From contig JAHFOO010000004.1 of NCBI GenBank assembly GCA_023261645.1, positions 4,486-68,485 of the forward strand: a stretch of DNA of 64,000 nucleotides. The letters are read 5' to 3'. The position numbers and the translations under genes were made by a program. Below are positions 1-64,000 of the stretch, one piece after another. Within the stretch, counting starts at the first letter, position 1, and the number at the start of each line of letters is the position of its first letter. This DNA is from Candidatus Moraniibacteriota bacterium (GTDB lineage: Bacteria > Patescibacteriota > Minisyncoccia > Moranbacterales > UBA1568). Under the pieces are notes generated by a model. That model saw nothing but the letters and a program-made list of their open reading frames with translations. It did not search any database and was not told where the DNA came from.

Positions 1-4
1 CTCT

Positions 5-2122
5 GTGACAGCATTTATTCTGGCATACTATCTCCTCCTTAGTCATTTCACGGCCAAGCGTTTCTATCTTATGTTCTGGTCATTTCTCCTCTCCGGTTTC
101 CTTGTGGCTATCTGGAGTTTTTTGGTTCTGATGAAAATACCTTTTCTTCCTGCCAGCTGGGAGAGACACGCGCCGATCAGTCTTCTTGGTACCGTTTCGA
201 ACTTGGGTATATTCCTCGGCATTTTGGTACCTCTTTTTCTCACAGGGGTTTTCGTTCTGTGGCAAAATGAACACATCAAGAAAGCACACCGCTTGATACT
301 GACGACACTGCTTCTCATCGGTATTGTGTTGACACTGTTTTCACTTTTGGCTCTGTATGCGTTCGTCTCTTGGATTGTGGTATTAGGCGGACTCAGCCTC
401 TTCTTGGTATACATCCTCGCGCAGATCGTGCGACCGAAAGAACAATGGGTGTGGCTACCGATGGTTGTTTTTGTCGTCGTCCTGGCATTCCTTATGATCG
501 GGAATTATGGTTCGGGATTGGTGAGGACGACACTTCCGGTAGAAGTCACTCCCAATGCGACACTTTCCTGGCAGATCGCCAAGGACACTGTCAAGGAGCA
601 TTTCTTCGCCGGTGTCGGTGCGGCTGATTATGGATATGCATTTTCGATGTTCCGTTCAGAGGGATATAATTTGAATGCACTCTACACACTTCGTTTTTAT
701 CAGGGGACAGGATTGTTCTTCGAAGCCCTTCCGACGATCGGTGTCGTAGGGACGGTGCTTTTCCTCGTACTGTGGCTTTCTTTTATTTCAGTCGGCCTCT
801 ATCTCTTGTCATATGAGAAAAACCGGAACAAAATTTATTCTCTCGGACTGTGGTCTGTAGCACTGATGCTGTTCCTCGCAAGTTTCGTATCCGCGGTGAG
901 TGGATCGCTCCTCGTCATAGGGACACTCTTGGCGACGCTGGCTCTCGGGACAGTGCTCTGGGAAAGCGGTTCTGAAGAACGGTACCTCAATCTATCACTC
1001 AAGGCGGCGCCAAAATTCGCCTTGGCACTCGCATTTATCTTTATGGTGGTGTCGGCCGGCGTTGCCTTCGTGTTTGTGTTTATGGGAAAGGTGTTTGTTG
1101 CGGATGTGAAAGCTGGTAAGGCCGTCAGTCTTTCAGCAGTGAATCCGAGCAAAGATTCGATAGATTTGCTCGCAAGTGCTATCAATATCTATCCGCAGGA
1201 AGGCCGTTATTACACTCGTTTGGCTCAAGGATATATGGCTTTGGCAAATCTTGAAGCAGGTAAACCTGTAGAAGAAAGAAATGTTGATACGATAGCTGCT
1301 TATGTCCGTGAGGCGATCAGAGTCGGAGAACAAGGAAAACAAATTATGCCAAATGATGTTATGCAGGTGGAGTCTCTGGGCCTCATTTATGAGAATGCTA
1401 GTCTCTATGCGAGCGATGCACTTCCGAGAGCGGCAGATTTGTACACGCGTGCCTTGGAACTTGAACCGACCAATCCTCTTTATTCAGTGAAGCTCGGTCA
1501 GATCAAGAAACTCGCCGCCGATGGAAAACCTGAAGGTGCAGAGCGTGATGGTTTGTACAAGGAAGCCAAAGATCTCTTTCAGAAAGCTATCGATCAGAAA
1601 CAAGATCTTGCCGTGGCGTACTACAATCTCGCTATCGTAGAATCTCATCTGAAGAATTTGGACGGGGCGGTGGAGAAGGCCAAGCAGGCATTGGCTTTCG
1701 ACCGAAGCAATATGAATTACGCATACAACCTCGGCATCCTGTATCAGTTGAGGGATAATGATGGAGACAAGGAACTTGCAGAAAAACTCTTCAAAGATAT
1801 TTTGGCAAGCAATGAAAAGCTTATCGATGTCCGTCTCAGTCTCGGGTTGCTCTATGAGGGGATGGGTAAGAAAGACACCGCTATCGAACAATACAATAAG
1901 ATATTGGGATTTCTGCCCGATGACGGAAGTGATAGTGTGAACAAAACACGCGATCAGATCAAGAAGCTTATCGACAATGTCAAAAGTGGTGTAGGAAATC
2001 TCACCAAGAAAACAGCTCCTGTTTCAGCGGAGGTAGCACCGGTCGCTTTACCGACGCAAACCCCGACTCTCGAGTCACCGGTCGCCCCTATCGGAGCACC
2101 GATTCCTGGTGCCGGACAGTAG
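5..2122 (+). CDS. 5'-truncated polytopic membrane protein, O-antigen ligase (Wzy_C)-like N-terminal region with C-terminal TPR-repeat domain
   Basis: ORF runs from window edge; ~12 predicted TM helices followed by repeated TPR-like A/Y/L-rich 34-aa units; hairpin+T-run terminator directly downstream. Confidence 0.55.
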   Translation: MTAFILAYYLLLSHFTAKRFYLMFWSFLLSGFLVAIWSFLVLMKIPFLPASWERHAPISLLGTVSNLGIFLGILVPLFLTGVFVLWQNEHIKKAHRLILTTLLLIGIVLTLFSLLALYAFVSWIVVLGGLSLFLVYILAQIVRPKEQWVWLPMVVFVVVLAFLMIGNYGSGLVRTTLPVEVTPNATLSWQIAKDTVKEHFFAGVGAADYGYAFSMFRSEGYNLNALYTLRFYQGTGLFFEALPTIGVVGTVLFLVLWLSFISVGLYLLSYEKNRNKIYSLGLWSVALMLFLASFVSAVSGSLLVIGTLLATLALGTVLWESGSEERYLNLSLKAAPKFALALAFIFMVVSAGVAFVFVFMGKVFVADVKAGKAVSLSAVNPSKDSIDLLASAINIYPQEGRYYTRLAQGYMALANLEAGKPVEERNVDTIAAYVREAIRVGEQGKQIMPNDVMQVESLGLIYENASLYASDALPRAADLYTRALELEPTNPLYSVKLGQIKKLAADGKPEGAERDGLYKEAKDLFQKAIDQKQDLAVAYYNLAIVESHLKNLDGAVEKAKQALAFDRSNMNYAYNLGILYQLRDNDGDKELAEKLFKDILASNEKLIDVRLSLGLLYEGMGKKDTAIEQYNKILGFLPDDGSDSVNKTRDQIKKLIDNVKSGVGNLTKKTAPVSAEVAPVALPTQTPTLESPVAPIGAPIPGAGQ

Positions 2123-2139
2123 CCAGAAAAGAGAGTGTA

Positions 2140-2178
2140 AAAGACCTCCTATTTGCGAGGTCTTTTGCTTCTTTTGAG
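2140..2178 (+). terminator. rho-independent terminator of upstream membrane/TPR gene
   Basis: hairpin aagacctc...gaggtctt followed by T-rich tract. Confidence 0.5.
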
Positions 2179-2239
2179 GGACATCTTTGTCTTGTATGAG
2201 GACTCACAAATGACGTAACAAGGTATGATGCACGCGGAC

Positions 2240-2268
2240 TTGACAAGCTTTTGGATACTCTGTAAGAT
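2240..2268 (+). promoter_or_regulatory. candidate sigma70 promoter of the 23S-5S rRNA unit (TTGACA-N17-TAAGAT), about 500 nt upstream of mature 23S
   Basis: near-consensus -35/-10 with 17-nt spacer in the 640-nt noncoding leader. Confidence 0.4.
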
Positions 2269-3256
2269 GGATAGTACGAATTGAGAAAGTGCTTCGGAGT
2301 ACTTTTTTCTTTTCCAGGGTGTTTTTTTATTGTCTAGAGAAGTGAGTGAAGAGAAAATTTATTTTCACTTCCGAACGATTGACGACATCAAGGAGTCCTA
2401 CTCCTTATTACCGATAATATTGTCAAAGAGTACCAAAGAAATTCTGAAGAAATGTTTGTTACTCTTTTCTTTTTTGTGAAAAGAGCGATACACATTTCCG
2501 CAGAAGTGCCTTAACAATTTATGTCTTTTTCAAAGGGGTCACCGATTGCCTGGCAGCGGAAAGCAATCCGATTTTTTTGAGATAGTCTAAATAATGTATG
2601 TATACCTGCGCACTTTTTATCCAAAGTGCAAGGTAGAAAAGGTCAAGCAAATTCAACGTAGAAAAAACAGTGCGTCGAATGCGCAAACATTCTTCACTGT
2701 TAACCGATTGTCCGTGAGAATTTTCTCTTCTGAGAGAATTTTTGCGGACAAGAGAAAAAAGAAGGTTACTTAACGCATGGTGTGGATGCCTTGACTGAAG
2801 CAAGCGATGAAGGACGTAGGAGGCTGCGATAAGCCTCGGGGAGCTGTCAACCAAGCTTTGATCCGGGGATTTCCGAATGGGGCAACCCTTCCACTTTTTA
2901 GTGGAAAACCGTATCTGAATTCATAGGATACGGTAGCGCACCCTGGGAATTGAAACATCTTAGTACCAGGAGGAAAAGAAATTAATAAAGATTCCGTAAG
3001 TAGTGGCGAGCGAACGCGGAATAGCCTAAACCACCGAGCTTGCTCGTGTGGGGTTGCAGGGCTTGTAGACTCGATTGATCGGGGTCGTCGTATTTCTGTT
3101 AGCAAAATGTTCTGGAAAGAACAACCAAAGAGGGTAATAGTCCCGTATGTGAAAACGAGAATACCACGATGTACAAGTACCTAAGTAGGGCGGGGCCGGA
3201 GAAACCCCGTTTGAATCTGGGAGCACTAACTTCCAAGGCTAAATATTGCTTCAGAT

Positions 3257-3293
<37 letters not shown>

Positions 3294-4721
3294 CATCCCG
3301 ATAAGGGAGATGAAATAGAACTGAAACTCCATGCTAACGAAGAGTCGGAGCCTTGTTCAATCAGGGTGACGGCGTGCTTTTTGCAGCACGATCCAACGAG
3401 TTAATTTTACGCGGCTGTCTAAGGGATGATGAGTTCCGGAGACATAGTGAAAGCGAGCCTGAATAGGGCGAAATAAGAGTCGCGTGGATTAGACCCGAAG
3501 CCAGACGAGCTACATATGAGCAGGGTGAAGCGTGGGTAAAACCACGTGGAGGCCCGCACCCACTTGCTGTGCAACTCAAGGGGATGACTTGTGTGTAGGG
3601 GAGAAATTCCAATCGAGTTTGGCAATAGCTGGTTCTCTCTGAAATAGCTTGAGGGCTAGCGTCTTGTAAATTGTACCCGAGGGGTAGAGCTACTGGATGA
3701 GAATTCGCGGCTTGCCGTAGGATTTTCAACCAAACTCCGAATACTCGCGGTATTTACCAAGGCAGTCAGTACTCCGGGGCTAAGCTCGGAGCACAAAAGG
3801 GAAAAAGCCCAGATCGTCAGCTAAGGTCCCAAAATCTGTATTAAGTGGGAAAGGAAGTGAAAACTCTTAGACACTTAGGAGGTTGGCTTAGAAGCAGCAA
3901 TCCTTTAAAGAGTGCGTAATAGCTCACTAATCTAGAGTTTTCGCGCCGACAATGTAACGGGGCTAAAATACAGTACCGAAGCTACGGACTGTATCGCAAG
4001 ATACAGTGGTAAGAGAGCGTTCCGTATGCGCTGAAGCAGAAGGGTGACCGACTGTGGAGCGTACGGAAGTGAGAATGTTGGAATGAGTAACCGCAATGAG
4101 GGTGAGAGCCCCTCACATCGAAAGTCTGAGGTTTCCTGGGCCATGGTGATCATCCCAGGGTTAGTCGGTCCTAAGGCCAGGCTGAAAAGCGTAGTCGATG
4201 GACATCAGGTTAATATTCCTGAACTATTTGTATATTCGAGGGAGAGACGCATCTCTGTACCTCTTGCCCCTTATTGGATTGGGGTTTGGTCTTCGAGGAC
4301 GTCGTACAGGCAAATCCGTACGGCACTAGTCCAATGGAGATTGACGAAGTTTCACCACGGTGAGATGAAGGAGAGGGAGCGGGGTGCCAGGAAAATCTTC
4401 TAAGGTTCGTATACAAATATCCGTACCGCAAACCGACACAGGTAGACTGGGCGAGTAGCCTAAGATGAACGGGAGAGAATTCGTTAAGGAACTCGGCAAA
4501 AAAGCTAGACGTAAGTTCGCAATATGTCTTGCCAACCGCTGAGGTTGGCCGCAGCAAAAGTTTTCCAAGCAACTGTTTATCAAAAACACAAGTCTCTGCA
4601 AACCCGCAAGGGGAAGTATAGGGGCTGACACCTGACCAGTGCTGGAACGTTAACGGGAGCGGTGCAAGCCAATCCCCGAAGCGCCAGTGAACGTCGGCGA
4701 TAACTATAATCGTCCTAAGGT

Positions 4722-4979
4722 TTCGAAACGCTCGCAAGAGAGTTTCGAAAGGACTGGGACGATTGTAGGAAGTGTGATAAATAGAAAAGAAGAGCTGCTT
4801 CGTTCTGTAGTAATATAGAACAGGTCCTAAAAAAATACATGGCCATATGCTGGAAATCTGCTTTGCAGACAATCAGCAGGAAAGATCCTACTTGGTAGGA
4901 AATCCTCAGAGACTATATGCCATGCTCCTATAATAAAATATAGGATGAAGATAGAGTCCTTCGCCGAAAAGGAGCGAAA
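4722..4979 (+). mobile_element. ORF-less insertion (putative group I intron) in 23S between CCUAAGGU and AGCGAAAUUCC (E. coli ~1931 region)
   Basis: ~258 nt with no counterpart in the conserved 23S core; upstream exon ends in U as expected for a group I 5' splice site. Confidence 0.5.
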
Positions 4980-5020
4980 AGCGAAATTCCTTGTCAGGTA
5001 AATTGTCAGAATTGCCTGAA

Positions 5021-5740
5021 TATCGTGGTAACATGATATAAGTAACCCGGCTTATAACGGTGGAGCCTAACACTTGTTGAAACAAGTTATGGTAATACCG
5101 TGGGAAGTCCCCTGAGAGACATTCGAAGGGTGACCCCGTAACGACTGATGCGAAAGCAGAGGCCCCCGCCTATTGCGCGGAGGCAACACGCCGGCTCTTA
5201 TCTAACCCAAAAGAAACATATGGATTTTGCCTCTTACATTTCCGGTTTTGTAGATGGTGAAGGATGCTTTAGTGTATCTTTTACTCTTCGTGCAAAACTG
5301 AAGACAGGAATAGAGGTTCGACCGAGTTTTTCGATCGGACAGAATAAGCGCAGTCTGAAGCTGTTACAAGAAATAGAACAGTTTTTCCGATGCGGGAGTA
5401 TACGCTTTTCGTCACGTGATAATTGCTATAAGTATGAAACACGCGATATAAGCGAGCTCATGCGGAAAATTATTCCGCATTTCGAAAAATTCCCTCTTCA
5501 GTCAGATAAAGCGAGAGATTTCAAAATTTTTCGTGATATATGCAAAGAGATATCTACTGCAAAACATCTCAATCCAGAGCATTTGAGACAGATTATTCAT
5601 CTGGCTTATCAAATGAATGGGTCGGGAAAGAGGAAATATCCGGAAGCAGAACTCCTACGTGTTCTGGATAAGATGAAGATATAGTCTAATGAAGCGTGAA
5701 AACGTGAGATAATATAAATGAAGTTCTGACGCGCATGAAA
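5021..5740 (+). mobile_element. group I-type intron in 23S (E. coli ~1951 region, CACGAAU|GGCGUAAUGA) carrying a LAGLIDADG homing endonuclease ORF
   Basis: ~720-nt insertion; flanking exon sequence restores ...CCTGAAT|GGTGTAATGA matching the conserved 23S; boundaries +/-5 nt. Confidence 0.6.
5220..5684 (+). CDS. single-motif LAGLIDADG homing endonuclease encoded inside the 23S intron
   Basis: MDFASYISGFVDGEGCF... LAGLIDADG-type motif, basic C-terminal region; ORF lies wholly inside the rRNA insertion. Confidence 0.8.
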   Translation: MDFASYISGFVDGEGCFSVSFTLRAKLKTGIEVRPSFSIGQNKRSLKLLQEIEQFFRCGSIRFSSRDNCYKYETRDISELMRKIIPHFEKFPLQSDKARDFKIFRDICKEISTAKHLNPEHLRQIIHLAYQMNGSGKRKYPEAELLRVLDKMKI

Positions 5741-6005
5741 GGTGTAATGACTTGGAAACTGTCTCAACGAACATCCCGGTGAAATTGCAATGACGGTAAA
5801 GATGCCGTCGACCTACAGCTAGACGAAAAGACCCCATGGAGCTTTACTATAACTTGGTATTGACTTAAAGTTTTTGCTGCCGAGCATAGGTGGGAGACTA
5901 TGAAGCACCCCTTCTGGGGGGTGTGGAGTCATCACTGGAATACCACTCTGCAGAGATTTTAATTCTAACCCACGGCCGTAATCCGGTCGGGGGACAGTGC
6001 CTGGT

Positions 6006-6037
<32 letters not shown>

Positions 6038-6259
6038 GTGCAACGGAGGCGTTTACAAAGGTTCTCTAGGTCCGGATGGAAATCGGACCGATAGCGCAAA
6101 AGCATAAGAGAGCTTTACTGAAAGACCGATCAGTCGATCAGTTACGAAAGTAGAATTTAGTGAACCGACCATTACTCGTAGGAGTGTGGAAGATCATCAG
6201 ATAAAAGTTACCCTGGGGATAACAGGCTGATCTTGCCCAAGAGTCCATATCGACGGCAA

Positions 6260-6297
<38 letters not shown>

Positions 6298-6507
6298 GTG
6301 GAGAAGCTCCCAAGGGTTTGGCTGTTCGCCAATTAAAGTGGTACGTGAGCTGGGTTCAAACCGTCGTGAGACAGGTTGGTTTCCTATCTGCTGTAGGCGT
6401 GTGTTGCTTGAGAGAACTCTTTCCTAGTACGAGAGGACCGGAAAGAACGAACCTCTGGTGTATCTGCTGTTCCGCCAGGAGCATCGCAGAGTAGCTACGT
6501 TCGGGTA

Positions 6508-6540
<33 letters not shown>

Positions 6541-6849
6541 AAGCTCAAGATAAGGCAACAGTATCAGTTTACTGATACAAGATTTCCTAGAAGATTACTA
6601 GGTTGATAGGCTGCAGATGTAAGTCCCGAGAGGGATTCAGTCAAGCAGTACTAATAAATTTATTCAACTTTCTTTTTTCTAATCTTGTTTTATTCTCGCA
6701 AGAGAGTAAAGTGAGTTACGGTTAGCAGTGAAGAGTGCTTGAAAATGGGGACACAACAACATTATAAATTAGACGACAATTTGGAGGCCCGCCTGCAACG
6801 CTATGCGTAGCATTGCGGGCAGGGGAATCCAATACATTTTTGAGAGCAG

Positions 6850-6966
6850 AGTATCCGGTGCTTCTAGCGAAGTGGAAACACCTGATTCCATACCGAACTC
6901 AGCAGTTAAGCACTTCAGCACCGATGGTAGCCTTCAGTGGCAAGAGTAGGACAGTGCCGGGTACTC
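6850..6966 (+). rRNA. rrf: 5S ribosomal RNA
   Basis: CCGAACTCAGCAGTTAAGC...GATGGTAGC...AGAGTAGGACAGTGCCGGG conserved 5S core about 180 nt after 23S 3' end; ends approximate. Confidence 0.8.
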
Positions 6967-6992
6967 TGAACTCAAAAATGTAACGGGGCAGG

Positions 6993-7055
6993 CTCAGCAG
7001 TTAAGCACTTCAGCACCGATGGTAGCCTTCAGTGGCAAGAGTAGGACAGTGCCGG
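6993..7055 (+). repeat. 63-nt perfect direct duplicate of the 3' two-thirds of the 5S rRNA (truncated 5S pseudo-copy)
   Basis: 6898-6960 is identical to 6993-7055. Confidence 0.85.
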
Positions 7056-7331
7056 GAACATTCCTCTTCAAAATTTTTCAAAAATTACAAAATACAATCT
7101 GAACAAGGTTGTTTTTTTGTTCTTGTTTTTGAGAAATGGAAAAATTTTTTGATCACAAGCAATCTTCCTGGGAGCCATTCATTCACCCAGCGGTGAATTT
7201 CTCTTATGGACTTTTTTCGATCCGTCGAAACGACGGCACCGTGCTCGAAAAAACTTCAACTCTCCCAGAAAGATTCTTGCGACAAAAAATTTCAGCAGAG
7301 ACAAAAGATTGCTTTTGCTTAGAAAATACAC

Positions 7332-7363
7332 TGACTCAATAGCGAGACAGAAGTATGCTATAA
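7332..7363 (+). promoter_or_regulatory. candidate promoter with extended -10 (TGcTATAAT) for the 7417 gene
   Basis: TGCTATAAT at 7355-7363; weak -35. Confidence 0.35.
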
Positions 7364-7416
7364 TAGAAATAATATACCCGCTGATAGAGGTGGGATTGAT
7401 AAATTTTTCTACAACT

Positions 7417-8259
7417 ATGTCTCGACAAATGAAGCAGATTTTCGTCGTATGCGTGTATCTTATTCTCGCAACGCTTCTCGGTGTGATGGTGTATTATGCC
7501 TTTATCAAAGCTCCGGCGACCTGTTTTGATGGAAAGCAGAATCAGAATGAACAGGGAATGGATTGTGGCGGAGTGTGCTCTCTCGCGTGCAAAGAAATCG
7601 TGACCGGCGATGAGATACAATTCCAGGAAACGGCATTCATTCGGAGCAGTGAGAATCGGTACGATGTCATAGGGAAGATTCACAATCCGAACAGTGAAGT
7701 CGGAGCGACTTCATTCACGTATACAGCATCGCTTTTGGACAGTGCCGGGAAGATACTGGTGACACATTCAGGTACCGGATACATTTTACCATTGGAAACG
7801 AAATATATTCTTGATCTCAATTTGGATACACCTGTCGTTCCCGCTACTGTTTCTATTCATCTGAGTGATGTACAGTGGGTACGTTTTTCAGGATATCAGG
7901 AGAAACCGGCCGTGAGCATCTATCAGAAGCGTTATAATGAGATTTCTTCCGGTACCGGCTTCAGCGAAGCGTTCGGACTTCTTTCCAATGAGAGCCCGTA
8001 TGATTTTCGATCGCTTACTGTGCAGGTTATCTTGCGTGATAGTGCGGGGAAACCACTCGCCCTCAATTCGACTGAGATGAACACCGTGCGTTCTCATGAA
8101 AATCGCGATTTCCGTTTGGTGTGGCCGAGCGTCTTCCCTGGAGCAGTGGAAAATGTCGAGATGGTCGTAGATGCGGATGTCTATCATTCTGAGAATTTCA
8201 TTCAGCAGTATTTTCCTGGAGGGAAATTTCAGGATATCACTCCGGCACGGGGGTATTAG
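7417..8259 (+). CDS. hypothetical N-terminally membrane-anchored protein with Cys-rich segment
   Basis: ORF with TM helix after start (MSRQMKQIFVVCVYLILATLLG); no recognisable domain; directly upstream of ftsW/rodA. Confidence 0.5.
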   Translation: MSRQMKQIFVVCVYLILATLLGVMVYYAFIKAPATCFDGKQNQNEQGMDCGGVCSLACKEIVTGDEIQFQETAFIRSSENRYDVIGKIHNPNSEVGATSFTYTASLLDSAGKILVTHSGTGYILPLETKYILDLNLDTPVVPATVSIHLSDVQWVRFSGYQEKPAVSIYQKRYNEISSGTGFSEAFGLLSNESPYDFRSLTVQVILRDSAGKPLALNSTEMNTVRSHENRDFRLVWPSVFPGAVENVEMVVDADVYHSENFIQQYFPGGKFQDITPARGY

Positions 8260-8319
8260 AAAAATAAAAAATATATTTTTGAAAGTGGTGCTCGGAGAAT
8301 TTTCTAATTTTCAAGGACT

Positions 8320-9438
8320 GTGTTTCGATTTTTTTTCAAATTTGATTCCGTATTGGTTGCGGTGACACTGCTTCTTCTGGGAGTGAGTCTGCTTACTCTG
8401 TACAGTTTGTCGGTCGCTTCAGGAACGGATTATTTTCTGAAACAGACTATTTTTGCTACGCTCGGTCTGATGAGTATGTTTTTGGTGGGTTTCTTGGATT
8501 ATCGACATATACAGAAATATAGTACAGCACTTTACTTTTTGACGATTTTTATCCTTTCTCTTGTGCTCATATTTGGTACGACGGTTCGTGGTACGGCAGG
8601 CTGGCTTTCTTTCGGTATATTTCAGATACAGCCGGTCGAGATTGCAAAAGTGACATTGGTCATATTCTTGGCCAGTTTCATTTCCAAGAAAAAATCAGAA
8701 TTGGGTGAATGGACCCGGGTTATCGCATCACTTGTCCTCTCTGCTGTACTTATTTTTTTGGTTTTGAAACAGCCGGATTTGGGCTCGAGCTTGGTACTCG
8801 TCGCTATCTGGATCGGGATGATTCTGGCTTCCGGTTTACGGATGAAACATCTTCTTGTCTTGTCTCTCCTCGGCGCGACGCTTCTTTTCGGGAGCTGGTT
8901 TACGCTGGAGGGGTATCAGAAAGATCGTATCAATACATTCATTCATCCGGAATCTGATCCGCGTGGCAGTGGTTACAATGTCCTTCAGGCAATCGTGGCT
9001 GTGGGTTCTGGCGGGGTCTCTGGGAAGGGTATCGGGCATGGGTCGCAGTCACAGCTCAATTTTCTTCCTGAAAAGCACACAGATTTTATCTTTGCTGTTA
9101 TTGCCGAAGAACTCGGCCTTGTAGGAGCGTTCTTCGTGATAGGTCTGTATCTCATTCTCTTGTATCGTGTCAAACGGATCGGTGATACAGCGAGCGACAA
9201 CTTTGGATATTTGGTAGCTGTTGGGATAGTGGTGATGCTGTTTTCTCAAATCGTCATCAATATCGGAATGAATATCGGGCTACTTCCGGTGACAGGACTG
9301 CCGGCCCCGCTCCTCAGTTATGGAGGGAGTTCTCTCCTTTCCACACTCTTTTCCATCGGACTTCTTTTGAATATATATCACAGGAAAAAAGGCAACGAAG
9401 ATTTCCGTATTTCTCTCGAAAAAGAGACTATTGACTAA
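8320..9438 (+). CDS. ftsW: SEDS-family cell-wall polymerase FtsW/RodA
   Basis: 10-TM architecture, conserved FtsW/RodA C-terminal region (LPVTGLPAPLLSYGGSSLL). Confidence 0.85.
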   Translation: MFRFFFKFDSVLVAVTLLLLGVSLLTLYSLSVASGTDYFLKQTIFATLGLMSMFLVGFLDYRHIQKYSTALYFLTIFILSLVLIFGTTVRGTAGWLSFGIFQIQPVEIAKVTLVIFLASFISKKKSELGEWTRVIASLVLSAVLIFLVLKQPDLGSSLVLVAIWIGMILASGLRMKHLLVLSLLGATLLFGSWFTLEGYQKDRINTFIHPESDPRGSGYNVLQAIVAVGSGGVSGKGIGHGSQSQLNFLPEKHTDFIFAVIAEELGLVGAFFVIGLYLILLYRVKRIGDTASDNFGYLVAVGIVVMLFSQIVINIGMNIGLLPVTGLPAPLLSYGGSSLLSTLFSIGLLLNIYHRKKGNEDFRISLEKETID

Positions 9439-9520
9439 AATATTTAGTGTGTTCTTATATTTTTTCTCGATTGACGGAGACCGATCTTTTTGCTAGAATA
9501 AAAAGGTTTTAAAAGTATCT

Positions 9521-9559
9521 CTGCCTGTCATCCCTACGGCAGATAAACCGGTAGGCAGG
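9521..9559 (+). repeat. copy of dispersed GC-rich palindromic repeat (long form), followed by T-run; probable terminator of ftsW
   Basis: CTGCCTGTCATCCCTACGGCAGATAAACCGGTAGGCAGG then TTTTTT; same family at 42183 and 57480. Confidence 0.7.
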
Positions 9560-9586
9560 TTTTTTCTCTACTATTATATCAACTCT

Positions 9587-9811
9587 ATGAGAGCTCTTCT
9601 TATCGCTCAAGCTGTTGTCGCTATATTCCTTACCGTATCCATCCTTCTTCAGAATCGGGGATCTGGACTCGGAGGCGTTTTTGGTGGTGATTTTGGTGGC
9701 TATTACACCAAACGCGGTATGGAAAAGTTTCTCTTGTATGCTTCGGTATTGTTTGCTTTTATTTTTTTCGTCCTCGCTATTGTCAATGTTCGATTGGCGC
9801 TTAATTCTTAA
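9587..9811 (+). CDS. secG: preprotein translocase subunit SecG
   Basis: 74 aa, two TM segments, LLQNRGSGLGGVFGG motif typical of SecG. Confidence 0.8.
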   Translation: MRALLIAQAVVAIFLTVSILLQNRGSGLGGVFGGDFGGYYTKRGMEKFLLYASVLFAFIFFVLAIVNVRLALNS

Positions 9812-9847
9812 AATACGCGTATTCGTATCTTAGAATCCATTGCTATT

Positions 9848-11527
9848 TTGAAAAAGCTGAATTGGACGCGTTTATTCCAGGCTTTGAAAATGAGAGACAA
9901 AATTGTTGTTTCTTTTTTTGCTGTGGCCGGAACAGTTGCACTTCTTTTTTGGCTGGGTGCTTTGTATGTGGTTTCTACGAAAGCGGTTCCGAAAGCCGGC
10001 GGGGAGTATACTGAAGGAGTGGCCGGACAACCGCGCTATGTCAATCCTATTCTCTCACAAACGAGTGAGGCGGATGCCGATTTGGTAGAGCTCATTTATA
10101 GCGGACTGTTCAGTTATGATGCTTCCGGCAATCTCGTGAAGCGTTTGGCAGCGGATTACAATATTTCGGAAGATGGAAAAATCTACACAGTAACTCTGCG
10201 TCCTGGAACCAAATGGCATGATGGAGAGGAATTGACTGCAGACGATGTCTTGTATACCGTCCAAGCCATTCAGAATCCGGCCTACAAAAGCCCTCTGCGT
10301 TCAAGTTGGCAATCTGTCGACGCTGTAGCAGTCGATCGTTATACGGTGACATTTTCGCTACAGAAACCATACTTCGGATTTTTGGAAAACCTGACTGTCG
10401 GTATTCTGCCGAAACATATCTGGGAAAACATCGCTCCGGAGAACTTTTTCTTGGCTGATTATAACCTGGCCCCTATCGGTAGTGGTCCCTACAGCTTCTT
10501 CAAATCTGAGAAAGACTCGAGCGGTAATATGCTTTCGTATGAACTGCGTGCATGGAATAATTATTTCGACGGAGCGCCTTTCATTTCAAAAGTCATCTTT
10601 CATTTCTATCCTGATGAAACCGCTCTCATCGACGCATACAACAGGAAGGAAGTGCTTGGAATCGATTCTGTTATGCCGGAAAACCTACCCAAACTCGAAG
10701 AACGCAAGAGTACGCATATTTATGCCATCAATATCCCGCGCATCTTCTCTGTTTTCTTCAATGTGACCAAAAATATTCCTCTTGCGAGTGACGAAGTGCG
10801 TGAGGCTTTGAATTACGCCACCGATCGGGAAGCAATCATCCAAGAAGTGCTTTCAGGCAAAGGACAACCTGCTTTTGGAGCCTTCCTTCCTTTTATGACG
10901 GGATATGATGCGAGTGTGATTATGCCGTCTTTCGATAAAAATAAAGCGAACGAGATTCTCGATGCACACGGATGGGTACGTGGAGAAGATGGCGTGCGCG
11001 TCAAGGGAGGCGTGGTTTTGGAAATGACGCTGACTGTGCCAGATTGGCCGGAACTCAGTCGCACAGCCGATCTGCTCAAGACACAGTGGGAACAGATAGG
11101 TGCGCGGATAACAGTGAATGTCGTCGGGGCTTCGGATCTCCAGCAGAACATCATCCGTCCACGTGAATATCAGGCACTTCTTTTCGGCGAAGCGGCAATG
11201 CTCGATTCCGACCCGTATTCTTTTTGGCATTCGAGCCAGAAGCGTGATCCGGGATTGAATCTCGCTTTGTTCGATAATAAGGGTGCGGACGATATTCTTG
11301 CATCGCTTCGTGAAGAGTTGGACAAAGAGAAACAGAAAGAACAATACAGAGCTTTTCAAGAAATACTGACCAAAGAAAATCCGGCTGTTTTTCTCTATAC
11401 TCCGACCTATTTGTATGTCGTGAGCAGTACCATCAAAGGAATCGACATACAGAACATCGATACTGCTCATTCTCGTTTGAGTAATATCAAGGATTGGTAT
11501 ATCGATACGAAGAGGATAAAGAAGTAG
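9848..11527 (+). CDS. ABC transporter substrate-binding protein, family 5 (OppA/DppA/NikA-like), orphan (no permease genes nearby)
   Basis: N-terminal TM/signal anchor, SBP_bac_5-like conserved regions. Confidence 0.75.
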   Translation: MKKLNWTRLFQALKMRDKIVVSFFAVAGTVALLFWLGALYVVSTKAVPKAGGEYTEGVAGQPRYVNPILSQTSEADADLVELIYSGLFSYDASGNLVKRLAADYNISEDGKIYTVTLRPGTKWHDGEELTADDVLYTVQAIQNPAYKSPLRSSWQSVDAVAVDRYTVTFSLQKPYFGFLENLTVGILPKHIWENIAPENFFLADYNLAPIGSGPYSFFKSEKDSSGNMLSYELRAWNNYFDGAPFISKVIFHFYPDETALIDAYNRKEVLGIDSVMPENLPKLEERKSTHIYAINIPRIFSVFFNVTKNIPLASDEVREALNYATDREAIIQEVLSGKGQPAFGAFLPFMTGYDASVIMPSFDKNKANEILDAHGWVRGEDGVRVKGGVVLEMTLTVPDWPELSRTADLLKTQWEQIGARITVNVVGASDLQQNIIRPREYQALLFGEAAMLDSDPYSFWHSSQKRDPGLNLALFDNKGADDILASLREELDKEKQKEQYRAFQEILTKENPAVFLYTPTYLYVVSSTIKGIDIQNIDTAHSRLSNIKDWYIDTKRIKK

Positions 11528-11536
11528 AACTTCTTT

Positions 11537-11645
11537 AAATTCCTAATTCCTAATGTCTAATACCTAATAAAAATTCTAACCTCAAATTTTGAAATTAAGA
11601 AATTGGACATTTTATTGGAAATTAGAAATTAGATATTAGAAATTT
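11537..11645. repeat. AT-rich palindromic element built from CCTAATN heptamer arrays (copy A), in promoter region of the PGI/PMI gene
   Basis: cctaattcctaatgtctaatacctaat ... caaattttgaaat ... ggaaattagaaattagatattagaaatt; homologous copy at 36504-36609. Confidence 0.7.
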
Positions 11646-11690
11646 TTTCATTGTAGAGAATAAAGTAATATAATAAGAAATATAAAGAAT

Positions 11691-12734
11691 ATGGAACCCT
11701 CTTCTGTACTCAATCCCTTAGATACATTCAATTTTCGTCAGATGATTATCGATAGTCCCGATCAATTCCGTGTTGGTTTCGAGATTGCCAAGGGTGTCCA
11801 TATTCCAGGGTCTTTCAAATCAGTGATGATATCGGGTATGGGAGGATCGGCGCTTCCTGGCAATATCTTCCGTATCTATCTCAATGATCTTTTTCGCAAA
11901 GACGCCGGAGACGAACAACCGCTCGCCATTTATCAGAATCGTTCCTATACTCTTCCTCCGGAAGCTTTCGATAATTGTCTCAATTTCATTTGTTCTTATT
12001 CCGGCAATACGGAAGAAACCATCGCCTCTTTCGAGATGGCATTGGAGCATCATCTTCCCTGCATCGGACTTTCAAGCGGAGGGAAAGTGGAAGAGATCTG
12101 TCTGGCGAATGATATTCCTCATATCAAATTGCCCGTTCCTTTTCCTGGTTTTCAGCCTCGTGTGGGTACCGGTTATTTCTTTGGATCGATGTTCCAGATA
12201 CTCATCAATCTCGGCTTGGTCCGCGATACCACGGAAGAATTGCTTGCGGAAGCTGAGAAGATAAGACAATCATTGCCAGATTTGGAGGAACAAGGAAAAT
12301 TGTTATCGAAGAAACTCGTCGGCAAGACTCCTGTTATTTATGCTGACACCAAATACAAATCAGTCGCTATGGTGTGGAAGATAAAGTTCAATGAGAATGC
12401 CAAGACCCCGGCTTTCTGGAATTTTTTCCCAGAATTGAATCACAATGAGATGGTGGGGTGGACATTGCCTCAAGGGAAGTTTATGATTCTGATGCTTCGT
12501 GACAATGATACTCATCCGAGAATTCTGAAACGTCTCGAAGTGACAGCGGAGCTACTCCGTGGCAAAGGCATCGAAGTGGAGGCGATCGATATGGTAGGCA
12601 CGAGTGTCTTTGAAAAGATATTCGGGACTATCCTCATCGCAGATTTTGCTTCATATTACTTGGCGCTGGAATATGGACAGAACCCGACACCGGTGGATAT
12701 GGTGGAAGATTTGAAAGAACGTTTAGTTGCTTAA
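11691..12734 (+). CDS. bifunctional phosphoglucose/phosphomannose isomerase (SIS-domain, archaeal-type PGI/PMI)
   Basis: SIS-domain motifs (SGMGGSA, CSYSGNTEET) and PGI/PMI C-terminal region. Confidence 0.75.
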   Translation: MEPSSVLNPLDTFNFRQMIIDSPDQFRVGFEIAKGVHIPGSFKSVMISGMGGSALPGNIFRIYLNDLFRKDAGDEQPLAIYQNRSYTLPPEAFDNCLNFICSYSGNTEETIASFEMALEHHLPCIGLSSGGKVEEICLANDIPHIKLPVPFPGFQPRVGTGYFFGSMFQILINLGLVRDTTEELLAEAEKIRQSLPDLEEQGKLLSKKLVGKTPVIYADTKYKSVAMVWKIKFNENAKTPAFWNFFPELNHNEMVGWTLPQGKFMILMLRDNDTHPRILKRLEVTAELLRGKGIEVEAIDMVGTSVFEKIFGTILIADFASYYLALEYGQNPTPVDMVEDLKERLVA

Positions 12735-12861
12735 ACCCGATAGTGAAACTTCGAAAGTATTGGTCTAGTAATAGCATGAAGGGTTTTGTAATGTTGGTTT
12801 GACTGAGATAGAATATAATTTTTTTAAGAAACTTCGTTTATTCGAAGTTCTACTACCGGGT

Positions 12862-13893
12862 ATGTATAGCGTTATTCTGTGCGGTGGGTCAGGGACACGA
12901 TTGTGGCCGATGAGTCGAAAAAATTTTCCGAAACAGTTTTTGAAACTCTATGGAGACACGTCTCTTTTGCAGGAGACATACCTTCGTATTCGAGAACTTC
13001 TTCCATCGACACATATTTTCTTCGTCACGAACAGAGAGAATTCCCGCAATGTTTCAGAACAGATCCGTGATATTGAGAAAGATTTCAAGGAGGAACAGAT
13101 TATCATCGAACCGGCAGCACGCAATACCGCACCGGCCATTGCTCTTGCGATGAAATACTTGACTGAAAGGGTCGGAATAGATGCAGGAGAATCTGTACTT
13201 TTTCTTCCATCCGATCATTATATCGGGAACAAGAATGTGTATCTGAAGACGATAGAGCGGGCCCTTAGTGCCAAAGAGGATCGCATCGGAACAATCGGTA
13301 TCGTACCGACAAAGGCCGAGACAGGGTATGGATATATCCGCAAGGGAGGAAAGGAATCCAATGACTCTTTCTCCGTACTCGAATTCAAAGAGAAGCCAGA
13401 TAGGGCGACCGCAGAAAAATATCTCGCTTCGGGAGAATATCTCTGGAATTCCGGTATGTATTTTTTCAATGCACGGACGTTCTTCCAGGAACTGAGAGCG
13501 TATGCGCCGGAAATAGCTTCTTTCTTCGAAGATGATTTCGCAACGATCTTGACCAAGTATGCTTCTGCTCCGGCCGTATCCATCGATTATGCCGTATCGG
13601 AGAAATCGAAGCGTGTCGTCGTCTTTGCAGGGGATTTCGGTTGGAGTGATATCGGATCATTTGATAGCCTGGCAGATATTATCGGACACAATCCGGCCGC
13701 GAGACACATCGGTATCGATTCGAAGAACGTGTATACGTACAGTACGGAAAATCGTCTGATAGCGACTATCGGCGTGGAGGATTTGATTGTCGTGGAGACC
13801 AAGGGCAGTATCCTCATTTGCAAGCGCGGACATGCCGAAGATGTCAAAAAAGTAGTGGAAAAATTGAAAGAGAATGAAGAAAAAGAGCTTTAA
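12862..13893 (+). CDS. manC: mannose-1-phosphate guanylyltransferase (GDP-mannose pyrophosphorylase)
   Basis: SVILCGGSGTRLWPMSR...PKQF N-terminal nucleotidyltransferase signature; ATG at 12862 preferred over upstream TTG at 12799. Confidence 0.85.
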   Translation: MYSVILCGGSGTRLWPMSRKNFPKQFLKLYGDTSLLQETYLRIRELLPSTHIFFVTNRENSRNVSEQIRDIEKDFKEEQIIIEPAARNTAPAIALAMKYLTERVGIDAGESVLFLPSDHYIGNKNVYLKTIERALSAKEDRIGTIGIVPTKAETGYGYIRKGGKESNDSFSVLEFKEKPDRATAEKYLASGEYLWNSGMYFFNARTFFQELRAYAPEIASFFEDDFATILTKYASAPAVSIDYAVSEKSKRVVVFAGDFGWSDIGSFDSLADIIGHNPAARHIGIDSKNVYTYSTENRLIATIGVEDLIVVETKGSILICKRGHAEDVKKVVEKLKENEEKEL

Positions 13894-14088
13894 ACAAAGC
13901 ATATATCCGTATCATTATTGACAGAGGCTAAAAGGTGTGCTAAAATAAGTAATCGAGAAACTTGGGTCGATTGACTCTTGTTTTGAAAAGCCTTCTTCAT
14001 TTTTGAACAGATCTTTCCCTGTTAGAAACAAAAGGGATTCTTTTTGTAGAAGTCGATAAAAAATCCTTCGTAGTGTAAACGAAGTATG

Positions 14089-14154
14089 GCCGAGATGGCG
14101 GAATTTCTACCTGTCGGTAGACAGGCCTGCTGCCGGCAGGCAGGGGTAGACGCA
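14089..14154 (+). pseudogene. tRNA-Leu-like 5' fragment (acceptor + D arm) interrupted by palindromic repeat copies
   Basis: GCCGAGATGGCGGAATT[tctacctgtcggtagacaggcctgctgccggcaggcagg]GGTAGACGCA; bracket removed gives canonical tRNA-Leu 5' half; no anticodon or T arm follows. Confidence 0.55.
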
Positions 14155-14181
14155 TAGTAAAGAAACAAGATAGTATGTGGT

Positions 14182-14436
14182 ATGAAATGTTTTGTATATG
14201 CTTTGAAAAGTGATGTGGATGGCAGTTTGTATATAGGGATGTCATCCGATGTTTCAAAAAGATTGAAACAGCATAATAGTGGTATGACTTCCTCAAACCG
14301 TCATCGTACTCCATTTAAATTATTTTATAGTAAAGAATTTGAAACTACGGTAGAAGCAAGAAAATATGAGAAATATTTGAAATCAGGTATAGGAAGAGAG
14401 TTTTTAAAGAATTTACGAGATCAAAAGTCTCATTAA
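14182..14436 (+). CDS. small GIY-YIG nuclease-family protein (UPF0213/YhbQ-like)
   Basis: VYALKSDVDGSLYIGMSSDVSKRLKQHN ... E...ARKYEKYLK GIY-YIG catalytic-core pattern; 84 aa. Confidence 0.7.
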   Translation: MKCFVYALKSDVDGSLYIGMSSDVSKRLKQHNSGMTSSNRHRTPFKLFYSKEFETTVEARKYEKYLKSGIGREFLKNLRDQKSH

Positions 14437-14442
14437 TTGAAA

Positions 14443-14526
14443 GCCCTGGTGGCGGAATTGGTAGACGCACTAGCTTCAGGTGCTAGCGTGAGCAATCACA
14501 TGGGAGTTCGAGTCTCCCCTAGGGCA
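14443..14526 (+). tRNA. tRNA-Leu (anticodon CAG), long variable arm, no encoded CCA
   Basis: cloverleaf: acceptor gccctgg/ctagggc, anticodon loop cuuCAGgu, 16-nt variable arm, T-loop gttcgagtc. Confidence 0.9.
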
Positions 14527-14708
14527 CAACGTAATATAATTTTCCCTTGATAAAAAGAGAGGAGATTCATCTTTCGTGTAATTCATTCTTGCTCTGGATA
14601 ACAAAACACCGAGGTAAGAAAACTAATCAATCTTGCGAATATGCCTCTGCTCTGGTTTCATTATGAAACGTATGTGACGAGAGGCGGTTCGGAGAATAAG
14701 TAAACAGT

Positions 14709-16787
14709 ATGCAAACGAACAATTCGTTTCAGAAGAACCAAAATGCGAGCAGGCCAGCATCGAATAGACCGAGTCTAGACGAACCTCGTAACACTTTTGG
14801 TAGTGGGAATCAAAGTGCTTCCCAAACAGGAGGCCAAAAATCAACCGCCGGTGCTTTCGAAGGCATCGTCGCTCACGCTCAGGCACCTCGTGCCCTGCAC
14901 AAGACGTATGAGCGTACACAACCGTCATCCGGCACTCGGCCGACAGTGAAAGCTGTGACAAAACCGGAGGTACGCAAAACGCATTCTCCTGTGAAACCAC
15001 AGGGACAGAAATCTCCCGGCAAGAAGAGTGGACAAAAAAACAACCGTCGTTTTCCGATGCCGATGAAAAGTCGTTTGGAATCGACGTATAATGGCGTCAG
15101 TATACCGACTCTCGGAGAGAAACGTCTGCGTATCATCCCGCTTGGTGGTCAGGAAGAAGTCGGTCGCAATATGACTGTCTTCGAATATGGAAGTGATATC
15201 GTCATCATCGATATGGGACTGCAGTTTCCGGAAGAAGATATGCCGGGAATCGATTATATCATTCCGAATGCCAGTTATCTGAAAGGTAAAGAAAAGAATA
15301 TCCGTGGCGTGATTTTCACACACGGTCATCTCGACCATATCGGCGCGGCACCGCTTCTTTTGAAACAGCTCGGTTATCCGCCGGTCGTTTCTCGTGATCT
15401 GACATTGGCACTCATCAAACACAAAGTCGAAGACCAGGAAAAAGGAGCAGCCAGTCGTCTCAAGATGGTACGGATCAAAGATGTCAATGACCGTATCAAG
15501 CTCGGCGCTTTCGAAGCACGTTTCTTCGAAGTGGAACACTCCATTATGGATGCCATCGGTATCACTCTTTTGACACCGGTAGGCACAGTTGTCCATATGG
15601 GGGATTGGACGATCGCCAATGATCCGATCGAGGAAAAACAGATTTCTTATAAGCATCTGGCTGATCTCCCTCGTCCGACTATTCTGATGCTCGAGAGTTT
15701 GGGAGCCCTGAAAAAAGGTCTGCCACCATCAGAACAAGAAGTACATCAGAACTTGAAGAATCTCATCAGAAGTGTTCCTGGACGACTGATTATCGGGACA
15801 TTTGCCTCGCAGATCCGTCGTATCAGCTATCTCATCGAGTATGCCGAACAACTTGGCAAGAAAGTCGCTCTCGAAGGGTATAGTATGAAAATGAATATTG
15901 AGGTAGCCAAAGAACTTGGCTATATCAAGGTCAAGAAAGATACGCTCATCACTGTGAATGATATCCACAAGTATGCGGACAATCAGGTGGTGGTGATTTG
16001 TACGGGAGCTCAAGGTGAACTCAATGCCGCGCTCTCTCGCATCGTGACGGACAACCACCGCTTCATCAAATTGCAGAAGAACGATACGATCGTTTTCTCT
16101 TCCTCGGTCATTCCTGGGAATGAGCGGACGATTCAGAGATTGAAGGACAACTTGTATCGTAAGTGTGATAACGTTATCCACAGTGATATTATGGAAATCC
16201 ACATCGGTGGACATTCGACGGCGCAAGGGATGGAAGAGATGCTTCGTCAGGTACAGCCGACCTATTTCCTGCCGGTCTACGCCAACCATTACTTTCTGAA
16301 AGAAGCGGCCAAAATCGCTTTTCGTATGGGCTTTCCACAGCAGAATGTTTTCGTTCTGGATAATGGAGGTGTCTTCGAACTCGATGAGAAGAACGTAGCG
16401 ACGGTACTCAAAGAAAAAGCGGATACGAGCTATGTCTTCATCGACGGTCTGGGTGTCGGAGATATCGGACACGTCGTACTTCGCGATCGGCAGGTGCTTG
16501 CGCAGGACGGTATGGTGGTCATTACCGCCATCATCGATTCCAAAACCAAGAATATCGTCGGTAATATCCAAATCACATCGCGCGGATTCATCCATGTGAA
16601 AGAGAATTTCGATCTCGTGAACGAAACAAAACGCAAAGTGGAAAAAGTGGTGAAGGAAAATACCTCCAAAGATTCTTCCATCGATTGGGATCTCGTCCGC
16701 AATCAGCTCCGCGAAGTCATCGGTCAGTTCCTGTTCACCAAAACAGAGCGTCGTCCGATGGTGCTTCCGGTAGTCATCGAAGTGTAA
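14709..16787 (+). CDS. rnj: ribonuclease J (metallo-beta-lactamase / beta-CASP) with about 120-aa low-complexity N-terminal extension
   Basis: HGHLDHIGA motif, beta-CASP and C-terminal domains; Q/S/P/K-rich extension precedes the canonical start (alternative start MPMKSR at 15063). Confidence 0.85.
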   Translation: MQTNNSFQKNQNASRPASNRPSLDEPRNTFGSGNQSASQTGGQKSTAGAFEGIVAHAQAPRALHKTYERTQPSSGTRPTVKAVTKPEVRKTHSPVKPQGQKSPGKKSGQKNNRRFPMPMKSRLESTYNGVSIPTLGEKRLRIIPLGGQEEVGRNMTVFEYGSDIVIIDMGLQFPEEDMPGIDYIIPNASYLKGKEKNIRGVIFTHGHLDHIGAAPLLLKQLGYPPVVSRDLTLALIKHKVEDQEKGAASRLKMVRIKDVNDRIKLGAFEARFFEVEHSIMDAIGITLLTPVGTVVHMGDWTIANDPIEEKQISYKHLADLPRPTILMLESLGALKKGLPPSEQEVHQNLKNLIRSVPGRLIIGTFASQIRRISYLIEYAEQLGKKVALEGYSMKMNIEVAKELGYIKVKKDTLITVNDIHKYADNQVVVICTGAQGELNAALSRIVTDNHRFIKLQKNDTIVFSSSVIPGNERTIQRLKDNLYRKCDNVIHSDIMEIHIGGHSTAQGMEEMLRQVQPTYFLPVYANHYFLKEAAKIAFRMGFPQQNVFVLDNGGVFELDEKNVATVLKEKADTSYVFIDGLGVGDIGHVVLRDRQVLAQDGMVVITAIIDSKTKNIVGNIQITSRGFIHVKENFDLVNETKRKVEKVVKENTSKDSSIDWDLVRNQLREVIGQFLFTKTERRPMVLPVVIEV

Positions 16788-16895
16788 GAAATAGAATCTT
16801 GATTTTCGAATTTTGAATCTTGGAAAACAGCCTGAAAAGGCTGTTTTTTGTTTTTATGATATAATGAATCCGTGCTAACCGTTAGGATATTTTGT

Positions 16896-17879
16896 ATGAA
16901 AAAAAGGATTTTTTCAGGGATACAGCCGTCAGGGAATCTGCATTTGGGGAATTATCTCGGCGCTATCAAGCAGTGGGTAGACCTCCAGGATGAATACGAG
17001 ACGATTTTTTGTGTGGTGGATTTACACGCCATCACCGTACCTCAAGACCCCGAAGAGCTTCGTAAGAAAACGCTTGAAATTGCCAAGATCTATCTGGCCT
17101 CCGGTATAGATCCGACCAAATCGACACTGTTCGTGCAATCACAGGTGCAGGAACATACGGAACTGGCCTGGATTTTGAATACTCTTGCACGTCTTGGTGA
17201 TTTGGAAAAAATGACACAATTCAAAGATAAGTCAGAAAAGAACGAGAAGGAAACTGTTGGTGTAGGACTTTTTGATTACCCGGTTTTGATGGCGTCGGAT
17301 ATCCTGCTCTATGATACGAATGTCGTACCGGTAGGCAAAGATCAGATGCAACACATCGAACTGACCAGAAACTTGGCAGAACGTTTCAATAAACGCTTCG
17401 GTGAGACGTTCGTCATACCGGAAGGGAAGTTGTCGAAAGAAGGAGCGCTCATTATGGGACTCGATGATCCGACCAAGAAAATGTCCAAGTCTGCTCCAAG
17501 CGAATACAACTACATAGCCCTTTCCGATACGGCTGAGACGGTACACAGGAAAATCAAGAAAGCGGTGACCGATAGCGGATCGGAAATCGTGTATTCCGAT
17601 GATAAACCGGCACTCAAGAATCTCATCAATATCTATTCGCTTCTCTCAGGAAAAACAACGCAGGATATCGAAGTGATGTACGTCGGAAAAGGCTATGGCG
17701 ATTTCAAAACTGATCTCGCAGAGGTAGTGGTGAATTTCCTTGCGCCATTTCAGGAACGTCTCGCAAATATTTCTGATGATGACGCCCTCGCAATCCTCGA
17801 ATCAGGTGCAGAGAAAGCGAGAGAACTGGCTCGAATAAAAATGAAGCAAGTCCGTGAAAAAATAGGACTGCTTGTATAA
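16896..17879 (+). CDS. trpS: tryptophan--tRNA ligase
   Basis: class I HIGH-like (GNLHLGNYLGA) and KMSKS motifs. Confidence 0.9.
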   Translation: MKKRIFSGIQPSGNLHLGNYLGAIKQWVDLQDEYETIFCVVDLHAITVPQDPEELRKKTLEIAKIYLASGIDPTKSTLFVQSQVQEHTELAWILNTLARLGDLEKMTQFKDKSEKNEKETVGVGLFDYPVLMASDILLYDTNVVPVGKDQMQHIELTRNLAERFNKRFGETFVIPEGKLSKEGALIMGLDDPTKKMSKSAPSEYNYIALSDTAETVHRKIKKAVTDSGSEIVYSDDKPALKNLINIYSLLSGKTTQDIEVMYVGKGYGDFKTDLAEVVVNFLAPFQERLANISDDDALAILESGAEKARELARIKMKQVREKIGLLV

Positions 17880-17893
17880 AGAAAAAGGAAATG

Positions 17894-17930
17894 AAAAGCC
17901 CACTACCAGTTTCTGGGGTGGGCTTTTTGG
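17894..17930 (+). terminator. rho-independent terminator after trpS
   Basis: aaagcccac...gtgggcttttt hairpin + T-run. Confidence 0.6.
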
Positions 17931-18206
17931 TGAGGTGTCTCTCATTGTTAACACCTGTTTCTTTCTGCTTGTTCACGTTCAAAGGTGCAGATACTTCCGT
18001 CACACGGAACAGAACCGTGATACAGTTTCCATGTCCGTGCCGAGAGGGCGGTGCAGTAGCATTTCAAACGGGGAGTCTCACTCATTGTCGGATGATTTGA
18101 CTCACGTGGATTTCTTTCCGAAATCGGAAGAAGAAGCAGGCTCGATTGCATTGTTTCCATTTGGATACCTCCTTGGTAAATTTGTGAATGAACGATTTCT
18201 CAGATA

Positions 18207-18232
18207 TGAAAAAACCACCTTTGGGGTGGTTC
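18207..18232 (-). terminator. rho-independent terminator (minus strand) downstream of phosphomannomutase gene
   Basis: aaccacccc aaa ggtggtttttt on minus strand. Confidence 0.5.
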
Positions 18233-18436
18233 AGAAAGAAATAAAAGTCAAGAGAGGCAAAGGATGATAGGCCGATATTCTCTTGTAGAGTATTCCTTTT
18301 TTCATATGTTAAGAATAGTATACCCCCACACCAATTTTTCCACAAGTCCAGAGCATAGAGGCTTTAAGTATCAATATGAATTGGTGTGGGAGTGTACTCC
18401 GAAAAAACAAACTGGCAATATCTTGTCAAGAGTTAT

Positions 18437-19771
18437 TTATCCTCGTATGAGAGCGAGGAGTTCGGCTTGTTTTTCTTCCATCATCGCCTGGGTTGTCGCT
18501 TCGAGGTTGAGACGCAGAAGCGGTTCGGTGTTGGATGGACGGACATTGAACCACCAGTCGTCATAATCGACTTTCAGTCCATCGAGCTCGCTTATCGTTC
18601 CATCGCTGTATTTCGCTTTGAGTTTTGCGAGGACAGCATCCTTGTCTGTCACCTCGCTGTTGATTTCGGCCGAGTGAGCGTATCGCTTGAGATCGGATAC
18701 GAGCGCGGAGAGAGATCTGCCTGTTTCTGTCATCAGGTTGAGGAGGAGGAAGGCGGCCAATGTACTGGCTTCTGCGAATGAATTCTCTTCGAAATAATAG
18801 TGTCCGGAGAGTTCGCCTGCGAAGATGGCACCGTCCACACGCATCTGTCTTTTGATGAAGGCGTGCCCGACACGGCATTCTTTCGCAATACCGCCGTTTT
18901 CTTCGATGACTTCTCGTACGGCACGGGAAGACCGCAAGTCATAAAGGATGGTTGCGCCAGGACGTTTCTCGAGGATGATTTTCGCCAGGAGTCCGGTGAT
19001 GAGATCCATCGGGATGACCGTGCCTGTTTCATCGGTGAATCCGACTCGGTCAGCATCCCCATCATACGCGATGCCGAGATCGGCGTGCGTCTCTTTCACC
19101 CTAAGAGAGAGTTCATCGAGAGTTTCTGTTTTCAGAGGATTGGCTTCGTGACACTGAAATGGATGATTGAGATCGTTGTAGAGGTTGATGATGGCGAGAT
19201 TTTCAGGAAATTGTTCGTACATCGGAAGTTCGAGTACGCCCATAGAGTTGGCAGTATCGATAGCCACCGTGAATTGTTTGTCTCCAAATTCGGCGAATGA
19301 TGTGAAATAGCCGTAGTAGGCGGGACGGATGTCCTTAGTAGTCATTGTTCCTTTCCGCTCGACATCTTCCCATTCGCCTCGTAGCGCAAGATCGCGGATT
19401 TCCTTGAGGCCGGAATCTTCACCGACAGGGAGTGCTCCACGGAGAGCTATCTTCAGTCCATTGTACTCGGGAGGATTGTGAGAAGCGGTGAGGGAAATAG
19501 CCGCATCGACATCCAAACGACCGGCAGCGAAATATACCATCGGAGTGCTGATGACGCCGAGATCGATGACATCAGAACCTCCATCCATCACCCCGCGTGT
19601 GAAGCTGGCAAAAAGCGCCGGACTCGATGGTCGTATATCGCGACCGATTGCGAGGCGTGTCGGTTTGAGGTATTCGACGACCGCACGACCGATAGTATAG
19701 GCATCATCTTCGTCGATATCATCAGGATAAATACCGCGGATATCGTAAGCTTTGAAAATATGTGGGTTCAT
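18437..19771 (-). CDS. phosphomannomutase/phosphoglucomutase (alpha-D-phosphohexomutase family)
   Basis: MNPHIFKAYDIRG start, TASHNPPEYNG active-site Ser loop, domains I-IV; start moved from ORF-track 19939 to internal ATG at 19771. Confidence 0.85.
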   Translation of the reverse strand: MNPHIFKAYDIRGIYPDDIDEDDAYTIGRAVVEYLKPTRLAIGRDIRPSSPALFASFTRGVMDGGSDVIDLGVISTPMVYFAAGRLDVDAAISLTASHNPPEYNGLKIALRGALPVGEDSGLKEIRDLALRGEWEDVERKGTMTTKDIRPAYYGYFTSFAEFGDKQFTVAIDTANSMGVLELPMYEQFPENLAIINLYNDLNHPFQCHEANPLKTETLDELSLRVKETHADLGIAYDGDADRVGFTDETGTVIPMDLITGLLAKIILEKRPGATILYDLRSSRAVREVIEENGGIAKECRVGHAFIKRQMRVDGAIFAGELSGHYYFEENSFAEASTLAAFLLLNLMTETGRSLSALVSDLKRYAHSAEINSEVTDKDAVLAKLKAKYSDGTISELDGLKVDYDDWWFNVRPSNTEPLLRLNLEATTQAMMEEKQAELLALIRG

Positions 19772-20027
19772 AAGGAATAAGAAAAGAATATGATACGGAT
19801 AGTATATCATATTCTGTCTGAAATGAATGAAAGGAGTACATTCGAGAGGGGGACTTGACAGAAACGTCAATCTGTGCAAAGCTTGTATCACCACAGGGCG
19901 GAATGACTCCTTTTTGGTTTCATCCTCTTCTGTGGCCACGTAAGCCCTTTGACAATTTACAGTGCGTTATCAAAGACGTATTTTGCTTTGTTGACGGGTT
20001 TTTTCTTTCAAAATCAAGGAAATCATC

Positions 20028-20441
20028 ATGAAAAAGACTCTTCTGTTCGCTTCGCTCGCTCTTGCTATTGGACTGTCGGCTCCCGCTGCTTTCGCCAACG
20101 GATTTGGTGGTGGATCGATGTTCGGCGGTTCTGTCAATTCGACATCCGGCTCGTCCGGTGTGGCCACTTCGGGTGCGAATGTCGGTGGTACCGGCCTTTC
20201 CCTGTCAGGTTCGGGAAGTATGACTTCCAATCAGTCTGGCGCGCAGGCCTGGGTCAATCCTGGCCACAACAGCGTCGAGGCAGGCACGTCGACCTACAAC
20301 AACTCCGGATCGGTCACAGGCGCAGGTGCTCTGAACTTCGGCCCTGCTATGGGCGGTGGCAATGCCACTGGCGCGTCTTCCGGTGGTGCCGGTGCCAGTG
20401 CCTTTGGCACGTTCGGTGGTGGCGGTTACCATCACCACTGA
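20028..20441 (+). CDS. secreted Gly/Ser/Ala-rich low-complexity protein ending in GGGGYHHH
   Basis: signal peptide MKKTLLFASLALAIGLSAPAAFA; SD-like sequence upstream; GC-rich codons driven by Gly/Ala content. Confidence 0.55.
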   Translation: MKKTLLFASLALAIGLSAPAAFANGFGGGSMFGGSVNSTSGSSGVATSGANVGGTGLSLSGSGSMTSNQSGAQAWVNPGHNSVEAGTSTYNNSGSVTGAGALNFGPAMGGGNATGASSGGAGASAFGTFGGGGYHHH

Positions 20442-20591
20442 TCGGTCTGTCTGGTTGATTATCTGAGTTGAAGAAAGCAAGGTCAAGAGCCTGAGATTGT
20501 CTCGGACTGACCGAAAACAAAAAGGTTCAGGGGAAAAACTTCCTCTGGACCTTTCCTATTATGTGATTGAACTGAATTGAGGAGAATTGAA

Positions 20592-21320
20592 ATGAAAAAA
20601 CATCTACTGCTTTCGATCTTGACTTCCGCTACACTCCTTCTCGGTGGTGGCAACGCTTTCGCTGATGGCTCATCGGCTACAGCCGGTGCCAATTCTGGGT
20701 CTGATGCTTCCGCTTCCGCAGGAGCCAGTGCCGTCGGCATTGGCAGTTCTACCGGAATTGGCGTCGGTTACGGTGGCGGTGGCGGTGGCGGTGGATCCGC
20801 AAGTTCCGGTCTCAACCAGCAGAATGCCTTGAGCACTCAGGCTGGTGCGATGGGGAACAGTACTGTCGTCACTTTCGAAGGGACCACAATCCCGACGCAC
20901 ACTACGGCTACGATCGAGGGCACGCAGACACTGAAAAATGTGCCGGCCGTTTATGCGCCGTCGCTCACGACGACTCTCACGGAAACGTGTATGGGTTCGA
21001 CGTCCGGTGGCTTGGCAGTCGCCGGCTTCGGCATCAGCGGTGGCGGTACCTGGGTCGATGTCGAATGTGTCAATCGCCTGAACGCTCGCGATGTCAAGGC
21101 ATTGCAAGTTCCGGGCGCGGCACTGGCTTCCAAAGAAGTTCTTTGTGCCAATGCAGTGGTACGGCAAGCGTTCAAGAAGACGGGTCATCCGTGTATGGAC
21201 GATATGCCCAATGCACAAAAAACGAGCGCGGTCGATCCATCGGGCGTTGCGTCACAATCGGCGCCATTCACCTACACGGACCCGATCGTCCGGAAGCGCT
21301 TGGGTCTGCCACCGCTTTGA
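20592..21320 (+). CDS. secreted Gly/Ser-rich protein with Cys-containing C-terminal domain
   Basis: signal peptide MKKHLLLSILTSATLLLGGGNAFA; GGAG 8 nt upstream of ATG; poly-Gly tract; 4 Cys in C-terminal 100 aa. Confidence 0.55.
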   Translation: MKKHLLLSILTSATLLLGGGNAFADGSSATAGANSGSDASASAGASAVGIGSSTGIGVGYGGGGGGGGSASSGLNQQNALSTQAGAMGNSTVVTFEGTTIPTHTTATIEGTQTLKNVPAVYAPSLTTTLTETCMGSTSGGLAVAGFGISGGGTWVDVECVNRLNARDVKALQVPGAALASKEVLCANAVVRQAFKKTGHPCMDDMPNAQKTSAVDPSGVASQSAPFTYTDPIVRKRLGLPPL

Positions 21321-21507
21321 TCCATCTTCCCAAACTCTGGGTATAGCGTGAAGCAACTGCTTCATATATCCCAATGACTGGTTTTTCTATATATTTTCGA
21401 TAAGAGAATATACAGCAAAGACCAGTCTTTTTTTATGCATATTTTTATGGAACGTGTTGGTAATAAGATGTAGGGATGGACTGCGTTGTTTTCAGGTTAT
21501 TTTTCAT

Positions 21508-21660
21508 CACGTTCATTCCAGTTTTCTTTTGGGAGACTTGTTTTCCCAAAGCGGGCATGGTTTTTTGCTTACTTGAAAGCAAAAAGAGCGAAGGGGAAAC
21601 AGGAGTGAGTGAAACGGCTGGATGAGCGAGCGTGCTCCAAAAAGAAAGCTGGAATGAAAC
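21508..21660. repeat. structured ~153-nt element with ~22-nt terminal inverted repeats (MITE-like or ncRNA), copy 1, 130 nt upstream of ychF
   Basis: about 93% identical to reverse complement of 26996-27148; ends cacgttcattccagttttctttt / aaaagaaagctggaatgaaac are inverted repeats. Confidence 0.75.
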
Positions 21661-21788
21661 CGGGATAAACAGCGTTATAGAATCTGATATATGACATTCT
21701 TGTTGACCGAGAGACTTTTTTCTGGGAGAATAGAGACTGTTGTGGCAGTGTATGGAATATTTTTTGGTCTCATAAGTTGCTCAAGAGT

Positions 21789-22838
21789 ATGGCACTGCAA
21801 GTAGGTATCGTAGGACTGCCAAACGTCGGGAAATCGACGTTGTTCAAGGCGCTCACACGGAAAGTGGTGGATATCAATAATTATCCGTTCTGCACCATCG
21901 AGCCGAATGTCGGTATCGTCGAAGTACCTGATGAACGTCTGGCAAAGCTCGCAAAGATGTCCGGTACGAAGAAAATCATTCCGGCCGTGATCGAATTCGT
22001 GGATATTGCCGGTTTGGTGAAAGGAGCGAGCGAGGGAGAAGGTTTGGGGAACAAGTTCCTTCAGAATATTCGCGAAGTGGATGCCATCGTGGAAGTGGTG
22101 AGAGTTTTCGAAAATCCCGATATCATCCACGTCCACAATCGAGTCGAGCCGACAGAGGACATCGAAATCATCAATACGGAACTCATCTTGGCGGATATGG
22201 AAACGGTCGCCAAACGGAAGTTGAAAACAGGCAAAGACGCCCGGGCTGGTAAGAAAGAATCTGCGATAGAGATGATGATACTCGAGAAGTTGGAAGCGGA
22301 ATTCCAAGCGGTGCGTCTGCCTCACGCGATGATTGCGACGCTTTCCGATGAAGAAAAAAAAGTGGTGAAGAGTCTGCAACTGCTTACGACCAAACCATTC
22401 CTTTATGTGTACAATGTTTCAGATATCGATCGTCCCCTCAATCCGGAGCTCGAAGCGCGACCGCACGTGAAGCTCGATATCAAGATAGAAGAGGAACTCA
22501 TAGAAATGTCAGCCGAAGAGATTGAGGAAATGGGACTGGAGTCGCATATCGGAGATCTGGCGAAACAGGCCTATGCGCTCCTCGGACTGATGACGTATTT
22601 CACGACCGGAGTGGAGGAGACGCGTGCCTGGACTATCCCCATCGGATCGACCGCACCCCAAGCAGGGTCGGCTATCCATAACGACTTCGAAGAAAAATTC
22701 ATCCGTGCCGAAGTCATCCACGAGACGTTACTCCTCGAAGCCGGGTCGTGGAGCACTGCCCGTGACACCGGTGCTCTCCGTCTCGAAGGCAAGAGCTATA
22801 TCGTAGCAGATGGCGATGTCATCGTGTTCAAGATTTAG
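21789..22838 (+). CDS. ychF: ribosome-binding ATPase YchF (Obg-like GTPase family)
   Basis: MALQVGIVGLPNVGKSTLFKALT G1 motif, TGS-like C-terminus. Confidence 0.9.
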   Translation: MALQVGIVGLPNVGKSTLFKALTRKVVDINNYPFCTIEPNVGIVEVPDERLAKLAKMSGTKKIIPAVIEFVDIAGLVKGASEGEGLGNKFLQNIREVDAIVEVVRVFENPDIIHVHNRVEPTEDIEIINTELILADMETVAKRKLKTGKDARAGKKESAIEMMILEKLEAEFQAVRLPHAMIATLSDEEKKVVKSLQLLTTKPFLYVYNVSDIDRPLNPELEARPHVKLDIKIEEELIEMSAEEIEEMGLESHIGDLAKQAYALLGLMTYFTTGVEETRAWTIPIGSTAPQAGSAIHNDFEEKFIRAEVIHETLLLEAGSWSTARDTGALRLEGKSYIVADGDVIVFKI

Positions 22839-22957
22839 GGAATTGATTCTATACTTACTGAAAGGAGGCTGTGATACTTGACAAATATTTGTCATTTCTA
22901 CTCGTGAGGGGTATAATAAAAGAAAGAAAAATTTAAAAAAATAACAAACAAAAATAT

Positions 22958-23554
22958 ATGTTTTTGAGGATTATACTCATCAGTCTTGTTGTGTTTGTGA
23001 TTGGTGCTTCTTTCGGTGTATATGTCGTCGGTCCTTGGAGAAGTATGAATAATGATCAAGTGTCATCCGGCGTTTCCGGTGCACGTGTCGATAAAACCAG
23101 CCAGAATTATCAGGCAGGATTTGCTGATGCGCGAAAACTCGTGGAAGACAGCAGTCTTGGTAGCTTCTTCCGTACGGAAGACGATGTACGCACGGTATCA
23201 GGTACGGTGACCGCTATAAACGGCAATCGCCTCACCATACAGAGCCAATCGGCGAACAACCCTTTTGATGGATCCGCTCTCAAAGATCGCACTATCCTTG
23301 TAGATACGAACACAAAGACTATCAAGCTCACCGATAGAGACCCGGCTACCATCAAGGCAGAAATGGAAAAAAAGGCGGAACAGAGCAAATCGCCACAGCT
23401 CCCTCCTGTAGAGCTTTATGATCAGACAACTGTCGATGCCTCGAGTATTCTCGTCGGGGATTCGATAGTGGTTACCGCTTCAGACAATGTGAAGACCTTG
23501 GCCGAATTCACCGCGGAGGAGATTCGGATTCAACCTAAAATGTTCATAAAATAG
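22958..23554 (+). CDS. hypothetical membrane-anchored protein
   Basis: N-terminal TM helix, no recognisable domain. Confidence 0.45.
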   Translation: MFLRIILISLVVFVIGASFGVYVVGPWRSMNNDQVSSGVSGARVDKTSQNYQAGFADARKLVEDSSLGSFFRTEDDVRTVSGTVTAINGNRLTIQSQSANNPFDGSALKDRTILVDTNTKTIKLTDRDPATIKAEMEKKAEQSKSPQLPPVELYDQTTVDASSILVGDSIVVTASDNVKTLAEFTAEEIRIQPKMFIK

Positions 23555-23565
23555 TCTCATACACT

Positions 23566-25131
23566 ATGTCTTTTATAAAAATTTCTTCATCCGTGATAGC
23601 GAAATCTTTTTTACTCGTATTTCTTCTTTCATCAGGGTTTTTCTTGAGCGGAGCGAAAGCCGAAGCGTCATCGACGATGTGGAAATATAGTTACACATTT
23701 CCTGGATACTGGACTTCTATGGAAACGTATGACTTTTATACTCAACCTCGTACTGCTGTTCTTGCCACGTTCTTCGCATCCACGAACAAGAGTATTTATA
23801 CAGTCGGTGAAACAGCCTCTGTTACTGTTTCTGTCGCCGCAGGAGATCAGGGAAACTCCTTTAATGGGTGGGATCCTATTATGAATGGTCTTCTCAATTT
23901 CTTTTTTGGTAGTTCCACTCCGTATGTCGGTGTTGCTGCATATTTCGGTCCGTACCAAGTCGCTCAGTGTGATGCTGCCGGTTCTTGTTCTTCTACGCAG
24001 AGCATCGTCGTAGCGGTTCCTCCGGGAAATTACAGTCTTTCACTCGGCGGCTGTTATAATAGTGCCAATGGTTGTGCACCTTCGAGTCTGCCCTTTTCGG
24101 TCGTGTGCCCTGGAGGAACCTCGTGGGACGGAAGCAACTGTGTCGTCCCTGCACTGGTACCAGTCAATGCTGTTTGTGGAACGACTCACTACAGCTGTAC
24201 AGCCGGTAGACATGTCGCTACCGGTGGTGTCAATCAAGTTGAAAGTGCTTCAGGTTATACGTGGCACTGTGGCGGATCAAATGGAGGATCAGACGCTACG
24301 AATTGTTCCGAACAGAAAGCCCCTTGTTCCTTCTCAGGATATGTCTCATGGCCACCTGGTTGTGGTGCCAATGCGAGCGGATCGCTTCCGAGTGGTGCAT
24401 CGACGACAGTGACCAATACGAATGCCGGATACAGCGGAAGCAAGAATTACTCTTGTTCCAATGGAACCTGGATCGCCGGAAGCGAGTCTTGTTCTCCAGT
24501 TGCTGATCCTGTTGCTCCCACCCTCACATTTACTGCTAATCCCACCTCGATTGCAACTGGAGGTTCATCAACGCTTACCTGGTCTACGAACGCTGCCTCT
24601 TGCTGGGCCACCGGCGGTTGGACAGGCTGGAAGACAGTTGGTAATAATATTTCAGCGGTAGTATCACCGGTAGCCACCGCGACCTACACGCTCGAATGCT
24701 GGAACAGTTCTGGTGTCTCTTCCGGACAAAGAAATGCCACGGTAACCGTGGGAGTAGTCGCTTCTGCTCCGACGCTCACTTTCATAGCCAGTCCATCAGC
24801 CGTTTCTTCAAGTGGAGGATCCACACTGAACTGGAGCACGACCAATGCTGTATCTTGTACTGCCTCCGGTGATTGGAGCGGTGCCAAAGCAGTGCCAAGT
24901 GGTGCAGAGACTCAATTAAATATCACTGCGGACAAAACATACACACTGGAATGTCAGAACAGTGTCGGTACCAAAGTAAGCAAGACAGTAACCATAGCAG
25001 TAACACTAGTGTGTAATCCTGACTGCAGTGAAGCGAAAAACCACTGCTCAGGAACATCATACCCTGCTGGTTGTGGAGTCTGCACTGGTACCCGCCTCTG
25101 TGATTACAATTGGAAAGAAGTGGCACCGTAG
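23566..25131 (+). CDS. secreted Cys-rich protein with three ~85-aa tandem Ig-like repeats
   Basis: signal peptide; repeats APTLTF(T/I)A(N/S)P...GGS(S)TL(T/N)WST(N)A(A/V)SC x3. Confidence 0.55.
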   Translation: MSFIKISSSVIAKSFLLVFLLSSGFFLSGAKAEASSTMWKYSYTFPGYWTSMETYDFYTQPRTAVLATFFASTNKSIYTVGETASVTVSVAAGDQGNSFNGWDPIMNGLLNFFFGSSTPYVGVAAYFGPYQVAQCDAAGSCSSTQSIVVAVPPGNYSLSLGGCYNSANGCAPSSLPFSVVCPGGTSWDGSNCVVPALVPVNAVCGTTHYSCTAGRHVATGGVNQVESASGYTWHCGGSNGGSDATNCSEQKAPCSFSGYVSWPPGCGANASGSLPSGASTTVTNTNAGYSGSKNYSCSNGTWIAGSESCSPVADPVAPTLTFTANPTSIATGGSSTLTWSTNAASCWATGGWTGWKTVGNNISAVVSPVATATYTLECWNSSGVSSGQRNATVTVGVVASAPTLTFIASPSAVSSSGGSTLNWSTTNAVSCTASGDWSGAKAVPSGAETQLNITADKTYTLECQNSVGTKVSKTVTIAVTLVCNPDCSEAKNHCSGTSYPAGCGVCTGTRLCDYNWKEVAP

Positions 25132-25154
25132 AAGAGAAAAATTGTAGCAATGAA

Positions 25155-25187
25155 AAATGAGGTTGGTCGACCTCATTTTTTCTTTTT
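25155..25187 (+). terminator. rho-independent terminator before groEL promoter
   Basis: aaatgaggt tggtcg acctcattttttc. Confidence 0.6.
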
Positions 25188-25196
25188 CAGGTACGC

Positions 25197-25225
25197 TTGA
25201 CACTCATTTTTTGGCAATCTATAAT
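25197..25225 (+). promoter_or_regulatory. consensus sigma70 promoter of groEL (TTGACA-N17-TATAAT), with CIRCE-like half site GAGTGCTAA immediately downstream
   Basis: perfect hexamers with 17-nt spacer; agagaGTGCTAAta follows the -10. Confidence 0.55.
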
Positions 25226-25227
25226 AG

Positions 25228-26907
<1,680 letters not shown>

Positions 26908-26995
26908 TCCCCAAGAAATTCCCCCGATTGTTCGTCGAAGGAGAGAAATGATAAGTTGTAAGAATTAACAGCGTTGTTAAGAGACTACATCTTTT

Positions 26996-27148
26996 CACGT
27001 TCCTTTCGGTTTTCTTTTGAGAGCACACTCGCTCACCCAGCCGTTTCACTCACTCCTGTTTCCCCTTCGCTCTTTTTGCTCTTGAAAAGCAAAAAACCAT
27101 GCCCGCTTTGGGAAAACAAGTCTCTCAAAAGAAAATCGAAAGGAACAA
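26996..27148. repeat. structured ~153-nt TIR element, copy 2 (inverted relative to copy 1), between groEL and pilB
   Basis: reverse complement aligns with 21508-21660 over the full length. Confidence 0.75.
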
Positions 27149-27228
27149 CCCTAAACAACGCTCGAGAATCTGACAAGTGAATCAAGAAAAGAAGTCTTCC
27201 GGAAGAGAGACTTCTTTTTTATGCTATA

Positions 27229-29007
27229 ATGGAAGCAAACAAAATAAACACAGAGTGTATGCGTATCGAACTTGAAGAATTGAGAAGTTTTCTTCTTGAT
27301 TCCAATATCGTTCCCAAAGATGTCGTTGAACAGACAGCTCTTGAAGCGAAGAAAGAGAACAAAAACCTCGGAGCGTTGCTTTTGGAAAAAAAATTGATAG
27401 AAGAGGCAGAACTTCAGAAAGTCTATGCCTATATTTTGGGTATTCCCTTCGTCGATCTTTCCAAGGAAACCATTCCTTTGGAAGTTTTGCAGATTGTCCC
27501 GGAGCTTATCGCTAAAAAATACAATATAGTCTCATTCGAGAAAAACGGTGTCAATCTGAAAGTGGCGATGCTCAACCCCGAAGACCTTCAGACGATTGAT
27601 TTCATCAAGAAAAAAACCGGACTCAAGATCGTTCCCTGTCTCACGACTCGTGAGAGTATCCAGGGAGTACTTCGTCAGTATGAGAAGACGCTCAAGGCGG
27701 AGTTCGGAGATATGCTCACCGGCGATATCAAACCGGATGGTGAAGACAAAGACGAAGAAAATCTTGCACAAGTTGCGGCCGGACTCCCTATCATCCGTAT
27801 CGTCGATACGCTCCTCAAACATGCCATTCTCGAATCGGCCAGTGATATCCATATCGAACCGGACGAAAAAGAAGTCCACGTGCGGTATCGTATCGATGGT
27901 GTTTTGCATGACGCGATGACGTTGCCCAAAGACGTAGCGGCCGGTATTGTCGCCCGCATCAAGGTGCTTTCCAATCTCAAACTCGACGAACATCGTCTGC
28001 CACAGGACGGGCGTTTCAAAATCCAGAATGATGAGTACAAGATTTCTTTCCGTGTCAGTATGTTGCCGGTTTTCGATGGCGAGAAAATCGTGATGCGTCT
28101 CTTGGATGAGACAGCGAAAGGGCTGACACTCGAGAAGATGGGACTCGGTGGCTCGGCACTCGAAGCTGTCCATCGTGAAATCAATAAACCAAACGGGATG
28201 ATTCTCGTCACCGGTCCGACCGGATCCGGGAAAACAACCACACTCTATACAGTGATGGATATCTTGAACACGACGGAAGTCAATATCAGCACAGTGGAGG
28301 ATCCGGTAGAATACCGTATGCCGAGAGTCAATCAGACGCAGATCAATCCGAAAGTCGGTATGACATTTGCTGCTGCTCTGCGGTCACTCCTCCGTCAGGA
28401 TCCGGATATCATTATGGTGGGTGAAATTCGAGATCAGGAAACTCTCGAAATCGCTATGCATGCCGCTATGACAGGGCATCTCGTGCTTTCGACTCTCCAC
28501 ACCAACAACGCTGCTGCGACGCTCCCTCGTATGATCGATATGGGAGCAGAGCCATTCCTTATCGCTTCTACGGTGAACGTCATCATCGCTCAGCGTCTCA
28601 TAAGGCGTTTATGCGTCGAATGTCGTAAACCGTATACGCTCGATAAAAAAGAGATTGAATCACTCGGAAAATCGTATGATATCGATGATATTTTTCGATT
28701 CCTCAAAAATGATCCTGTCGCCAAAAAATTCGTCGAAAAAGCGAAGAATTGGGACGAAGTGACGTTTTACAAACCGACCGGTTGCGAGCAGTGCGGTGGC
28801 GAAGGCTATCACGGTCGCAACGGTATCTATGAAGTACTTCCGATGGATACGAATATCCGCAAACTGATTACTCAGTCAGCGACGACCGAGATGATCGAAG
28901 ATGAGGCCAGAAAAAATGGTATGTCGACGATGGTGCAGGACGGCTTTCTGAAAATAGTGCAAGGAATCACGTCGCTCGAAGAAGTGATGCGTGCGACCAA
29001 AGAATGA
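27229..29007 (+). CDS. pilB: type IV pilus / type II secretion assembly ATPase (PilB/GspE family)
   Basis: N-terminal GSPII_E-N domain, Walker A GPTGSGKTTTL, Asp and His boxes, tetracysteine CxxC...CxxC. Confidence 0.85.
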   Translation: MEANKINTECMRIELEELRSFLLDSNIVPKDVVEQTALEAKKENKNLGALLLEKKLIEEAELQKVYAYILGIPFVDLSKETIPLEVLQIVPELIAKKYNIVSFEKNGVNLKVAMLNPEDLQTIDFIKKKTGLKIVPCLTTRESIQGVLRQYEKTLKAEFGDMLTGDIKPDGEDKDEENLAQVAAGLPIIRIVDTLLKHAILESASDIHIEPDEKEVHVRYRIDGVLHDAMTLPKDVAAGIVARIKVLSNLKLDEHRLPQDGRFKIQNDEYKISFRVSMLPVFDGEKIVMRLLDETAKGLTLEKMGLGGSALEAVHREINKPNGMILVTGPTGSGKTTTLYTVMDILNTTEVNISTVEDPVEYRMPRVNQTQINPKVGMTFAAALRSLLRQDPDIIMVGEIRDQETLEIAMHAAMTGHLVLSTLHTNNAAATLPRMIDMGAEPFLIASTVNVIIAQRLIRRLCVECRKPYTLDKKEIESLGKSYDIDDIFRFLKNDPVAKKFVEKAKNWDEVTFYKPTGCEQCGGEGYHGRNGIYEVLPMDTNIRKLITQSATTEMIEDEARKNGMSTMVQDGFLKIVQGITSLEEVMRATKE

Positions 29008-30510
29008 TCATTTCACCTCGAACTCGTCGTGACGAAGTTCGCGCTGGATGTGGGATTTCGCAGAAGAAGTTTTTACGAAACTGAGCCAATCACGGCTGGG
29101 TTTCTTTTTTTCTCTGACGGTGAGTACTTCGATGACTTGCCCGTTTTGGATGTGATAATCAAGTGGCACCATTTTCCCATCGGCTTTGGCACCGACGGCA
29201 CGGTTACCGATTTCACTGTGGATGGCATAGGCGAAATCTATCGGCGTGGCTTCTTCCGGCAGTTCGATGATGTCGCCTTTCGGAGTGAAGGCGAAAATAT
29301 GATTCTTGAAGAATTCTATTTTGAGTCCTTCCGCGAATGCTTTGTCATCCCGGCCGATTTCTTTCTGCCACTCTTTCAATTGTCTCACCCACACGAGTTC
29401 TTTGGGCAGGGTAGTGGGACTCGTTTTTTTATGGAAGAAAAGATTCTGCCAGCTGGGACGCGCTTTCTCCGTATACATCCAATGAGCGGCGATACCATAT
29501 TCGGATTCATCGTGCATCTTCTGAGTACGAATCTGGATTTCGAGGATACGGCCATCGGGACCGAAGATAGTCGTATGGAGGGATTGATAGCCGTTCGGTT
29601 TCGGGAGGGAGATGTAGTCTTTGATGCGTCCGACCATCGGCCGATATTCACGATGGATGATACCGAGTGTCTCATAACAATCAGCTACGGTAGGAACGAC
29701 GATGCGGATAGCAATGAAGTCATAAATCTGAGTGACATCCATATCGTGGCGTTTGAGTTTCTGGTAGAGACGATAGAGGTGTTTGGTGCGACCGCTGGCA
29801 TCGATTATCTGGATACTCTCTTTCTCGAGAATGTTGCGGAAAAGCTGTATGACACGATTCATATAGGCTTCTCCTTCATGCAGATAGGTCTTCTCGATTT
29901 TTTTGGTCTCCGCGTAATGTTCGGGTTCGAGATATTTGAAACAGAGGTCTTCCAATTCTCCTTGAATTTCGCCGATACCCAAGCGATTGGCGATAGGAGC
30001 ATAGACTTCCATCGTTTCTTTGGCGATACGGTTCTGCTTTTCAGGTGGAAGATAACTCAGCGTTCTCATATTATGCAACCGGTCAGCGAGTTTGATGATC
30101 ACGACACGGATGTCTTGTGCCATAGCGAGGAACATTTTTCGCAGATTTTCGAGATAATATTCTTCTCTGGTGCCACGCAGTTTTATTTTTCCGAGTTTGG
30201 TGACACCATCGATGAGATAGGCGATTTCTGCTCCGAATTTCTTCTCTATTTCCGAGAGAGTCACTTCGGTATCTTCGGGAACATCGTGGAGGATAGAGGC
30301 TATGATCGTTTTTGTATCCATACCGATGAGAGCGAGGGTTTTCGCCACATGGAGACAGTGTACGATATAATCCGCACCGGATTTCCGTTTTTGTCCGTGA
30401 TGCGCCTTTTCTGCGAAATGGTATGCCTCTAAAATGAGCTTCTGATCCTCATTTGAAAGAGGGTGGACAGCCGTTTTCAAAACATCATTGATGATGATCG
30501 GGGAGGGCAT
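29008..30510 (-). CDS. rel: bifunctional (p)ppGpp synthetase/hydrolase, short Rel/SpoT homolog (HD + synthetase + TGS, no ACT)
   Basis: HD motif HDVPEDT, RelA_SpoT synthetase region, TGS domain; ATG at 30510 preferred over TTG at 30549. Confidence 0.8.
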   Translation of the reverse strand: MPSPIIINDVLKTAVHPLSNEDQKLILEAYHFAEKAHHGQKRKSGADYIVHCLHVAKTLALIGMDTKTIIASILHDVPEDTEVTLSEIEKKFGAEIAYLIDGVTKLGKIKLRGTREEYYLENLRKMFLAMAQDIRVVIIKLADRLHNMRTLSYLPPEKQNRIAKETMEVYAPIANRLGIGEIQGELEDLCFKYLEPEHYAETKKIEKTYLHEGEAYMNRVIQLFRNILEKESIQIIDASGRTKHLYRLYQKLKRHDMDVTQIYDFIAIRIVVPTVADCYETLGIIHREYRPMVGRIKDYISLPKPNGYQSLHTTIFGPDGRILEIQIRTQKMHDESEYGIAAHWMYTEKARPSWQNLFFHKKTSPTTLPKELVWVRQLKEWQKEIGRDDKAFAEGLKIEFFKNHIFAFTPKGDIIELPEEATPIDFAYAIHSEIGNRAVGAKADGKMVPLDYHIQNGQVIEVLTVREKKKPSRDWLSFVKTSSAKSHIQRELRHDEFEVK

Positions 30511-30688
30511 ATTTTTTGGAAGAGTAAAAGTAAAATTGTATATACACAATTATAGCATAGATGAAACTCAATCGGTGTTGGAAGTAAAATTGGTAGGGAA
30601 AAGACACTGGAAGCAGTTTGTTATGCCTCTGGAACGGTACTCTTCCCTCGTATTGACAAGTGCAACTAAGTTGCGTTATTATAGAGGT

Positions 30689-31123
30689 ATGAAAGGATAT
30701 ACAGAAGAGGTAATCGCCATTTTGAAAGTAAATGGTTTGCGTCTTACGAAGACACGTAAGGCGTTGGTGGAGGTTTTTTTGTTGGACAAGACTCCCCTTT
30801 CTGTACAAGATATCTTGTATGAATTGCAAAAAGTTCGGATAATGGTGAATAAAACGACTGTGTATCGGGAGCTGGAAAAATTGCAAACAAGAGGTATTAT
30901 CGATGTTGTTCGGCTTAAAGATCGAAAACAATATTATGAATTGGCTTCTCGTGAGCACCATCATCACCTCATCTGTCTCTCGTGTGAACGAGTGGAAGAT
31001 GTCGATATGGATGAAGCGAAATTATTAGCAGAAGAGGAGACGGTCAACCGTGAGAGAGGGTTCATTGTTTTGCGTCACTCCCTCGAGTTTTTCGGACTAT
31101 GTAAGGGATGTCAACTCATATAA
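30689..31123 (+). CDS. zur: Fur-family transcriptional regulator, probably zinc-responsive Zur
   Basis: winged-helix N-domain, HHHH and CxxC...CxxC metal sites; immediately upstream of znuACB. Confidence 0.75.
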   Translation: MKGYTEEVIAILKVNGLRLTKTRKALVEVFLLDKTPLSVQDILYELQKVRIMVNKTTVYRELEKLQTRGIIDVVRLKDRKQYYELASREHHHHLICLSCERVEDVDMDEAKLLAEEETVNRERGFIVLRHSLEFFGLCKGCQLI

Positions 31124-31136
31124 GGGATCATAGTAT

Positions 31137-32087
31137 ATGATGCAGGGTATGAAGAAACAATTGAATATCGTCATCATCGGAGTAATTATTCTCGTGATAG
31201 GATCAATCTTGGTGTATGTGCGAAGTACATCTTTCGTACAGAAGCAAGAAAGGAACAGCGCCGACAGGATTTCCGTGGTAACGAGTTTTTATCCACTGTA
31301 TTTCTTCGCAAAGGAAATTGCTTCTGAGAGTGCTGATGTGTACAATATCACTCCGTCCGGAGCTGAACCTCATGAATACGAACCGACATCGCAAGATATT
31401 GCCAGTATCGAGCGGAGCAATCTCCTTATTTTGAATGGCGGAGGGTTGGAAACTTGGGGGGAAAGTATAACAAGAAATATCGATCCGAATCATACGAGTA
31501 TCGTAGTTGCAGGAGAAGGATTGATCACAGGAACGTTCGCGGAAGAAGGGAAGGTGGTTGCAGATCCTCATATATGGCTCAGTCCAGTGCTGGCTCTGCA
31601 GATGGTAGACAGGATCACACAGGGTTTCGTGCGAGCAGATCCGTCGAATGAAGCGTTGTATCTGTCCAACGCAGAAGCGCTCAAATCGAGACTGGTCAAT
31701 CTGGACAGTCTGTATACACAAGGCCTCGCAACTTGCAAAGAAAAGAATATCATCACCTCACATTCGGCTTTTGGGTATCTGGCGCAGGCGTATGGATTGA
31801 AACAGGTGTCTCTCGCTGGCTTGTCGCCTGATGCCGAACCGTCAGCCAAAGAGCTTGGAGACATCGCAACTTTTGCAAAAGAGAATAATGTGAAGTATAT
31901 TTTCTTTGAGAGCCTCACGAGTCCAAAGCTGGCAGAGACTATAGCAAAAGAAGTAGGAGCACAGACGCTGGCACTCAATCCCATTGAAGGATTGACGAAT
32001 GAAGACATCTCTTCCGGGAAAGACTATTTCACTGAAATGGAAAAAAATCTCATAAACCTCAAAACAGCACTGCAATGCAACGAGTAG
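31137..32087 (+). CDS. znuA: metal (zinc) ABC transporter substrate-binding protein, TroA/ZnuA family
   Basis: signal anchor, cluster-9 SBP fold motifs. Confidence 0.75.
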   Translation: MMQGMKKQLNIVIIGVIILVIGSILVYVRSTSFVQKQERNSADRISVVTSFYPLYFFAKEIASESADVYNITPSGAEPHEYEPTSQDIASIERSNLLILNGGGLETWGESITRNIDPNHTSIVVAGEGLITGTFAEEGKVVADPHIWLSPVLALQMVDRITQGFVRADPSNEALYLSNAEALKSRLVNLDSLYTQGLATCKEKNIITSHSAFGYLAQAYGLKQVSLAGLSPDAEPSAKELGDIATFAKENNVKYIFFESLTSPKLAETIAKEVGAQTLALNPIEGLTNEDISSGKDYFTEMEKNLINLKTALQCNE

Positions 32088-32812
32088 ATCATAGTAAAAA
32101 TATCATCGAAGTCCAAGGTATTTCTTTTTCATATGATGGAAAAGTGAATGTTTTGAAGAGTATCACTTTCGCTATTCACTCCGGAGATTATGTTGGTCTC
32201 ATCGGTCCGAATGGTGCCGGAAAAACCACTTTGCTCAAGATTATGCTTGGTTTGCTCACGCCGACTAAAGGAGAAGTCAGATTATTCGGACAGAAAATAA
32301 ATGAGTTCAAAGATTGGTACAAGGTCGGGTATGTACCGCAGAAAGCGACACATTTCGATACGGGCTTTCCTGCGACTGTCGAGGAAGTAGTGTTGATGGG
32401 AAGGTATGCCAAAAGGGGCCTTTTCTCTCGAACCACCGAAGAAGACAGGAAATTAACAAGAGAAGCGCTGAAGCAGGTTGATATGTGGGAGTACAGAAGA
32501 CGGCTCATCGGAGATTTGTCCGGAGGACAACAGCAACGCGTCTTCATCGCTCGTGCCATTGTCAGTCAGCCAGAAGTCATATTTCTTGATGAGCCGACGA
32601 CCGGTATCGATAGACAGGCCCAAGATGATTTTTATGTATTGCTTCGGAAGCTGAGTGGTGAGCTTGGCTTGACACTGGTGCTCATATCGCATGATATCAA
32701 AAGGGTGACGGATGAAGTGATGCATATCGCCTGGATCGATCGGACGCTCGAGAGTTATTCCTCACCGGAAGAGTATTTGAGGATGCGGAAGGAAGAACAG
32801 ACCGTACTATGA
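32075..32812 (+). CDS. znuC: metal (zinc) ABC transporter ATP-binding protein
   Basis: Walker A GPNGAGKTT, signature LSGGQQQR, Walker B. Confidence 0.85.
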   Translation: MQRVDHSKNIIEVQGISFSYDGKVNVLKSITFAIHSGDYVGLIGPNGAGKTTLLKIMLGLLTPTKGEVRLFGQKINEFKDWYKVGYVPQKATHFDTGFPATVEEVVLMGRYAKRGLFSRTTEEDRKLTREALKQVDMWEYRRRLIGDLSGGQQQRVFIARAIVSQPEVIFLDEPTTGIDRQAQDDFYVLLRKLSGELGLTLVLISHDIKRVTDEVMHIAWIDRTLESYSSPEEYLRMRKEEQTVL

Positions 32813-32825
32813 TTATTTCTTTTCT

Positions 32826-33635
32826 ATGATTCCAGATATTTTCCAATATAGTTTCATCATACGAGGAATGGAAGCCGGTATGATTGTCGCGTTTATCGCA
32901 CCGCTCATCGGTATTTTTCTCGTGCTTCGGAGATATTCGCTTATCGCGGATACCCTTTCGCACGTGTCGCTCGCCGGTATCGCCATCGGTCTTTTCCTCG
33001 GTGTCAATCCTGTCCTTACGGCGCTCGCAACGACGGTAGTAGCCTCGCTCGGTATCGAACGGCTCCGAGATTCGAAAAAGATTTATGGCGAGTCGGCATT
33101 GGCACTTTTTCTTTCGGGGAGTTTGGCGCTCGCCATCGTGCTTCTCGGTCTGGCACACGGTTTCAATACCAATCTTTTCAATTATCTTTTTGGAAGTATC
33201 GTCACTGTTACGGTACAGGATGTGTATATCATCGCTCTCTTGGCAATCATCGTAGTGACGCTTCTTCTGGCATTTTACAAAGAACTCGTCTATGTGACAT
33301 TTGACGAGGAAGCGGCCCAAGTGAGCGGTATCCGAACACGCCTCGTCAACATCATTCTGATCGTTCTTGCAGCACTGACCGTTTCTTTGGCCATTCCTAT
33401 CGTCGGGGTACTGCTTATTTCGGCGCTTATCGTCATCCCCGTGGTGACGGCGCTTCAGCTCAGAAAGAGTTTCGTACAAACCATTGTCTCTGCCGAAATA
33501 ATTTCATTCTTTTCTGTTCTTTCCGGTATTATCGTTTCTTTTTATCTCAACCTCTCGACTGGCGGTACGATCGTTCTTATCATGCTTGCGATTTTCATCC
33601 TGGTACTGACTATGAAATCCAGATGGTTCGCATAA
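32826..33635 (+). CDS. znuB: metal (zinc) ABC transporter permease (ABC-3 family)
   Basis: 8 TM helices, ABC-3 permease pattern. Confidence 0.8.
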   Translation: MIPDIFQYSFIIRGMEAGMIVAFIAPLIGIFLVLRRYSLIADTLSHVSLAGIAIGLFLGVNPVLTALATTVVASLGIERLRDSKKIYGESALALFLSGSLALAIVLLGLAHGFNTNLFNYLFGSIVTVTVQDVYIIALLAIIVVTLLLAFYKELVYVTFDEEAAQVSGIRTRLVNIILIVLAALTVSLAIPIVGVLLISALIVIPVVTALQLRKSFVQTIVSAEIISFFSVLSGIIVSFYLNLSTGGTIVLIMLAIFILVLTMKSRWFA

Positions 33636-33680
33636 AAAATGTGGTATACTGGAGACAATGATTATTTATACAAATAGACT

Positions 33681-34163
33681 ATGGATCTCAAAGGATCATC
33701 ACTTGTTTTTTCTCTCATCGTTTTGTCATTTCTTTTGATTGGCGCCCTTTCTGTGGCGGTCGTTTCGGTCACGACACAAAGGTCTGCTCTCTCATCGAGG
33801 AGCTCCAATATTTCTTTCCAGGTGGCTGACAGTGCCGCAGAAGTCGTGTTGCAACAGATTTACAAGACCAATGATGGCGGTATAACGGTTCTCGCTCCGA
33901 ATGGTTCGATTACTGATCTCAGTGATCTGGCGAGTAATCTGAGTAGTGCCTCCTGTGGTTCGAGTCAGATCGACGGAAATGTCAATGAAGGTTCCTACAG
34001 CGCGATTTTTTATGAAAATACGGGTACCGAAGCAAGTCCGATATTTAATTCGATCTCCTGTGGCGACAATGAGTGGCGCAATAAAGTCGTAAAAATACGA
34101 TTTCTCGGTATGTATCGAGGTATAACGCGTGCTATCGAAGTAGGGACAAAGCCCAAGCCGTAA
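33681..34163 (+). CDS. PilX-N-like minor pilin / pilus assembly protein
   Basis: N-terminal KGSSLVFSLIVLSFLLIGALSVAVVS resembling PilX_N domain. Confidence 0.45.
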   Translation: MDLKGSSLVFSLIVLSFLLIGALSVAVVSVTTQRSALSSRSSNISFQVADSAAEVVLQQIYKTNDGGITVLAPNGSITDLSDLASNLSSASCGSSQIDGNVNEGSYSAIFYENTGTEASPIFNSISCGDNEWRNKVVKIRFLGMYRGITRAIEVGTKPKP

Positions 34164-34269
34164 TCTTTTCAAACATTCTCTCTTTTCTTGTTTTTCTCGT
34201 ATTTTTTCGCTGTATCTGGCGGTTATCCGGACTAACCTGTGGATGGATTAAGACTTGCTCGTGCCATCC

Positions 34270-36447
34270 TTATTTAAGTTTATGAGGATTGTGATTGGGA
34301 CAGACTTTGTTTGAACATCTTTCGGGGATAGTTTTTGTCCCTTCCATCATCAGTGATTTGCATAGCGGACAGAGATTGCCAGTCGGTTTGGCTTTGATGG
34401 CATTTTTACAGTCGGGATAGTTGGAACAGCTGTAGAAAATACCGAAGCGGCCGCGACGTTCGGTCATTTTCCCCTGCCTACCGGCAGGCAGGCCTTGCGC
34501 ACACGTAGGGCAGGTGATGTCGGTTGTCGGGAGTGCGTTCTCATCTTTTTTGATGAATTTACATTTCGGATAATTGGAACAGGCGATGAATTTCCCGAAT
34601 TTCCCGGTACGTTCCATCAGTTTCCCATCCTTGCATTTCGGACAAGCCTCGCCGGTTTCCTTCGGCGGTTCGACTACTTTGCCTTCTTCGGTCAGAGCGC
34701 CGTCACACTCCGGGAAACGTGAACAGCTGAAGAATTTGCCGTTGCGAGCCAGTTTGATAACCATTTTCGCTCCGCATTTCGGACAGACGGTACTCTCCGG
34801 AGCATCGCCCATATTGGTGACTTTTTCTATCTTGTCTTTGCTCTTCACTTCTTTGGCGAATGGCAGGTAGAAATCTTTGAGCGTTTTCTCGTATTCACGA
34901 GTGCCTGCAGCGATATCATCGAGCTTGTTCTCCATATCGGCAGTAAATGTTTCTGATACCATATTTTCGAAGTGTTTGAAGAGGAAATCATCGACGACCA
35001 TACCGGTATCCGTCACACTGAGTGCTTTGCCGACCTTTTCGACATAGCCACGGTCTTGGATGGTTTTTACGATGGATGCATAGGTGCTCGGTCTGCCGAT
35101 TCCACGCTTCTCGAGTTCTTTGACGAGGCCGGCTTCAGAATATCGTTGTGGTGGTTCGGTTTGTTTCTCTTCGGATGTGATTTTTTCCAGATCGAGCGGA
35201 TCAGAGGTGGCGACTATGGGCACTTCGACGTCGTCTCCGCGCGAAGCTTTGTCGAGAGCGAGCCATCCGTCTTTGATCAAATGTGAACCACTGACTGAAA
35301 AATTGGGGAGCGCTCGATCGGTCGTATTGGCGATAATTTTCGTACGAAGTATTTCTGCATCACTCATCTGTGAAGCGAGTGTTCTCGTACGGATAAGCGT
35401 ATAGAGCTTCTTTTCGTCTTCGGTTGCGCCGGCGGTTTTCTTGGATGCATCCGTAGGCCGGATGGCTTCGTGGGCTTCCTGGGCATTTTTACTCTTGGTC
35501 TTGTAGTGACGGACAGAGAGATATTTTTCACCGAATTCTTTTTTCACGACAGCGATGATTTCCGGCAGGGCAGTTTCGGAAAGAGAGATACTGTCTGTGC
35601 GCATATAAGTGATGAACCCATTTTCGTACAATTTCTGAGCTGCACGCATCGTACGGGAGGGGGACATCCCGAGCCGTGAACTGCCTGCCTGTTGAAGTGT
35701 CGATGTCGTGAACGGCGCATACGGACGACGGAGAGCCTCCGTTGTCTTCACTTCAACTATTTCCCATTGTTTTTTCTTAGCAAGATCAAGAATATTTTCT
35801 GTGGTTTTTTTGTCTTTCGGTTGTTCGGTACAAGTGAAAACTATCTTTTCTTTCTTTTCCGTTATGCATTCTGCCGTAATGACGAAATATGCTTCAGGAA
35901 TGAAGCTTTTGATTTCTTTTTCTCGGAGGGCGAGGATGTGGAGCGCTGGAGATTGTACCCGTCCGGCAGAGAGACCATAACGAACTTTTTTCCAGATGAG
36001 TCCGGAGAGATCGTATCCGACCAATCGGTCGAGGACACGTCTTGCTTCTTGGGCTTTGCGGAGATTGATATCGAGATCACCTGGATGAGCGACGGCTTCT
36101 TTGACGGCTTTCTCGGTGATTTCGTAGAAAAGGACACGCTTGGGTTTCTTGATACCACAGGTCTCAGCCACATGCCAAGCGATAGCCTCACCTTCGCGGT
36201 CAGGGTCGCTTGCAAGGAGGACAGTGTCGCTTTTTTTGACGAGTGATTTGATATCTCTGACGACGGATTCTTTACCGGGAGAAATGATATAGCGTGGAAT
36301 GAAACCACCCTCGATGTCGATAGCATCTTTGTTCGATTTTGGGAGGTCGCGGACGTGGCCGACAGAGGCGACGACTTTGTACTCGCCACCGAGATACTTC
36401 TCGATGGTTTTGGCTTTGGATGGAGATTCTACTATCAGTAACTTCAT
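34270..36447 (-). CDS. topA: DNA topoisomerase I with C-terminal zinc-ribbon repeats
   Basis: TOPRIM (MKLLIVESPSKAKTI), active-site Tyr region, four C4 zinc ribbons. Confidence 0.92.
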   Translation of the reverse strand: MKLLIVESPSKAKTIEKYLGGEYKVVASVGHVRDLPKSNKDAIDIEGGFIPRYIISPGKESVVRDIKSLVKKSDTVLLASDPDREGEAIAWHVAETCGIKKPKRVLFYEITEKAVKEAVAHPGDLDINLRKAQEARRVLDRLVGYDLSGLIWKKVRYGLSAGRVQSPALHILALREKEIKSFIPEAYFVITAECITEKKEKIVFTCTEQPKDKKTTENILDLAKKKQWEIVEVKTTEALRRPYAPFTTSTLQQAGSSRLGMSPSRTMRAAQKLYENGFITYMRTDSISLSETALPEIIAVVKKEFGEKYLSVRHYKTKSKNAQEAHEAIRPTDASKKTAGATEDEKKLYTLIRTRTLASQMSDAEILRTKIIANTTDRALPNFSVSGSHLIKDGWLALDKASRGDDVEVPIVATSDPLDLEKITSEEKQTEPPQRYSEAGLVKELEKRGIGRPSTYASIVKTIQDRGYVEKVGKALSVTDTGMVVDDFLFKHFENMVSETFTADMENKLDDIAAGTREYEKTLKDFYLPFAKEVKSKDKIEKVTNMGDAPESTVCPKCGAKMVIKLARNGKFFSCSRFPECDGALTEEGKVVEPPKETGEACPKCKDGKLMERTGKFGKFIACSNYPKCKFIKKDENALPTTDITCPTCAQGLPAGRQGKMTERRGRFGIFYSCSNYPDCKNAIKAKPTGNLCPLCKSLMMEGTKTIPERCSNKVCPNHNPHKLK
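34473..34492. repeat. 20-nt perfect-family palindrome CCTGCCTACCGGCAGGCAGG embedded in-frame in the topA zinc-ribbon coding region
   Basis: minus-strand translation ...CPTCAQGLPAGRQGKMTERRG; the repeat encodes LPAGRQG. Confidence 0.8.
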
Positions 36448-36503
36448 ATGGTTCAGTTTTGAGGTAAAATATGCCTGGCTTTTTTAATAAAGTTTAGTGT
36501 GAT

Positions 36504-36609
36504 TAATTTCTAATTTCCAATTTCTAATGTCTGACAGAAGCTCAAATTTCAAAATTTTGAAAGTAAAAAATGAGGAATTTATTAGGAATTAGATATTAGG
36601 TATTAGGCA
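36504..36609. repeat. AT-rich palindromic CCTAATN heptamer-array element (copy B) between topA start and dprA end
   Basis: tttctaatttccaatttctaatgtc ... caaaattttgaaa ... gaatttattaggaattagatattaggtattagg. Confidence 0.7.
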
Positions 36610-37746
36610 TTACGTTCTTATGTAATACATTCCGCCGACGTTCCGTATTGACCCCTTTATCTCAAGGAGAGCGAGAGAAGAACTGACGGACGATGTTTCC
36701 AGTTTAGTCGCTTTGATAATCTTGTCAACGTGAACGGGTTCGTGCGAAAGAAATGAGAGTATCTTTTCTTCTTCCCGCGTGAGTGTACGCTTTTTTGGGA
36801 AAAGAGTGTTTTGAGAGGAAGAAGTATTCTTTTCTGGGAGAGGAAATTCCTCGAGGATATCCTGTACGGATGTGACTATTTTCGCTCCGGCTTTGATGAG
36901 GTTATTGGTGCCGGATGAGAGGGGAGAGAAGATGGATCCCGGTACGGCGAAGACTTCTCGGTTATCATCGAGGGCCAATCGTGCCGTGATGAGCGCACCA
37001 CTTCTTTCTGGTGCTTCGACGACCAATGTCCCGAGACACATACCTGCGACGATGCGGTTCCTGGCAGGAAACGTCCCTTCTTGTACAGCTGTACCAGGGC
37101 GATACTCTGACAGGAGCGCACCGGAATGCATCACATTTCGAGCGAGAGGAAGATGTGTCTGAGGGGCGATAGACACATCATCCACGCCACCAGCAAGCAC
37201 GGCCAATGTCTCAGAGTGAGCATCGAGAGCCGCTTTGTGGGCGATGGAATCGATACCGAAAGCAAGACCGGAAACGATGACATATCCGGCAGAAGCAAGG
37301 TCGGTTGCGAGATGATAAGCAGCTTGTTCACCGTAACTGGTGAATTTGCGTGATCCGACGATAGCGATGAGTGGCTTTTCTTCCCACGCATAATTCCCTC
37401 GTGTGAAAAGAATCATCGGTGCATCAGAAATTTCTTTCAAAAGACGTGGATATGAAATATCAGTGAAGGCGAGGATGTCTATACCTTGACTGATGACTTT
37501 TTCCCATTCTTGGTCAGGGTGAATGGTCTGTCTTCCTTGGATGAGTGTGGTAATCATTTTTGGACGGAGACTGTTCGTACCAAGGAGGCTTTTTTCATCG
37601 GCTTCCCATATCGCTTCGGCACTTCCGAAATGTTCGAGCAGTATGCGGAGGGTTTTGTTCCCGATACCAGGGATGAGACTGAGTGCATAAAGGAGAGCTG
37701 ACGGATGCATAGAGCGTATTTTTTGTTGATTTTTTGGTGGCGACAC
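36610..37746 (-). CDS. dprA: DNA-processing protein DprA (Smf)
   Basis: Rossmann-like DprA core (VIVSGLAFGIDSIAHKAAL), C-terminal winged helix; conserved dprA-topA arrangement; alternative start 37710. Confidence 0.85.
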   Translation of the reverse strand: MSPPKNQQKIRSMHPSALLYALSLIPGIGNKTLRILLEHFGSAEAIWEADEKSLLGTNSLRPKMITTLIQGRQTIHPDQEWEKVISQGIDILAFTDISYPRLLKEISDAPMILFTRGNYAWEEKPLIAIVGSRKFTSYGEQAAYHLATDLASAGYVIVSGLAFGIDSIAHKAALDAHSETLAVLAGGVDDVSIAPQTHLPLARNVMHSGALLSEYRPGTAVQEGTFPARNRIVAGMCLGTLVVEAPERSGALITARLALDDNREVFAVPGSIFSPLSSGTNNLIKAGAKIVTSVQDILEEFPLPEKNTSSSQNTLFPKKRTLTREEEKILSFLSHEPVHVDKIIKATKLETSSVSSSLALLEIKGSIRNVGGMYYIRT

Positions 37747-37859
37747 TCATTGTTTTTCATTGTAACGAGATTTTTCTCTGTCGGCAACTGTGTCTTCAGT
37801 CATATATTACGGGGGGAGTAATAAAAAATACACCCAGTATGGATGTATCTTGATCTTGG

Positions 37860-37933
37860 CGGGAGCGACCGGACTCGAACCGGCGACCTACTGCGTGACA
37901 GGCAGTCGCTCTAACCAGCTGAGCTACGCCCCC
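37860..37933 (-). tRNA. tRNA-Asp (GUC)
   Basis: minus-strand cloverleaf GGGGGCGTAGCTCAGCTGGTTAGAGCGACTGCCTGTCACGCAGTAGGTCGCCGGTTCGAGTCCGGTCGCTCCC. Confidence 0.9.
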
Positions 37934-37949
37934 GTTTATTTTTTCCTTG

Positions 37950-38023
37950 TACCAGGGGCGAGATTCGAACTCGCGACCCCAGCCTTATGAAGGCTATGCT
38001 CTAACCGACTGAGCTACCCTGGC
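37950..38023 (-). tRNA. tRNA with CAU anticodon (elongator Met or lysidine-modified Ile2)
   Basis: GCCAGGGTAGCTCAGTCGGTTAGAGCATAGCCTTCATAAGGCTGGGGTCGCGAGTTCGAATCTCGCCCCTGGTA. Confidence 0.85.
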
Positions 38024-38095
38024 TTCTTTTGTAAAAACAAAAAAGCACACTTGGGCCTTTTTTGATACTTCGCTACCGCTTGCTTTAGGGCGGTG

Positions 38096-38115
38096 CCTGC
38101 CTGTCGGCAGACAGG
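38096..38115. repeat. palindromic repeat copy (short form) between tRNA genes
   Basis: CCTGCCTGTCGGCAGACAGG. Confidence 0.75.
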
Positions 38116-38221
38116 GATTCGTCCGGGGAGCCTGGGATTTTTCTTTTCAGAAAAAAATCCCTTCTCATCCACTCGTAAGTGAAGCAGTTCACTTACTCCC
38201 TCCTCTCTTCGCTATCGCTTG

Positions 38222-38295
38222 TTGCGGGGGGTGGATTCGAACCACCGACCTTCTGGTTATGAGCCAGACGAGCTGCCAGACTGCTCTACCCCGCT
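38222..38295 (-). tRNA. initiator tRNA-fMet (CAU)
   Basis: AGCGGGGTAGAGCAGTCTGGCAGCTCGTCTGGCTCATAACCAGAAGGTCGGTGGTTCGAATCCACCCCCCGCAA; near-identical to E. coli tRNA-fMet with unpaired 1:72 (A:A). Confidence 0.85.
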
Positions 38296-38420
38296 CTATA
38301 AAACTCACCACATTTGCCACAGAGCAAGCTCTAAACCTGTTCAACCATCATACAGCATACTGTTCTGCAAGCCAAGTAATCCTTGTCTTGTTACGATATG
38401 TATTTTATGATTTTTGTGGG

Positions 38421-38494
38421 TGGGTGATCCAAGATTCGAACTTGGGACCTCTACATTATCAGTGTAGCGCTCTAACCAACTGAGCTAATCACCC
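38421..38494 (-). tRNA. tRNA-Ile (GAU)
   Basis: GGGTGATTAGCTCAGTTGGTTAGAGCGCTACACTGATAATGTAGAGGTCCCAAGTTCGAATCTTGGATCACCCA. Confidence 0.9.
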
Positions 38495-38575
38495 CTTGAA
38501 TAAACCTCTCTGTTTGCAAAAGGGTATTTCAAATGCTACCACAAATGTGAAAAAATTTCAAGAGGAGGAATACGG

Positions 38576-38648
38576 TGGACCGTACAGGACTCGAACCTGC
38601 CACCCCCGCATTGCAAATGCGGTGCTCTACCAGATGAGCTAACGGCCC
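38576..38648 (-). tRNA. tRNA-Ala (UGC) with G3:U70
   Basis: GGGCCGTTAGCTCATCTGGTAGAGCACCGCATTTGCAATGCGGGGGTGGCAGGTTCGAGTCCTGTACGGTCCA. Confidence 0.9.
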
Positions 38649-38787
38649 ATTGCAAATATGGCTATTGTAACGAATAAAAGTTCTTTTGTCCAGATGAGAC
38701 GAACTGATGGAAGAGTGAGAGGCAGAAACATATCATATTGCAGAGTATGAGGTGACAAGGTAGGATAGAGACATATCTGAAATATGT

Positions 38788-40338
38788 ATGACACAAAAAC
38801 AAGCGTTCAGTCTTCTTAAGTCAGGTGTCAATATTTTTTTGACCGGAGAGGCAGGATCAGGGAAGACGCATATCATCAATCAGTACACTGAGTATCTCAA
38901 TTTGCACGAGATCGATTTTGCTGTGACCGCATCGACCGGTATCGCGGCCACGCATATCCACGGTATGACCATACATTCATGGAGTGGTATCGGCGTCCAT
39001 CAGGAACTCGATGATGATGAGTTGAAGCATATCGCAGAGAACCGCTATGTCGCGAAGCGTATCAAGAAGGCGAAAGTGCTCATCATCGATGAGGTCTCTA
39101 TGCTGGATGGAAAGATTTTGACGCTGGTAGAGAGGGTTTGTCGCAAGATACGTAAATTGAAAGTGCCATTCGGAGGATTACAAGTTGTCTTGGTAGGGGA
39201 CTTTTTCCAATTGCCACCGGTGGCGAAAAAGGGGATAGCCATAGAATTCGCTTTTGACTCCGACGCTTGGCAGGGTTTGATGCCCGTCGTCTGTTATCTC
39301 ACGGAACAACATCGCCAAGAAGATAAAAAGTTTCTCGATATTCTTTCAGCTATTCGGAGCAATACGTTTGATGAAATTCATTTCGAAAATTTGAGCGAGC
39401 GCATCATCTCTCAGGAAGAATTGCCGGACGATATGACACGCTTATTTTCTCACAACACCAATGTCGATACGATCAATATGAGAGAATTACAAAAGCTTCC
39501 AGGAAAAACGAAATTGTTCGTGATGGCCGCACGGGGGCCGGAAACACTGACTGATGCTCTCATTCGTGGATGTCTTTCTCCGGAACGTTTGGAATTGAAG
39601 GAAGGGGCGACGGTGATGTTCACGAAAAATAATACGAATCAAGGTTTCGTGAATGGAACACTGGGAACCGTCGTCGGTTTTTCTGCAGGAACACATTATC
39701 CGATAGTGAAAACGTCGGCTGGCACACGTATCGAAACGGAACCGATGGAATGGACCATCGCCGAGGGAGACGAAGTGTTCGCCAAGATCACTCAGATACC
39801 GCTTCGTTTGGCGTGGGCGATGACTATTCATAAGAGCCAGGGTGTCAGTCTCGATTCGGCAGTGATGGACCTTTCTGGTACTTTTGAGTACGGTCAGGGG
39901 TATGTGGCGCTTTCACGGGTGCGGACGCTTGCGGGCATTCACCTTCTCGGTGTGAATGCACGGGCATTTCAAGTCCATCCTCTCGTCTCTGCAGAAGATG
40001 AACGATTTCGCGATGCTTCTCTGCTGGCAGAAAAGGAGTATGATCTTCTGTCACCGGAAAGAATCGAAGAAATTGAGAAGAATTTCATCGTTCTTTGTGG
40101 AGGTAAGCAGAAAAAAGAGAAAAAGGAGCAGAAGAAAAAAGGAAAATCGGCAGAAAAGTCGTCTGAAAAAATCCGCGAAGAATATCCCAAGGCGTATGCG
40201 AAGTGGACCGTCGAAGAGGATGAGCAATTGAAAAAACTTTTTCACAAAGGAGTACAGATTCATGAGATGACAGAGGTGTTCGGTAGGAAACGAGGTGCCA
40301 TCTCTTCACGTCTCAAGAAGCTCGAACTCACAAGTTGA
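38788..40338 (+). CDS. PIF1/RecD-like superfamily 1 DNA helicase fused via Lys-rich linker to a C-terminal Myb/SANT-like helix-turn-helix domain
   Basis: Walker A GEAGSGKTH, DEVSM Walker B, helicase motifs; C-terminus KWTVEEDEQLKKLFHKGVQIHEMTEVFGRKRGAISSRLKKL. Confidence 0.7.
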   Translation: MTQKQAFSLLKSGVNIFLTGEAGSGKTHIINQYTEYLNLHEIDFAVTASTGIAATHIHGMTIHSWSGIGVHQELDDDELKHIAENRYVAKRIKKAKVLIIDEVSMLDGKILTLVERVCRKIRKLKVPFGGLQVVLVGDFFQLPPVAKKGIAIEFAFDSDAWQGLMPVVCYLTEQHRQEDKKFLDILSAIRSNTFDEIHFENLSERIISQEELPDDMTRLFSHNTNVDTINMRELQKLPGKTKLFVMAARGPETLTDALIRGCLSPERLELKEGATVMFTKNNTNQGFVNGTLGTVVGFSAGTHYPIVKTSAGTRIETEPMEWTIAEGDEVFAKITQIPLRLAWAMTIHKSQGVSLDSAVMDLSGTFEYGQGYVALSRVRTLAGIHLLGVNARAFQVHPLVSAEDERFRDASLLAEKEYDLLSPERIEEIEKNFIVLCGGKQKKEKKEQKKKGKSAEKSSEKIREEYPKAYAKWTVEEDEQLKKLFHKGVQIHEMTEVFGRKRGAISSRLKKLELTS

Positions 40339-40356
40339 ATTTTTCATCATAAAAAT

Positions 40357-40608
40357 ATGCGATCATTCACTGAAAAGGTGTTGGCTGTCGTGAAGAAAAT
40401 TCCGAAAGGGAAGACGATGACCTATGCTTCTGTGGCGAAGCAGGCTGGGAGTCCGAAAGCGAGTCGGGCTGTCGGGTCTGTTCTGAAAAAGAATTTCAAT
40501 CCTGTCATTCCCTGTCACAGAGTCATCAGAAGCGATGGTTCATTGGGAGAATACAATCGTGGCAGAGATGAGAAAGAGCGGAAACTGCGTGAAGAGAAAG
40601 CGATATGA
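40357..40608 (+). CDS. MGMT-family methylated-DNA--protein-cysteine methyltransferase DNA-binding domain protein (YbaZ/Ogt C-domain-like)
   Basis: PCHRV active-site motif, 83 aa. Confidence 0.7.
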   Translation: MRSFTEKVLAVVKKIPKGKTMTYASVAKQAGSPKASRAVGSVLKKNFNPVIPCHRVIRSDGSLGEYNRGRDEKERKLREEKAI

Positions 40609-41033
40609 TGAGTATGGTACAATAAGAAGAGATTTGGAATAATACACAACACTATGATAATCACCGGAGAAAAAAGTGACAACAAACGTAGGAAGCAGGA
40701 CCCGAATACTCTCTCTCACAAAGAGAATATCAATCCGATGTATGAGGCACATCGCCTCGAAGGCAAGGTGAAAAATGTCGGTATCAAGAATCTCGGTCAT
40801 CAGAAGAAGAAATCCAAAGATTAGAATGAAGAGCAAGAACCAGCCTACGCGCTGGCTTTTGCTTGTTTCGAAGACTGAGTGAAGAAAAAATCACAGTATT
40901 TTGCGAGGGCGGAATTTTTCGGTGGAGACTCCGGAGTATTGACAGTGAGCAGTCATTTGGTCTATGCTATTGAGTCGTTGAGAGAATCATCTTTCTTCGT
41001 ACGTTGCTATGCGATTTTCCAAGGAGGAAAAAA

Positions 41034-41417
41034 ATGAGCGATATCAAAGAGAAGGCGAGCCGATTGGTACAGTGGTTCGTGGAGTGCGACGCTTTTACCA
41101 ATGAGAGTCTGGAGCGGGAACTTTCCGCCCGCGGTCTCGGCAGTGATCACGTGAGCAAGCACGTCGATATGCCAGGCAGTGATGGCAAACTGCACGATGT
41201 GCTGGCGATTCCATCGAACTTCGTGAGACGGCTCAAGGATGCCAAAGCCAATGACAGACGTTTTCAATTTCGTTTCTGGAAACGTAATGGCTCAAAAGGA
41301 GTGGTTTACCCGGCGGACTTCGTCGAGAAGAAACCTCTCTCTCGGACAGCTGAGGCACAACGTATCATTGCACGACTCGATGCCATAAAGAAGGAAAAGA
41401 CCGCGAGAAAAAAATGA
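41034..41417 (+). CDS. hypothetical protein (basic C-terminus)
   Basis: strong SD AGGAGG 8 nt upstream of ATG; own promoter-like TTGACA-N18-TATGCT at 40939; own terminator. Confidence 0.5.
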   Translation: MSDIKEKASRLVQWFVECDAFTNESLERELSARGLGSDHVSKHVDMPGSDGKLHDVLAIPSNFVRRLKDAKANDRRFQFRFWKRNGSKGVVYPADFVEKKPLSRTAEAQRIIARLDAIKKEKTARKK

Positions 41418-41434
41418 TGCAGATGTATTTCCTA

Positions 41435-41470
41435 CGAGAGGAGTCAATGACTCCCTCGTTTTTTATTTTT
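41435..41470 (+). terminator. rho-independent terminator, identical copy 1 (cgagaggagtcaatgactccctcg + T8)
   Basis: perfect hairpin and U-tract; duplicated at 42143. Confidence 0.75.
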
Positions 41471-41567
41471 TGGAGGGTTTCACGGCAGGGCGGATTGAAT
41501 GTCTTTTTGAAGGTGTTCTGAATGAAGATAGGTATATGGTTTGACAAAGATAGGAAGGCGTCTCATT

Positions 41568-42119
41568 ATGGATTTATGTTCTTTCAACGAACTCAAGGAG
41601 GAGAATATGTTACTCATTGCAGAAAAGAACCCCTATGTATCGGAGGAAACAGCATTGTTTGATGACTTGGTTAGAGTAGGTGAAGAAAAAGCACACATTA
41701 CTTTGTCAAGAAATCTCAGGCTTTTCCTTGTAGATTGTCTCATTGAGCATCTACAGGATCCTGATATCGTGTGGCGTATATTGGCGCTTGATTTTTTGGA
41801 ATCCGATCGTCTATCAGGAGCAGAAAGGGTAGTCCGCTTGAAGCGTTGTGGAGATGCCAGTCTTATTCTTGCAGGATTTTTTCCTGAGCGAGCGCTTCGT
41901 CTCCGTGTTAGTTCCACTTACTTTCGTCAGATGGGCCAATCATTTTTTGGTACACTGGCGACACATTTGGAAGTGACTGCGGTGACGATGGAGCAAGGAC
42001 AATTCTTCAATGAGGTAGCACGCGGTTTTGAAATGTTGGAGCGAGTCTTGAACTGTGCCAGAGGAAAAGCGCAGGATGAATGGGGAGCCTTTCGAAGGTT
42101 CCGCGCAAGGTTGAACTGA
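41568..42119 (+). CDS. hypothetical protein
   Basis: SD AGGAAGG 9 nt upstream of ATG 41568 (ORF-track start 41541); followed by duplicated terminator. Confidence 0.5.
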   Translation: MDLCSFNELKEENMLLIAEKNPYVSEETALFDDLVRVGEEKAHITLSRNLRLFLVDCLIEHLQDPDIVWRILALDFLESDRLSGAERVVRLKRCGDASLILAGFFPERALRLRVSSTYFRQMGQSFFGTLATHLEVTAVTMEQGQFFNEVARGFEMLERVLNCARGKAQDEWGAFRRFRARLN

Positions 42120-42142
42120 GTCGTGGAGGATGATGGATTATA

Positions 42143-42174
42143 CGAGAGGAGTCAATGACTCCCTCGTTTTTTAT
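42143..42174 (+). terminator. rho-independent terminator, identical copy 2
   Basis: acgagaggagtcaatgactccctcgttttttatt identical to 41434-41466. Confidence 0.75.
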
Positions 42175-42182
42175 TACCAAAC

Positions 42183-42221
42183 ACTGTCTGTCATGTCTAC
42201 GGCGGATAAATCGGTAGACAG
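42183..42221 (+). repeat. palindromic repeat copy (long form) upstream of membrane-protein gene promoter
   Basis: CTGTCTGTCATGTCTACGGCGGATAAATCGGTAGACAGG. Confidence 0.75.
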
Positions 42222-42306
42222 GGAGAGTGAGTATCGGCCCGATTCGACTCGAATGAATGCCCGCTATTCGTGGTATAATGAACCTGTAATTTGTTAAGAT
42301 TTCTTT

Positions 42307-43494
42307 ATGGATACGAATGCTCTCGTGGAATATGTTGCTGGAAAAATCCGCGCCGGAATCGCAAGGGCGACAATACAAGAGGAACTTCTTGCTGTCGGCT
42401 GGTCAGAAGAAGAATTTCTTGATGCTTATCAGGCAGGACTGGTCCTTTGTGGTATCCCTGTTCCGACAGAAGGGAACCGTATGATGTTTTCACGCAAAGC
42501 TTCCACTGTGGATGTTGTCATCAATTTTTTCTCGTTTATTCTCCTTGGTATCGTGGCCACCGCCTTGGGTACATTGTTTTTCCAGATTGTCAATGTCATT
42601 TTTCCGGATGTGTTGGATATGAATAACTGGTATATGGAGAGCCAGACGACCAGTTCTATCCATTATTCGATTGCAGCACTTTTGATCGGGTTCCCGCTTT
42701 ATTTTCTTGCTCTACGATTGTGGTTTCGGAAATTCCGCGAAGATGAAGGGCGGACAGAATCAGCACTTTCCAAAGGGCTCACCTATCTTGTCCTGCTTAT
42801 CACTGCTGTGACTATCGTGGGTGATCTCATCACGATTGTCTTTACGTTTCTTCAAGGGGAGATCAGTGTTCGGTTCTTTCTCAAAGCTCTGACTATCCTT
42901 GTTATCGCCGGAATTATTTTCGGTTTCTATTATTTGGAACGGCGGAAAATTCAGTATCACAGTGATGTCCCACGCAGTACCTTCCAGTACTTCGGGCGTG
43001 GAGTATCAGTGCTGGTTGTTTTCGGTGTGGTGCTCGGGTTTTTTGCCGGTGGATCTCCCACGACTCAGCGTAATAAAACGCTCGACCAGACACGGGCTGA
43101 CAATTTGAATACACTGGCTTCCTGTGTGGAACAGTATGCAGGGAATCTTGGAGCGCTCCCTCTTTCGTTTGCTGATTTGCGTACGTCAAGCCAGTATAAT
43201 TACTGCGGTGCTTTTATGCAGGATCCGGAGACCGGACAAGCGTATGAGTATCGGGTTGTGACACCATCTCGTACGGAGGGCTCTGTTCAGATCGGAGAAT
43301 TCGAATTGTGCGCCACGTTTGCACTGGCTTCTTATGAGAATCCTGCAAACAAAGGCACTGCTGGTTATGCTGGTGGAACGATCTGGCATGAACATAGCGT
43401 CGGTCGGAACTGCGATACGGTGACGACTCAGCTTCTTGTGCCGAATTATCCGAGTCAGACGCCTCTGACGAAAGCCATCGATAAACAGCAGTAG
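42307..43494 (+). CDS. hypothetical polytopic membrane protein with cytoplasmic N-domain and extracytoplasmic C-domain
   Basis: 4-5 TM helices; TGGTATAAT -10 upstream. Confidence 0.55.
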   Translation: MDTNALVEYVAGKIRAGIARATIQEELLAVGWSEEEFLDAYQAGLVLCGIPVPTEGNRMMFSRKASTVDVVINFFSFILLGIVATALGTLFFQIVNVIFPDVLDMNNWYMESQTTSSIHYSIAALLIGFPLYFLALRLWFRKFREDEGRTESALSKGLTYLVLLITAVTIVGDLITIVFTFLQGEISVRFFLKALTILVIAGIIFGFYYLERRKIQYHSDVPRSTFQYFGRGVSVLVVFGVVLGFFAGGSPTTQRNKTLDQTRADNLNTLASCVEQYAGNLGALPLSFADLRTSSQYNYCGAFMQDPETGQAYEYRVVTPSRTEGSVQIGEFELCATFALASYENPANKGTAGYAGGTIWHEHSVGRNCDTVTTQLLVPNYPSQTPLTKAIDKQQ

Positions 43495-43540
43495 AGTATC
43501 TGCTCTCATTCTTGCCTTATTTTTTACTGTAAAAAATAAT

Positions 43541-43576
43541 TGAAAAAAAGTGAATCAATTGATTCACTTTTTTGTT
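43541..43576. terminator. bidirectional hairpin terminator between convergent genes
   Basis: aaaaaaagtgaatcaattgattcacttttttg. Confidence 0.6.
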
Positions 43577-44766
43577 TGATTGAATGTGGTGAGTACTTCC
43601 GTATACAGTCCTTGCCATTCTTCCGCAATTTTTTCACGTGAGAATTGTTTGACGAATGTTCTGCCACCTTCACCGAGTCGTTTCCTTTCCTCTGGATGTT
43701 TATAGAGGAAAAGAATCGTATCGGCGAGAGCCTTGTAATCACCAGGCTCCACAAGAGAGCCGTTCTCATTATCGTGGATGTATTCCGCCAAAGCTCGAGC
43801 ACGTGCTCCGATGGGTGGAATGCCGGTTGCCATCGCTTTCATCATACTCAGGCTCTGTGTCTCAGCCGTGCTCATAATGGCGAATATGTCGGCTGCACGA
43901 TAGATACGGGCGTGGTCTTCGGCACATACAGTACCAAAAAATTTCACTCGGTCTTCTACTCCGAGTTTTTTGGTCAGCATTCGGAGTGAGACTTCTCCTT
44001 CTCCGTGACCGGTGATGGCGAGGCATATTTCCGGAATTTTTTCTTTGAGGATCGCTATTGCTCGTATGATATCGTCGATATGTTTTTCCGGGGCCAGCCG
44101 TCCAGTATAGAGAATGACAAAAGAAGATAGTCCAAATTCCTTTTTGAGAGTTATTTGTTCTTCGGAAGAAGCGGGGAAAAAATGATCGAGGTCGATAGGG
44201 TTGGAAATGACACGACTCCGTTTGTGGAATCCGTACTGATGCATTTCGTCGAGAATTCCTTGTGATGGAGCGGTGACGAAATCACAGCGATTGTAATACC
44301 ACGAGACGAAACGAAGAGCGAATTTTTGGAGAAATTTCGCCTGTATCGGGCTATACCGGAGGAATTCGGTAAGAGGAGTGTGACTCGTACCGACGAGCGG
44401 TCTGTGTAAGAAAAAACTTGCCAGCAGTCCTTCGAATCCGGCTCCAAAAAAAAGATGGGTATGAATGATGTCTGGATATCTCTTTCGCAAAGGAATCCAT
44501 CTGAGAAATGTCGGAACAATCATCCGACCTTGCTTCGTCGGTGCCGGAAAAGGAAGAGCTAAGAGCCGATGAATGGATACGCCTTCACCGATTTCAGCTT
44601 CTCGGTAGGGGAGATGGGAAATTGTGAAATCCTTTTTTCCGTAGCGTGGTACGAAAAAATCGATTTCGTGTCCGAGACGGGAAAGTTCGCCCGCTTGTTC
44701 GACGAGCGAATCTGAAATACCGGACAGTTCCGGGTAAAAATTGTCCGAGAAAATGGCTATCTTCAT
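43564..44766 (-). CDS. glycosyltransferase family 4 (GT-B, group 1)
   Basis: MKIAIFSDNFYPELSGISD start, EX7E-like motif near C-terminus. Confidence 0.8.
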   Translation of the reverse strand: MKIAIFSDNFYPELSGISDSLVEQAGELSRLGHEIDFFVPRYGKKDFTISHLPYREAEIGEGVSIHRLLALPFPAPTKQGRMIVPTFLRWIPLRKRYPDIIHTHLFFGAGFEGLLASFFLHRPLVGTSHTPLTEFLRYSPIQAKFLQKFALRFVSWYYNRCDFVTAPSQGILDEMHQYGFHKRSRVISNPIDLDHFFPASSEEQITLKKEFGLSSFVILYTGRLAPEKHIDDIIRAIAILKEKIPEICLAITGHGEGEVSLRMLTKKLGVEDRVKFFGTVCAEDHARIYRAADIFAIMSTAETQSLSMMKAMATGIPPIGARARALAEYIHDNENGSLVEPGDYKALADTILFLYKHPEERKRLGEGGRTFVKQFSREKIAEEWQGLYTEVLTTFNQTKK

Positions 44767-44859
44767 AAATGAAAATGATGTATATCAGGAAGTGACTGTT
44801 CCAAGAATAGAAGAGAAAACGGTTTCTGTCTATGTCTGTTTGTGCTAGAATAAGGCTAT

Positions 44860-45630
44860 ATGAAACTTTCTATTGTTATTCCGGCTTACAATGAAGAGGC
44901 TTATATCGGAAAATGTCTCGAATCGATAGCGATGGAAAGAGCACGTGGTTCTTTTGATGTGGAAGTGATTGTCGTCAATAATGCCAGTGATGATACGACG
45001 GGGGAAGTAGCACAATCATTCCCATTTGTTCGGGTGGTTGATGAGCCGAAGAAAGGATTGGTGCGGGCTCGTCAGACGGGATATGAAGCCTCTGCAGGAG
45101 ATCTTGTTGCCAACGTTGATGCGGATACGCTTGTGCCGAAAGGATGGATCAGTACTGTTTTCGAAGAATTCTCGGCTGATCCGAAATTGGTAGCTCTTTC
45201 CGGACCATATATGTATTATGACTTGTCAGCTGTTACGAATTGGTCTATTTTATTTTGGTATCGATTGGGACAGATAGTCAGTTTTTTGAATACTCTTGTC
45301 ACGAATCGAAGCGGAACGATGCTTCAGGGTGGAAATTTTGTTTTACGACGAAGCGCTTTGGAGAAGGCCGGTGGCTTTGATCTCAATTTTGATTTTTATG
45401 GTGAAGATACGGCTATCGCCAAACAAATGAGCAGTCAGGGAAAAGTAAAGTTCACTTTTCGCCTTCCTATGTACACATCGGGGCGGAGACTGCAGGCAGA
45501 AGGAATTTTTACGATGGCTCTGAAATATGGAATGAATTTCTTGTGGACGATTCTTTTCGATAAACCGTACACCAAAGAATATAAAGATATCCGTGTATGC
45601 AAGAACAATCGTGGCGGAAAAAATGGATGA
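44860..45630 (+). CDS. glycosyltransferase family 2
   Basis: SIVIPAYNEE, DAD (DxD) motif. Confidence 0.8.
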   Translation: MKLSIVIPAYNEEAYIGKCLESIAMERARGSFDVEVIVVNNASDDTTGEVAQSFPFVRVVDEPKKGLVRARQTGYEASAGDLVANVDADTLVPKGWISTVFEEFSADPKLVALSGPYMYYDLSAVTNWSILFWYRLGQIVSFLNTLVTNRSGTMLQGGNFVLRRSALEKAGGFDLNFDFYGEDTAIAKQMSSQGKVKFTFRLPMYTSGRRLQAEGIFTMALKYGMNFLWTILFDKPYTKEYKDIRVCKNNRGGKNG

Positions 45631-47990
45631 AAAAGTTCCGAGAGATTTGGTATATCATCGCACGGAATATTTTCTTGTTGACAAACGGCATCATCGCGCT
45701 CGTTGTCGCACTTCTTTTGTTTTTTGGTGATATCGAATCCGGAATATTCTTGGGTCTTATCTTGGTGATCAATATGATGCTTGGATTGGGACAGGACATT
45801 CGTGCTTGGTATACGCTCCAAAAATTGCAGCTTCTGACCGCACCTCGTGTCGTGCGTGTCCTTTTAGACGGAACAGAGGAGTCTGTCTTGACGGAAGAAA
45901 TAGAGAAGGGAGACAAACTCAAATTGAAGACAGGTGATGAGATTCCTTGTGATGGAACGCTTCTTGAATCGTATTCGCTCGAATTGAATGAAGGTCTTAT
46001 CACCGGAGAATCAGCTTCGTTTCCGAGGCAAGCAGGTGATCATATGCTGGCAGGCAGTATTATCACGGCGGGATTCGGTTTTTTGGTGACTGATGCTGTC
46101 TTCGAACAAAGTCGTATTGCGCGGATGACCGAAGGTGTCAAGAAATTTAGTGTGAACGAAAGCCCGATTCAAGGAGCAGTGAATCGTGTCGTTCGGTATT
46201 CGGGGTATATTCTGATGGGCGTCATCCTGTTTGTGGTTGCTCGGGGTTTTCTGACAGATATACCGAATGTAGTCGTTATCAAGAACATCGGGGCACTCAC
46301 AAGTTCTCTTGTTCCACAAGGATTAGTATTTGCTTTGACACTTCTCTTTGCCTATGGCGCAGCGCATCTCTATAAGCGTGATGTCCTTCTTCAAGAAGTA
46401 AATGCGACGGAGAAATTGGGACGCATCCGGAATCTTTGTATGGATAAGACTGGAACACTCACAGAGAATAAACCGACGGTGGAAAGAATGGAAACGCCGA
46501 AAGGGATGACGAGTGAAGAGGCAAAAGCGTATGCATCCTCGTATATCGGCGGTTCGGGCGATTTATCACAGACGATTCTTGCTTTGAAGGAATTCATCGG
46601 AGATTTCCATTTTTCTGATAAAGTCATCAGTACGACTTCTTTCTCTTCTTGGCATCCATACGGTGCCGTAGAGATCGTTTCCTCCAAGGGTGAAACGAAT
46701 ATTCTTCTTGTCGGATCAGGAGAGCATCTCGTACCGCATCTCGCAGATGTGTCAGAGAAAGAATGGTTTACGGCAATCGAAAGACAGGAAGCGACGCAGG
46801 GGAAACGTATCATCTGTCTTTTTCGGGCAGGTTCAGAACATCTGTCGAAAGATCTATCGCAATCGAAACTTTCTTTCATAGCGATTTTCGTTCTTTCAAG
46901 CAAATTGCGACCAGGGATAGGAGAGGCAATCACATTTTTCCAGGATCGTGGTGTACATATCCGAATCATTTCCGGTGATCATCCCGAAACAGTTCGGGCT
47001 GTCGCGAAGATGGCCGGAGTGAAACACTGTGATAAAGTAGTGACAGGAATGGAAATGCAAAGCTGGACAGAAAAAGATTTTTTCGAGCGTGTCCGTGATT
47101 ATTCGATTTTCGCACGCACCATACCTGAGCAGAAAGAAAAAATCATCGAATCGTTGAAGAAAGATGGTTTCACGGCGATGGTGGGGGATGGCGCCAATGA
47201 TGCTCTGGCAATCAAAAAAGCGGATCTGGGCATTGCTATGTTCGAAGGCGCACCGGCAACGAGACAGCTCGCCTCGGTCGTTCTTATGAACAATAGTTTT
47301 ACAGCACTGCCTGGCGGAGTGGAGCTGGCTGATAGTATCATCAAGAATGCTGAGATTTTCGCAAGTCTTTTCTTCGGATCAGCGCTTTCAGGTTTATTTT
47401 TCTTTTTAGGAGTGAGTTTTTTGGGATACTCATTTCCGCTTACTCCGCTCAATATCACTCTCATCAATTATCTCACGGTCGGGTTCCCTGGGATACTCGT
47501 TTCTTATTGGACGATTTGGAAGGTGAAAAAGATACGGTTCCCGAGCACGGGAAAGTTTTTGGATAAGATATCGCCGTTTATTCTCAGATCAGCTGTTTTG
47601 CAATCGCTCACACTTCTCGTTATTTTCCTTCTGAGTCCGGAAAGTATGAAATCTGGAGAATCCAATTTTTTCGTGGTTCTTGCTTGGAGCATCATCGGAT
47701 ATATTTTCTTTCTGTTCACCCCTGCGTTGTATCGAGGCTCGCTTCTTTCGACTCAGAGAAGAGATCTCATCCTGCTCACCTTTTTTGAAATTCTTTTTCT
47801 TATTTTCATTCTTCAGACCCCTTTCTTTTTACGATTTTTCGAGATAATCGGAATGTCTTTCGCATTGAACCCTCTTCTTTTACCGATCGTCCTTCTCGGA
47901 ACATATAGTTTGTTGCAATACGGAATAACCATTTTGCTCCGAAATCATCCACAGATATCTTCTCGAAGAGAACCGGGAAAAGTCCGGTAG
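45627..47990 (+). CDS. cation-transporting P-type ATPase
   Basis: DKTGTLT phosphorylation motif, GDGANDALAIK hinge motif, 8-10 TM helices; no CPC or heavy-metal-binding domain; start could be 45597. Confidence 0.8.
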   Translation: MKKFREIWYIIARNIFLLTNGIIALVVALLLFFGDIESGIFLGLILVINMMLGLGQDIRAWYTLQKLQLLTAPRVVRVLLDGTEESVLTEEIEKGDKLKLKTGDEIPCDGTLLESYSLELNEGLITGESASFPRQAGDHMLAGSIITAGFGFLVTDAVFEQSRIARMTEGVKKFSVNESPIQGAVNRVVRYSGYILMGVILFVVARGFLTDIPNVVVIKNIGALTSSLVPQGLVFALTLLFAYGAAHLYKRDVLLQEVNATEKLGRIRNLCMDKTGTLTENKPTVERMETPKGMTSEEAKAYASSYIGGSGDLSQTILALKEFIGDFHFSDKVISTTSFSSWHPYGAVEIVSSKGETNILLVGSGEHLVPHLADVSEKEWFTAIERQEATQGKRIICLFRAGSEHLSKDLSQSKLSFIAIFVLSSKLRPGIGEAITFFQDRGVHIRIISGDHPETVRAVAKMAGVKHCDKVVTGMEMQSWTEKDFFERVRDYSIFARTIPEQKEKIIESLKKDGFTAMVGDGANDALAIKKADLGIAMFEGAPATRQLASVVLMNNSFTALPGGVELADSIIKNAEIFASLFFGSALSGLFFFLGVSFLGYSFPLTPLNITLINYLTVGFPGILVSYWTIWKVKKIRFPSTGKFLDKISPFILRSAVLQSLTLLVIFLLSPESMKSGESNFFVVLAWSIIGYIFFLFTPALYRGSLLSTQRRDLILLTFFEILFLIFILQTPFFLRFFEIIGMSFALNPLLLPIVLLGTYSLLQYGITILLRNHPQISSRREPGKVR

Positions 47991-48023
47991 ATTGCTTTCC
48001 TTTACGAATACCAGTATTATTGA

Positions 48024-48737
48024 ATGGAGTTTATATATGAAATCGGTATGAACACATTTTTCGCTCGACACAAATATCATTGGACGCAGAAAAGATACCA
48101 AAAGTCTTCTTTTGTCGGACTGATTCTTTTCATACTGAGCCTTGTAGCGAATCGTTATGCCAGTTTTTATGCCACCGCACAGGCGAGCAACTCCGTCACC
48201 GATCTTCTTTTGGACAATATCCCCGTTATGAGAGTGGAATGGATTGTGAATGATGCTGCCGCTTTGTTCGGTTTTTCGATGATTTTCTTCATTCTGTGGC
48301 AACCACGGCGAATCCCTTTTATTTTGAAATCGGTAGCTTTGTTCATTTTTATCCGATCGGGTTTTATCGTCTTCACACATCTCGCCCCTTTCCCGGAACG
48401 CGTTTATCTTGATCCGACCGATATCTTTCGTACGCTCACATATGGAGGGGACTACTTCTTTTCCGGACATACGGGAATGTCGTTTCTGATGGCACTTATT
48501 TATTGGCAAGAGAAACGCGTACGCTACTATTGTCTGGCGGTGTCGGGATTACTCAGTATTGGTGTGATTTTGGGTCATCTGCATTATTCGATAGATGTCT
48601 TGGCAGCTTTCTTCATCACGTATAGTATTTTCGTTCTGGCACAACGGTTCTTCCCGTATGCCTACAATGTTTTTTCGGAGGGCCAGGAAATGCCTGCGTT
48701 GGAGAATTCTTCGGAGCTCGAAAAGGCGGTGAGCTGA
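48024..48737 (+). CDS. PAP2-superfamily-like integral membrane protein
   Basis: SGHT and HYSIDV motifs resembling PAP2 / sphingomyelin-synthase-like catalytic triad, 6 TM. Confidence 0.5.
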   Translation: MEFIYEIGMNTFFARHKYHWTQKRYQKSSFVGLILFILSLVANRYASFYATAQASNSVTDLLLDNIPVMRVEWIVNDAAALFGFSMIFFILWQPRRIPFILKSVALFIFIRSGFIVFTHLAPFPERVYLDPTDIFRTLTYGGDYFFSGHTGMSFLMALIYWQEKRVRYYCLAVSGLLSIGVILGHLHYSIDVLAAFFITYSIFVLAQRFFPYAYNVFSEGQEMPALENSSELEKAVS

Positions 48738-48857
48738 TGTGAGAAGAGGTATTTCTGCCTTGTACATCGACCATTTTTCCGATTTGACACCGAAGAAGCG
48801 GAAGGCTAGACTTGAGGTGGTTCCTTAATCTGAGCACCATACCCTTGGGAGGCTGTT

Positions 48858-49256
48858 ATGTTGAAATCTCTCGTGAAACGTATACCGTTTATTGATGGCC
48901 CTCCAATCATATTCACACATGAGGAGGGGGCGTGTTTCTGGAAGAATGGGAAATTCGATGTATCACTGCTCCATCGCAAGATGGCTGAGAAAGCATTGAT
49001 TGTCCTTCTTCGTTACTCTGATGAGATCTACACGGACAATCCTTTTCGGCATCTTCGGCTGAAAAATTCTTCGGTAGAAAAGGCGCCTCGGCGTTTTTGG
49101 GGAAAGTGTCCGATCGGATACCATATCATTCGACTTTGTGTCGTCGGATATGGGAATCAAGAAAAGAACATTTTATTTCGTTTCGTACGTAGCTCGGAGG
49201 AAAATTTCAATGGCTATCTATTCAATCATCCTTCGCGATCTTCGCGTACCAAGTGA
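48858..49256 (+). CDS. hypothetical protein
   Basis: ORF only. Confidence 0.3.
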   Translation: MLKSLVKRIPFIDGPPIIFTHEEGACFWKNGKFDVSLLHRKMAEKALIVLLRYSDEIYTDNPFRHLRLKNSSVEKAPRRFWGKCPIGYHIIRLCVVGYGNQEKNILFRFVRSSEENFNGYLFNHPSRSSRTK

Positions 49257-49468
49257 CTCATCAGGGAGGGATATCGTTTACGGGTCTGTCGCACATGTTG
49301 CTTCAGACTCGTTTTCTTTGATAGGCTGTTTACAAGTGTTTTTATCAAAAGATTAGTGTTTTTTATCTGTAAGTGCGGTTTTACAAAATGGTGAAGGAAA
49401 GGTAGAATAGAGTTTATCATTCTATACGCATCACGATGATAATGTGGCGTTTTCATTCGTAAAGAACA

Positions 49469-50011
49469 ATGATGGGAAAGAGGACCCGTGAAAAAAAATT
49501 CTTTTTACTCTATGAGAGTCAGGCAGACGCTCTTTTTCGTTTTGTTTTCTTTCGGGTGAGCGATCGTGAGGGAGCCAAAGACATCGTTCAAGATACTTTT
49601 CTCAAGATGTGGGAGGTGCTCGATTCGAGTCGGAAAATAGAGAATGAGAGAGCTTTCCTTTTCCGCATCGCCTCCAATCTGGTCATCGATCGGTATAGGA
49701 AATCGAAAGAATACTCTTTGAACAGTCTCACTGAACAGGGTTTCGATGTCCCAGATGATCCAGGCACACCGATCGAAACACAGATCGATGCCGATACGAC
49801 GCTTGAGTTCCTGCAGGATATTCCGGAAAAATATCGTGAAGCGGTATGGCTTCGTATGGTGGAAGAATGGTCTGTGAGAGACATTGCTGAGCTTTCGAAT
49901 GAGTCTGAGAATGTCATATCGGTACGTATTCATCGCGGACTCAAGTTGTGGCGGAAGCGAGTGAGTGAGGAATTTGGTAAGAAATCACGTCCTGAAACGT
50001 CAGAAGAATGA
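49469..50011 (+). CDS. ECF-type RNA polymerase sigma factor (sigma-70 regions 2 and 4)
   Basis: region 2 (ALFRFVFFRVSDREGAKDIVQDTFLKMW) and region 4 HTH (WSVRDIAELSNESENVISVRIHRG). Confidence 0.8.
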   Translation: MMGKRTREKKFFLLYESQADALFRFVFFRVSDREGAKDIVQDTFLKMWEVLDSSRKIENERAFLFRIASNLVIDRYRKSKEYSLNSLTEQGFDVPDDPGTPIETQIDADTTLEFLQDIPEKYREAVWLRMVEEWSVRDIAELSNESENVISVRIHRGLKLWRKRVSEEFGKKSRPETSEE

Positions 50012-50053
50012 AAGAGAGCCAGTTCAAAATCTGATGTCGAGAGAAAAGTTTCT

Positions 50054-50073
50054 GATTTCGAGACCTGCCTGCC
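50054..50073. repeat. perfect 20-nt palindrome CCTGCCTGCCGGCAGGCAGG (short-form repeat) after sigma-factor gene
   Basis: exact palindrome centred on CCGG. Confidence 0.8.
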
Positions 50074-50231
50074 GGCAGGCAGGTGAAAATTATGCAGAGT
50101 GCGAAGGCCTATCGCGTGATAAGCCGACAATCGATAAGTAATTTTCAGCCGAAATCAGGTACTTTTATACGACAAGTAGTATTTATTTTTTTAGCCTATA
50201 CATTCAGATTTTTAACTGGCTCTAGAACGTT

Positions 50232-51092
50232 ATGAATGAAAATGAGCAAAAAATGAATATCGGACAAGAAGAACGCAAGGCGTTCGTTTCGCTTCGTTCA
50301 CGATCGCTTTTGAGAGAGGAAAAGGATATGATGCGACAGGCGTTGCAGACATTGATACATCGATCCGGGATGATCGGCACCCCGGTTCCGAGAGGAATCT
50401 TCGCTTCTTTTTTGAACCGATCATTTGCCGTTTCAGCAAGTGCTCTGGCGCTTATCATCGGGAGCAGCCTTGGTGTCGCGAGAGCTGCAGAAAATTCGCT
50501 CCCGGGCCAGACCCTCTATCCGGTGAAAATAAATGTCAATGAATCGGTGATAGGGAGCTTCAAACGTTCTGATACGGCACGTGCGGATTGGGAACGGGAG
50601 CGGGCAGGACGGAGAATTACTGAAGCAGAAACACTCGCAGAGGAAGGGAAGTTGGGAGATAAAGAAAAAAATGAGATAGAACGACATCTTTCGGAGAATC
50701 GAAAATCATTTGAGGAAATTGAAGGACGAACGGTCTCTGATGATGAATTTTTTCCACAACAGATAAAAGGAGAAACGAAGAAAATCAATGTACGTGTCGA
50801 GCATACTGAAAATAAAGAATTTGTTCATATCGATGAACGGGAAGAGACGAAGAGTGATGAAACAAAAGAGAAAGGGAATGGTTTCGTTGACACGGAAGAG
50901 TTTCATGAATCCTTCGGTGGATATACGGAACAAGGAACAAAAATAGAAAAAGAAAAGAAGACGGGAGATAAGCCTGATTCAAAGAATCGGTTCACCGAAA
51001 TGTCATCTTCGAAGGCAGAGGAGGTGTCGAAAGACAAGAGTATCGACAAAAAGGTTGATCCATCCGAAAAAATCGATTTACAAGACAAATGA
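50232..51092 (+). CDS. single-pass membrane protein with K/E-rich extracytoplasmic tail; putative anti-sigma factor
   Basis: position after ECF sigma gene, one TM helix (FAVSASALALIIGSSLGVA); no domain recognised. Confidence 0.35.
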   Translation: MNENEQKMNIGQEERKAFVSLRSRSLLREEKDMMRQALQTLIHRSGMIGTPVPRGIFASFLNRSFAVSASALALIIGSSLGVARAAENSLPGQTLYPVKINVNESVIGSFKRSDTARADWERERAGRRITEAETLAEEGKLGDKEKNEIERHLSENRKSFEEIEGRTVSDDEFFPQQIKGETKKINVRVEHTENKEFVHIDEREETKSDETKEKGNGFVDTEEFHESFGGYTEQGTKIEKEKKTGDKPDSKNRFTEMSSSKAEEVSKDKSIDKKVDPSEKIDLQDK

Positions 51093-51238
51093 GATTAAAA
51101 AGAAAATAGTCACGAACCGAAGAACGGAAGCGATGGACAGAAAGGCTGATTGAGATTGAAATTTCATGGAAAGAGGATATGGCGTAAGATTTTCTATCGA
51201 GTAACGTCTCAAGTAGTGTAACCAGTAAAAATAGCACT

Positions 51239-51718
51239 ATGAAGATGAATAAAAACGTTATGGGGTTGGCAGTAGCAGTCGTCGGCCTTACTGCCGTGTC
51301 TCAGGCGCCTGCTGTCTTTGCTCAGTCAGAGACGAACAATCGGTCGGAACGCAGTCCTATTGCTGTGGCATCCGTAGCCATCAGTGAAGCGACGGCGGTT
51401 GCGACTGCTCAAGGGAAACTTGCCGGCACGGTCAAGAAAACGCATCTTGACAGATATCACGGCAAAGCCACCTGGAAGATTCGTATCCTCTCGACTGATG
51501 GTTTGACGAGAGGCGATTTCCGGATTGATGCTACGACCGGTCTCATCGTCCAATCCAAGATTAGGCAGATCGGGAAAAATCATCTCAGCCAGACAGAGAG
51601 ACTTGCGATGAAGATTGAGAGGGAAAAATCGCATCTTCTTGAAAAACAGCACAAATTCGAGATGAAGATGGAATTGAAAAAGCAACATCAGGAATTGAAA
51701 GGACATTCGTCCAACTAA
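51239..51718 (+). CDS. secreted PepSY-domain protein
   Basis: signal peptide; ISEATAVATAQGKLAGTVKKTHLDRYHGKATWKIRILSTDG...RIDATTGLI PepSY pattern. Confidence 0.55.
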   Translation: MKMNKNVMGLAVAVVGLTAVSQAPAVFAQSETNNRSERSPIAVASVAISEATAVATAQGKLAGTVKKTHLDRYHGKATWKIRILSTDGLTRGDFRIDATTGLIVQSKIRQIGKNHLSQTERLAMKIEREKSHLLEKQHKFEMKMELKKQHQELKGHSSN

Positions 51719-51874
51719 AGAGACCATAAAGTGCATCGAGAGAAAACCACGGATAATTTCCGTGGTTTTAGGCTTATGCTTGCCTTTTTCAGAGAGGAGT
51801 GTATGCTTGAGGTGGTAAAGGAAAATTACCACATTGGTTTTTTAAAATTTTGAGTAAAGAGAAGGAGTATTACT

Positions 51875-53443
51875 GTGAAAAAATCACTGGCAATCAATCA
51901 TGGAACGCAAGTTATCTCTTCCAAGACGGCCGTAAAAGCATCGAAACGAACTATTCCTGCCAAAACGGTCGCGAAGGAGGAGCCATCCAGGCTCGTCAAA
52001 GATCTGTTGGAAAAGAAAGGTCGTTTCAATCCGACGAAATTGTTCATTCTAGACACCAACGTTTTGATGCACGATCCGATGAGCTTGTTCCGTTTCGAGG
52101 AACACGATGTCTTCATCCCGATGATGGTGTTGGAAGAACTTGATGCCAACAAGAAAGGAGTATCGGAAGTGGCTCGCAATGCGAGACAAGTGAGTCGTAC
52201 CTTCGATGAGATCATCTCCGGCCATGAGGACATAAATATGAAAGACGGTATCGAACTTTCCGTCCGATCAAAAGGTCAGGCGACTGGACGACTCTTTTTT
52301 CAGACTGAGGCGATTGATGTCGCTTTACCGGCGATGTTGCCGACTGCCAAGGCCGACAATCAGATCATCGGCGTAGTCATATATCTCAAGGAAAAATATC
52401 CGAAACGTGAAGTGATTTTGGTGTCGAAAGACATCAATATGCGGATCAAGGCCAAAGCTCTCGAACAGGTTGCACAGGATTACTTCAATGATCAGGTATT
52501 GGAGGATACCGATTTGCTCTATGCCGGCGCATCAGAATTGCCATCGAATTTCTGGGAAATGTGTGGTAAGCGTATGAAGTCCTGGAAGGAAGATGGTCAG
52601 ACATTCTATGATGTCAAAGGATCGTTCTGCTCAGGACTGCTCATAAACGAGCTTGTCTGGGAGGATGGTGATCATCCATTTCGCGCCATCGTGTGTGGGC
52701 GTGTCGGTCAGAGTGCCATTCTTCGGACGTTTCGGGATTATACCGCTCGTAAGAACAATGTCTGGGGCATTACGGCACGCAATCGTGAACAAAGTTTTGC
52801 TCTGAGTTTGCTAATGGATCCGGAGATTGATTTTGTTTCTCTTTCAGGACAGGCAGGTACCGGTAAGACGCTTATGACACTGGCGGCCGCGCTTGAACAG
52901 ACACTCACCAAGAAGTTGTACAGCGAGATCATCTTCACTCGTGTGACGATACCGGTTGGTGAAGATATCGGCTTTTTGCCCGGTACGGAAGAAGAAAAAA
53001 TGGCTCCGTGGATGGGTGCGTTGGATGACAATCTCGATGTGCTTGGTGCGGGTAGCGATCATGATGGACAGAAAGATGGTGAAGCCAAACACTCATCTGA
53101 TTGGAGCAGAGCGGCGACAGGAGATCTGATCCGTTCGCGTCTCAAAATAAAGTCACTCAACTTTATGCGTGGACGCACCTTCATCAATAAGTTCGTCATC
53201 ATCGATGAAACGCAGAATCTGACACCCAAGCAGATGAAAACGCTCATCACACGCGCCGGACCAGGGACGAAGGTGGTCTGTCTCGGCAATATCGCGCAGA
53301 TTGATACACCTTACCTCACGGAAGGGAGTTCCGGGTTGACGTATGTCGTCGAGCGTTTCAAAGGGTGGCTACACGGCGGGCATATAACGCTTCTGCGCGG
53401 TGAACGCTCGCGTTTGGCTGATTACGCCACTGAAGTACTCTGA
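51875..53443 (+). CDS. PIN-domain-containing PhoH-like ATPase (YlaK family)
   Basis: N-terminal PIN (FILDTNVLMHDP, acidic residues), C-terminal PhoH P-loop SGQAGTGKT. Confidence 0.85.
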   Translation: MKKSLAINHGTQVISSKTAVKASKRTIPAKTVAKEEPSRLVKDLLEKKGRFNPTKLFILDTNVLMHDPMSLFRFEEHDVFIPMMVLEELDANKKGVSEVARNARQVSRTFDEIISGHEDINMKDGIELSVRSKGQATGRLFFQTEAIDVALPAMLPTAKADNQIIGVVIYLKEKYPKREVILVSKDINMRIKAKALEQVAQDYFNDQVLEDTDLLYAGASELPSNFWEMCGKRMKSWKEDGQTFYDVKGSFCSGLLINELVWEDGDHPFRAIVCGRVGQSAILRTFRDYTARKNNVWGITARNREQSFALSLLMDPEIDFVSLSGQAGTGKTLMTLAAALEQTLTKKLYSEIIFTRVTIPVGEDIGFLPGTEEEKMAPWMGALDDNLDVLGAGSDHDGQKDGEAKHSSDWSRAATGDLIRSRLKIKSLNFMRGRTFINKFVIIDETQNLTPKQMKTLITRAGPGTKVVCLGNIAQIDTPYLTEGSSGLTYVVERFKGWLHGGHITLLRGERSRLADYATEVL

Positions 53444-53516
53444 AGAAAAGAGGAAAATGAAACCGCATACGAGAGAATATCTTGTATGCGGGTTTTTTTA
53501 TGAGCCTGATCATCTC

Positions 53517-54086
53517 TCAATCTATCTCCTCTTTTATCGTTTTAATTTCACGAAGCAATTCCTCGAGCGTATTTTTGATATGTTCGATTTTTTGGATGTC
53601 GTGCGTGCGATCGGCCGTGTATTCCTGATCATCTCTTTCTCTCTCCTCTCCGAGATCGTCGATGTCTCCGGATATTTCATTCACATCTTCGCTGATTCCT
53701 TTGACATTCTCATGGATATGGTCGATGTCTTTGGATATTTCTTCGACATCTTCCGAAATATCATCTACATCTTCCGAAATATCTTCGACATCTTCGCTGA
53801 CCTGGGCAAGTTTATGCGCATGATGATTGACGGTCATCTGGATGAAGATGGAGAGATAGATTGCCTCGAGTGAAACGACGGTTGTCAGAATAAGCATAAT
53901 CTGGTCGAATCCGTACCCGAACCATTGCAATGCGAAAATCCCCACGAAGAAAAAAGAATGGAGTATCAGCGAGATGGGGGAGCCGACATATCGAGGAGCT
54001 TCGAGGGCGATGCGTTCGAGGAGAGGTTTCTTTTGATTTTTTATTGGGAGCGTTTTCATACTTTCAGTGTAGTTTCTTTTGTGCAT
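53517..54086 (-). CDS. DUF1003-like two-TM membrane protein with seven heptad (I/V)SEDVxx repeats
   Basis: VSLEAIYLSIFIQMTVN region resembles DUF1003; VSEDVED ISEDVDD ISEDVEE ISKDIDH IHENVKG ISEDVNE ISGDIDD. Confidence 0.5.
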   Translation of the reverse strand: MHKRNYTESMKTLPIKNQKKPLLERIALEAPRYVGSPISLILHSFFFVGIFALQWFGYGFDQIMLILTTVVSLEAIYLSIFIQMTVNHHAHKLAQVSEDVEDISEDVDDISEDVEEISKDIDHIHENVKGISEDVNEISGDIDDLGEERERDDQEYTADRTHDIQKIEHIKNTLEELLREIKTIKEEID

Positions 54087-54229
54087 ATTGGGAAGAGAAC
54101 ACTTCGGTTATTCACATTTTTTTAGACTTTCTTTGTTCAGAGAGTGGAGAAAGAAGGGGTTATGGGTATAGTGAGTCTTTCTCCCGATGATGGTATACTG
54201 TAATTGACAATCTTTCCCCTTTCTTTCTT

Positions 54230-54571
54230 ATGAAAATATTTATCGTATTACTGGTAATAGTTATGGGGCTCACATTCTTTGTGACCTCCAATACCGCTCC
54301 CGTACCGCTTCATTTCTTCACCCTGACGAAAGACATTCCGCTGTCGTACATCTTGGTTTTCCCCATCGGTATCACGCTTCTTCTGTTTTCATTCTACCAT
54401 CTCCTCCAGAGACGGAAGACATATTCGATTATCCGTGATTTGGAAGATGATATCGAGAGCGAACAGAAGAAAGTGCTCGAAATAGTCAAGCGTACGCACG
54501 AACTTGAACTGGAAAATCAGAAACTCAAAATCCGTTTGGGGGGTACTTCTTTCGACGATGATTCTTTATGA
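54230..54571 (+). CDS. LapA-domain (DUF1049)-like small membrane protein
   Basis: two TM helices then charged coiled region, typical LapA/YciS architecture. Confidence 0.45.
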   Translation: MKIFIVLLVIVMGLTFFVTSNTAPVPLHFFTLTKDIPLSYILVFPIGITLLLFSFYHLLQRRKTYSIIRDLEDDIESEQKKVLEIVKRTHELELENQKLKIRLGGTSFDDDSL

Positions 54572-55089
54572 AAGGACTCCTGCTTGCCTTGTGGAAAAAA
54601 CTCAATCTTTCCAAACATTTTCAACTGAATATCATTCGGATATTTCAAGATCAGTTTCTTGTCGGAGTGACCGGGCTTATTTTCAATGAAAAAAATGAAG
54701 TGTTGGTATTCAGACATACCTATAGGCAGAGAGCCTGGAGCTTGCCCGGTGGATATATGAACGGCAAAGAACACCCCAAGGAAGCTTTAACTCGAGAAAT
54801 TATGGAAGAATCCGGATTTACCGTAAGTATCGATTGGAGAATGAAAGTACGTACGGACAGGGAGACGGCACGTCTGGATATTTCGTACATCGGAACGTAC
54901 ATCGGAGGAGCGTTTGTTCCTTCTGAAGAAGTGGTTGAGGCCAGGTTCTGCTCACTGCAAAATCTTCCTCCTATTCGGAGAGATCAGCTGTTCCTCATTG
55001 ATAAAGCACTGGAACAACGAAGACAATTTTTTTCGGATACTTCTTATTCTGACTCCATTTCCGAGCAGAAACACATCGCTCATTTTTGA
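54568..55089 (+). CDS. NUDIX hydrolase
   Basis: Nudix box GGYMNGKEHPKEALTREIMEESGF. Confidence 0.8.
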   Translation: MKGLLLALWKKLNLSKHFQLNIIRIFQDQFLVGVTGLIFNEKNEVLVFRHTYRQRAWSLPGGYMNGKEHPKEALTREIMEESGFTVSIDWRMKVRTDRETARLDISYIGTYIGGAFVPSEEVVEARFCSLQNLPPIRRDQLFLIDKALEQRRQFFSDTSYSDSISEQKHIAHF

Positions 55090-55164
55090 GAAGAGTCTGT
55101 TGTCGAAAATCAAAATAAAAAACAGTCTTTTTTGAGACTGTTTTTTGTAAGAGACCTTCTATGA

Positions 55165-55392
55165 CTAGCGTCTGTAGGTTCTTTTTGTCTCCTCATTGTC
55201 TTCTTTCGTATCTATTTCTCGGAGACGGGCGAGTTCAGCTTCCGGATTCGCAAGGCCGGCAAGAATAGTTTTTTTGTTGAAAGAACGCGCGAGTGGATCA
55301 ACGCCGACTTTCGTTTTATACTCCTGTGCCAACCTTCTCAATTCTTCTTCGGGGGTTTCTTGTGTGAAATCAAATTTGAATTGTTCTGGCAT
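55165..55392 (-). CDS. hypothetical small acidic protein
   Basis: ORF only; terminator-like hairpin upstream on + strand. Confidence 0.3.
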   Translation of the reverse strand: MPEQFKFDFTQETPEEELRRLAQEYKTKVGVDPLARSFNKKTILAGLANPEAELARLREIDTKEDNEETKRTYRR

Positions 55393-55562
55393 AGGAGGGT
55401 TAAAATAGTATGGAATTATGTATCTCTATTATACTCGCATATCCCATTTTTTGTGAAGAGTCTCTACTTAGAAGTCGAACTTCTAAGTACTTCTCAGGAG
55501 GATCTTCCAGAGGAAAAATTTCGTAAAAGATGATAGAATAGAAGAGGAAAGACAATACTCAT

Positions 55563-56309
55563 ATGAAAAAAATTGTTATTGGAATCGTCGGTTTGGTGGT
55601 GGTTTGCGTTTTGCTTATCGTTCTGTTTGGCATATATAAATTCAATTTTACCGATGGTGGTGATGCTGTACCAAAGAATGATGCACCTCTCGGCATTGCC
55701 TGCACGCAAGAAGCGATGATCTGTCCGGATGGTTCGACTGTCGGTCGTACCGGTTCGAAATGTGAATTTGCTCCGTGTCCTTCTTTGTCAGAAAAAAGAA
55801 ACCCATCTGAATTCATAGCGCCACTCGATCGAGCAAGCGAGAGAGTGACCAAGAAGCCATTCGGTATATTAATTGATCGGATGACATCTCCAGTGCAACC
55901 GGAACGGTTCAGCGGTTATCACACCGGGACTGATTTTGAAACATTTTCTGAGGAACAAGCTATCGATGTTTCTATTCGAGCTGTGTGTACTGGAACGATC
56001 ATTGAGAAAAAACAGGCCACAGGTTATGGCGGGGTGATCGTAGAGCGTTGTCAAAAGGATGCTGAAACGGTAACGGTTGTGTATGGACATTTGGCCCTTA
56101 AAAGTATCGGAGCGAGAGTCGGAGAAACGATAGAGCAAGGAAGTATCGTCGGTGTACTTGGAGCAGCGAAAAGTGCGGAGACGGACGGTGAGCGTAAGCA
56201 TCTCCATCTCAGTATTCACAAAGGCTCCCAAGTTGATATTCACGGATATGTTTCTTCACAGAAAGAACTCGGCCAGTGGATCGATCCCTGTCTGTTTGTA
56301 TGTAAATAG
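55563..56309 (+). CDS. M23-family (LytM-like) metallopeptidase, membrane anchored
   Basis: HTGTDF (HxxxD) and GHLHLSIH (HxH) motifs; N-terminal TM. Confidence 0.8.
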   Translation: MKKIVIGIVGLVVVCVLLIVLFGIYKFNFTDGGDAVPKNDAPLGIACTQEAMICPDGSTVGRTGSKCEFAPCPSLSEKRNPSEFIAPLDRASERVTKKPFGILIDRMTSPVQPERFSGYHTGTDFETFSEEQAIDVSIRAVCTGTIIEKKQATGYGGVIVERCQKDAETVTVVYGHLALKSIGARVGETIEQGSIVGVLGAAKSAETDGERKHLHLSIHKGSQVDIHGYVSSQKELGQWIDPCLFVCK

Positions 56310-56339
56310 CCCACAGTGTAATATTTTTTTGTTATAAAT

Positions 56340-56591
56340 ATGCCAACACTCCTTATTGATGTACGAACAAAAGAAGAGTATGAAGAACACCACGCAGTTG
56401 ATGCGGTGAATATTCCCGTTGAAGAAATATGTGATGGAAAACTTGGTGTCCTCGAAAATGTAGGAAAAGACACTCCTCTTCATCTCTATTGCCGGTCAGG
56501 CGCTCGTTCGGAAAAAGCGGAAGAGATGCTTCGTTCATTCGGCTATACTGATGTCGTGAACCTCGGTGGGTTGGGTGATAGGGTAATTTGA
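56340..56591 (+). CDS. single-domain rhodanese-like sulfurtransferase
   Basis: active-site loop CRSGARS. Confidence 0.8.
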   Translation: MPTLLIDVRTKEEYEEHHAVDAVNIPVEEICDGKLGVLENVGKDTPLHLYCRSGARSEKAEEMLRSFGYTDVVNLGGLGDRVI

Positions 56592-56672
56592 TGAATGAGG
56601 AAATTTGACTCCCTGGTGTATAATAGAAGTGTCATTCACCCAGTTAAATAATTTTAAATTTTTAACTAAAAT

Positions 56673-56927
56673 ATGTACTATGTATATGTGTTGTTCAGTA
56701 AAAAAGATAGCAAAAGATATATAGGGTATATTAATAATTTAAAATTAAGATTTGAGCACCATCAGAAAGGAAAGGTGGAATCTACAAAAAATAGGCGACC
56801 ACTAAGTCTTATTTACTACGAAGCATGTCTGAACCAACAGGATGCTACCTATCGGGAAAAGTATCTAAAGACTTATCATGGGAGTATGTTTATAAAAAAG
56901 AGGCTCAAATCTTATTTAACGGGGTAA
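56673..56927 (+). CDS. small GIY-YIG nuclease-family protein (paralog of 14182 gene)
   Basis: YVYVLFSKKDSKRYIGYINNLKLRFEHH...REKYLK; 84 aa. Confidence 0.7.
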   Translation: MYYVYVLFSKKDSKRYIGYINNLKLRFEHHQKGKVESTKNRRPLSLIYYEACLNQQDATYREKYLKTYHGSMFIKKRLKSYLTG

Positions 56928-56931
56928 ACAT

Positions 56932-57333
56932 ATGAAAAAGGGATACTATGGCAATATTGAAAAATTGACGCTCGCGAATGAGAATTTTCGCCAGGTTCTG
57001 TATACTGCCGAACATTGTCAGCTGGTACTGATGTCACTTTTGCCAGGTGAAGAAATCGGTCTTGAGACGCACACTGGAAATGATCAGTTCTTACGTTTTG
57101 AAAAAGGGGAGGGAAAAGTCATCATTGATGAGACAGAATATGTCGTCGGAGACGGTGACAGTGTCATCGTTCCTTCCGGGGCACGGCACAATGTCGTGAA
57201 TACCAGCGCAACAGAATCACTCAAACTCTATACGATCTATGCTCCTGCACATCACCAGGATGGGATGGTGCGTGCGACCCGCGCTCTCGCCGTAGCCGAT
57301 GACCCCGAGTTTGATGGCAAAACGACAGAATAA
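56932..57333 (+). CDS. cupin-domain protein
   Basis: cupin motifs G(X)5HXH-like ... GDSVIVPSGARHNV. Confidence 0.7.
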   Translation: MKKGYYGNIEKLTLANENFRQVLYTAEHCQLVLMSLLPGEEIGLETHTGNDQFLRFEKGEGKVIIDETEYVVGDGDSVIVPSGARHNVVNTSATESLKLYTIYAPAHHQDGMVRATRALAVADDPEFDGKTTE

Positions 57334-57426
57334 TGATATCATAGAAAAGAGAGAGGATAGCTGAATCGGTTTTTCGTCTCTCTACAATATAACGGGTATT
57401 CCCCGATCTTACCGGCACTGCGTTCG

Positions 57427-57520
57427 CCTGCCTGCCGGTAGGCAGGAAAACGAGAGTAAACTTTCGTTTCACTCACTTCCCTGTCTGCCGATTTATCTGC
57501 CGTAGGCACGACAGGCAGGG
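57427..57520. repeat. compound locus of palindromic repeats: short form CCTGCCTGCCGGTAGGCAGG plus inverted long form, separated by a hairpin
   Basis: 57427-57446 short form; 57480-57520 reverse-complement of long form seen at 9521 and 42183. Confidence 0.8.
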
Positions 57521-57567
57521 TTTGGTAATAAAAATTCATTGAGAGGGATATTTTGGTTTGAATACAT

Positions 57568-57948
57568 ATGCGACACCGTTCTTTGAAGGCGAGGAAACTT
57601 TTCGATTATTGGTCTATGCCACACTTTCTTTTTGGTACCGTGTCGGCGCTTTTCACCGTCACTTTTTTGTTGCCGGTGGTATATATGTTCTTTGTGACAC
57701 TCTACTTGTCCATCTTCTGGGAGCTCCTGGAGATGCGTTTCAGACTTCATGAAGCCAAAGGGAACAGTGGTATGGACGTACTTCTTGCTCTGTTTGGTTT
57801 CGGCAGCACCTTCATCTTCGCGGATCGTATCAACGCAAATGTAGGGAATCAGAGTTCGCTTCTGATCATTACGGGCATTCTTTTTCTGTGTTTGAATTTT
57901 TTCGCATGGCGGGCTCGCTTCGAGCATGATGGTGAGTTCCAAGGATGA
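57568..57948 (+). CDS. hypothetical small membrane protein (3-4 TM)
   Basis: ORF with hydrophobic helices; alternative start 57619. Confidence 0.4.
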   Translation: MRHRSLKARKLFDYWSMPHFLFGTVSALFTVTFLLPVVYMFFVTLYLSIFWELLEMRFRLHEAKGNSGMDVLLALFGFGSTFIFADRINANVGNQSSLLIITGILFLCLNFFAWRARFEHDGEFQG

Positions 57949-57975
57949 TCATTTATGTATAGTATATAAAAATAT

Positions 57976-58362
57976 ATGGAAAACGCTGAAATTTGGAAAA
58001 AGAAGAGAGTATGTATCATCGATGATAATGAGGACATCCGTTCGATATACCGTATGAAGTTTGATATGGAAGGCTTTGATGTTTCTCTGGCAATCAATGG
58101 TGAGGAGGGACTACGAGTCATCCGTGAGACCAAACCGGATGCCATCTTGCTCGATATAGAGATGCCTGTGAAGAATGGCATAGAAGTCCTGCAGGAACTC
58201 CGTCAAGACCCTCTTCTTATGAAAATTCCTGTCATTATGTTGACCAATCAGGATAATGAAGAAGCATTCAAAACAGTCGGAGAATTCAATACTCGTTTTT
58301 ATATCGTCAAATCACTTACCACCCCGCAGAAAGTCGTCGATCTCGTACGAGAAGCCTTGTAA
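57976..58362 (+). CDS. stand-alone response-regulator receiver (CheY-like REC) protein
   Basis: DD pair, phospho-acceptor D in LLDIEMP, conserved K; no output domain, no kinase adjacent. Confidence 0.8.
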   Translation: MENAEIWKKKRVCIIDDNEDIRSIYRMKFDMEGFDVSLAINGEEGLRVIRETKPDAILLDIEMPVKNGIEVLQELRQDPLLMKIPVIMLTNQDNEEAFKTVGEFNTRFYIVKSLTTPQKVVDLVREAL

Positions 58363-58503
58363 GTACGGAGTGGAATAATAGATATATTCTATGTAAAATC
58401 GACATCTGTCGATTCTTTTTACTTTTCCCACAGCATAGCATTTTATCATTTTGGTTTTATGTAGGCATTTTCTGTGATATACTGAAAAAAAATACAGAAA
58501 GAA

Positions 58504-60378
58504 ATGCTTTTGCCTCACAACCATCAGAATCTTGTCGTCTTCAAAAAAAAAGATAGGGTGCACCTTCTCTGGCGTGTTTCTGATTCTTCGATTCCCGGTA
58601 TTTTTTCAGTTGAAAGTGTCAACGGAAAAATATTCAAAAAAACATCTTCTCTCATCACCCTCTATCATACCGACGGAACGAAATCGGTACTCAGCGATGA
58701 CCCGATGCTCCGTGCGAGCACCCTTGGTGTCAAGACACTTTTTACTTTCATCAACAAAAAGAAGGAAGGCGTCTTTGTCACGATTACACAAGGTGGATCA
58801 GGAAAGATACTGGCAGAATCCTCTTTGTTCCACGGACCGACAGTGTGCGTCAGATTGCCGGCCAAAGATGGAAAAAAAGCCAAAATCATCGCCTTTTCAC
58901 CTCATGGTAAGAAGACGATTTTTCAGGCGAACATATCAGTTGATTTCAAGCATTTTCTCGATAAAGGTGATGTGATCGAAGCTCGTCGGCAGAAGTTTGA
59001 TGTGTCTGAACTCCGGCCTCTCTTTGCAGATATTGTTCCGCAGGGGATTCTTCTTGTCTATTCGGCGAAAAATACATCCGGTAGACTGACCATCGGTGCC
59101 ACTCTTTTTGATCGTGGTCGTCCGAAGGAATTGTTGTGGCAGAGTGATGAAGCCTTGTGGGAAGCACCTGAATATATTTCATCTCAAGCGACATGTATCG
59201 GAGGCGTCAATATCGGAAAGTACTTTTTTATCTACATCCAATCTCCAGGAGAAGCTGTTGAGCGGTTTCCAATCGCCCGTTACTGGGAGACAGTACAAAA
59301 AAACAAGAGAAGAGAATTCATCTTGCCTTCCCGTAAAAAAGGGGAGCGGATAGAATTGGCGCGTTTTGAATCCAATCCCGTCCTGGAACCGATCATCAAA
59401 AATTCCTGGGAAGCCTTCGCGACGTTCAACCCCGCTGCTCTCTATCTAGGTGGTCGTATCCATCTCCTCTATCGTGCTCAAGGATATGATGGGACTTCTG
59501 TTCTGGGCTATGCGTCGAGTTCTGATGGCATCACTATCGATGAACGTCAAGAAAAACCGGCCTTCATACCAAACAGTACTTCATCGAGAAAGCATGAAGG
59601 TCATTTTCCCTATGTTTCCGGTGGTGGTACAGGCGGATGCGAAGATCCTCGTCTCGTAGAGATTGATGGATGGGTATATCTCATATATGTTTCTTTTGAT
59701 GGTTCTCATCCACCAGGAGTAGCTCTCTCCTTCATTTCGAAAGTTGATTTTCTTGCAAAACGCTTTCGATGGTCTCGCTCGAAACTTATTTCTCGGCCAG
59801 GTGAGATTCAGAAAAATTGGGTTCTTTTCCCTCGGAAAATCAATGGAAAATTCGTCGTTCTCCACGGTCTGAGCCCGAAGATTCGCATCGAATATCTCGA
59901 TGATCCGAAAAAACTCGGTGACGGAAAATATATTCAGAGCCTGACCTCTCATGGGGGAGGAGGATATATCGAAGCCACTCGTTTGCGGGCGTGGGACAAT
60001 ATCGTCCGAGGAGTCGGTGCTCCTCCGCTCTGGACCAAGTATGGGTGGCTCATTTTCTATCACGGTATGGATATGCGCGATCCGGGAAGATACAAGGTGG
60101 GCGTGATGCTTCTCGATCTCGAACATCCGGAAATTGTTCTCCATCGCGCTGTCGAGCCGGTTCTTGAACCCGAAACATCGTATGAGAACAATGGTCACAA
60201 ACGCGGTGTCGTGTACGTCTGTGGATCGGTCATCAAAGGAAAAAAACTTTTCGTGTATTATGGGGCGGCGGATCGGACATCGGCTGTAGCGATGGCAGAC
60301 CTGGATGTTTTCCTCCAATCTCTCCTCAAAGAAAAACCACCTCTTCTTCAAAAAATGAATCCCAGAAAAATCAATTAA
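58504..60378 (+). CDS. GH130-family glycoside phosphorylase/hydrolase with ~290-aa unknown N-terminal domain
   Basis: C-terminal half has GH130 signatures (FESNPVLEP, NPAALY, GCEDPRL, YLIYVSFDG, VYYGAAD). Confidence 0.7.
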   Translation: MLLPHNHQNLVVFKKKDRVHLLWRVSDSSIPGIFSVESVNGKIFKKTSSLITLYHTDGTKSVLSDDPMLRASTLGVKTLFTFINKKKEGVFVTITQGGSGKILAESSLFHGPTVCVRLPAKDGKKAKIIAFSPHGKKTIFQANISVDFKHFLDKGDVIEARRQKFDVSELRPLFADIVPQGILLVYSAKNTSGRLTIGATLFDRGRPKELLWQSDEALWEAPEYISSQATCIGGVNIGKYFFIYIQSPGEAVERFPIARYWETVQKNKRREFILPSRKKGERIELARFESNPVLEPIIKNSWEAFATFNPAALYLGGRIHLLYRAQGYDGTSVLGYASSSDGITIDERQEKPAFIPNSTSSRKHEGHFPYVSGGGTGGCEDPRLVEIDGWVYLIYVSFDGSHPPGVALSFISKVDFLAKRFRWSRSKLISRPGEIQKNWVLFPRKINGKFVVLHGLSPKIRIEYLDDPKKLGDGKYIQSLTSHGGGGYIEATRLRAWDNIVRGVGAPPLWTKYGWLIFYHGMDMRDPGRYKVGVMLLDLEHPEIVLHRAVEPVLEPETSYENNGHKRGVVYVCGSVIKGKKLFVYYGAADRTSAVAMADLDVFLQSLLKEKPPLLQKMNPRKIN

Positions 60379-60390
60379 TATATTCTTTCT

Positions 60391-62313
60391 ATGTCATTTT
60401 TCAAACGATCCTTTGAAAACCCCATATTGGTACCGGAAAGCGACCTTCCTTGGGAGCTGGAAGGAGCCTTCAATGGTTCAGCTCTTCGTGAAAAAGGGAA
60501 AACGAGACTTTTTTATCGGGCTCAATCTTTACCGCTCTTGCATGAGGATGGACCATGGCTCTCACTCTCATCGATCGGTCAAACGGAAAGCTCGGATGGT
60601 ATCCATTTCAAGAAACATCGCCCATTCATCAAACCGGAATTCTTATGGGAACGATTCGGTTGTGAAGATCCGCGAATCACGAAATGTGATGGGAAATATT
60701 ATATTTTTTATACTGCTCTTTCTGAATTTCCTTTCCGTGCCGAAGGAATATCTGTCGGTCTCGCGCTGACAAAAAACTTCAAACAGATCGAGAAGCATCA
60801 CATCACACCGTTCAATGCGAAAGCGATGACTCTTTTTCCGGAGCGTATCGATGGCAAACTCTGGGCGCTTCTTTCCGTGAATACCGATCAACCGCCGTCG
60901 ACGACTGCATTTGCTTCATTCGAGAATGAGGAAGATCTCTGGAATATGGAAAAGTGGAGCAAGTGGTATCAGAATCTTGATAAGCATGGATTCGATTTGC
61001 GCCGAAGCGATGATGACCATATAGAAATCGGCGCTCCACCAATCAAGACGAAAGACGGTTGGCTCCTCCTGTATTCGTATATCCAGAAATATTATTCGTC
61101 AGATCCGATTTTCACCGTGGAGGCCATCCTTCTCGATCTCGAAAATCCGAGAAAAATCATCGCTCGTACCGAAAATCCTCTGCTTGTCCCGGAAGAAGAA
61201 TATGAATATTACGGCAAGGTCAAGAATATCGTTTTCCCTACCGGATTGGTGAAACGTGGCGATACGCTTTTCCTCTATTATGGTGCTGCCGATACGACAA
61301 CGTGTGTTGCTACGGGAAGTCTGAAGAAGCTCCTCTCTCAAATGAGAATGACCAAAAAAGATCAACCTCTTTTCACACGGTATCGGAAGAATCCTGTTCT
61401 CGAACCGATCCCTTCACATTCTTGGGAAGCGAAAGGAGTGCTCAATCCTGCGGCAATCGAATCGGATGGAAAAGTTCGCATTCTCTATCGTGCTACTGCG
61501 GAAGATGACACTTCTGTTTTCGGATATGCCGAAAGCCGTAATGGTTTTCGAATTTCCAAACGTTCTCCCGAGCCTGTGTATGTCCCACGAGTTTCCTTTG
61601 AGCAGAAACAAGCTCCTGGGAATTCCGGATGTGAAGACCCGCGTCTGACCAGGTTCGGTGATACCTACTATATGCTGTACACTGCCGTCGATGCTGTCTC
61701 TCCGCCACGAGTGGCTCTTTCGACGATCTCAGTGACAGATTTCTCGGCTGGTCGTTTCGAAAATTTTTCTCTTCCGATACTCCTTTCTCCTCCGAACATC
61801 GATGACAAGGACGCTTGTCTTTTTCCGGAGAAAATCGTGGGGAAGTATGTCATATTGCATCGTATCCAACCGGCCATCGACATCAATTTTTTTGAGAATC
61901 TCGATTTTGACGGAGAAACGAAATTTTTGACGCATCAACCATTCATTTTCCCTCGACGAGGTATGTGGGATAGTCGGAAAATCGGTATCAATACCGCCCC
62001 GATCAAAACAAAAAAAGGATGGCTCGTTCTGTATCATGGTGTTTCGGAGTATGATGGGCAATATCGTATCGGGGCGCTTCTTCTCGATCTTGAACATCCG
62101 GAAAAAGTCATCGGACGGAGTCGTCTGCCGATTTTCAGTCCGGAAGAGGACTATGAGAGGATTGGTGTTGTTCCCAATGTCGTTTTCCCTTGCGGATCGA
62201 TTGTTCGTGAAAAGAAATTGATCATTTATTATGGAGGTGCCGATCGAGTCATCGGTGTAGCGAGCATCTCTTTGCCGAAACTTCTCAGGTCTCTTCTTGT
62301 CGACGGTATATGA
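60391..62313 (+). CDS. protein with two tandem GH130 domains
   Basis: two repeats each with NPILVP/NPVLEP, GCEDPR(I/L)T, (Y/M)LYTA, L(F/I)YYG(A/G)AD motifs. Confidence 0.75.
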   Translation: MSFFKRSFENPILVPESDLPWELEGAFNGSALREKGKTRLFYRAQSLPLLHEDGPWLSLSSIGQTESSDGIHFKKHRPFIKPEFLWERFGCEDPRITKCDGKYYIFYTALSEFPFRAEGISVGLALTKNFKQIEKHHITPFNAKAMTLFPERIDGKLWALLSVNTDQPPSTTAFASFENEEDLWNMEKWSKWYQNLDKHGFDLRRSDDDHIEIGAPPIKTKDGWLLLYSYIQKYYSSDPIFTVEAILLDLENPRKIIARTENPLLVPEEEYEYYGKVKNIVFPTGLVKRGDTLFLYYGAADTTTCVATGSLKKLLSQMRMTKKDQPLFTRYRKNPVLEPIPSHSWEAKGVLNPAAIESDGKVRILYRATAEDDTSVFGYAESRNGFRISKRSPEPVYVPRVSFEQKQAPGNSGCEDPRLTRFGDTYYMLYTAVDAVSPPRVALSTISVTDFSAGRFENFSLPILLSPPNIDDKDACLFPEKIVGKYVILHRIQPAIDINFFENLDFDGETKFLTHQPFIFPRRGMWDSRKIGINTAPIKTKKGWLVLYHGVSEYDGQYRIGALLLDLEHPEKVIGRSRLPIFSPEEDYERIGVVPNVVFPCGSIVREKKLIIYYGGADRVIGVASISLPKLLRSLLVDGI

Positions 62314-62404
62314 TACGAGGAGAATCTTTCATCTGGATGGCTACAGATGTGTGGAATAGAGAGGGGAGGACTGATTGCGTCGTTTGAGGGTGAAAAAAAG
62401 GGTA

Positions 62405-62433
62405 TTGACAGGATAGAGACAATACGCTATAAT
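62405..62433 (+). promoter_or_regulatory. consensus sigma70 promoter of cspA (TTGACA-N17-TATAAT) with ~75-nt 5' UTR
   Basis: perfect hexamers, 17-nt spacer. Confidence 0.6.
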
Positions 62434-62508
62434 AGGAAGGTGTATAAAAGGCACAGCAGGAAACAGAGTCGAGTTTTCGCAGTATATAAGCAACCGTAAA
62501 AAAATCGT

Positions 62509-62706
62509 ATGCAAGGAACTATCAAAACCCTTACAGACCGAGGATTCGGATTCATCTCTCGCGATGGCGAAGAGAAGGATTTGTTTTTTCATTCTAAGGA
62601 ACTCGTAGGAGTTACCTATGACGAATTGAAAGTAGGCGACACTGTCTCTTTCGAAGTTGTCAATGGTGAAAAAGGCCCAGCAGCTACAGGCGTATCTCGC
62701 ATGTAA
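62509..62706 (+). CDS. cspA: cold-shock protein (CspA family)
   Basis: RNP1 RGFGFI and RNP2 motifs, 65 aa. Confidence 0.92.
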   Translation: MQGTIKTLTDRGFGFISRDGEEKDLFFHSKELVGVTYDELKVGDTVSFEVVNGEKGPAATGVSRM

Positions 62707-62725
62707 TTTCGAAGTCTTTTCAAAA

Positions 62726-62753
62726 ACACCCTCACAGTGAGGGTGTTTTTTTG
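62726..62753 (+). terminator. rho-independent terminator after cspA
   Basis: caccctcac agt gagggtg ttttttt. Confidence 0.7.
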
Positions 62754-62879
62754 TTTACCCCGCTCACGAACGTCCTGCCAAAGGCACGACTTCAGTCGTC
62801 TCGGGACGACTTTTCTCTAACGGGGTGGACCATATAATGATGTATAATGAAAGCATATCTAATAAGTTAAGAAAACAGT

Positions 62880-63302
62880 ATGACAGCACCATTTTTCAGT
62901 ATTTTTGCACTCACTGCAGAGTTCTGTGTCACAGCAGTCGTGTTTTATGTGATCTGGAAAGCTGTCGCGGAAGTACGGTTCAACAGGAAACTGGCTTTCG
63001 GGGTATTGGCGTATGAAGTGATTTTCAATATTTCCTATATGGTGATGCGTTCGATCGAACACGCAAATGAGAAGGGGGATGCCGGAGAGAAACCGGGTAT
63101 GATCACTTTGGCAATCTTTCACGGAACATTTTCACTCGTGATGTTCGTCGCTCTGGTTGTCTTCTTCGTTGTTGCAAGCAGGCACTATGCCAGGGGTGAG
63201 AATTTTTTCGTCCACCACCATCGTCTGACATCCGTATTCCTGTATGCTTGGAGTGTCTCTGTCCTCTCGGGAGCACTCTTCTTTGTCCGCCTGTATTTAT
63301 AA
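62880..63302 (+). CDS. hypothetical 4-TM membrane protein
   Basis: ORF with four hydrophobic helices. Confidence 0.45.
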   Translation: MTAPFFSIFALTAEFCVTAVVFYVIWKAVAEVRFNRKLAFGVLAYEVIFNISYMVMRSIEHANEKGDAGEKPGMITLAIFHGTFSLVMFVALVVFFVVASRHYARGENFFVHHHRLTSVFLYAWSVSVLSGALFFVRLYL

Positions 63303-63505
63303 AAAAGTAAAAAGCCCTCAATGCGGGAGAGCGACTGAGTCCCTTGAAAAAAATTAACGGAAAAAATTACATTTTTCCCTGAAGAATCCAGGTGGGTCTC
63401 AATTTTGCGCAATCCTTTCTGAAGGCTTTTCGATTCGATTATAGCATCTCTTGCGGAGGTTTCATAGTCGCCAGAAGCGATGAAATGATGTATACTGCGA
63501 TCATT

Positions 63506-63916
63506 ATGAAATTTCTAAGAAAAATTGCGACAGGAAGCCTTGTTATCGTACTCGCATCATTTGCGGGGAGTTTCTGTATGCATCCGGTGCAGGCACAGAC
63601 GACTGTGATCGGTGGAGGAAATTCTATGGATATGTCATCGTCGGAGATGGGACAGGACAGAGAAGATGGGGACACTGTACGAATCAAGGATACGGCGACA
63701 TCCGCATTCAGTACGTGCCTATTGAACTGTGTGACCGAGGCACCGCAGGCCACCGCAACCAAAAAAACAAGCATCGATACTGCCCTGAATATTTCTGCGG
63801 TGATTTCTCAAACCGAACAACTTCGATCTTTCGAACTTTTCCCCAATCCGCTTGATATGACAGGAGCGCATCCTCCGTCTCCGGATATCCTTTCTTCCGT
63901 AGTCAAAATAGAATAG
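63506..63916 (+). CDS. hypothetical secreted protein
   Basis: signal peptide MKFLRKIATGSLVIVLASFAGSFCMHPVQA; internal ATG chosen over ORF-track start 63392. Confidence 0.4.
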   Translation: MKFLRKIATGSLVIVLASFAGSFCMHPVQAQTTVIGGGNSMDMSSSEMGQDREDGDTVRIKDTATSAFSTCLLNCVTEAPQATATKKTSIDTALNISAVISQTEQLRSFELFPNPLDMTGAHPPSPDILSSVVKIE

Positions 63917-64000
63917 ATTTTTCGATGACGTTCTGAGGAAATGGATTTTTTATTCGATCTTCTTTGCGTCAGACTGCCATTTCCTCGTCTGAGAAATGGT

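What the first reader, a model, noticed from the sequence alone, without database searches (positions are those of the whole stretch)
58504..62313. Three GH130 beta-mannoside-phosphorylase-like modules in two adjacent genes, one fused to an unknown 290-aa N-terminal domain
Gene 58504-60378 has an uncharacterised N-terminal half followed by a GH130 domain. Gene 60391-62313 has two complete GH130 domains in tandem. All three carry the GCEDPR motif and the YYG(A/G)AD end motif. GH130 enzymes are beta-mannoside phosphorylases or hydrolases that yield mannose-1-phosphate. The same window encodes phosphomannomutase, PGI/PMI and ManC. Together these could form a mannoside-salvage route into glycolysis and GDP-mannose in an organism with minimal metabolism. 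The tandem-domain architecture and the N-terminal domain are not standard for GH130.
Basis: partly seen in the sequence, partly recalled or inferred. Interest (0 to 1): 0.55.

Follow-up and report, generated by a model that had tools for sequence, protein, structure and literature searches.

The report
Four-module GH130 mannoside enzyme gene pair
Two adjacent genes in an ultra-small (CPR, Moranbacteria-like) bacterium encode four copies of the GH130 beta-mannoside-enzyme fold, not three plus an unknown domain. Only one copy keeps a complete phosphorylase active site, and the same two-gene cassette is conserved across many CPR lineages.

Summary
ORFs 58504-60378 (G1, 624 aa) and 60391-62313 (G2, 640 aa) exist as described. 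Three modules match Pfam GH130 (E 6e-40 to 3e-57) and carry the GCEDPR and YYG(A/G)AD motifs.

The "unknown" 290-aa N-terminus of G1 is a fourth, degenerate GH130-fold propeller without the catalytic Glu-Asp. Support: profile-profile E 2e-7 to 9e-12, AlphaFold pLDDT 90.7, and the top 31 PDB fold matches all GH130.

The modules are not equivalent:
- G2-B keeps every residue of a beta-1,2-mannoside phosphorylase (75/75 loci).
- G2-A keeps the sugar subsites and the proton-donor Asp. It has lost the phosphate ligands and gained an invariant Glu at the position of the BT3780 mannosidase base Glu268.
- G1-C has a remodelled anion site. Loss of two basic residues co-varies perfectly with gain of Arg502.

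The [N-C][A-B] pair is adjacent in at least 75 of 83 loci from Moraniibacteriota, Paceibacteria, Saccharimonadia, Roizmanbacteria and others. Fused versions also exist.

PGI/PMI, ManC and PGM/PMM are in the window but 39-47 kb away. The salvage idea is plausible, was already proposed for the closest characterised enzymes, and is untested here. I rate this a new variant of a known kind, of moderate interest.

The parts
58504..60378 (+). Gene G1 (624 aa): degenerate GH130-like module N followed by GH130 module C. No signal peptide or transmembrane segment.
   Evidence: ORF listing; Pfam; more than 120 full-length homologue clusters at 42-68% identity; maximum Kyte-Doolittle hydropathy 1.16.
58504..59349 (+). 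Module G1-N (aa 1-282): GH130-fold five-bladed propeller that has lost the catalytic Glu-Asp and the phosphate ligands. Predicted pseudo-enzyme, scaffold or binding module.
   Evidence: hhalign against G1-C, G2-A and G2-B profiles gives probability 93.7, 91.4 and 97.4% with E 2e-7, 9e-7 and 9e-12. AlphaFold2 pLDDT 90.7, pTM 0.88. The top 31 Foldseek PDB matches are all GH130, E 2e-10 to 5e-6, TM 0.63-0.71. The catalytic columns are variable.
59350..60375 (+). Module G1-C (aa 283-624): GH130 with intact -1/+1 subsites and proton donor (R324, E380, D381, K437, H520, Y530, D590) but a remodelled anion site (G455, V501, R502). Carries conserved Gly-rich insertions.
   Evidence: Pfam E 6e-40; 40% identity to Teth514_1788; column counts.
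59635..59652 (+). GCEDPR motif of G1-C (E380 is the beta-1,2 determinant; D381 is the proton donor).
   Evidence: invariant in 83/83 loci.
60007..60009 (+). Arg502 of G1-C. This basic residue is gained in exactly those lineages that lost Arg455 and Lys501.
   Evidence: Co-variation of 64 versus 19 loci with no exceptions.
60391..62313 (+). Gene G2 (640 aa): two complete GH130 modules, A and B. No signal peptide.
60391..61356 (+). Module G2-A (aa 1-322): GH130 with donor Asp93 and the sugar subsites kept. The phosphate ligands are replaced (S162, H210, S229, F241) and invariant carboxylates are gained (D166, E212, E244). The signature is hydrolase-like.
61024..61026 (+). Glu212 of G2-A, aligned with the catalytic-base Glu268 of the beta-1,2-mannosidase BT3780 (Glu247 of PDB 4onz).
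   Evidence: MAFFT and HMMER alignments; 75/75 loci; BT3780 mutagenesis in PMC4599007.
61357..62310 (+). Module G2-B (aa 323-640): canonical beta-1,2-mannoside-phosphorylase-type module (R367, E415, D416, K473, H490, R491, K530, H549, Y558, D618).
   Evidence: Pfam E 2.8e-57; 42-43% identity to Teth514_1788/1789; all key columns invariant in 75/75 loci.
58397..58414 (+). Terminator-like hairpin plus T-run after the upstream response-regulator gene. It marks the likely 5' boundary of the G1-G2 transcription unit.
   Evidence: This is a consensus match only.
58475..58483 (+). Possible extended -10 element (TGaTATACT), 21 nt upstream of the G1 start codon.
   Evidence: Read by eye in the sequence; not called by the scanner. 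Tentative.
62405..62433 (+). Perfect sigma-70 consensus (TTGACA-17-TATAAT) ahead of the downstream cold-shock gene. It marks the likely 3' boundary of the cassette.
11691..13893 (+). Distant context: bifunctional PGI/PMI-type isomerase (11691-12734) and ManC mannose-1-phosphate guanylyltransferase (12799-13893).
   Evidence: Pfam PF10432 E 1e-45; PF00483 and PF22640.
18437..19939 (-). Distant context: phosphoglucomutase/phosphomannomutase.
   Evidence: Pfam PGM_PMM domains I-IV.

Best explanation
G1 and G2 form a bicistronic, cytoplasmic cassette encoding four GH130-fold propellers that arose by duplication: G1 = N-C, G2 = A-B. The cassette is conserved as a unit across the Candidate Phyla Radiation (CPR).

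Predicted roles of the modules:
- G2-B is a canonical inverting beta-1,2-(oligo)mannoside phosphorylase. It releases alpha-mannose-1-phosphate by proton relay from Asp416, with phosphate held by Lys473, Arg491, Lys530 and His549.
- G2-A binds the same sugars and keeps the proton donor. Its phosphate site has been exchanged for carboxylates, so it most likely hydrolyses beta-1,2-mannosides, or otherwise acts without phosphate, with Glu212 as the base.
- G1-C keeps the sugar subsites, His520 and Tyr530 but uses a relocated Arg502. It is probably still an anion-dependent enzyme with altered donor or chain-length preference.
- G1-N is non-catalytic. It probably acts as the partner subunit of a covalent pseudo-dimer.

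The products, Man1P and mannose, can enter PMM to PMI/PGI (glycolysis) or ManC (GDP-mannose).

Shown: the architecture, the fold, the residue patterns, the synteny and the fusions. Inferred: the activities, the substrates, complex formation and the metabolic role.
For: Family and closest relatives:
- GH130 membership of three modules.
- Nearest solved relatives are Teth514_1788 (E 1e-46 for the G1-C module; 1.5e-43 for the G2-A module; 3e-60 for whole G2) and Teth514_1789, at 35-43% identity.
- The beta-1,2 determinants are invariant in all three modules: a Glu next to the donor Asp, and a Lys at the UhgbMP R150 position. Criteria are from PMC7660257 and PMC4599007.

Per-module residue evidence:
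- G2-B: the R168 and H231 equivalents and the Uhgb_MS K184/R202/R242 equivalents are invariant in 75/75 loci (residue roles from PMC12814180).
- G2-A: R168eq is S/T, R242eq is H/Q, H231eq is S/A/C and Tyr is replaced by Phe. E212 is present in 75/75 loci at the BT3780 E268 position. The mapping goes through 4onz, with a constant offset of 21 checked at 7 residues. E268A/Q mutants of BT3780 retain 0.4-0.5% activity.
- G1-C: perfect co-variation. 64 loci have (G/N/S)455-(V/L/I/M)501-R502; 19 loci have R455-K501-(I/L/A)502.
- G1-N: GH130 fold with variable catalytic columns.

Cassette-level evidence:
- The pair is adjacent, in the same order and on the same strand, in at least 75 of 83 loci, with variable neighbours.
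- Fused proteins exist: C-A-B, a fragment of N plus C-A-B, and C-B.
- There is no signal peptide or transmembrane segment.
- PGM/PMM, PGI/PMI and ManC are in the window.
Against: - No activity was measured.
- NCBIfam equivalog models for beta-1,2-mannobiose phosphorylase score below their cut-offs (206.6 and 426.7 against 450 bits).
- G2-A has only one of the two BT3780 glutamates; position 163 is A/V/P. Unlike most GH130 hydrolases, it has no signal peptide.
- No source of beta-1,2-mannoside and no conserved transporter is evident near the cassette in any genome.
- The mannose-phosphate genes are 39-47 kb away.
- The relative packing of the G1 modules is uncertain (pTM 0.56 for the full-length model), and the model coordinates could not be inspected.
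Confidence: 0.55

Rival explanations
1. One reading: all three Pfam-positive modules are active beta-mannoside phosphorylases. They might differ in chain length, like the adjacent Teth514_1788/1789 pair, and all would yield Man1P for salvage.
For: All three keep the proton-donor Asp, the Glu/Lys beta-1,2 determinants and the -1 subsite residues. The closest characterised system is a pair of adjacent GH130 phosphorylases with different chain-length specificity (PMC4264767).
Against: G2-A lacks the Arg, Arg/Lys, His and Tyr phosphate ligands in 75/75 loci and carries carboxylates instead. G1-C lacks two of the three basic ligands in 64/83 loci, and lacks His in 17 of the other 19. In GH130, loss of these residues distinguishes non-phosphorylases (PMC4599007, PMC7660257).
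Confidence: 0.12
2. Only G2-B is catalytic. G1-N, G1-C and G2-A are non-catalytic GH130-derived modules (lectin-like mannoside binders, or structural subunits of a hetero-oligomer) that tether or present substrate.
For: Canonical phosphate sites are lost in three of the four modules. GH130 enzymes work as oligomers, and loops from neighbouring subunits shape the active site (PMC12814180). Sugar-binding residues alone would also be conserved in a binding module.
Against: The proton-donor Asp is strictly invariant. New invariant carboxylates appear in G2-A (E212, D166, E244), and there is a compensatory Arg swap in G1-C. These look like selection on catalysis or anion binding, not only on sugar binding.
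Confidence: 0.22
3. The cassette runs a mannogen-like reserve cycle. A remodelled module (G1-C) synthesises intracellular beta-1,2-mannan from GDP-mannose or Man1P. G2-B then phosphorolyses it, and G2-A trims or primes it.
For: Beta-1,2-active GH130 phosphorylases have weak GDP-Man transferase activity, and GT108 enzymes with the same active-site layout build and degrade Leishmania mannogen (PMC12814180, PMC10913872). All modules are cytoplasmic. No uptake system is linked to the cassette. ManC is in the genome.
Against: There is no evidence of beta-1,2-mannan in any CPR organism. The residues that bind the nucleotide phosphates in Uhgb_MS (R202, R242) are the ones lost in G1-C type II. ManC is not linked to the cassette.
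Confidence: 0.1

Closest known systems
Teth514_1788 (1,2-beta-oligomannan phosphorylase, PDB 9FJ8) and Teth514_1789 (beta-1,2-mannobiose phosphorylase, PDB 7FIP), Thermoanaerobacter sp. X-514, subfamily GH130_6
   Same: They are the best sequence matches of all three recognisable modules, at 35-43% identity. G2-B has the same catalytic, phosphate-binding and beta-1,2 specificity residues. They are encoded by two adjacent genes, are cytoplasmic, and have a proposed role of supplying Man1P for GDP-mannose.
   Different: The Thermoanaerobacter proteins are single-module (about 300 aa) and both are canonical phosphorylases. They sit in a cluster with an ABC transporter, GH5, ManC and GT4. Here each gene carries two modules, three of the four modules deviate from the canonical site, and no neighbours are conserved.
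BT3780 / BACOVA_03624 / BACOVA_02161 (GH130_3 beta-1,2-mannosidases, PDB 5A7V, 3QC2, 4ONZ)
   Same: G2-A shares the loss of the basic phosphate ligands and has a Glu at the BT3780 Glu268 position. The donor Asp, the neighbouring Glu and the sugar-binding residues are the same.
   Different: G2-A lacks the second glutamate (Glu227 equivalent) and has no signal peptide. It is only 29% identical to 4onz and is closer in sequence to the phosphorylases. Its extra invariant carboxylates (D166, E244) have no described counterpart.
Uhgb_MS / Lin0857 (GH130_4 beta-1,2-mannoside phosphorylase-transferases)
   Same: Same fold and mechanism. Their K184/R202/R242 phosphate-pair ligands map onto K473/R491/K530 of G2-B.
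   Different: The 48-aa lid loop specific to GH130_4 is absent. Transferase activity is untested here.
GH130-GH130 bimodular entries in CAZy (four sequences in 2018, uncharacterised; PMC7660257)
   Same: Tandem GH130 modules in one polypeptide.
   Different: In the paper both modules of each protein fell into the same sequence-similarity meta-node, and no function or pseudo-module was reported. Here the modules are functionally differentiated, one is degenerate beyond Pfam recognition, and two such genes form a conserved pair. I could not check whether the CAZy entries are CPR proteins because the supplement is not held.
Leishmania GT108 MTP array (mannogen synthesis and turnover)
   Same: A set of paralogous propellers with a GH130-like active site, diversified between phosphorylase and non-phosphorylase activities on beta-1,2-mannan.
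   Different: A different CAZy family. Sequence relatedness was not tested here, and no mannogen is known in CPR.

Membership tests
CAZy GH130 / Pfam PF04041 | Significant match to the family profile above the curated threshold | tested here: met
   G1-C E 6e-40, G2-A E 1.9e-44 and G2-B E 2.8e-57 against a 26-bit cut-off. G1-N has no Pfam match and is not a member by this criterion.
CAZy GH130 / Pfam PF04041 | Five-bladed beta-propeller fold | tested here: met
   The G1-N AlphaFold2 model (pLDDT 90.7) has its top 31 PDB matches all in GH130. G1-C in the full model is all-beta with pLDDT about 85-95. G2 modules were not modelled, but they align end-to-end with solved GH130 structures.
CAZy GH130 / Pfam PF04041 | Invariant proton-donor Asp (UhgbMP D104 / BT3780 D142) | tested here: met
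   D381, D93 and D416 are invariant in 83, 75 and 75 loci. Not met in G1-N, where the aligned column is A/T/S/E/H.
GH130 glycoside phosphorylases | Phosphate-binding Arg/His pair (UhgbMP R168/H231) plus Lys/Arg (Uhgb_MS K184, R242) | tested here: met
   Met for G2-B only: R491, H549, K473 and K530 in 75/75 loci. For G2-A it is not met (S/T, S/A/C, H/Q). For G1-C it is partly met: His, Lys and Tyr are kept, but the Arg is replaced in 64/83 loci.
GH130 beta-1,2-specific enzymes | Glu adjacent to the donor Asp, and Lys at the UhgbMP R150 / BT3780 K199 position | tested here: met
   E380/K437, E92/K144 and E415/K473 are invariant. Criteria are from PMC4599007 and PMC7660257.
GH130_3 beta-1,2-mannosidases (hydrolases) | Pair of glutamates (BT3780 E227 and E268) replacing the basic phosphate ligands; usually secreted | tested here: inconclusive
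   G2-A has the E268 equivalent (E212, 75/75 loci) but A/V/P at the E227 position, and no signal peptide.
NCBIfam NF052550 beta-1,2-mannobiose phosphorylase (equivalog) | Score at or above the curated whole-protein cut-off (450 bits) | tested here: not met
   G1 scores 206.6 bits. G2 scores 426.7 bits, summed over two modules.
GH130 phosphorylases or hydrolases | Demonstrated phosphorolysis or hydrolysis of a beta-mannoside | not testable with these tools
   Needs enzyme assays.
GT108 / mannogen-type system | Sequence membership in GT108, GDP-Man-dependent beta-1,2-mannan synthesis, and presence of the polymer | not tested
This is a literature analogy only.

The most novel reading that the evidence does not exclude
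The four-module cassette is a self-contained intracellular beta-1,2-mannan (mannogen-like) storage and turnover machine of CPR bacteria. A remodelled module would polymerise mannose from GDP-Man or Man1P. The canonical module would recover it as Man1P without spending ATP. The hydrolase-like module would trim or prime the chain, and the pseudo-module would scaffold the complex. If so, organisms thought to lack reserves would have a carbohydrate reserve.
Probability: 0.1. Interest if true: 0.8.

Novelty: new variant of a known kind. Interest (0 to 1): 0.45.

Why it matters
CPR/Patescibacteria have tiny genomes and very few carbohydrate-active enzymes. Even so, about 3.8 kb is kept for four GH130 propellers across many of their classes, which implies an important role in their sugar economy. 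That role could be ATP-free capture of mannose as Man1P from host or environmental beta-1,2-mannosides, or an internal reserve.

For enzymology, the cassette is a natural series within one fold: canonical phosphorylase, hydrolase-like, anion site rebuilt by a compensatory Arg swap, and pseudo-enzyme. It speaks directly to how GH130 switches between phosphorolysis, hydrolysis and transfer, which is an active question (PMC12814180, PMC10913872). It also gives concrete mutational targets: E212, R502, and G455 versus R455.

Tried and rejected
1. A word-indexed homologue search with the N-terminal 290 aa alone found nothing. The exhaustive HMMER search and a search with the full protein did find homologues, so the first negative was a sensitivity artefact.
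2. Pairwise BLASTP of G1-N against the other modules was only suggestive (E 0.06-0.3). Profile and fold comparison were needed.
3. A weak Pfam PIGA hit in G1-N (E 0.004-0.012, below threshold) was rejected as chance. The weak GH43 and GH32 hits in G2-A are propeller-clan cross-matches.
4. An operon link between the cassette and ManB, PMI or ManC was rejected. They are 39-47 kb away, and neighbours differ in every other genome examined.
5. Supplementary tables with residue lists and CAZy bimodular entries were not available. I derived residue equivalences from printed HMMER alignments and a MAFFT alignment of reconstructed PDB sequences instead.
6. No Rfam element or riboswitch lies near the cassette.
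Taxonomy rests on named homologues and on the record titles of the GTDB loci.


Full report
**Observation.** Pfam PF04041 (GH130) matches G1 aa 303-602, G2 aa 61-318 and G2 aa 348-632, with E-values of 6e-40, 1.9e-44 and 2.8e-57 when the pieces are scanned alone. The GCEDPR and YYG(A/G)AD motifs are present in all three. G1 aa 1-290 has no significant Pfam match.

**The N-terminal domain is a fourth GH130-like module.** The evidence runs from sequence to fold:
- I aligned 65 full-length G1 homologues and split the alignment at residue 282.
- The N-terminal profile aligns colinearly over 238 columns with the C-terminal GH130 profile (hhalign probability 93.7%, E 2e-7).
- It aligns even better with the G2-B profile (97.4%, E 9e-12).
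- An exhaustive HMMER search with the N-terminus alone found 49 representatives. Nearly all were 610-650-aa proteins hit at their N-termini, and many were hit a second time.
- That search also found single-module proteins that Pfam itself calls GH130: P0151 and P0155.
- An AlphaFold2 model of residues 1-282 is confident (pLDDT 90.7, pTM 0.88).
- Its 31 best PDB matches are all GH130 structures (E 2e-10 to 5e-6, TM 0.63-0.71). Other propellers appear only from E 3e-5.
- The columns aligned with the catalytic Glu-Asp are variable in this module, so it is a degenerate, presumably non-catalytic copy.

Both genes therefore have the same two-propeller layout: G1 = N-C and G2 = A-B. Module C is closest to B (43% identity between the two module profiles by hhalign, E 2e-100).

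**What each module retains.** The defining residues come from the literature:
- The proton donor is UhgbMP D104, equivalent to BT3780 D142.
- The phosphate ligands are R168 and H231.
- The +1 subsite residues are R59, Y103 (Glu in beta-1,2 enzymes), R150 (Lys in beta-1,2 enzymes) and D304 (PMC7660257).
- In Uhgb_MS the phosphate pair is held by K184, R202 and R242 (PMC12814180).
- In the hydrolase BT3780, Glu227 and Glu268 replace the basic residues and act as the base. E268A/Q mutants keep 0.4-0.5% activity (PMC4599007).

I mapped these residues through HMMER alignments to 9FJ8, 7FIP, 5B0P, 9EQQ and 4ONZ and through a MAFFT alignment. The 4ONZ to BT3780 numbering offset of 21 was checked at seven mutated residues whose identities all match. 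This places BT3780 E227 and E268 at 4ONZ E206 and E247.

I counted the columns in 59-65 close homologues and in 75-83 independent loci. The results were:
- **G2-B** has every phosphorylase residue, invariant in 75/75 loci: R367, E415, D416, K473, H490, R491, K530, H549, Y558, D618.
- **G2-A** keeps R43, E92, D93, K144 and D301. At the phosphate-ligand positions it has S/T162, H/Q210, S/A/C229 and F241.
- G2-A also carries invariant carboxylates where all other modules have Gly or neutral residues: D166, E212 and E244. E212 aligns with BT3780 Glu268.
- **G1-C** keeps R324, E380, D381, K437, H454, Y530, K531 and D590, but shows two mutually exclusive anion-site patterns.
- In 64 loci, including the window, the pattern is (G/N/S)455-(V/L/I/M)501-R502 with His520.
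- In the other 19 loci the pattern is R455-K501-(I/L/A)502, mostly with Gln or Tyr in place of the His.
- This exception-free swap looks compensatory. It argues that G1-C still binds an anion rather than being dead.

**Conservation and distribution.**
- G1 has more than 120 full-length homologue clusters at 42-68% identity.
- G2 is more conserved, at 56-82% identity.
- Named relatives are Candidatus Moranbacteria/Moraniibacteriota, the Parcubacteria group and Minisyncoccota.
- A scan of GTDB species representatives found 231 loci. The 80 kept include Moraniibacteriota, Paceibacteria/Paceibacterota, Minisyncoccota, Saccharimonadia, Roizmanbacteria and Doudnabacteria.
- I scanned these loci with HMMs of the four modules. 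The [N-C] gene is immediately followed by the [A-B] gene on the same strand in at least 75 of 83 loci, and the exceptions are cut by contig ends.
- Flanking genes differ between genomes, so the pair itself is the conserved unit.
- Some proteins fuse the two genes or subsets of modules. C-A-B occurs at 971-996 aa. A fragment of N plus C-A-B occurs at 1110 aa. C-B occurs at 697 aa. This Rosetta-stone hint suggests that the products work together.

**Local anatomy.** A terminator-like hairpin (58397-58414) follows the upstream response-regulator gene. The G1-G2 gap is 12 nt. A perfect sigma-70 consensus (62405-62433) precedes the downstream cold-shock gene. This fits a two-gene transcription unit. 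Neither protein has a signal peptide or a hydrophobic segment, so both are cytoplasmic.

**Metabolic context.** The window does encode a PGI/PMI-type isomerase (11691-12734), ManC (12799-13893) and a PGM/PMM (18437-19939, minus strand). They lie 39-47 kb from the cassette and are not linked to it in other genomes. Chiku et al. already proposed the route from beta-1,2-mannoside through Man1P to GDP-mannose, or through PMM and PMI to glycolysis, for Teth514_1788/1789. There it was backed by a cluster containing an ABC transporter, ManC and a GT4 (PMC4264767). Here the route is plausible but rests only on gene presence. No substrate source or importer is evident.

**Mechanistic reading.** Most likely (about 0.55) the cassette encodes a cytoplasmic multi-propeller assembly acting on beta-1,2-mannosides. 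It would comprise one canonical phosphorylase (G2-B), one hydrolase-like module (G2-A), one module with a rebuilt anion site (G1-C) and one pseudo-enzyme scaffold (G1-N). GH130 enzymes are obligate oligomers, and Teth514_1788 is a dimer. The tandem layout may therefore be a covalent pseudo-dimer. This is an inference: the inter-module confidence of the full model is modest (pTM 0.56), and I could not inspect the coordinates.

The rivals are:
- All three modules are phosphorylases (0.12). This is disfavoured by the residue data.
- Only G2-B is catalytic (0.22).
- A mannogen-like synthesis and turnover cycle (0.10).

**Comparison with what is known, and novelty.**
- GH130 membership of three modules and the beta-1,2 specificity signature are met.
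- The NCBIfam equivalog thresholds are not met.
- The hydrolase signature of G2-A is only half met.
- Multi-module GH130 proteins are rare and uncharacterised. More than 99% of the family is mono-modular, and CAZy held four GH130-GH130 entries in 2018.
- I found no paper describing this cassette, its pseudo-module or its CPR-wide conservation. One Microgenomates genome paper merely notes "two enzymes of family GH130" without signal peptides.

I rate this a new variant of a known kind, of moderate interest (0.45). It is solid and well conserved and gives clear experimental handles, but the fold and chemistry are familiar and the biological role remains inferred.

Noticed in passing
window 2759-6962: The 23S rRNA gene (2759-6676) is interrupted by a group I intron (Rfam hit 4802-4974) that carries a LAGLIDADG homing-endonuclease ORF (5148-5684). 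5S rRNA follows at 6854-6962. No 16S lies upstream; the gene at 5-2122 is a TPR protein. Unlinked, intron-bearing rRNA genes are typical of CPR bacteria and fit the Moranbacteria assignment.
   Followed up: partly
L006, L009, L013, L060, L073 and other loci: Many third-party-annotated (TPA) MAG records that carry the CPR-type cassette are titled 'uncultured Bdellovibrionales', 'Gammaproteobacteria' or 'Pseudomonadales'. One at 68% identity to G1 is an example. These labels look like mis-assigned taxonomy rather than real occurrences outside CPR.
   Followed up: no
G1 aa 359-377 (window 59578-59634) and aa 479-495 (window 59938-59988): G1-C carries two conserved Gly-rich insertions absent from Teth514_1788/1789. 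One is SGGGTGG, directly before the catalytic CEDPR (S372, G373 and G378 invariant, G374, G375 and G377 at 90% or more), and it has low pLDDT in the model. The other is SHGGGGY, before the WD..RG strand. They could act as a lid or as backbone-amide phosphate binders. Their function is unknown.
   Followed up: partly
P0125 (2299 aa): A 2299-aa protein matched G1-N residues 39-95 in eight separate stretches (E 3e-9) but matched none of the four module HMMs. It is probably a repeat protein sharing a beta-blade-like motif.
   Followed up: no
window 43564-45630: A GT4 glycosyltransferase (43564-44766, minus strand) and a GT2 glycosyltransferase (44860-45630, plus strand) are divergently arranged about 13 kb upstream of the cassette. 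They are possible GDP-mannose consumers, but no link to the GH130 pair was seen.
   Followed up: no
window 62405-62433: A 12/12 match to the sigma-70 consensus (TTGACA-17-TATAAT) lies in front of a 65-aa cold-shock-domain gene. Such a perfect match is unusual.
   Followed up: no
window 37857-38648: Five tRNA genes cluster on the minus strand (Asp, Met, Met, Ile, Ala) next to dprA and topA.
   Followed up: no
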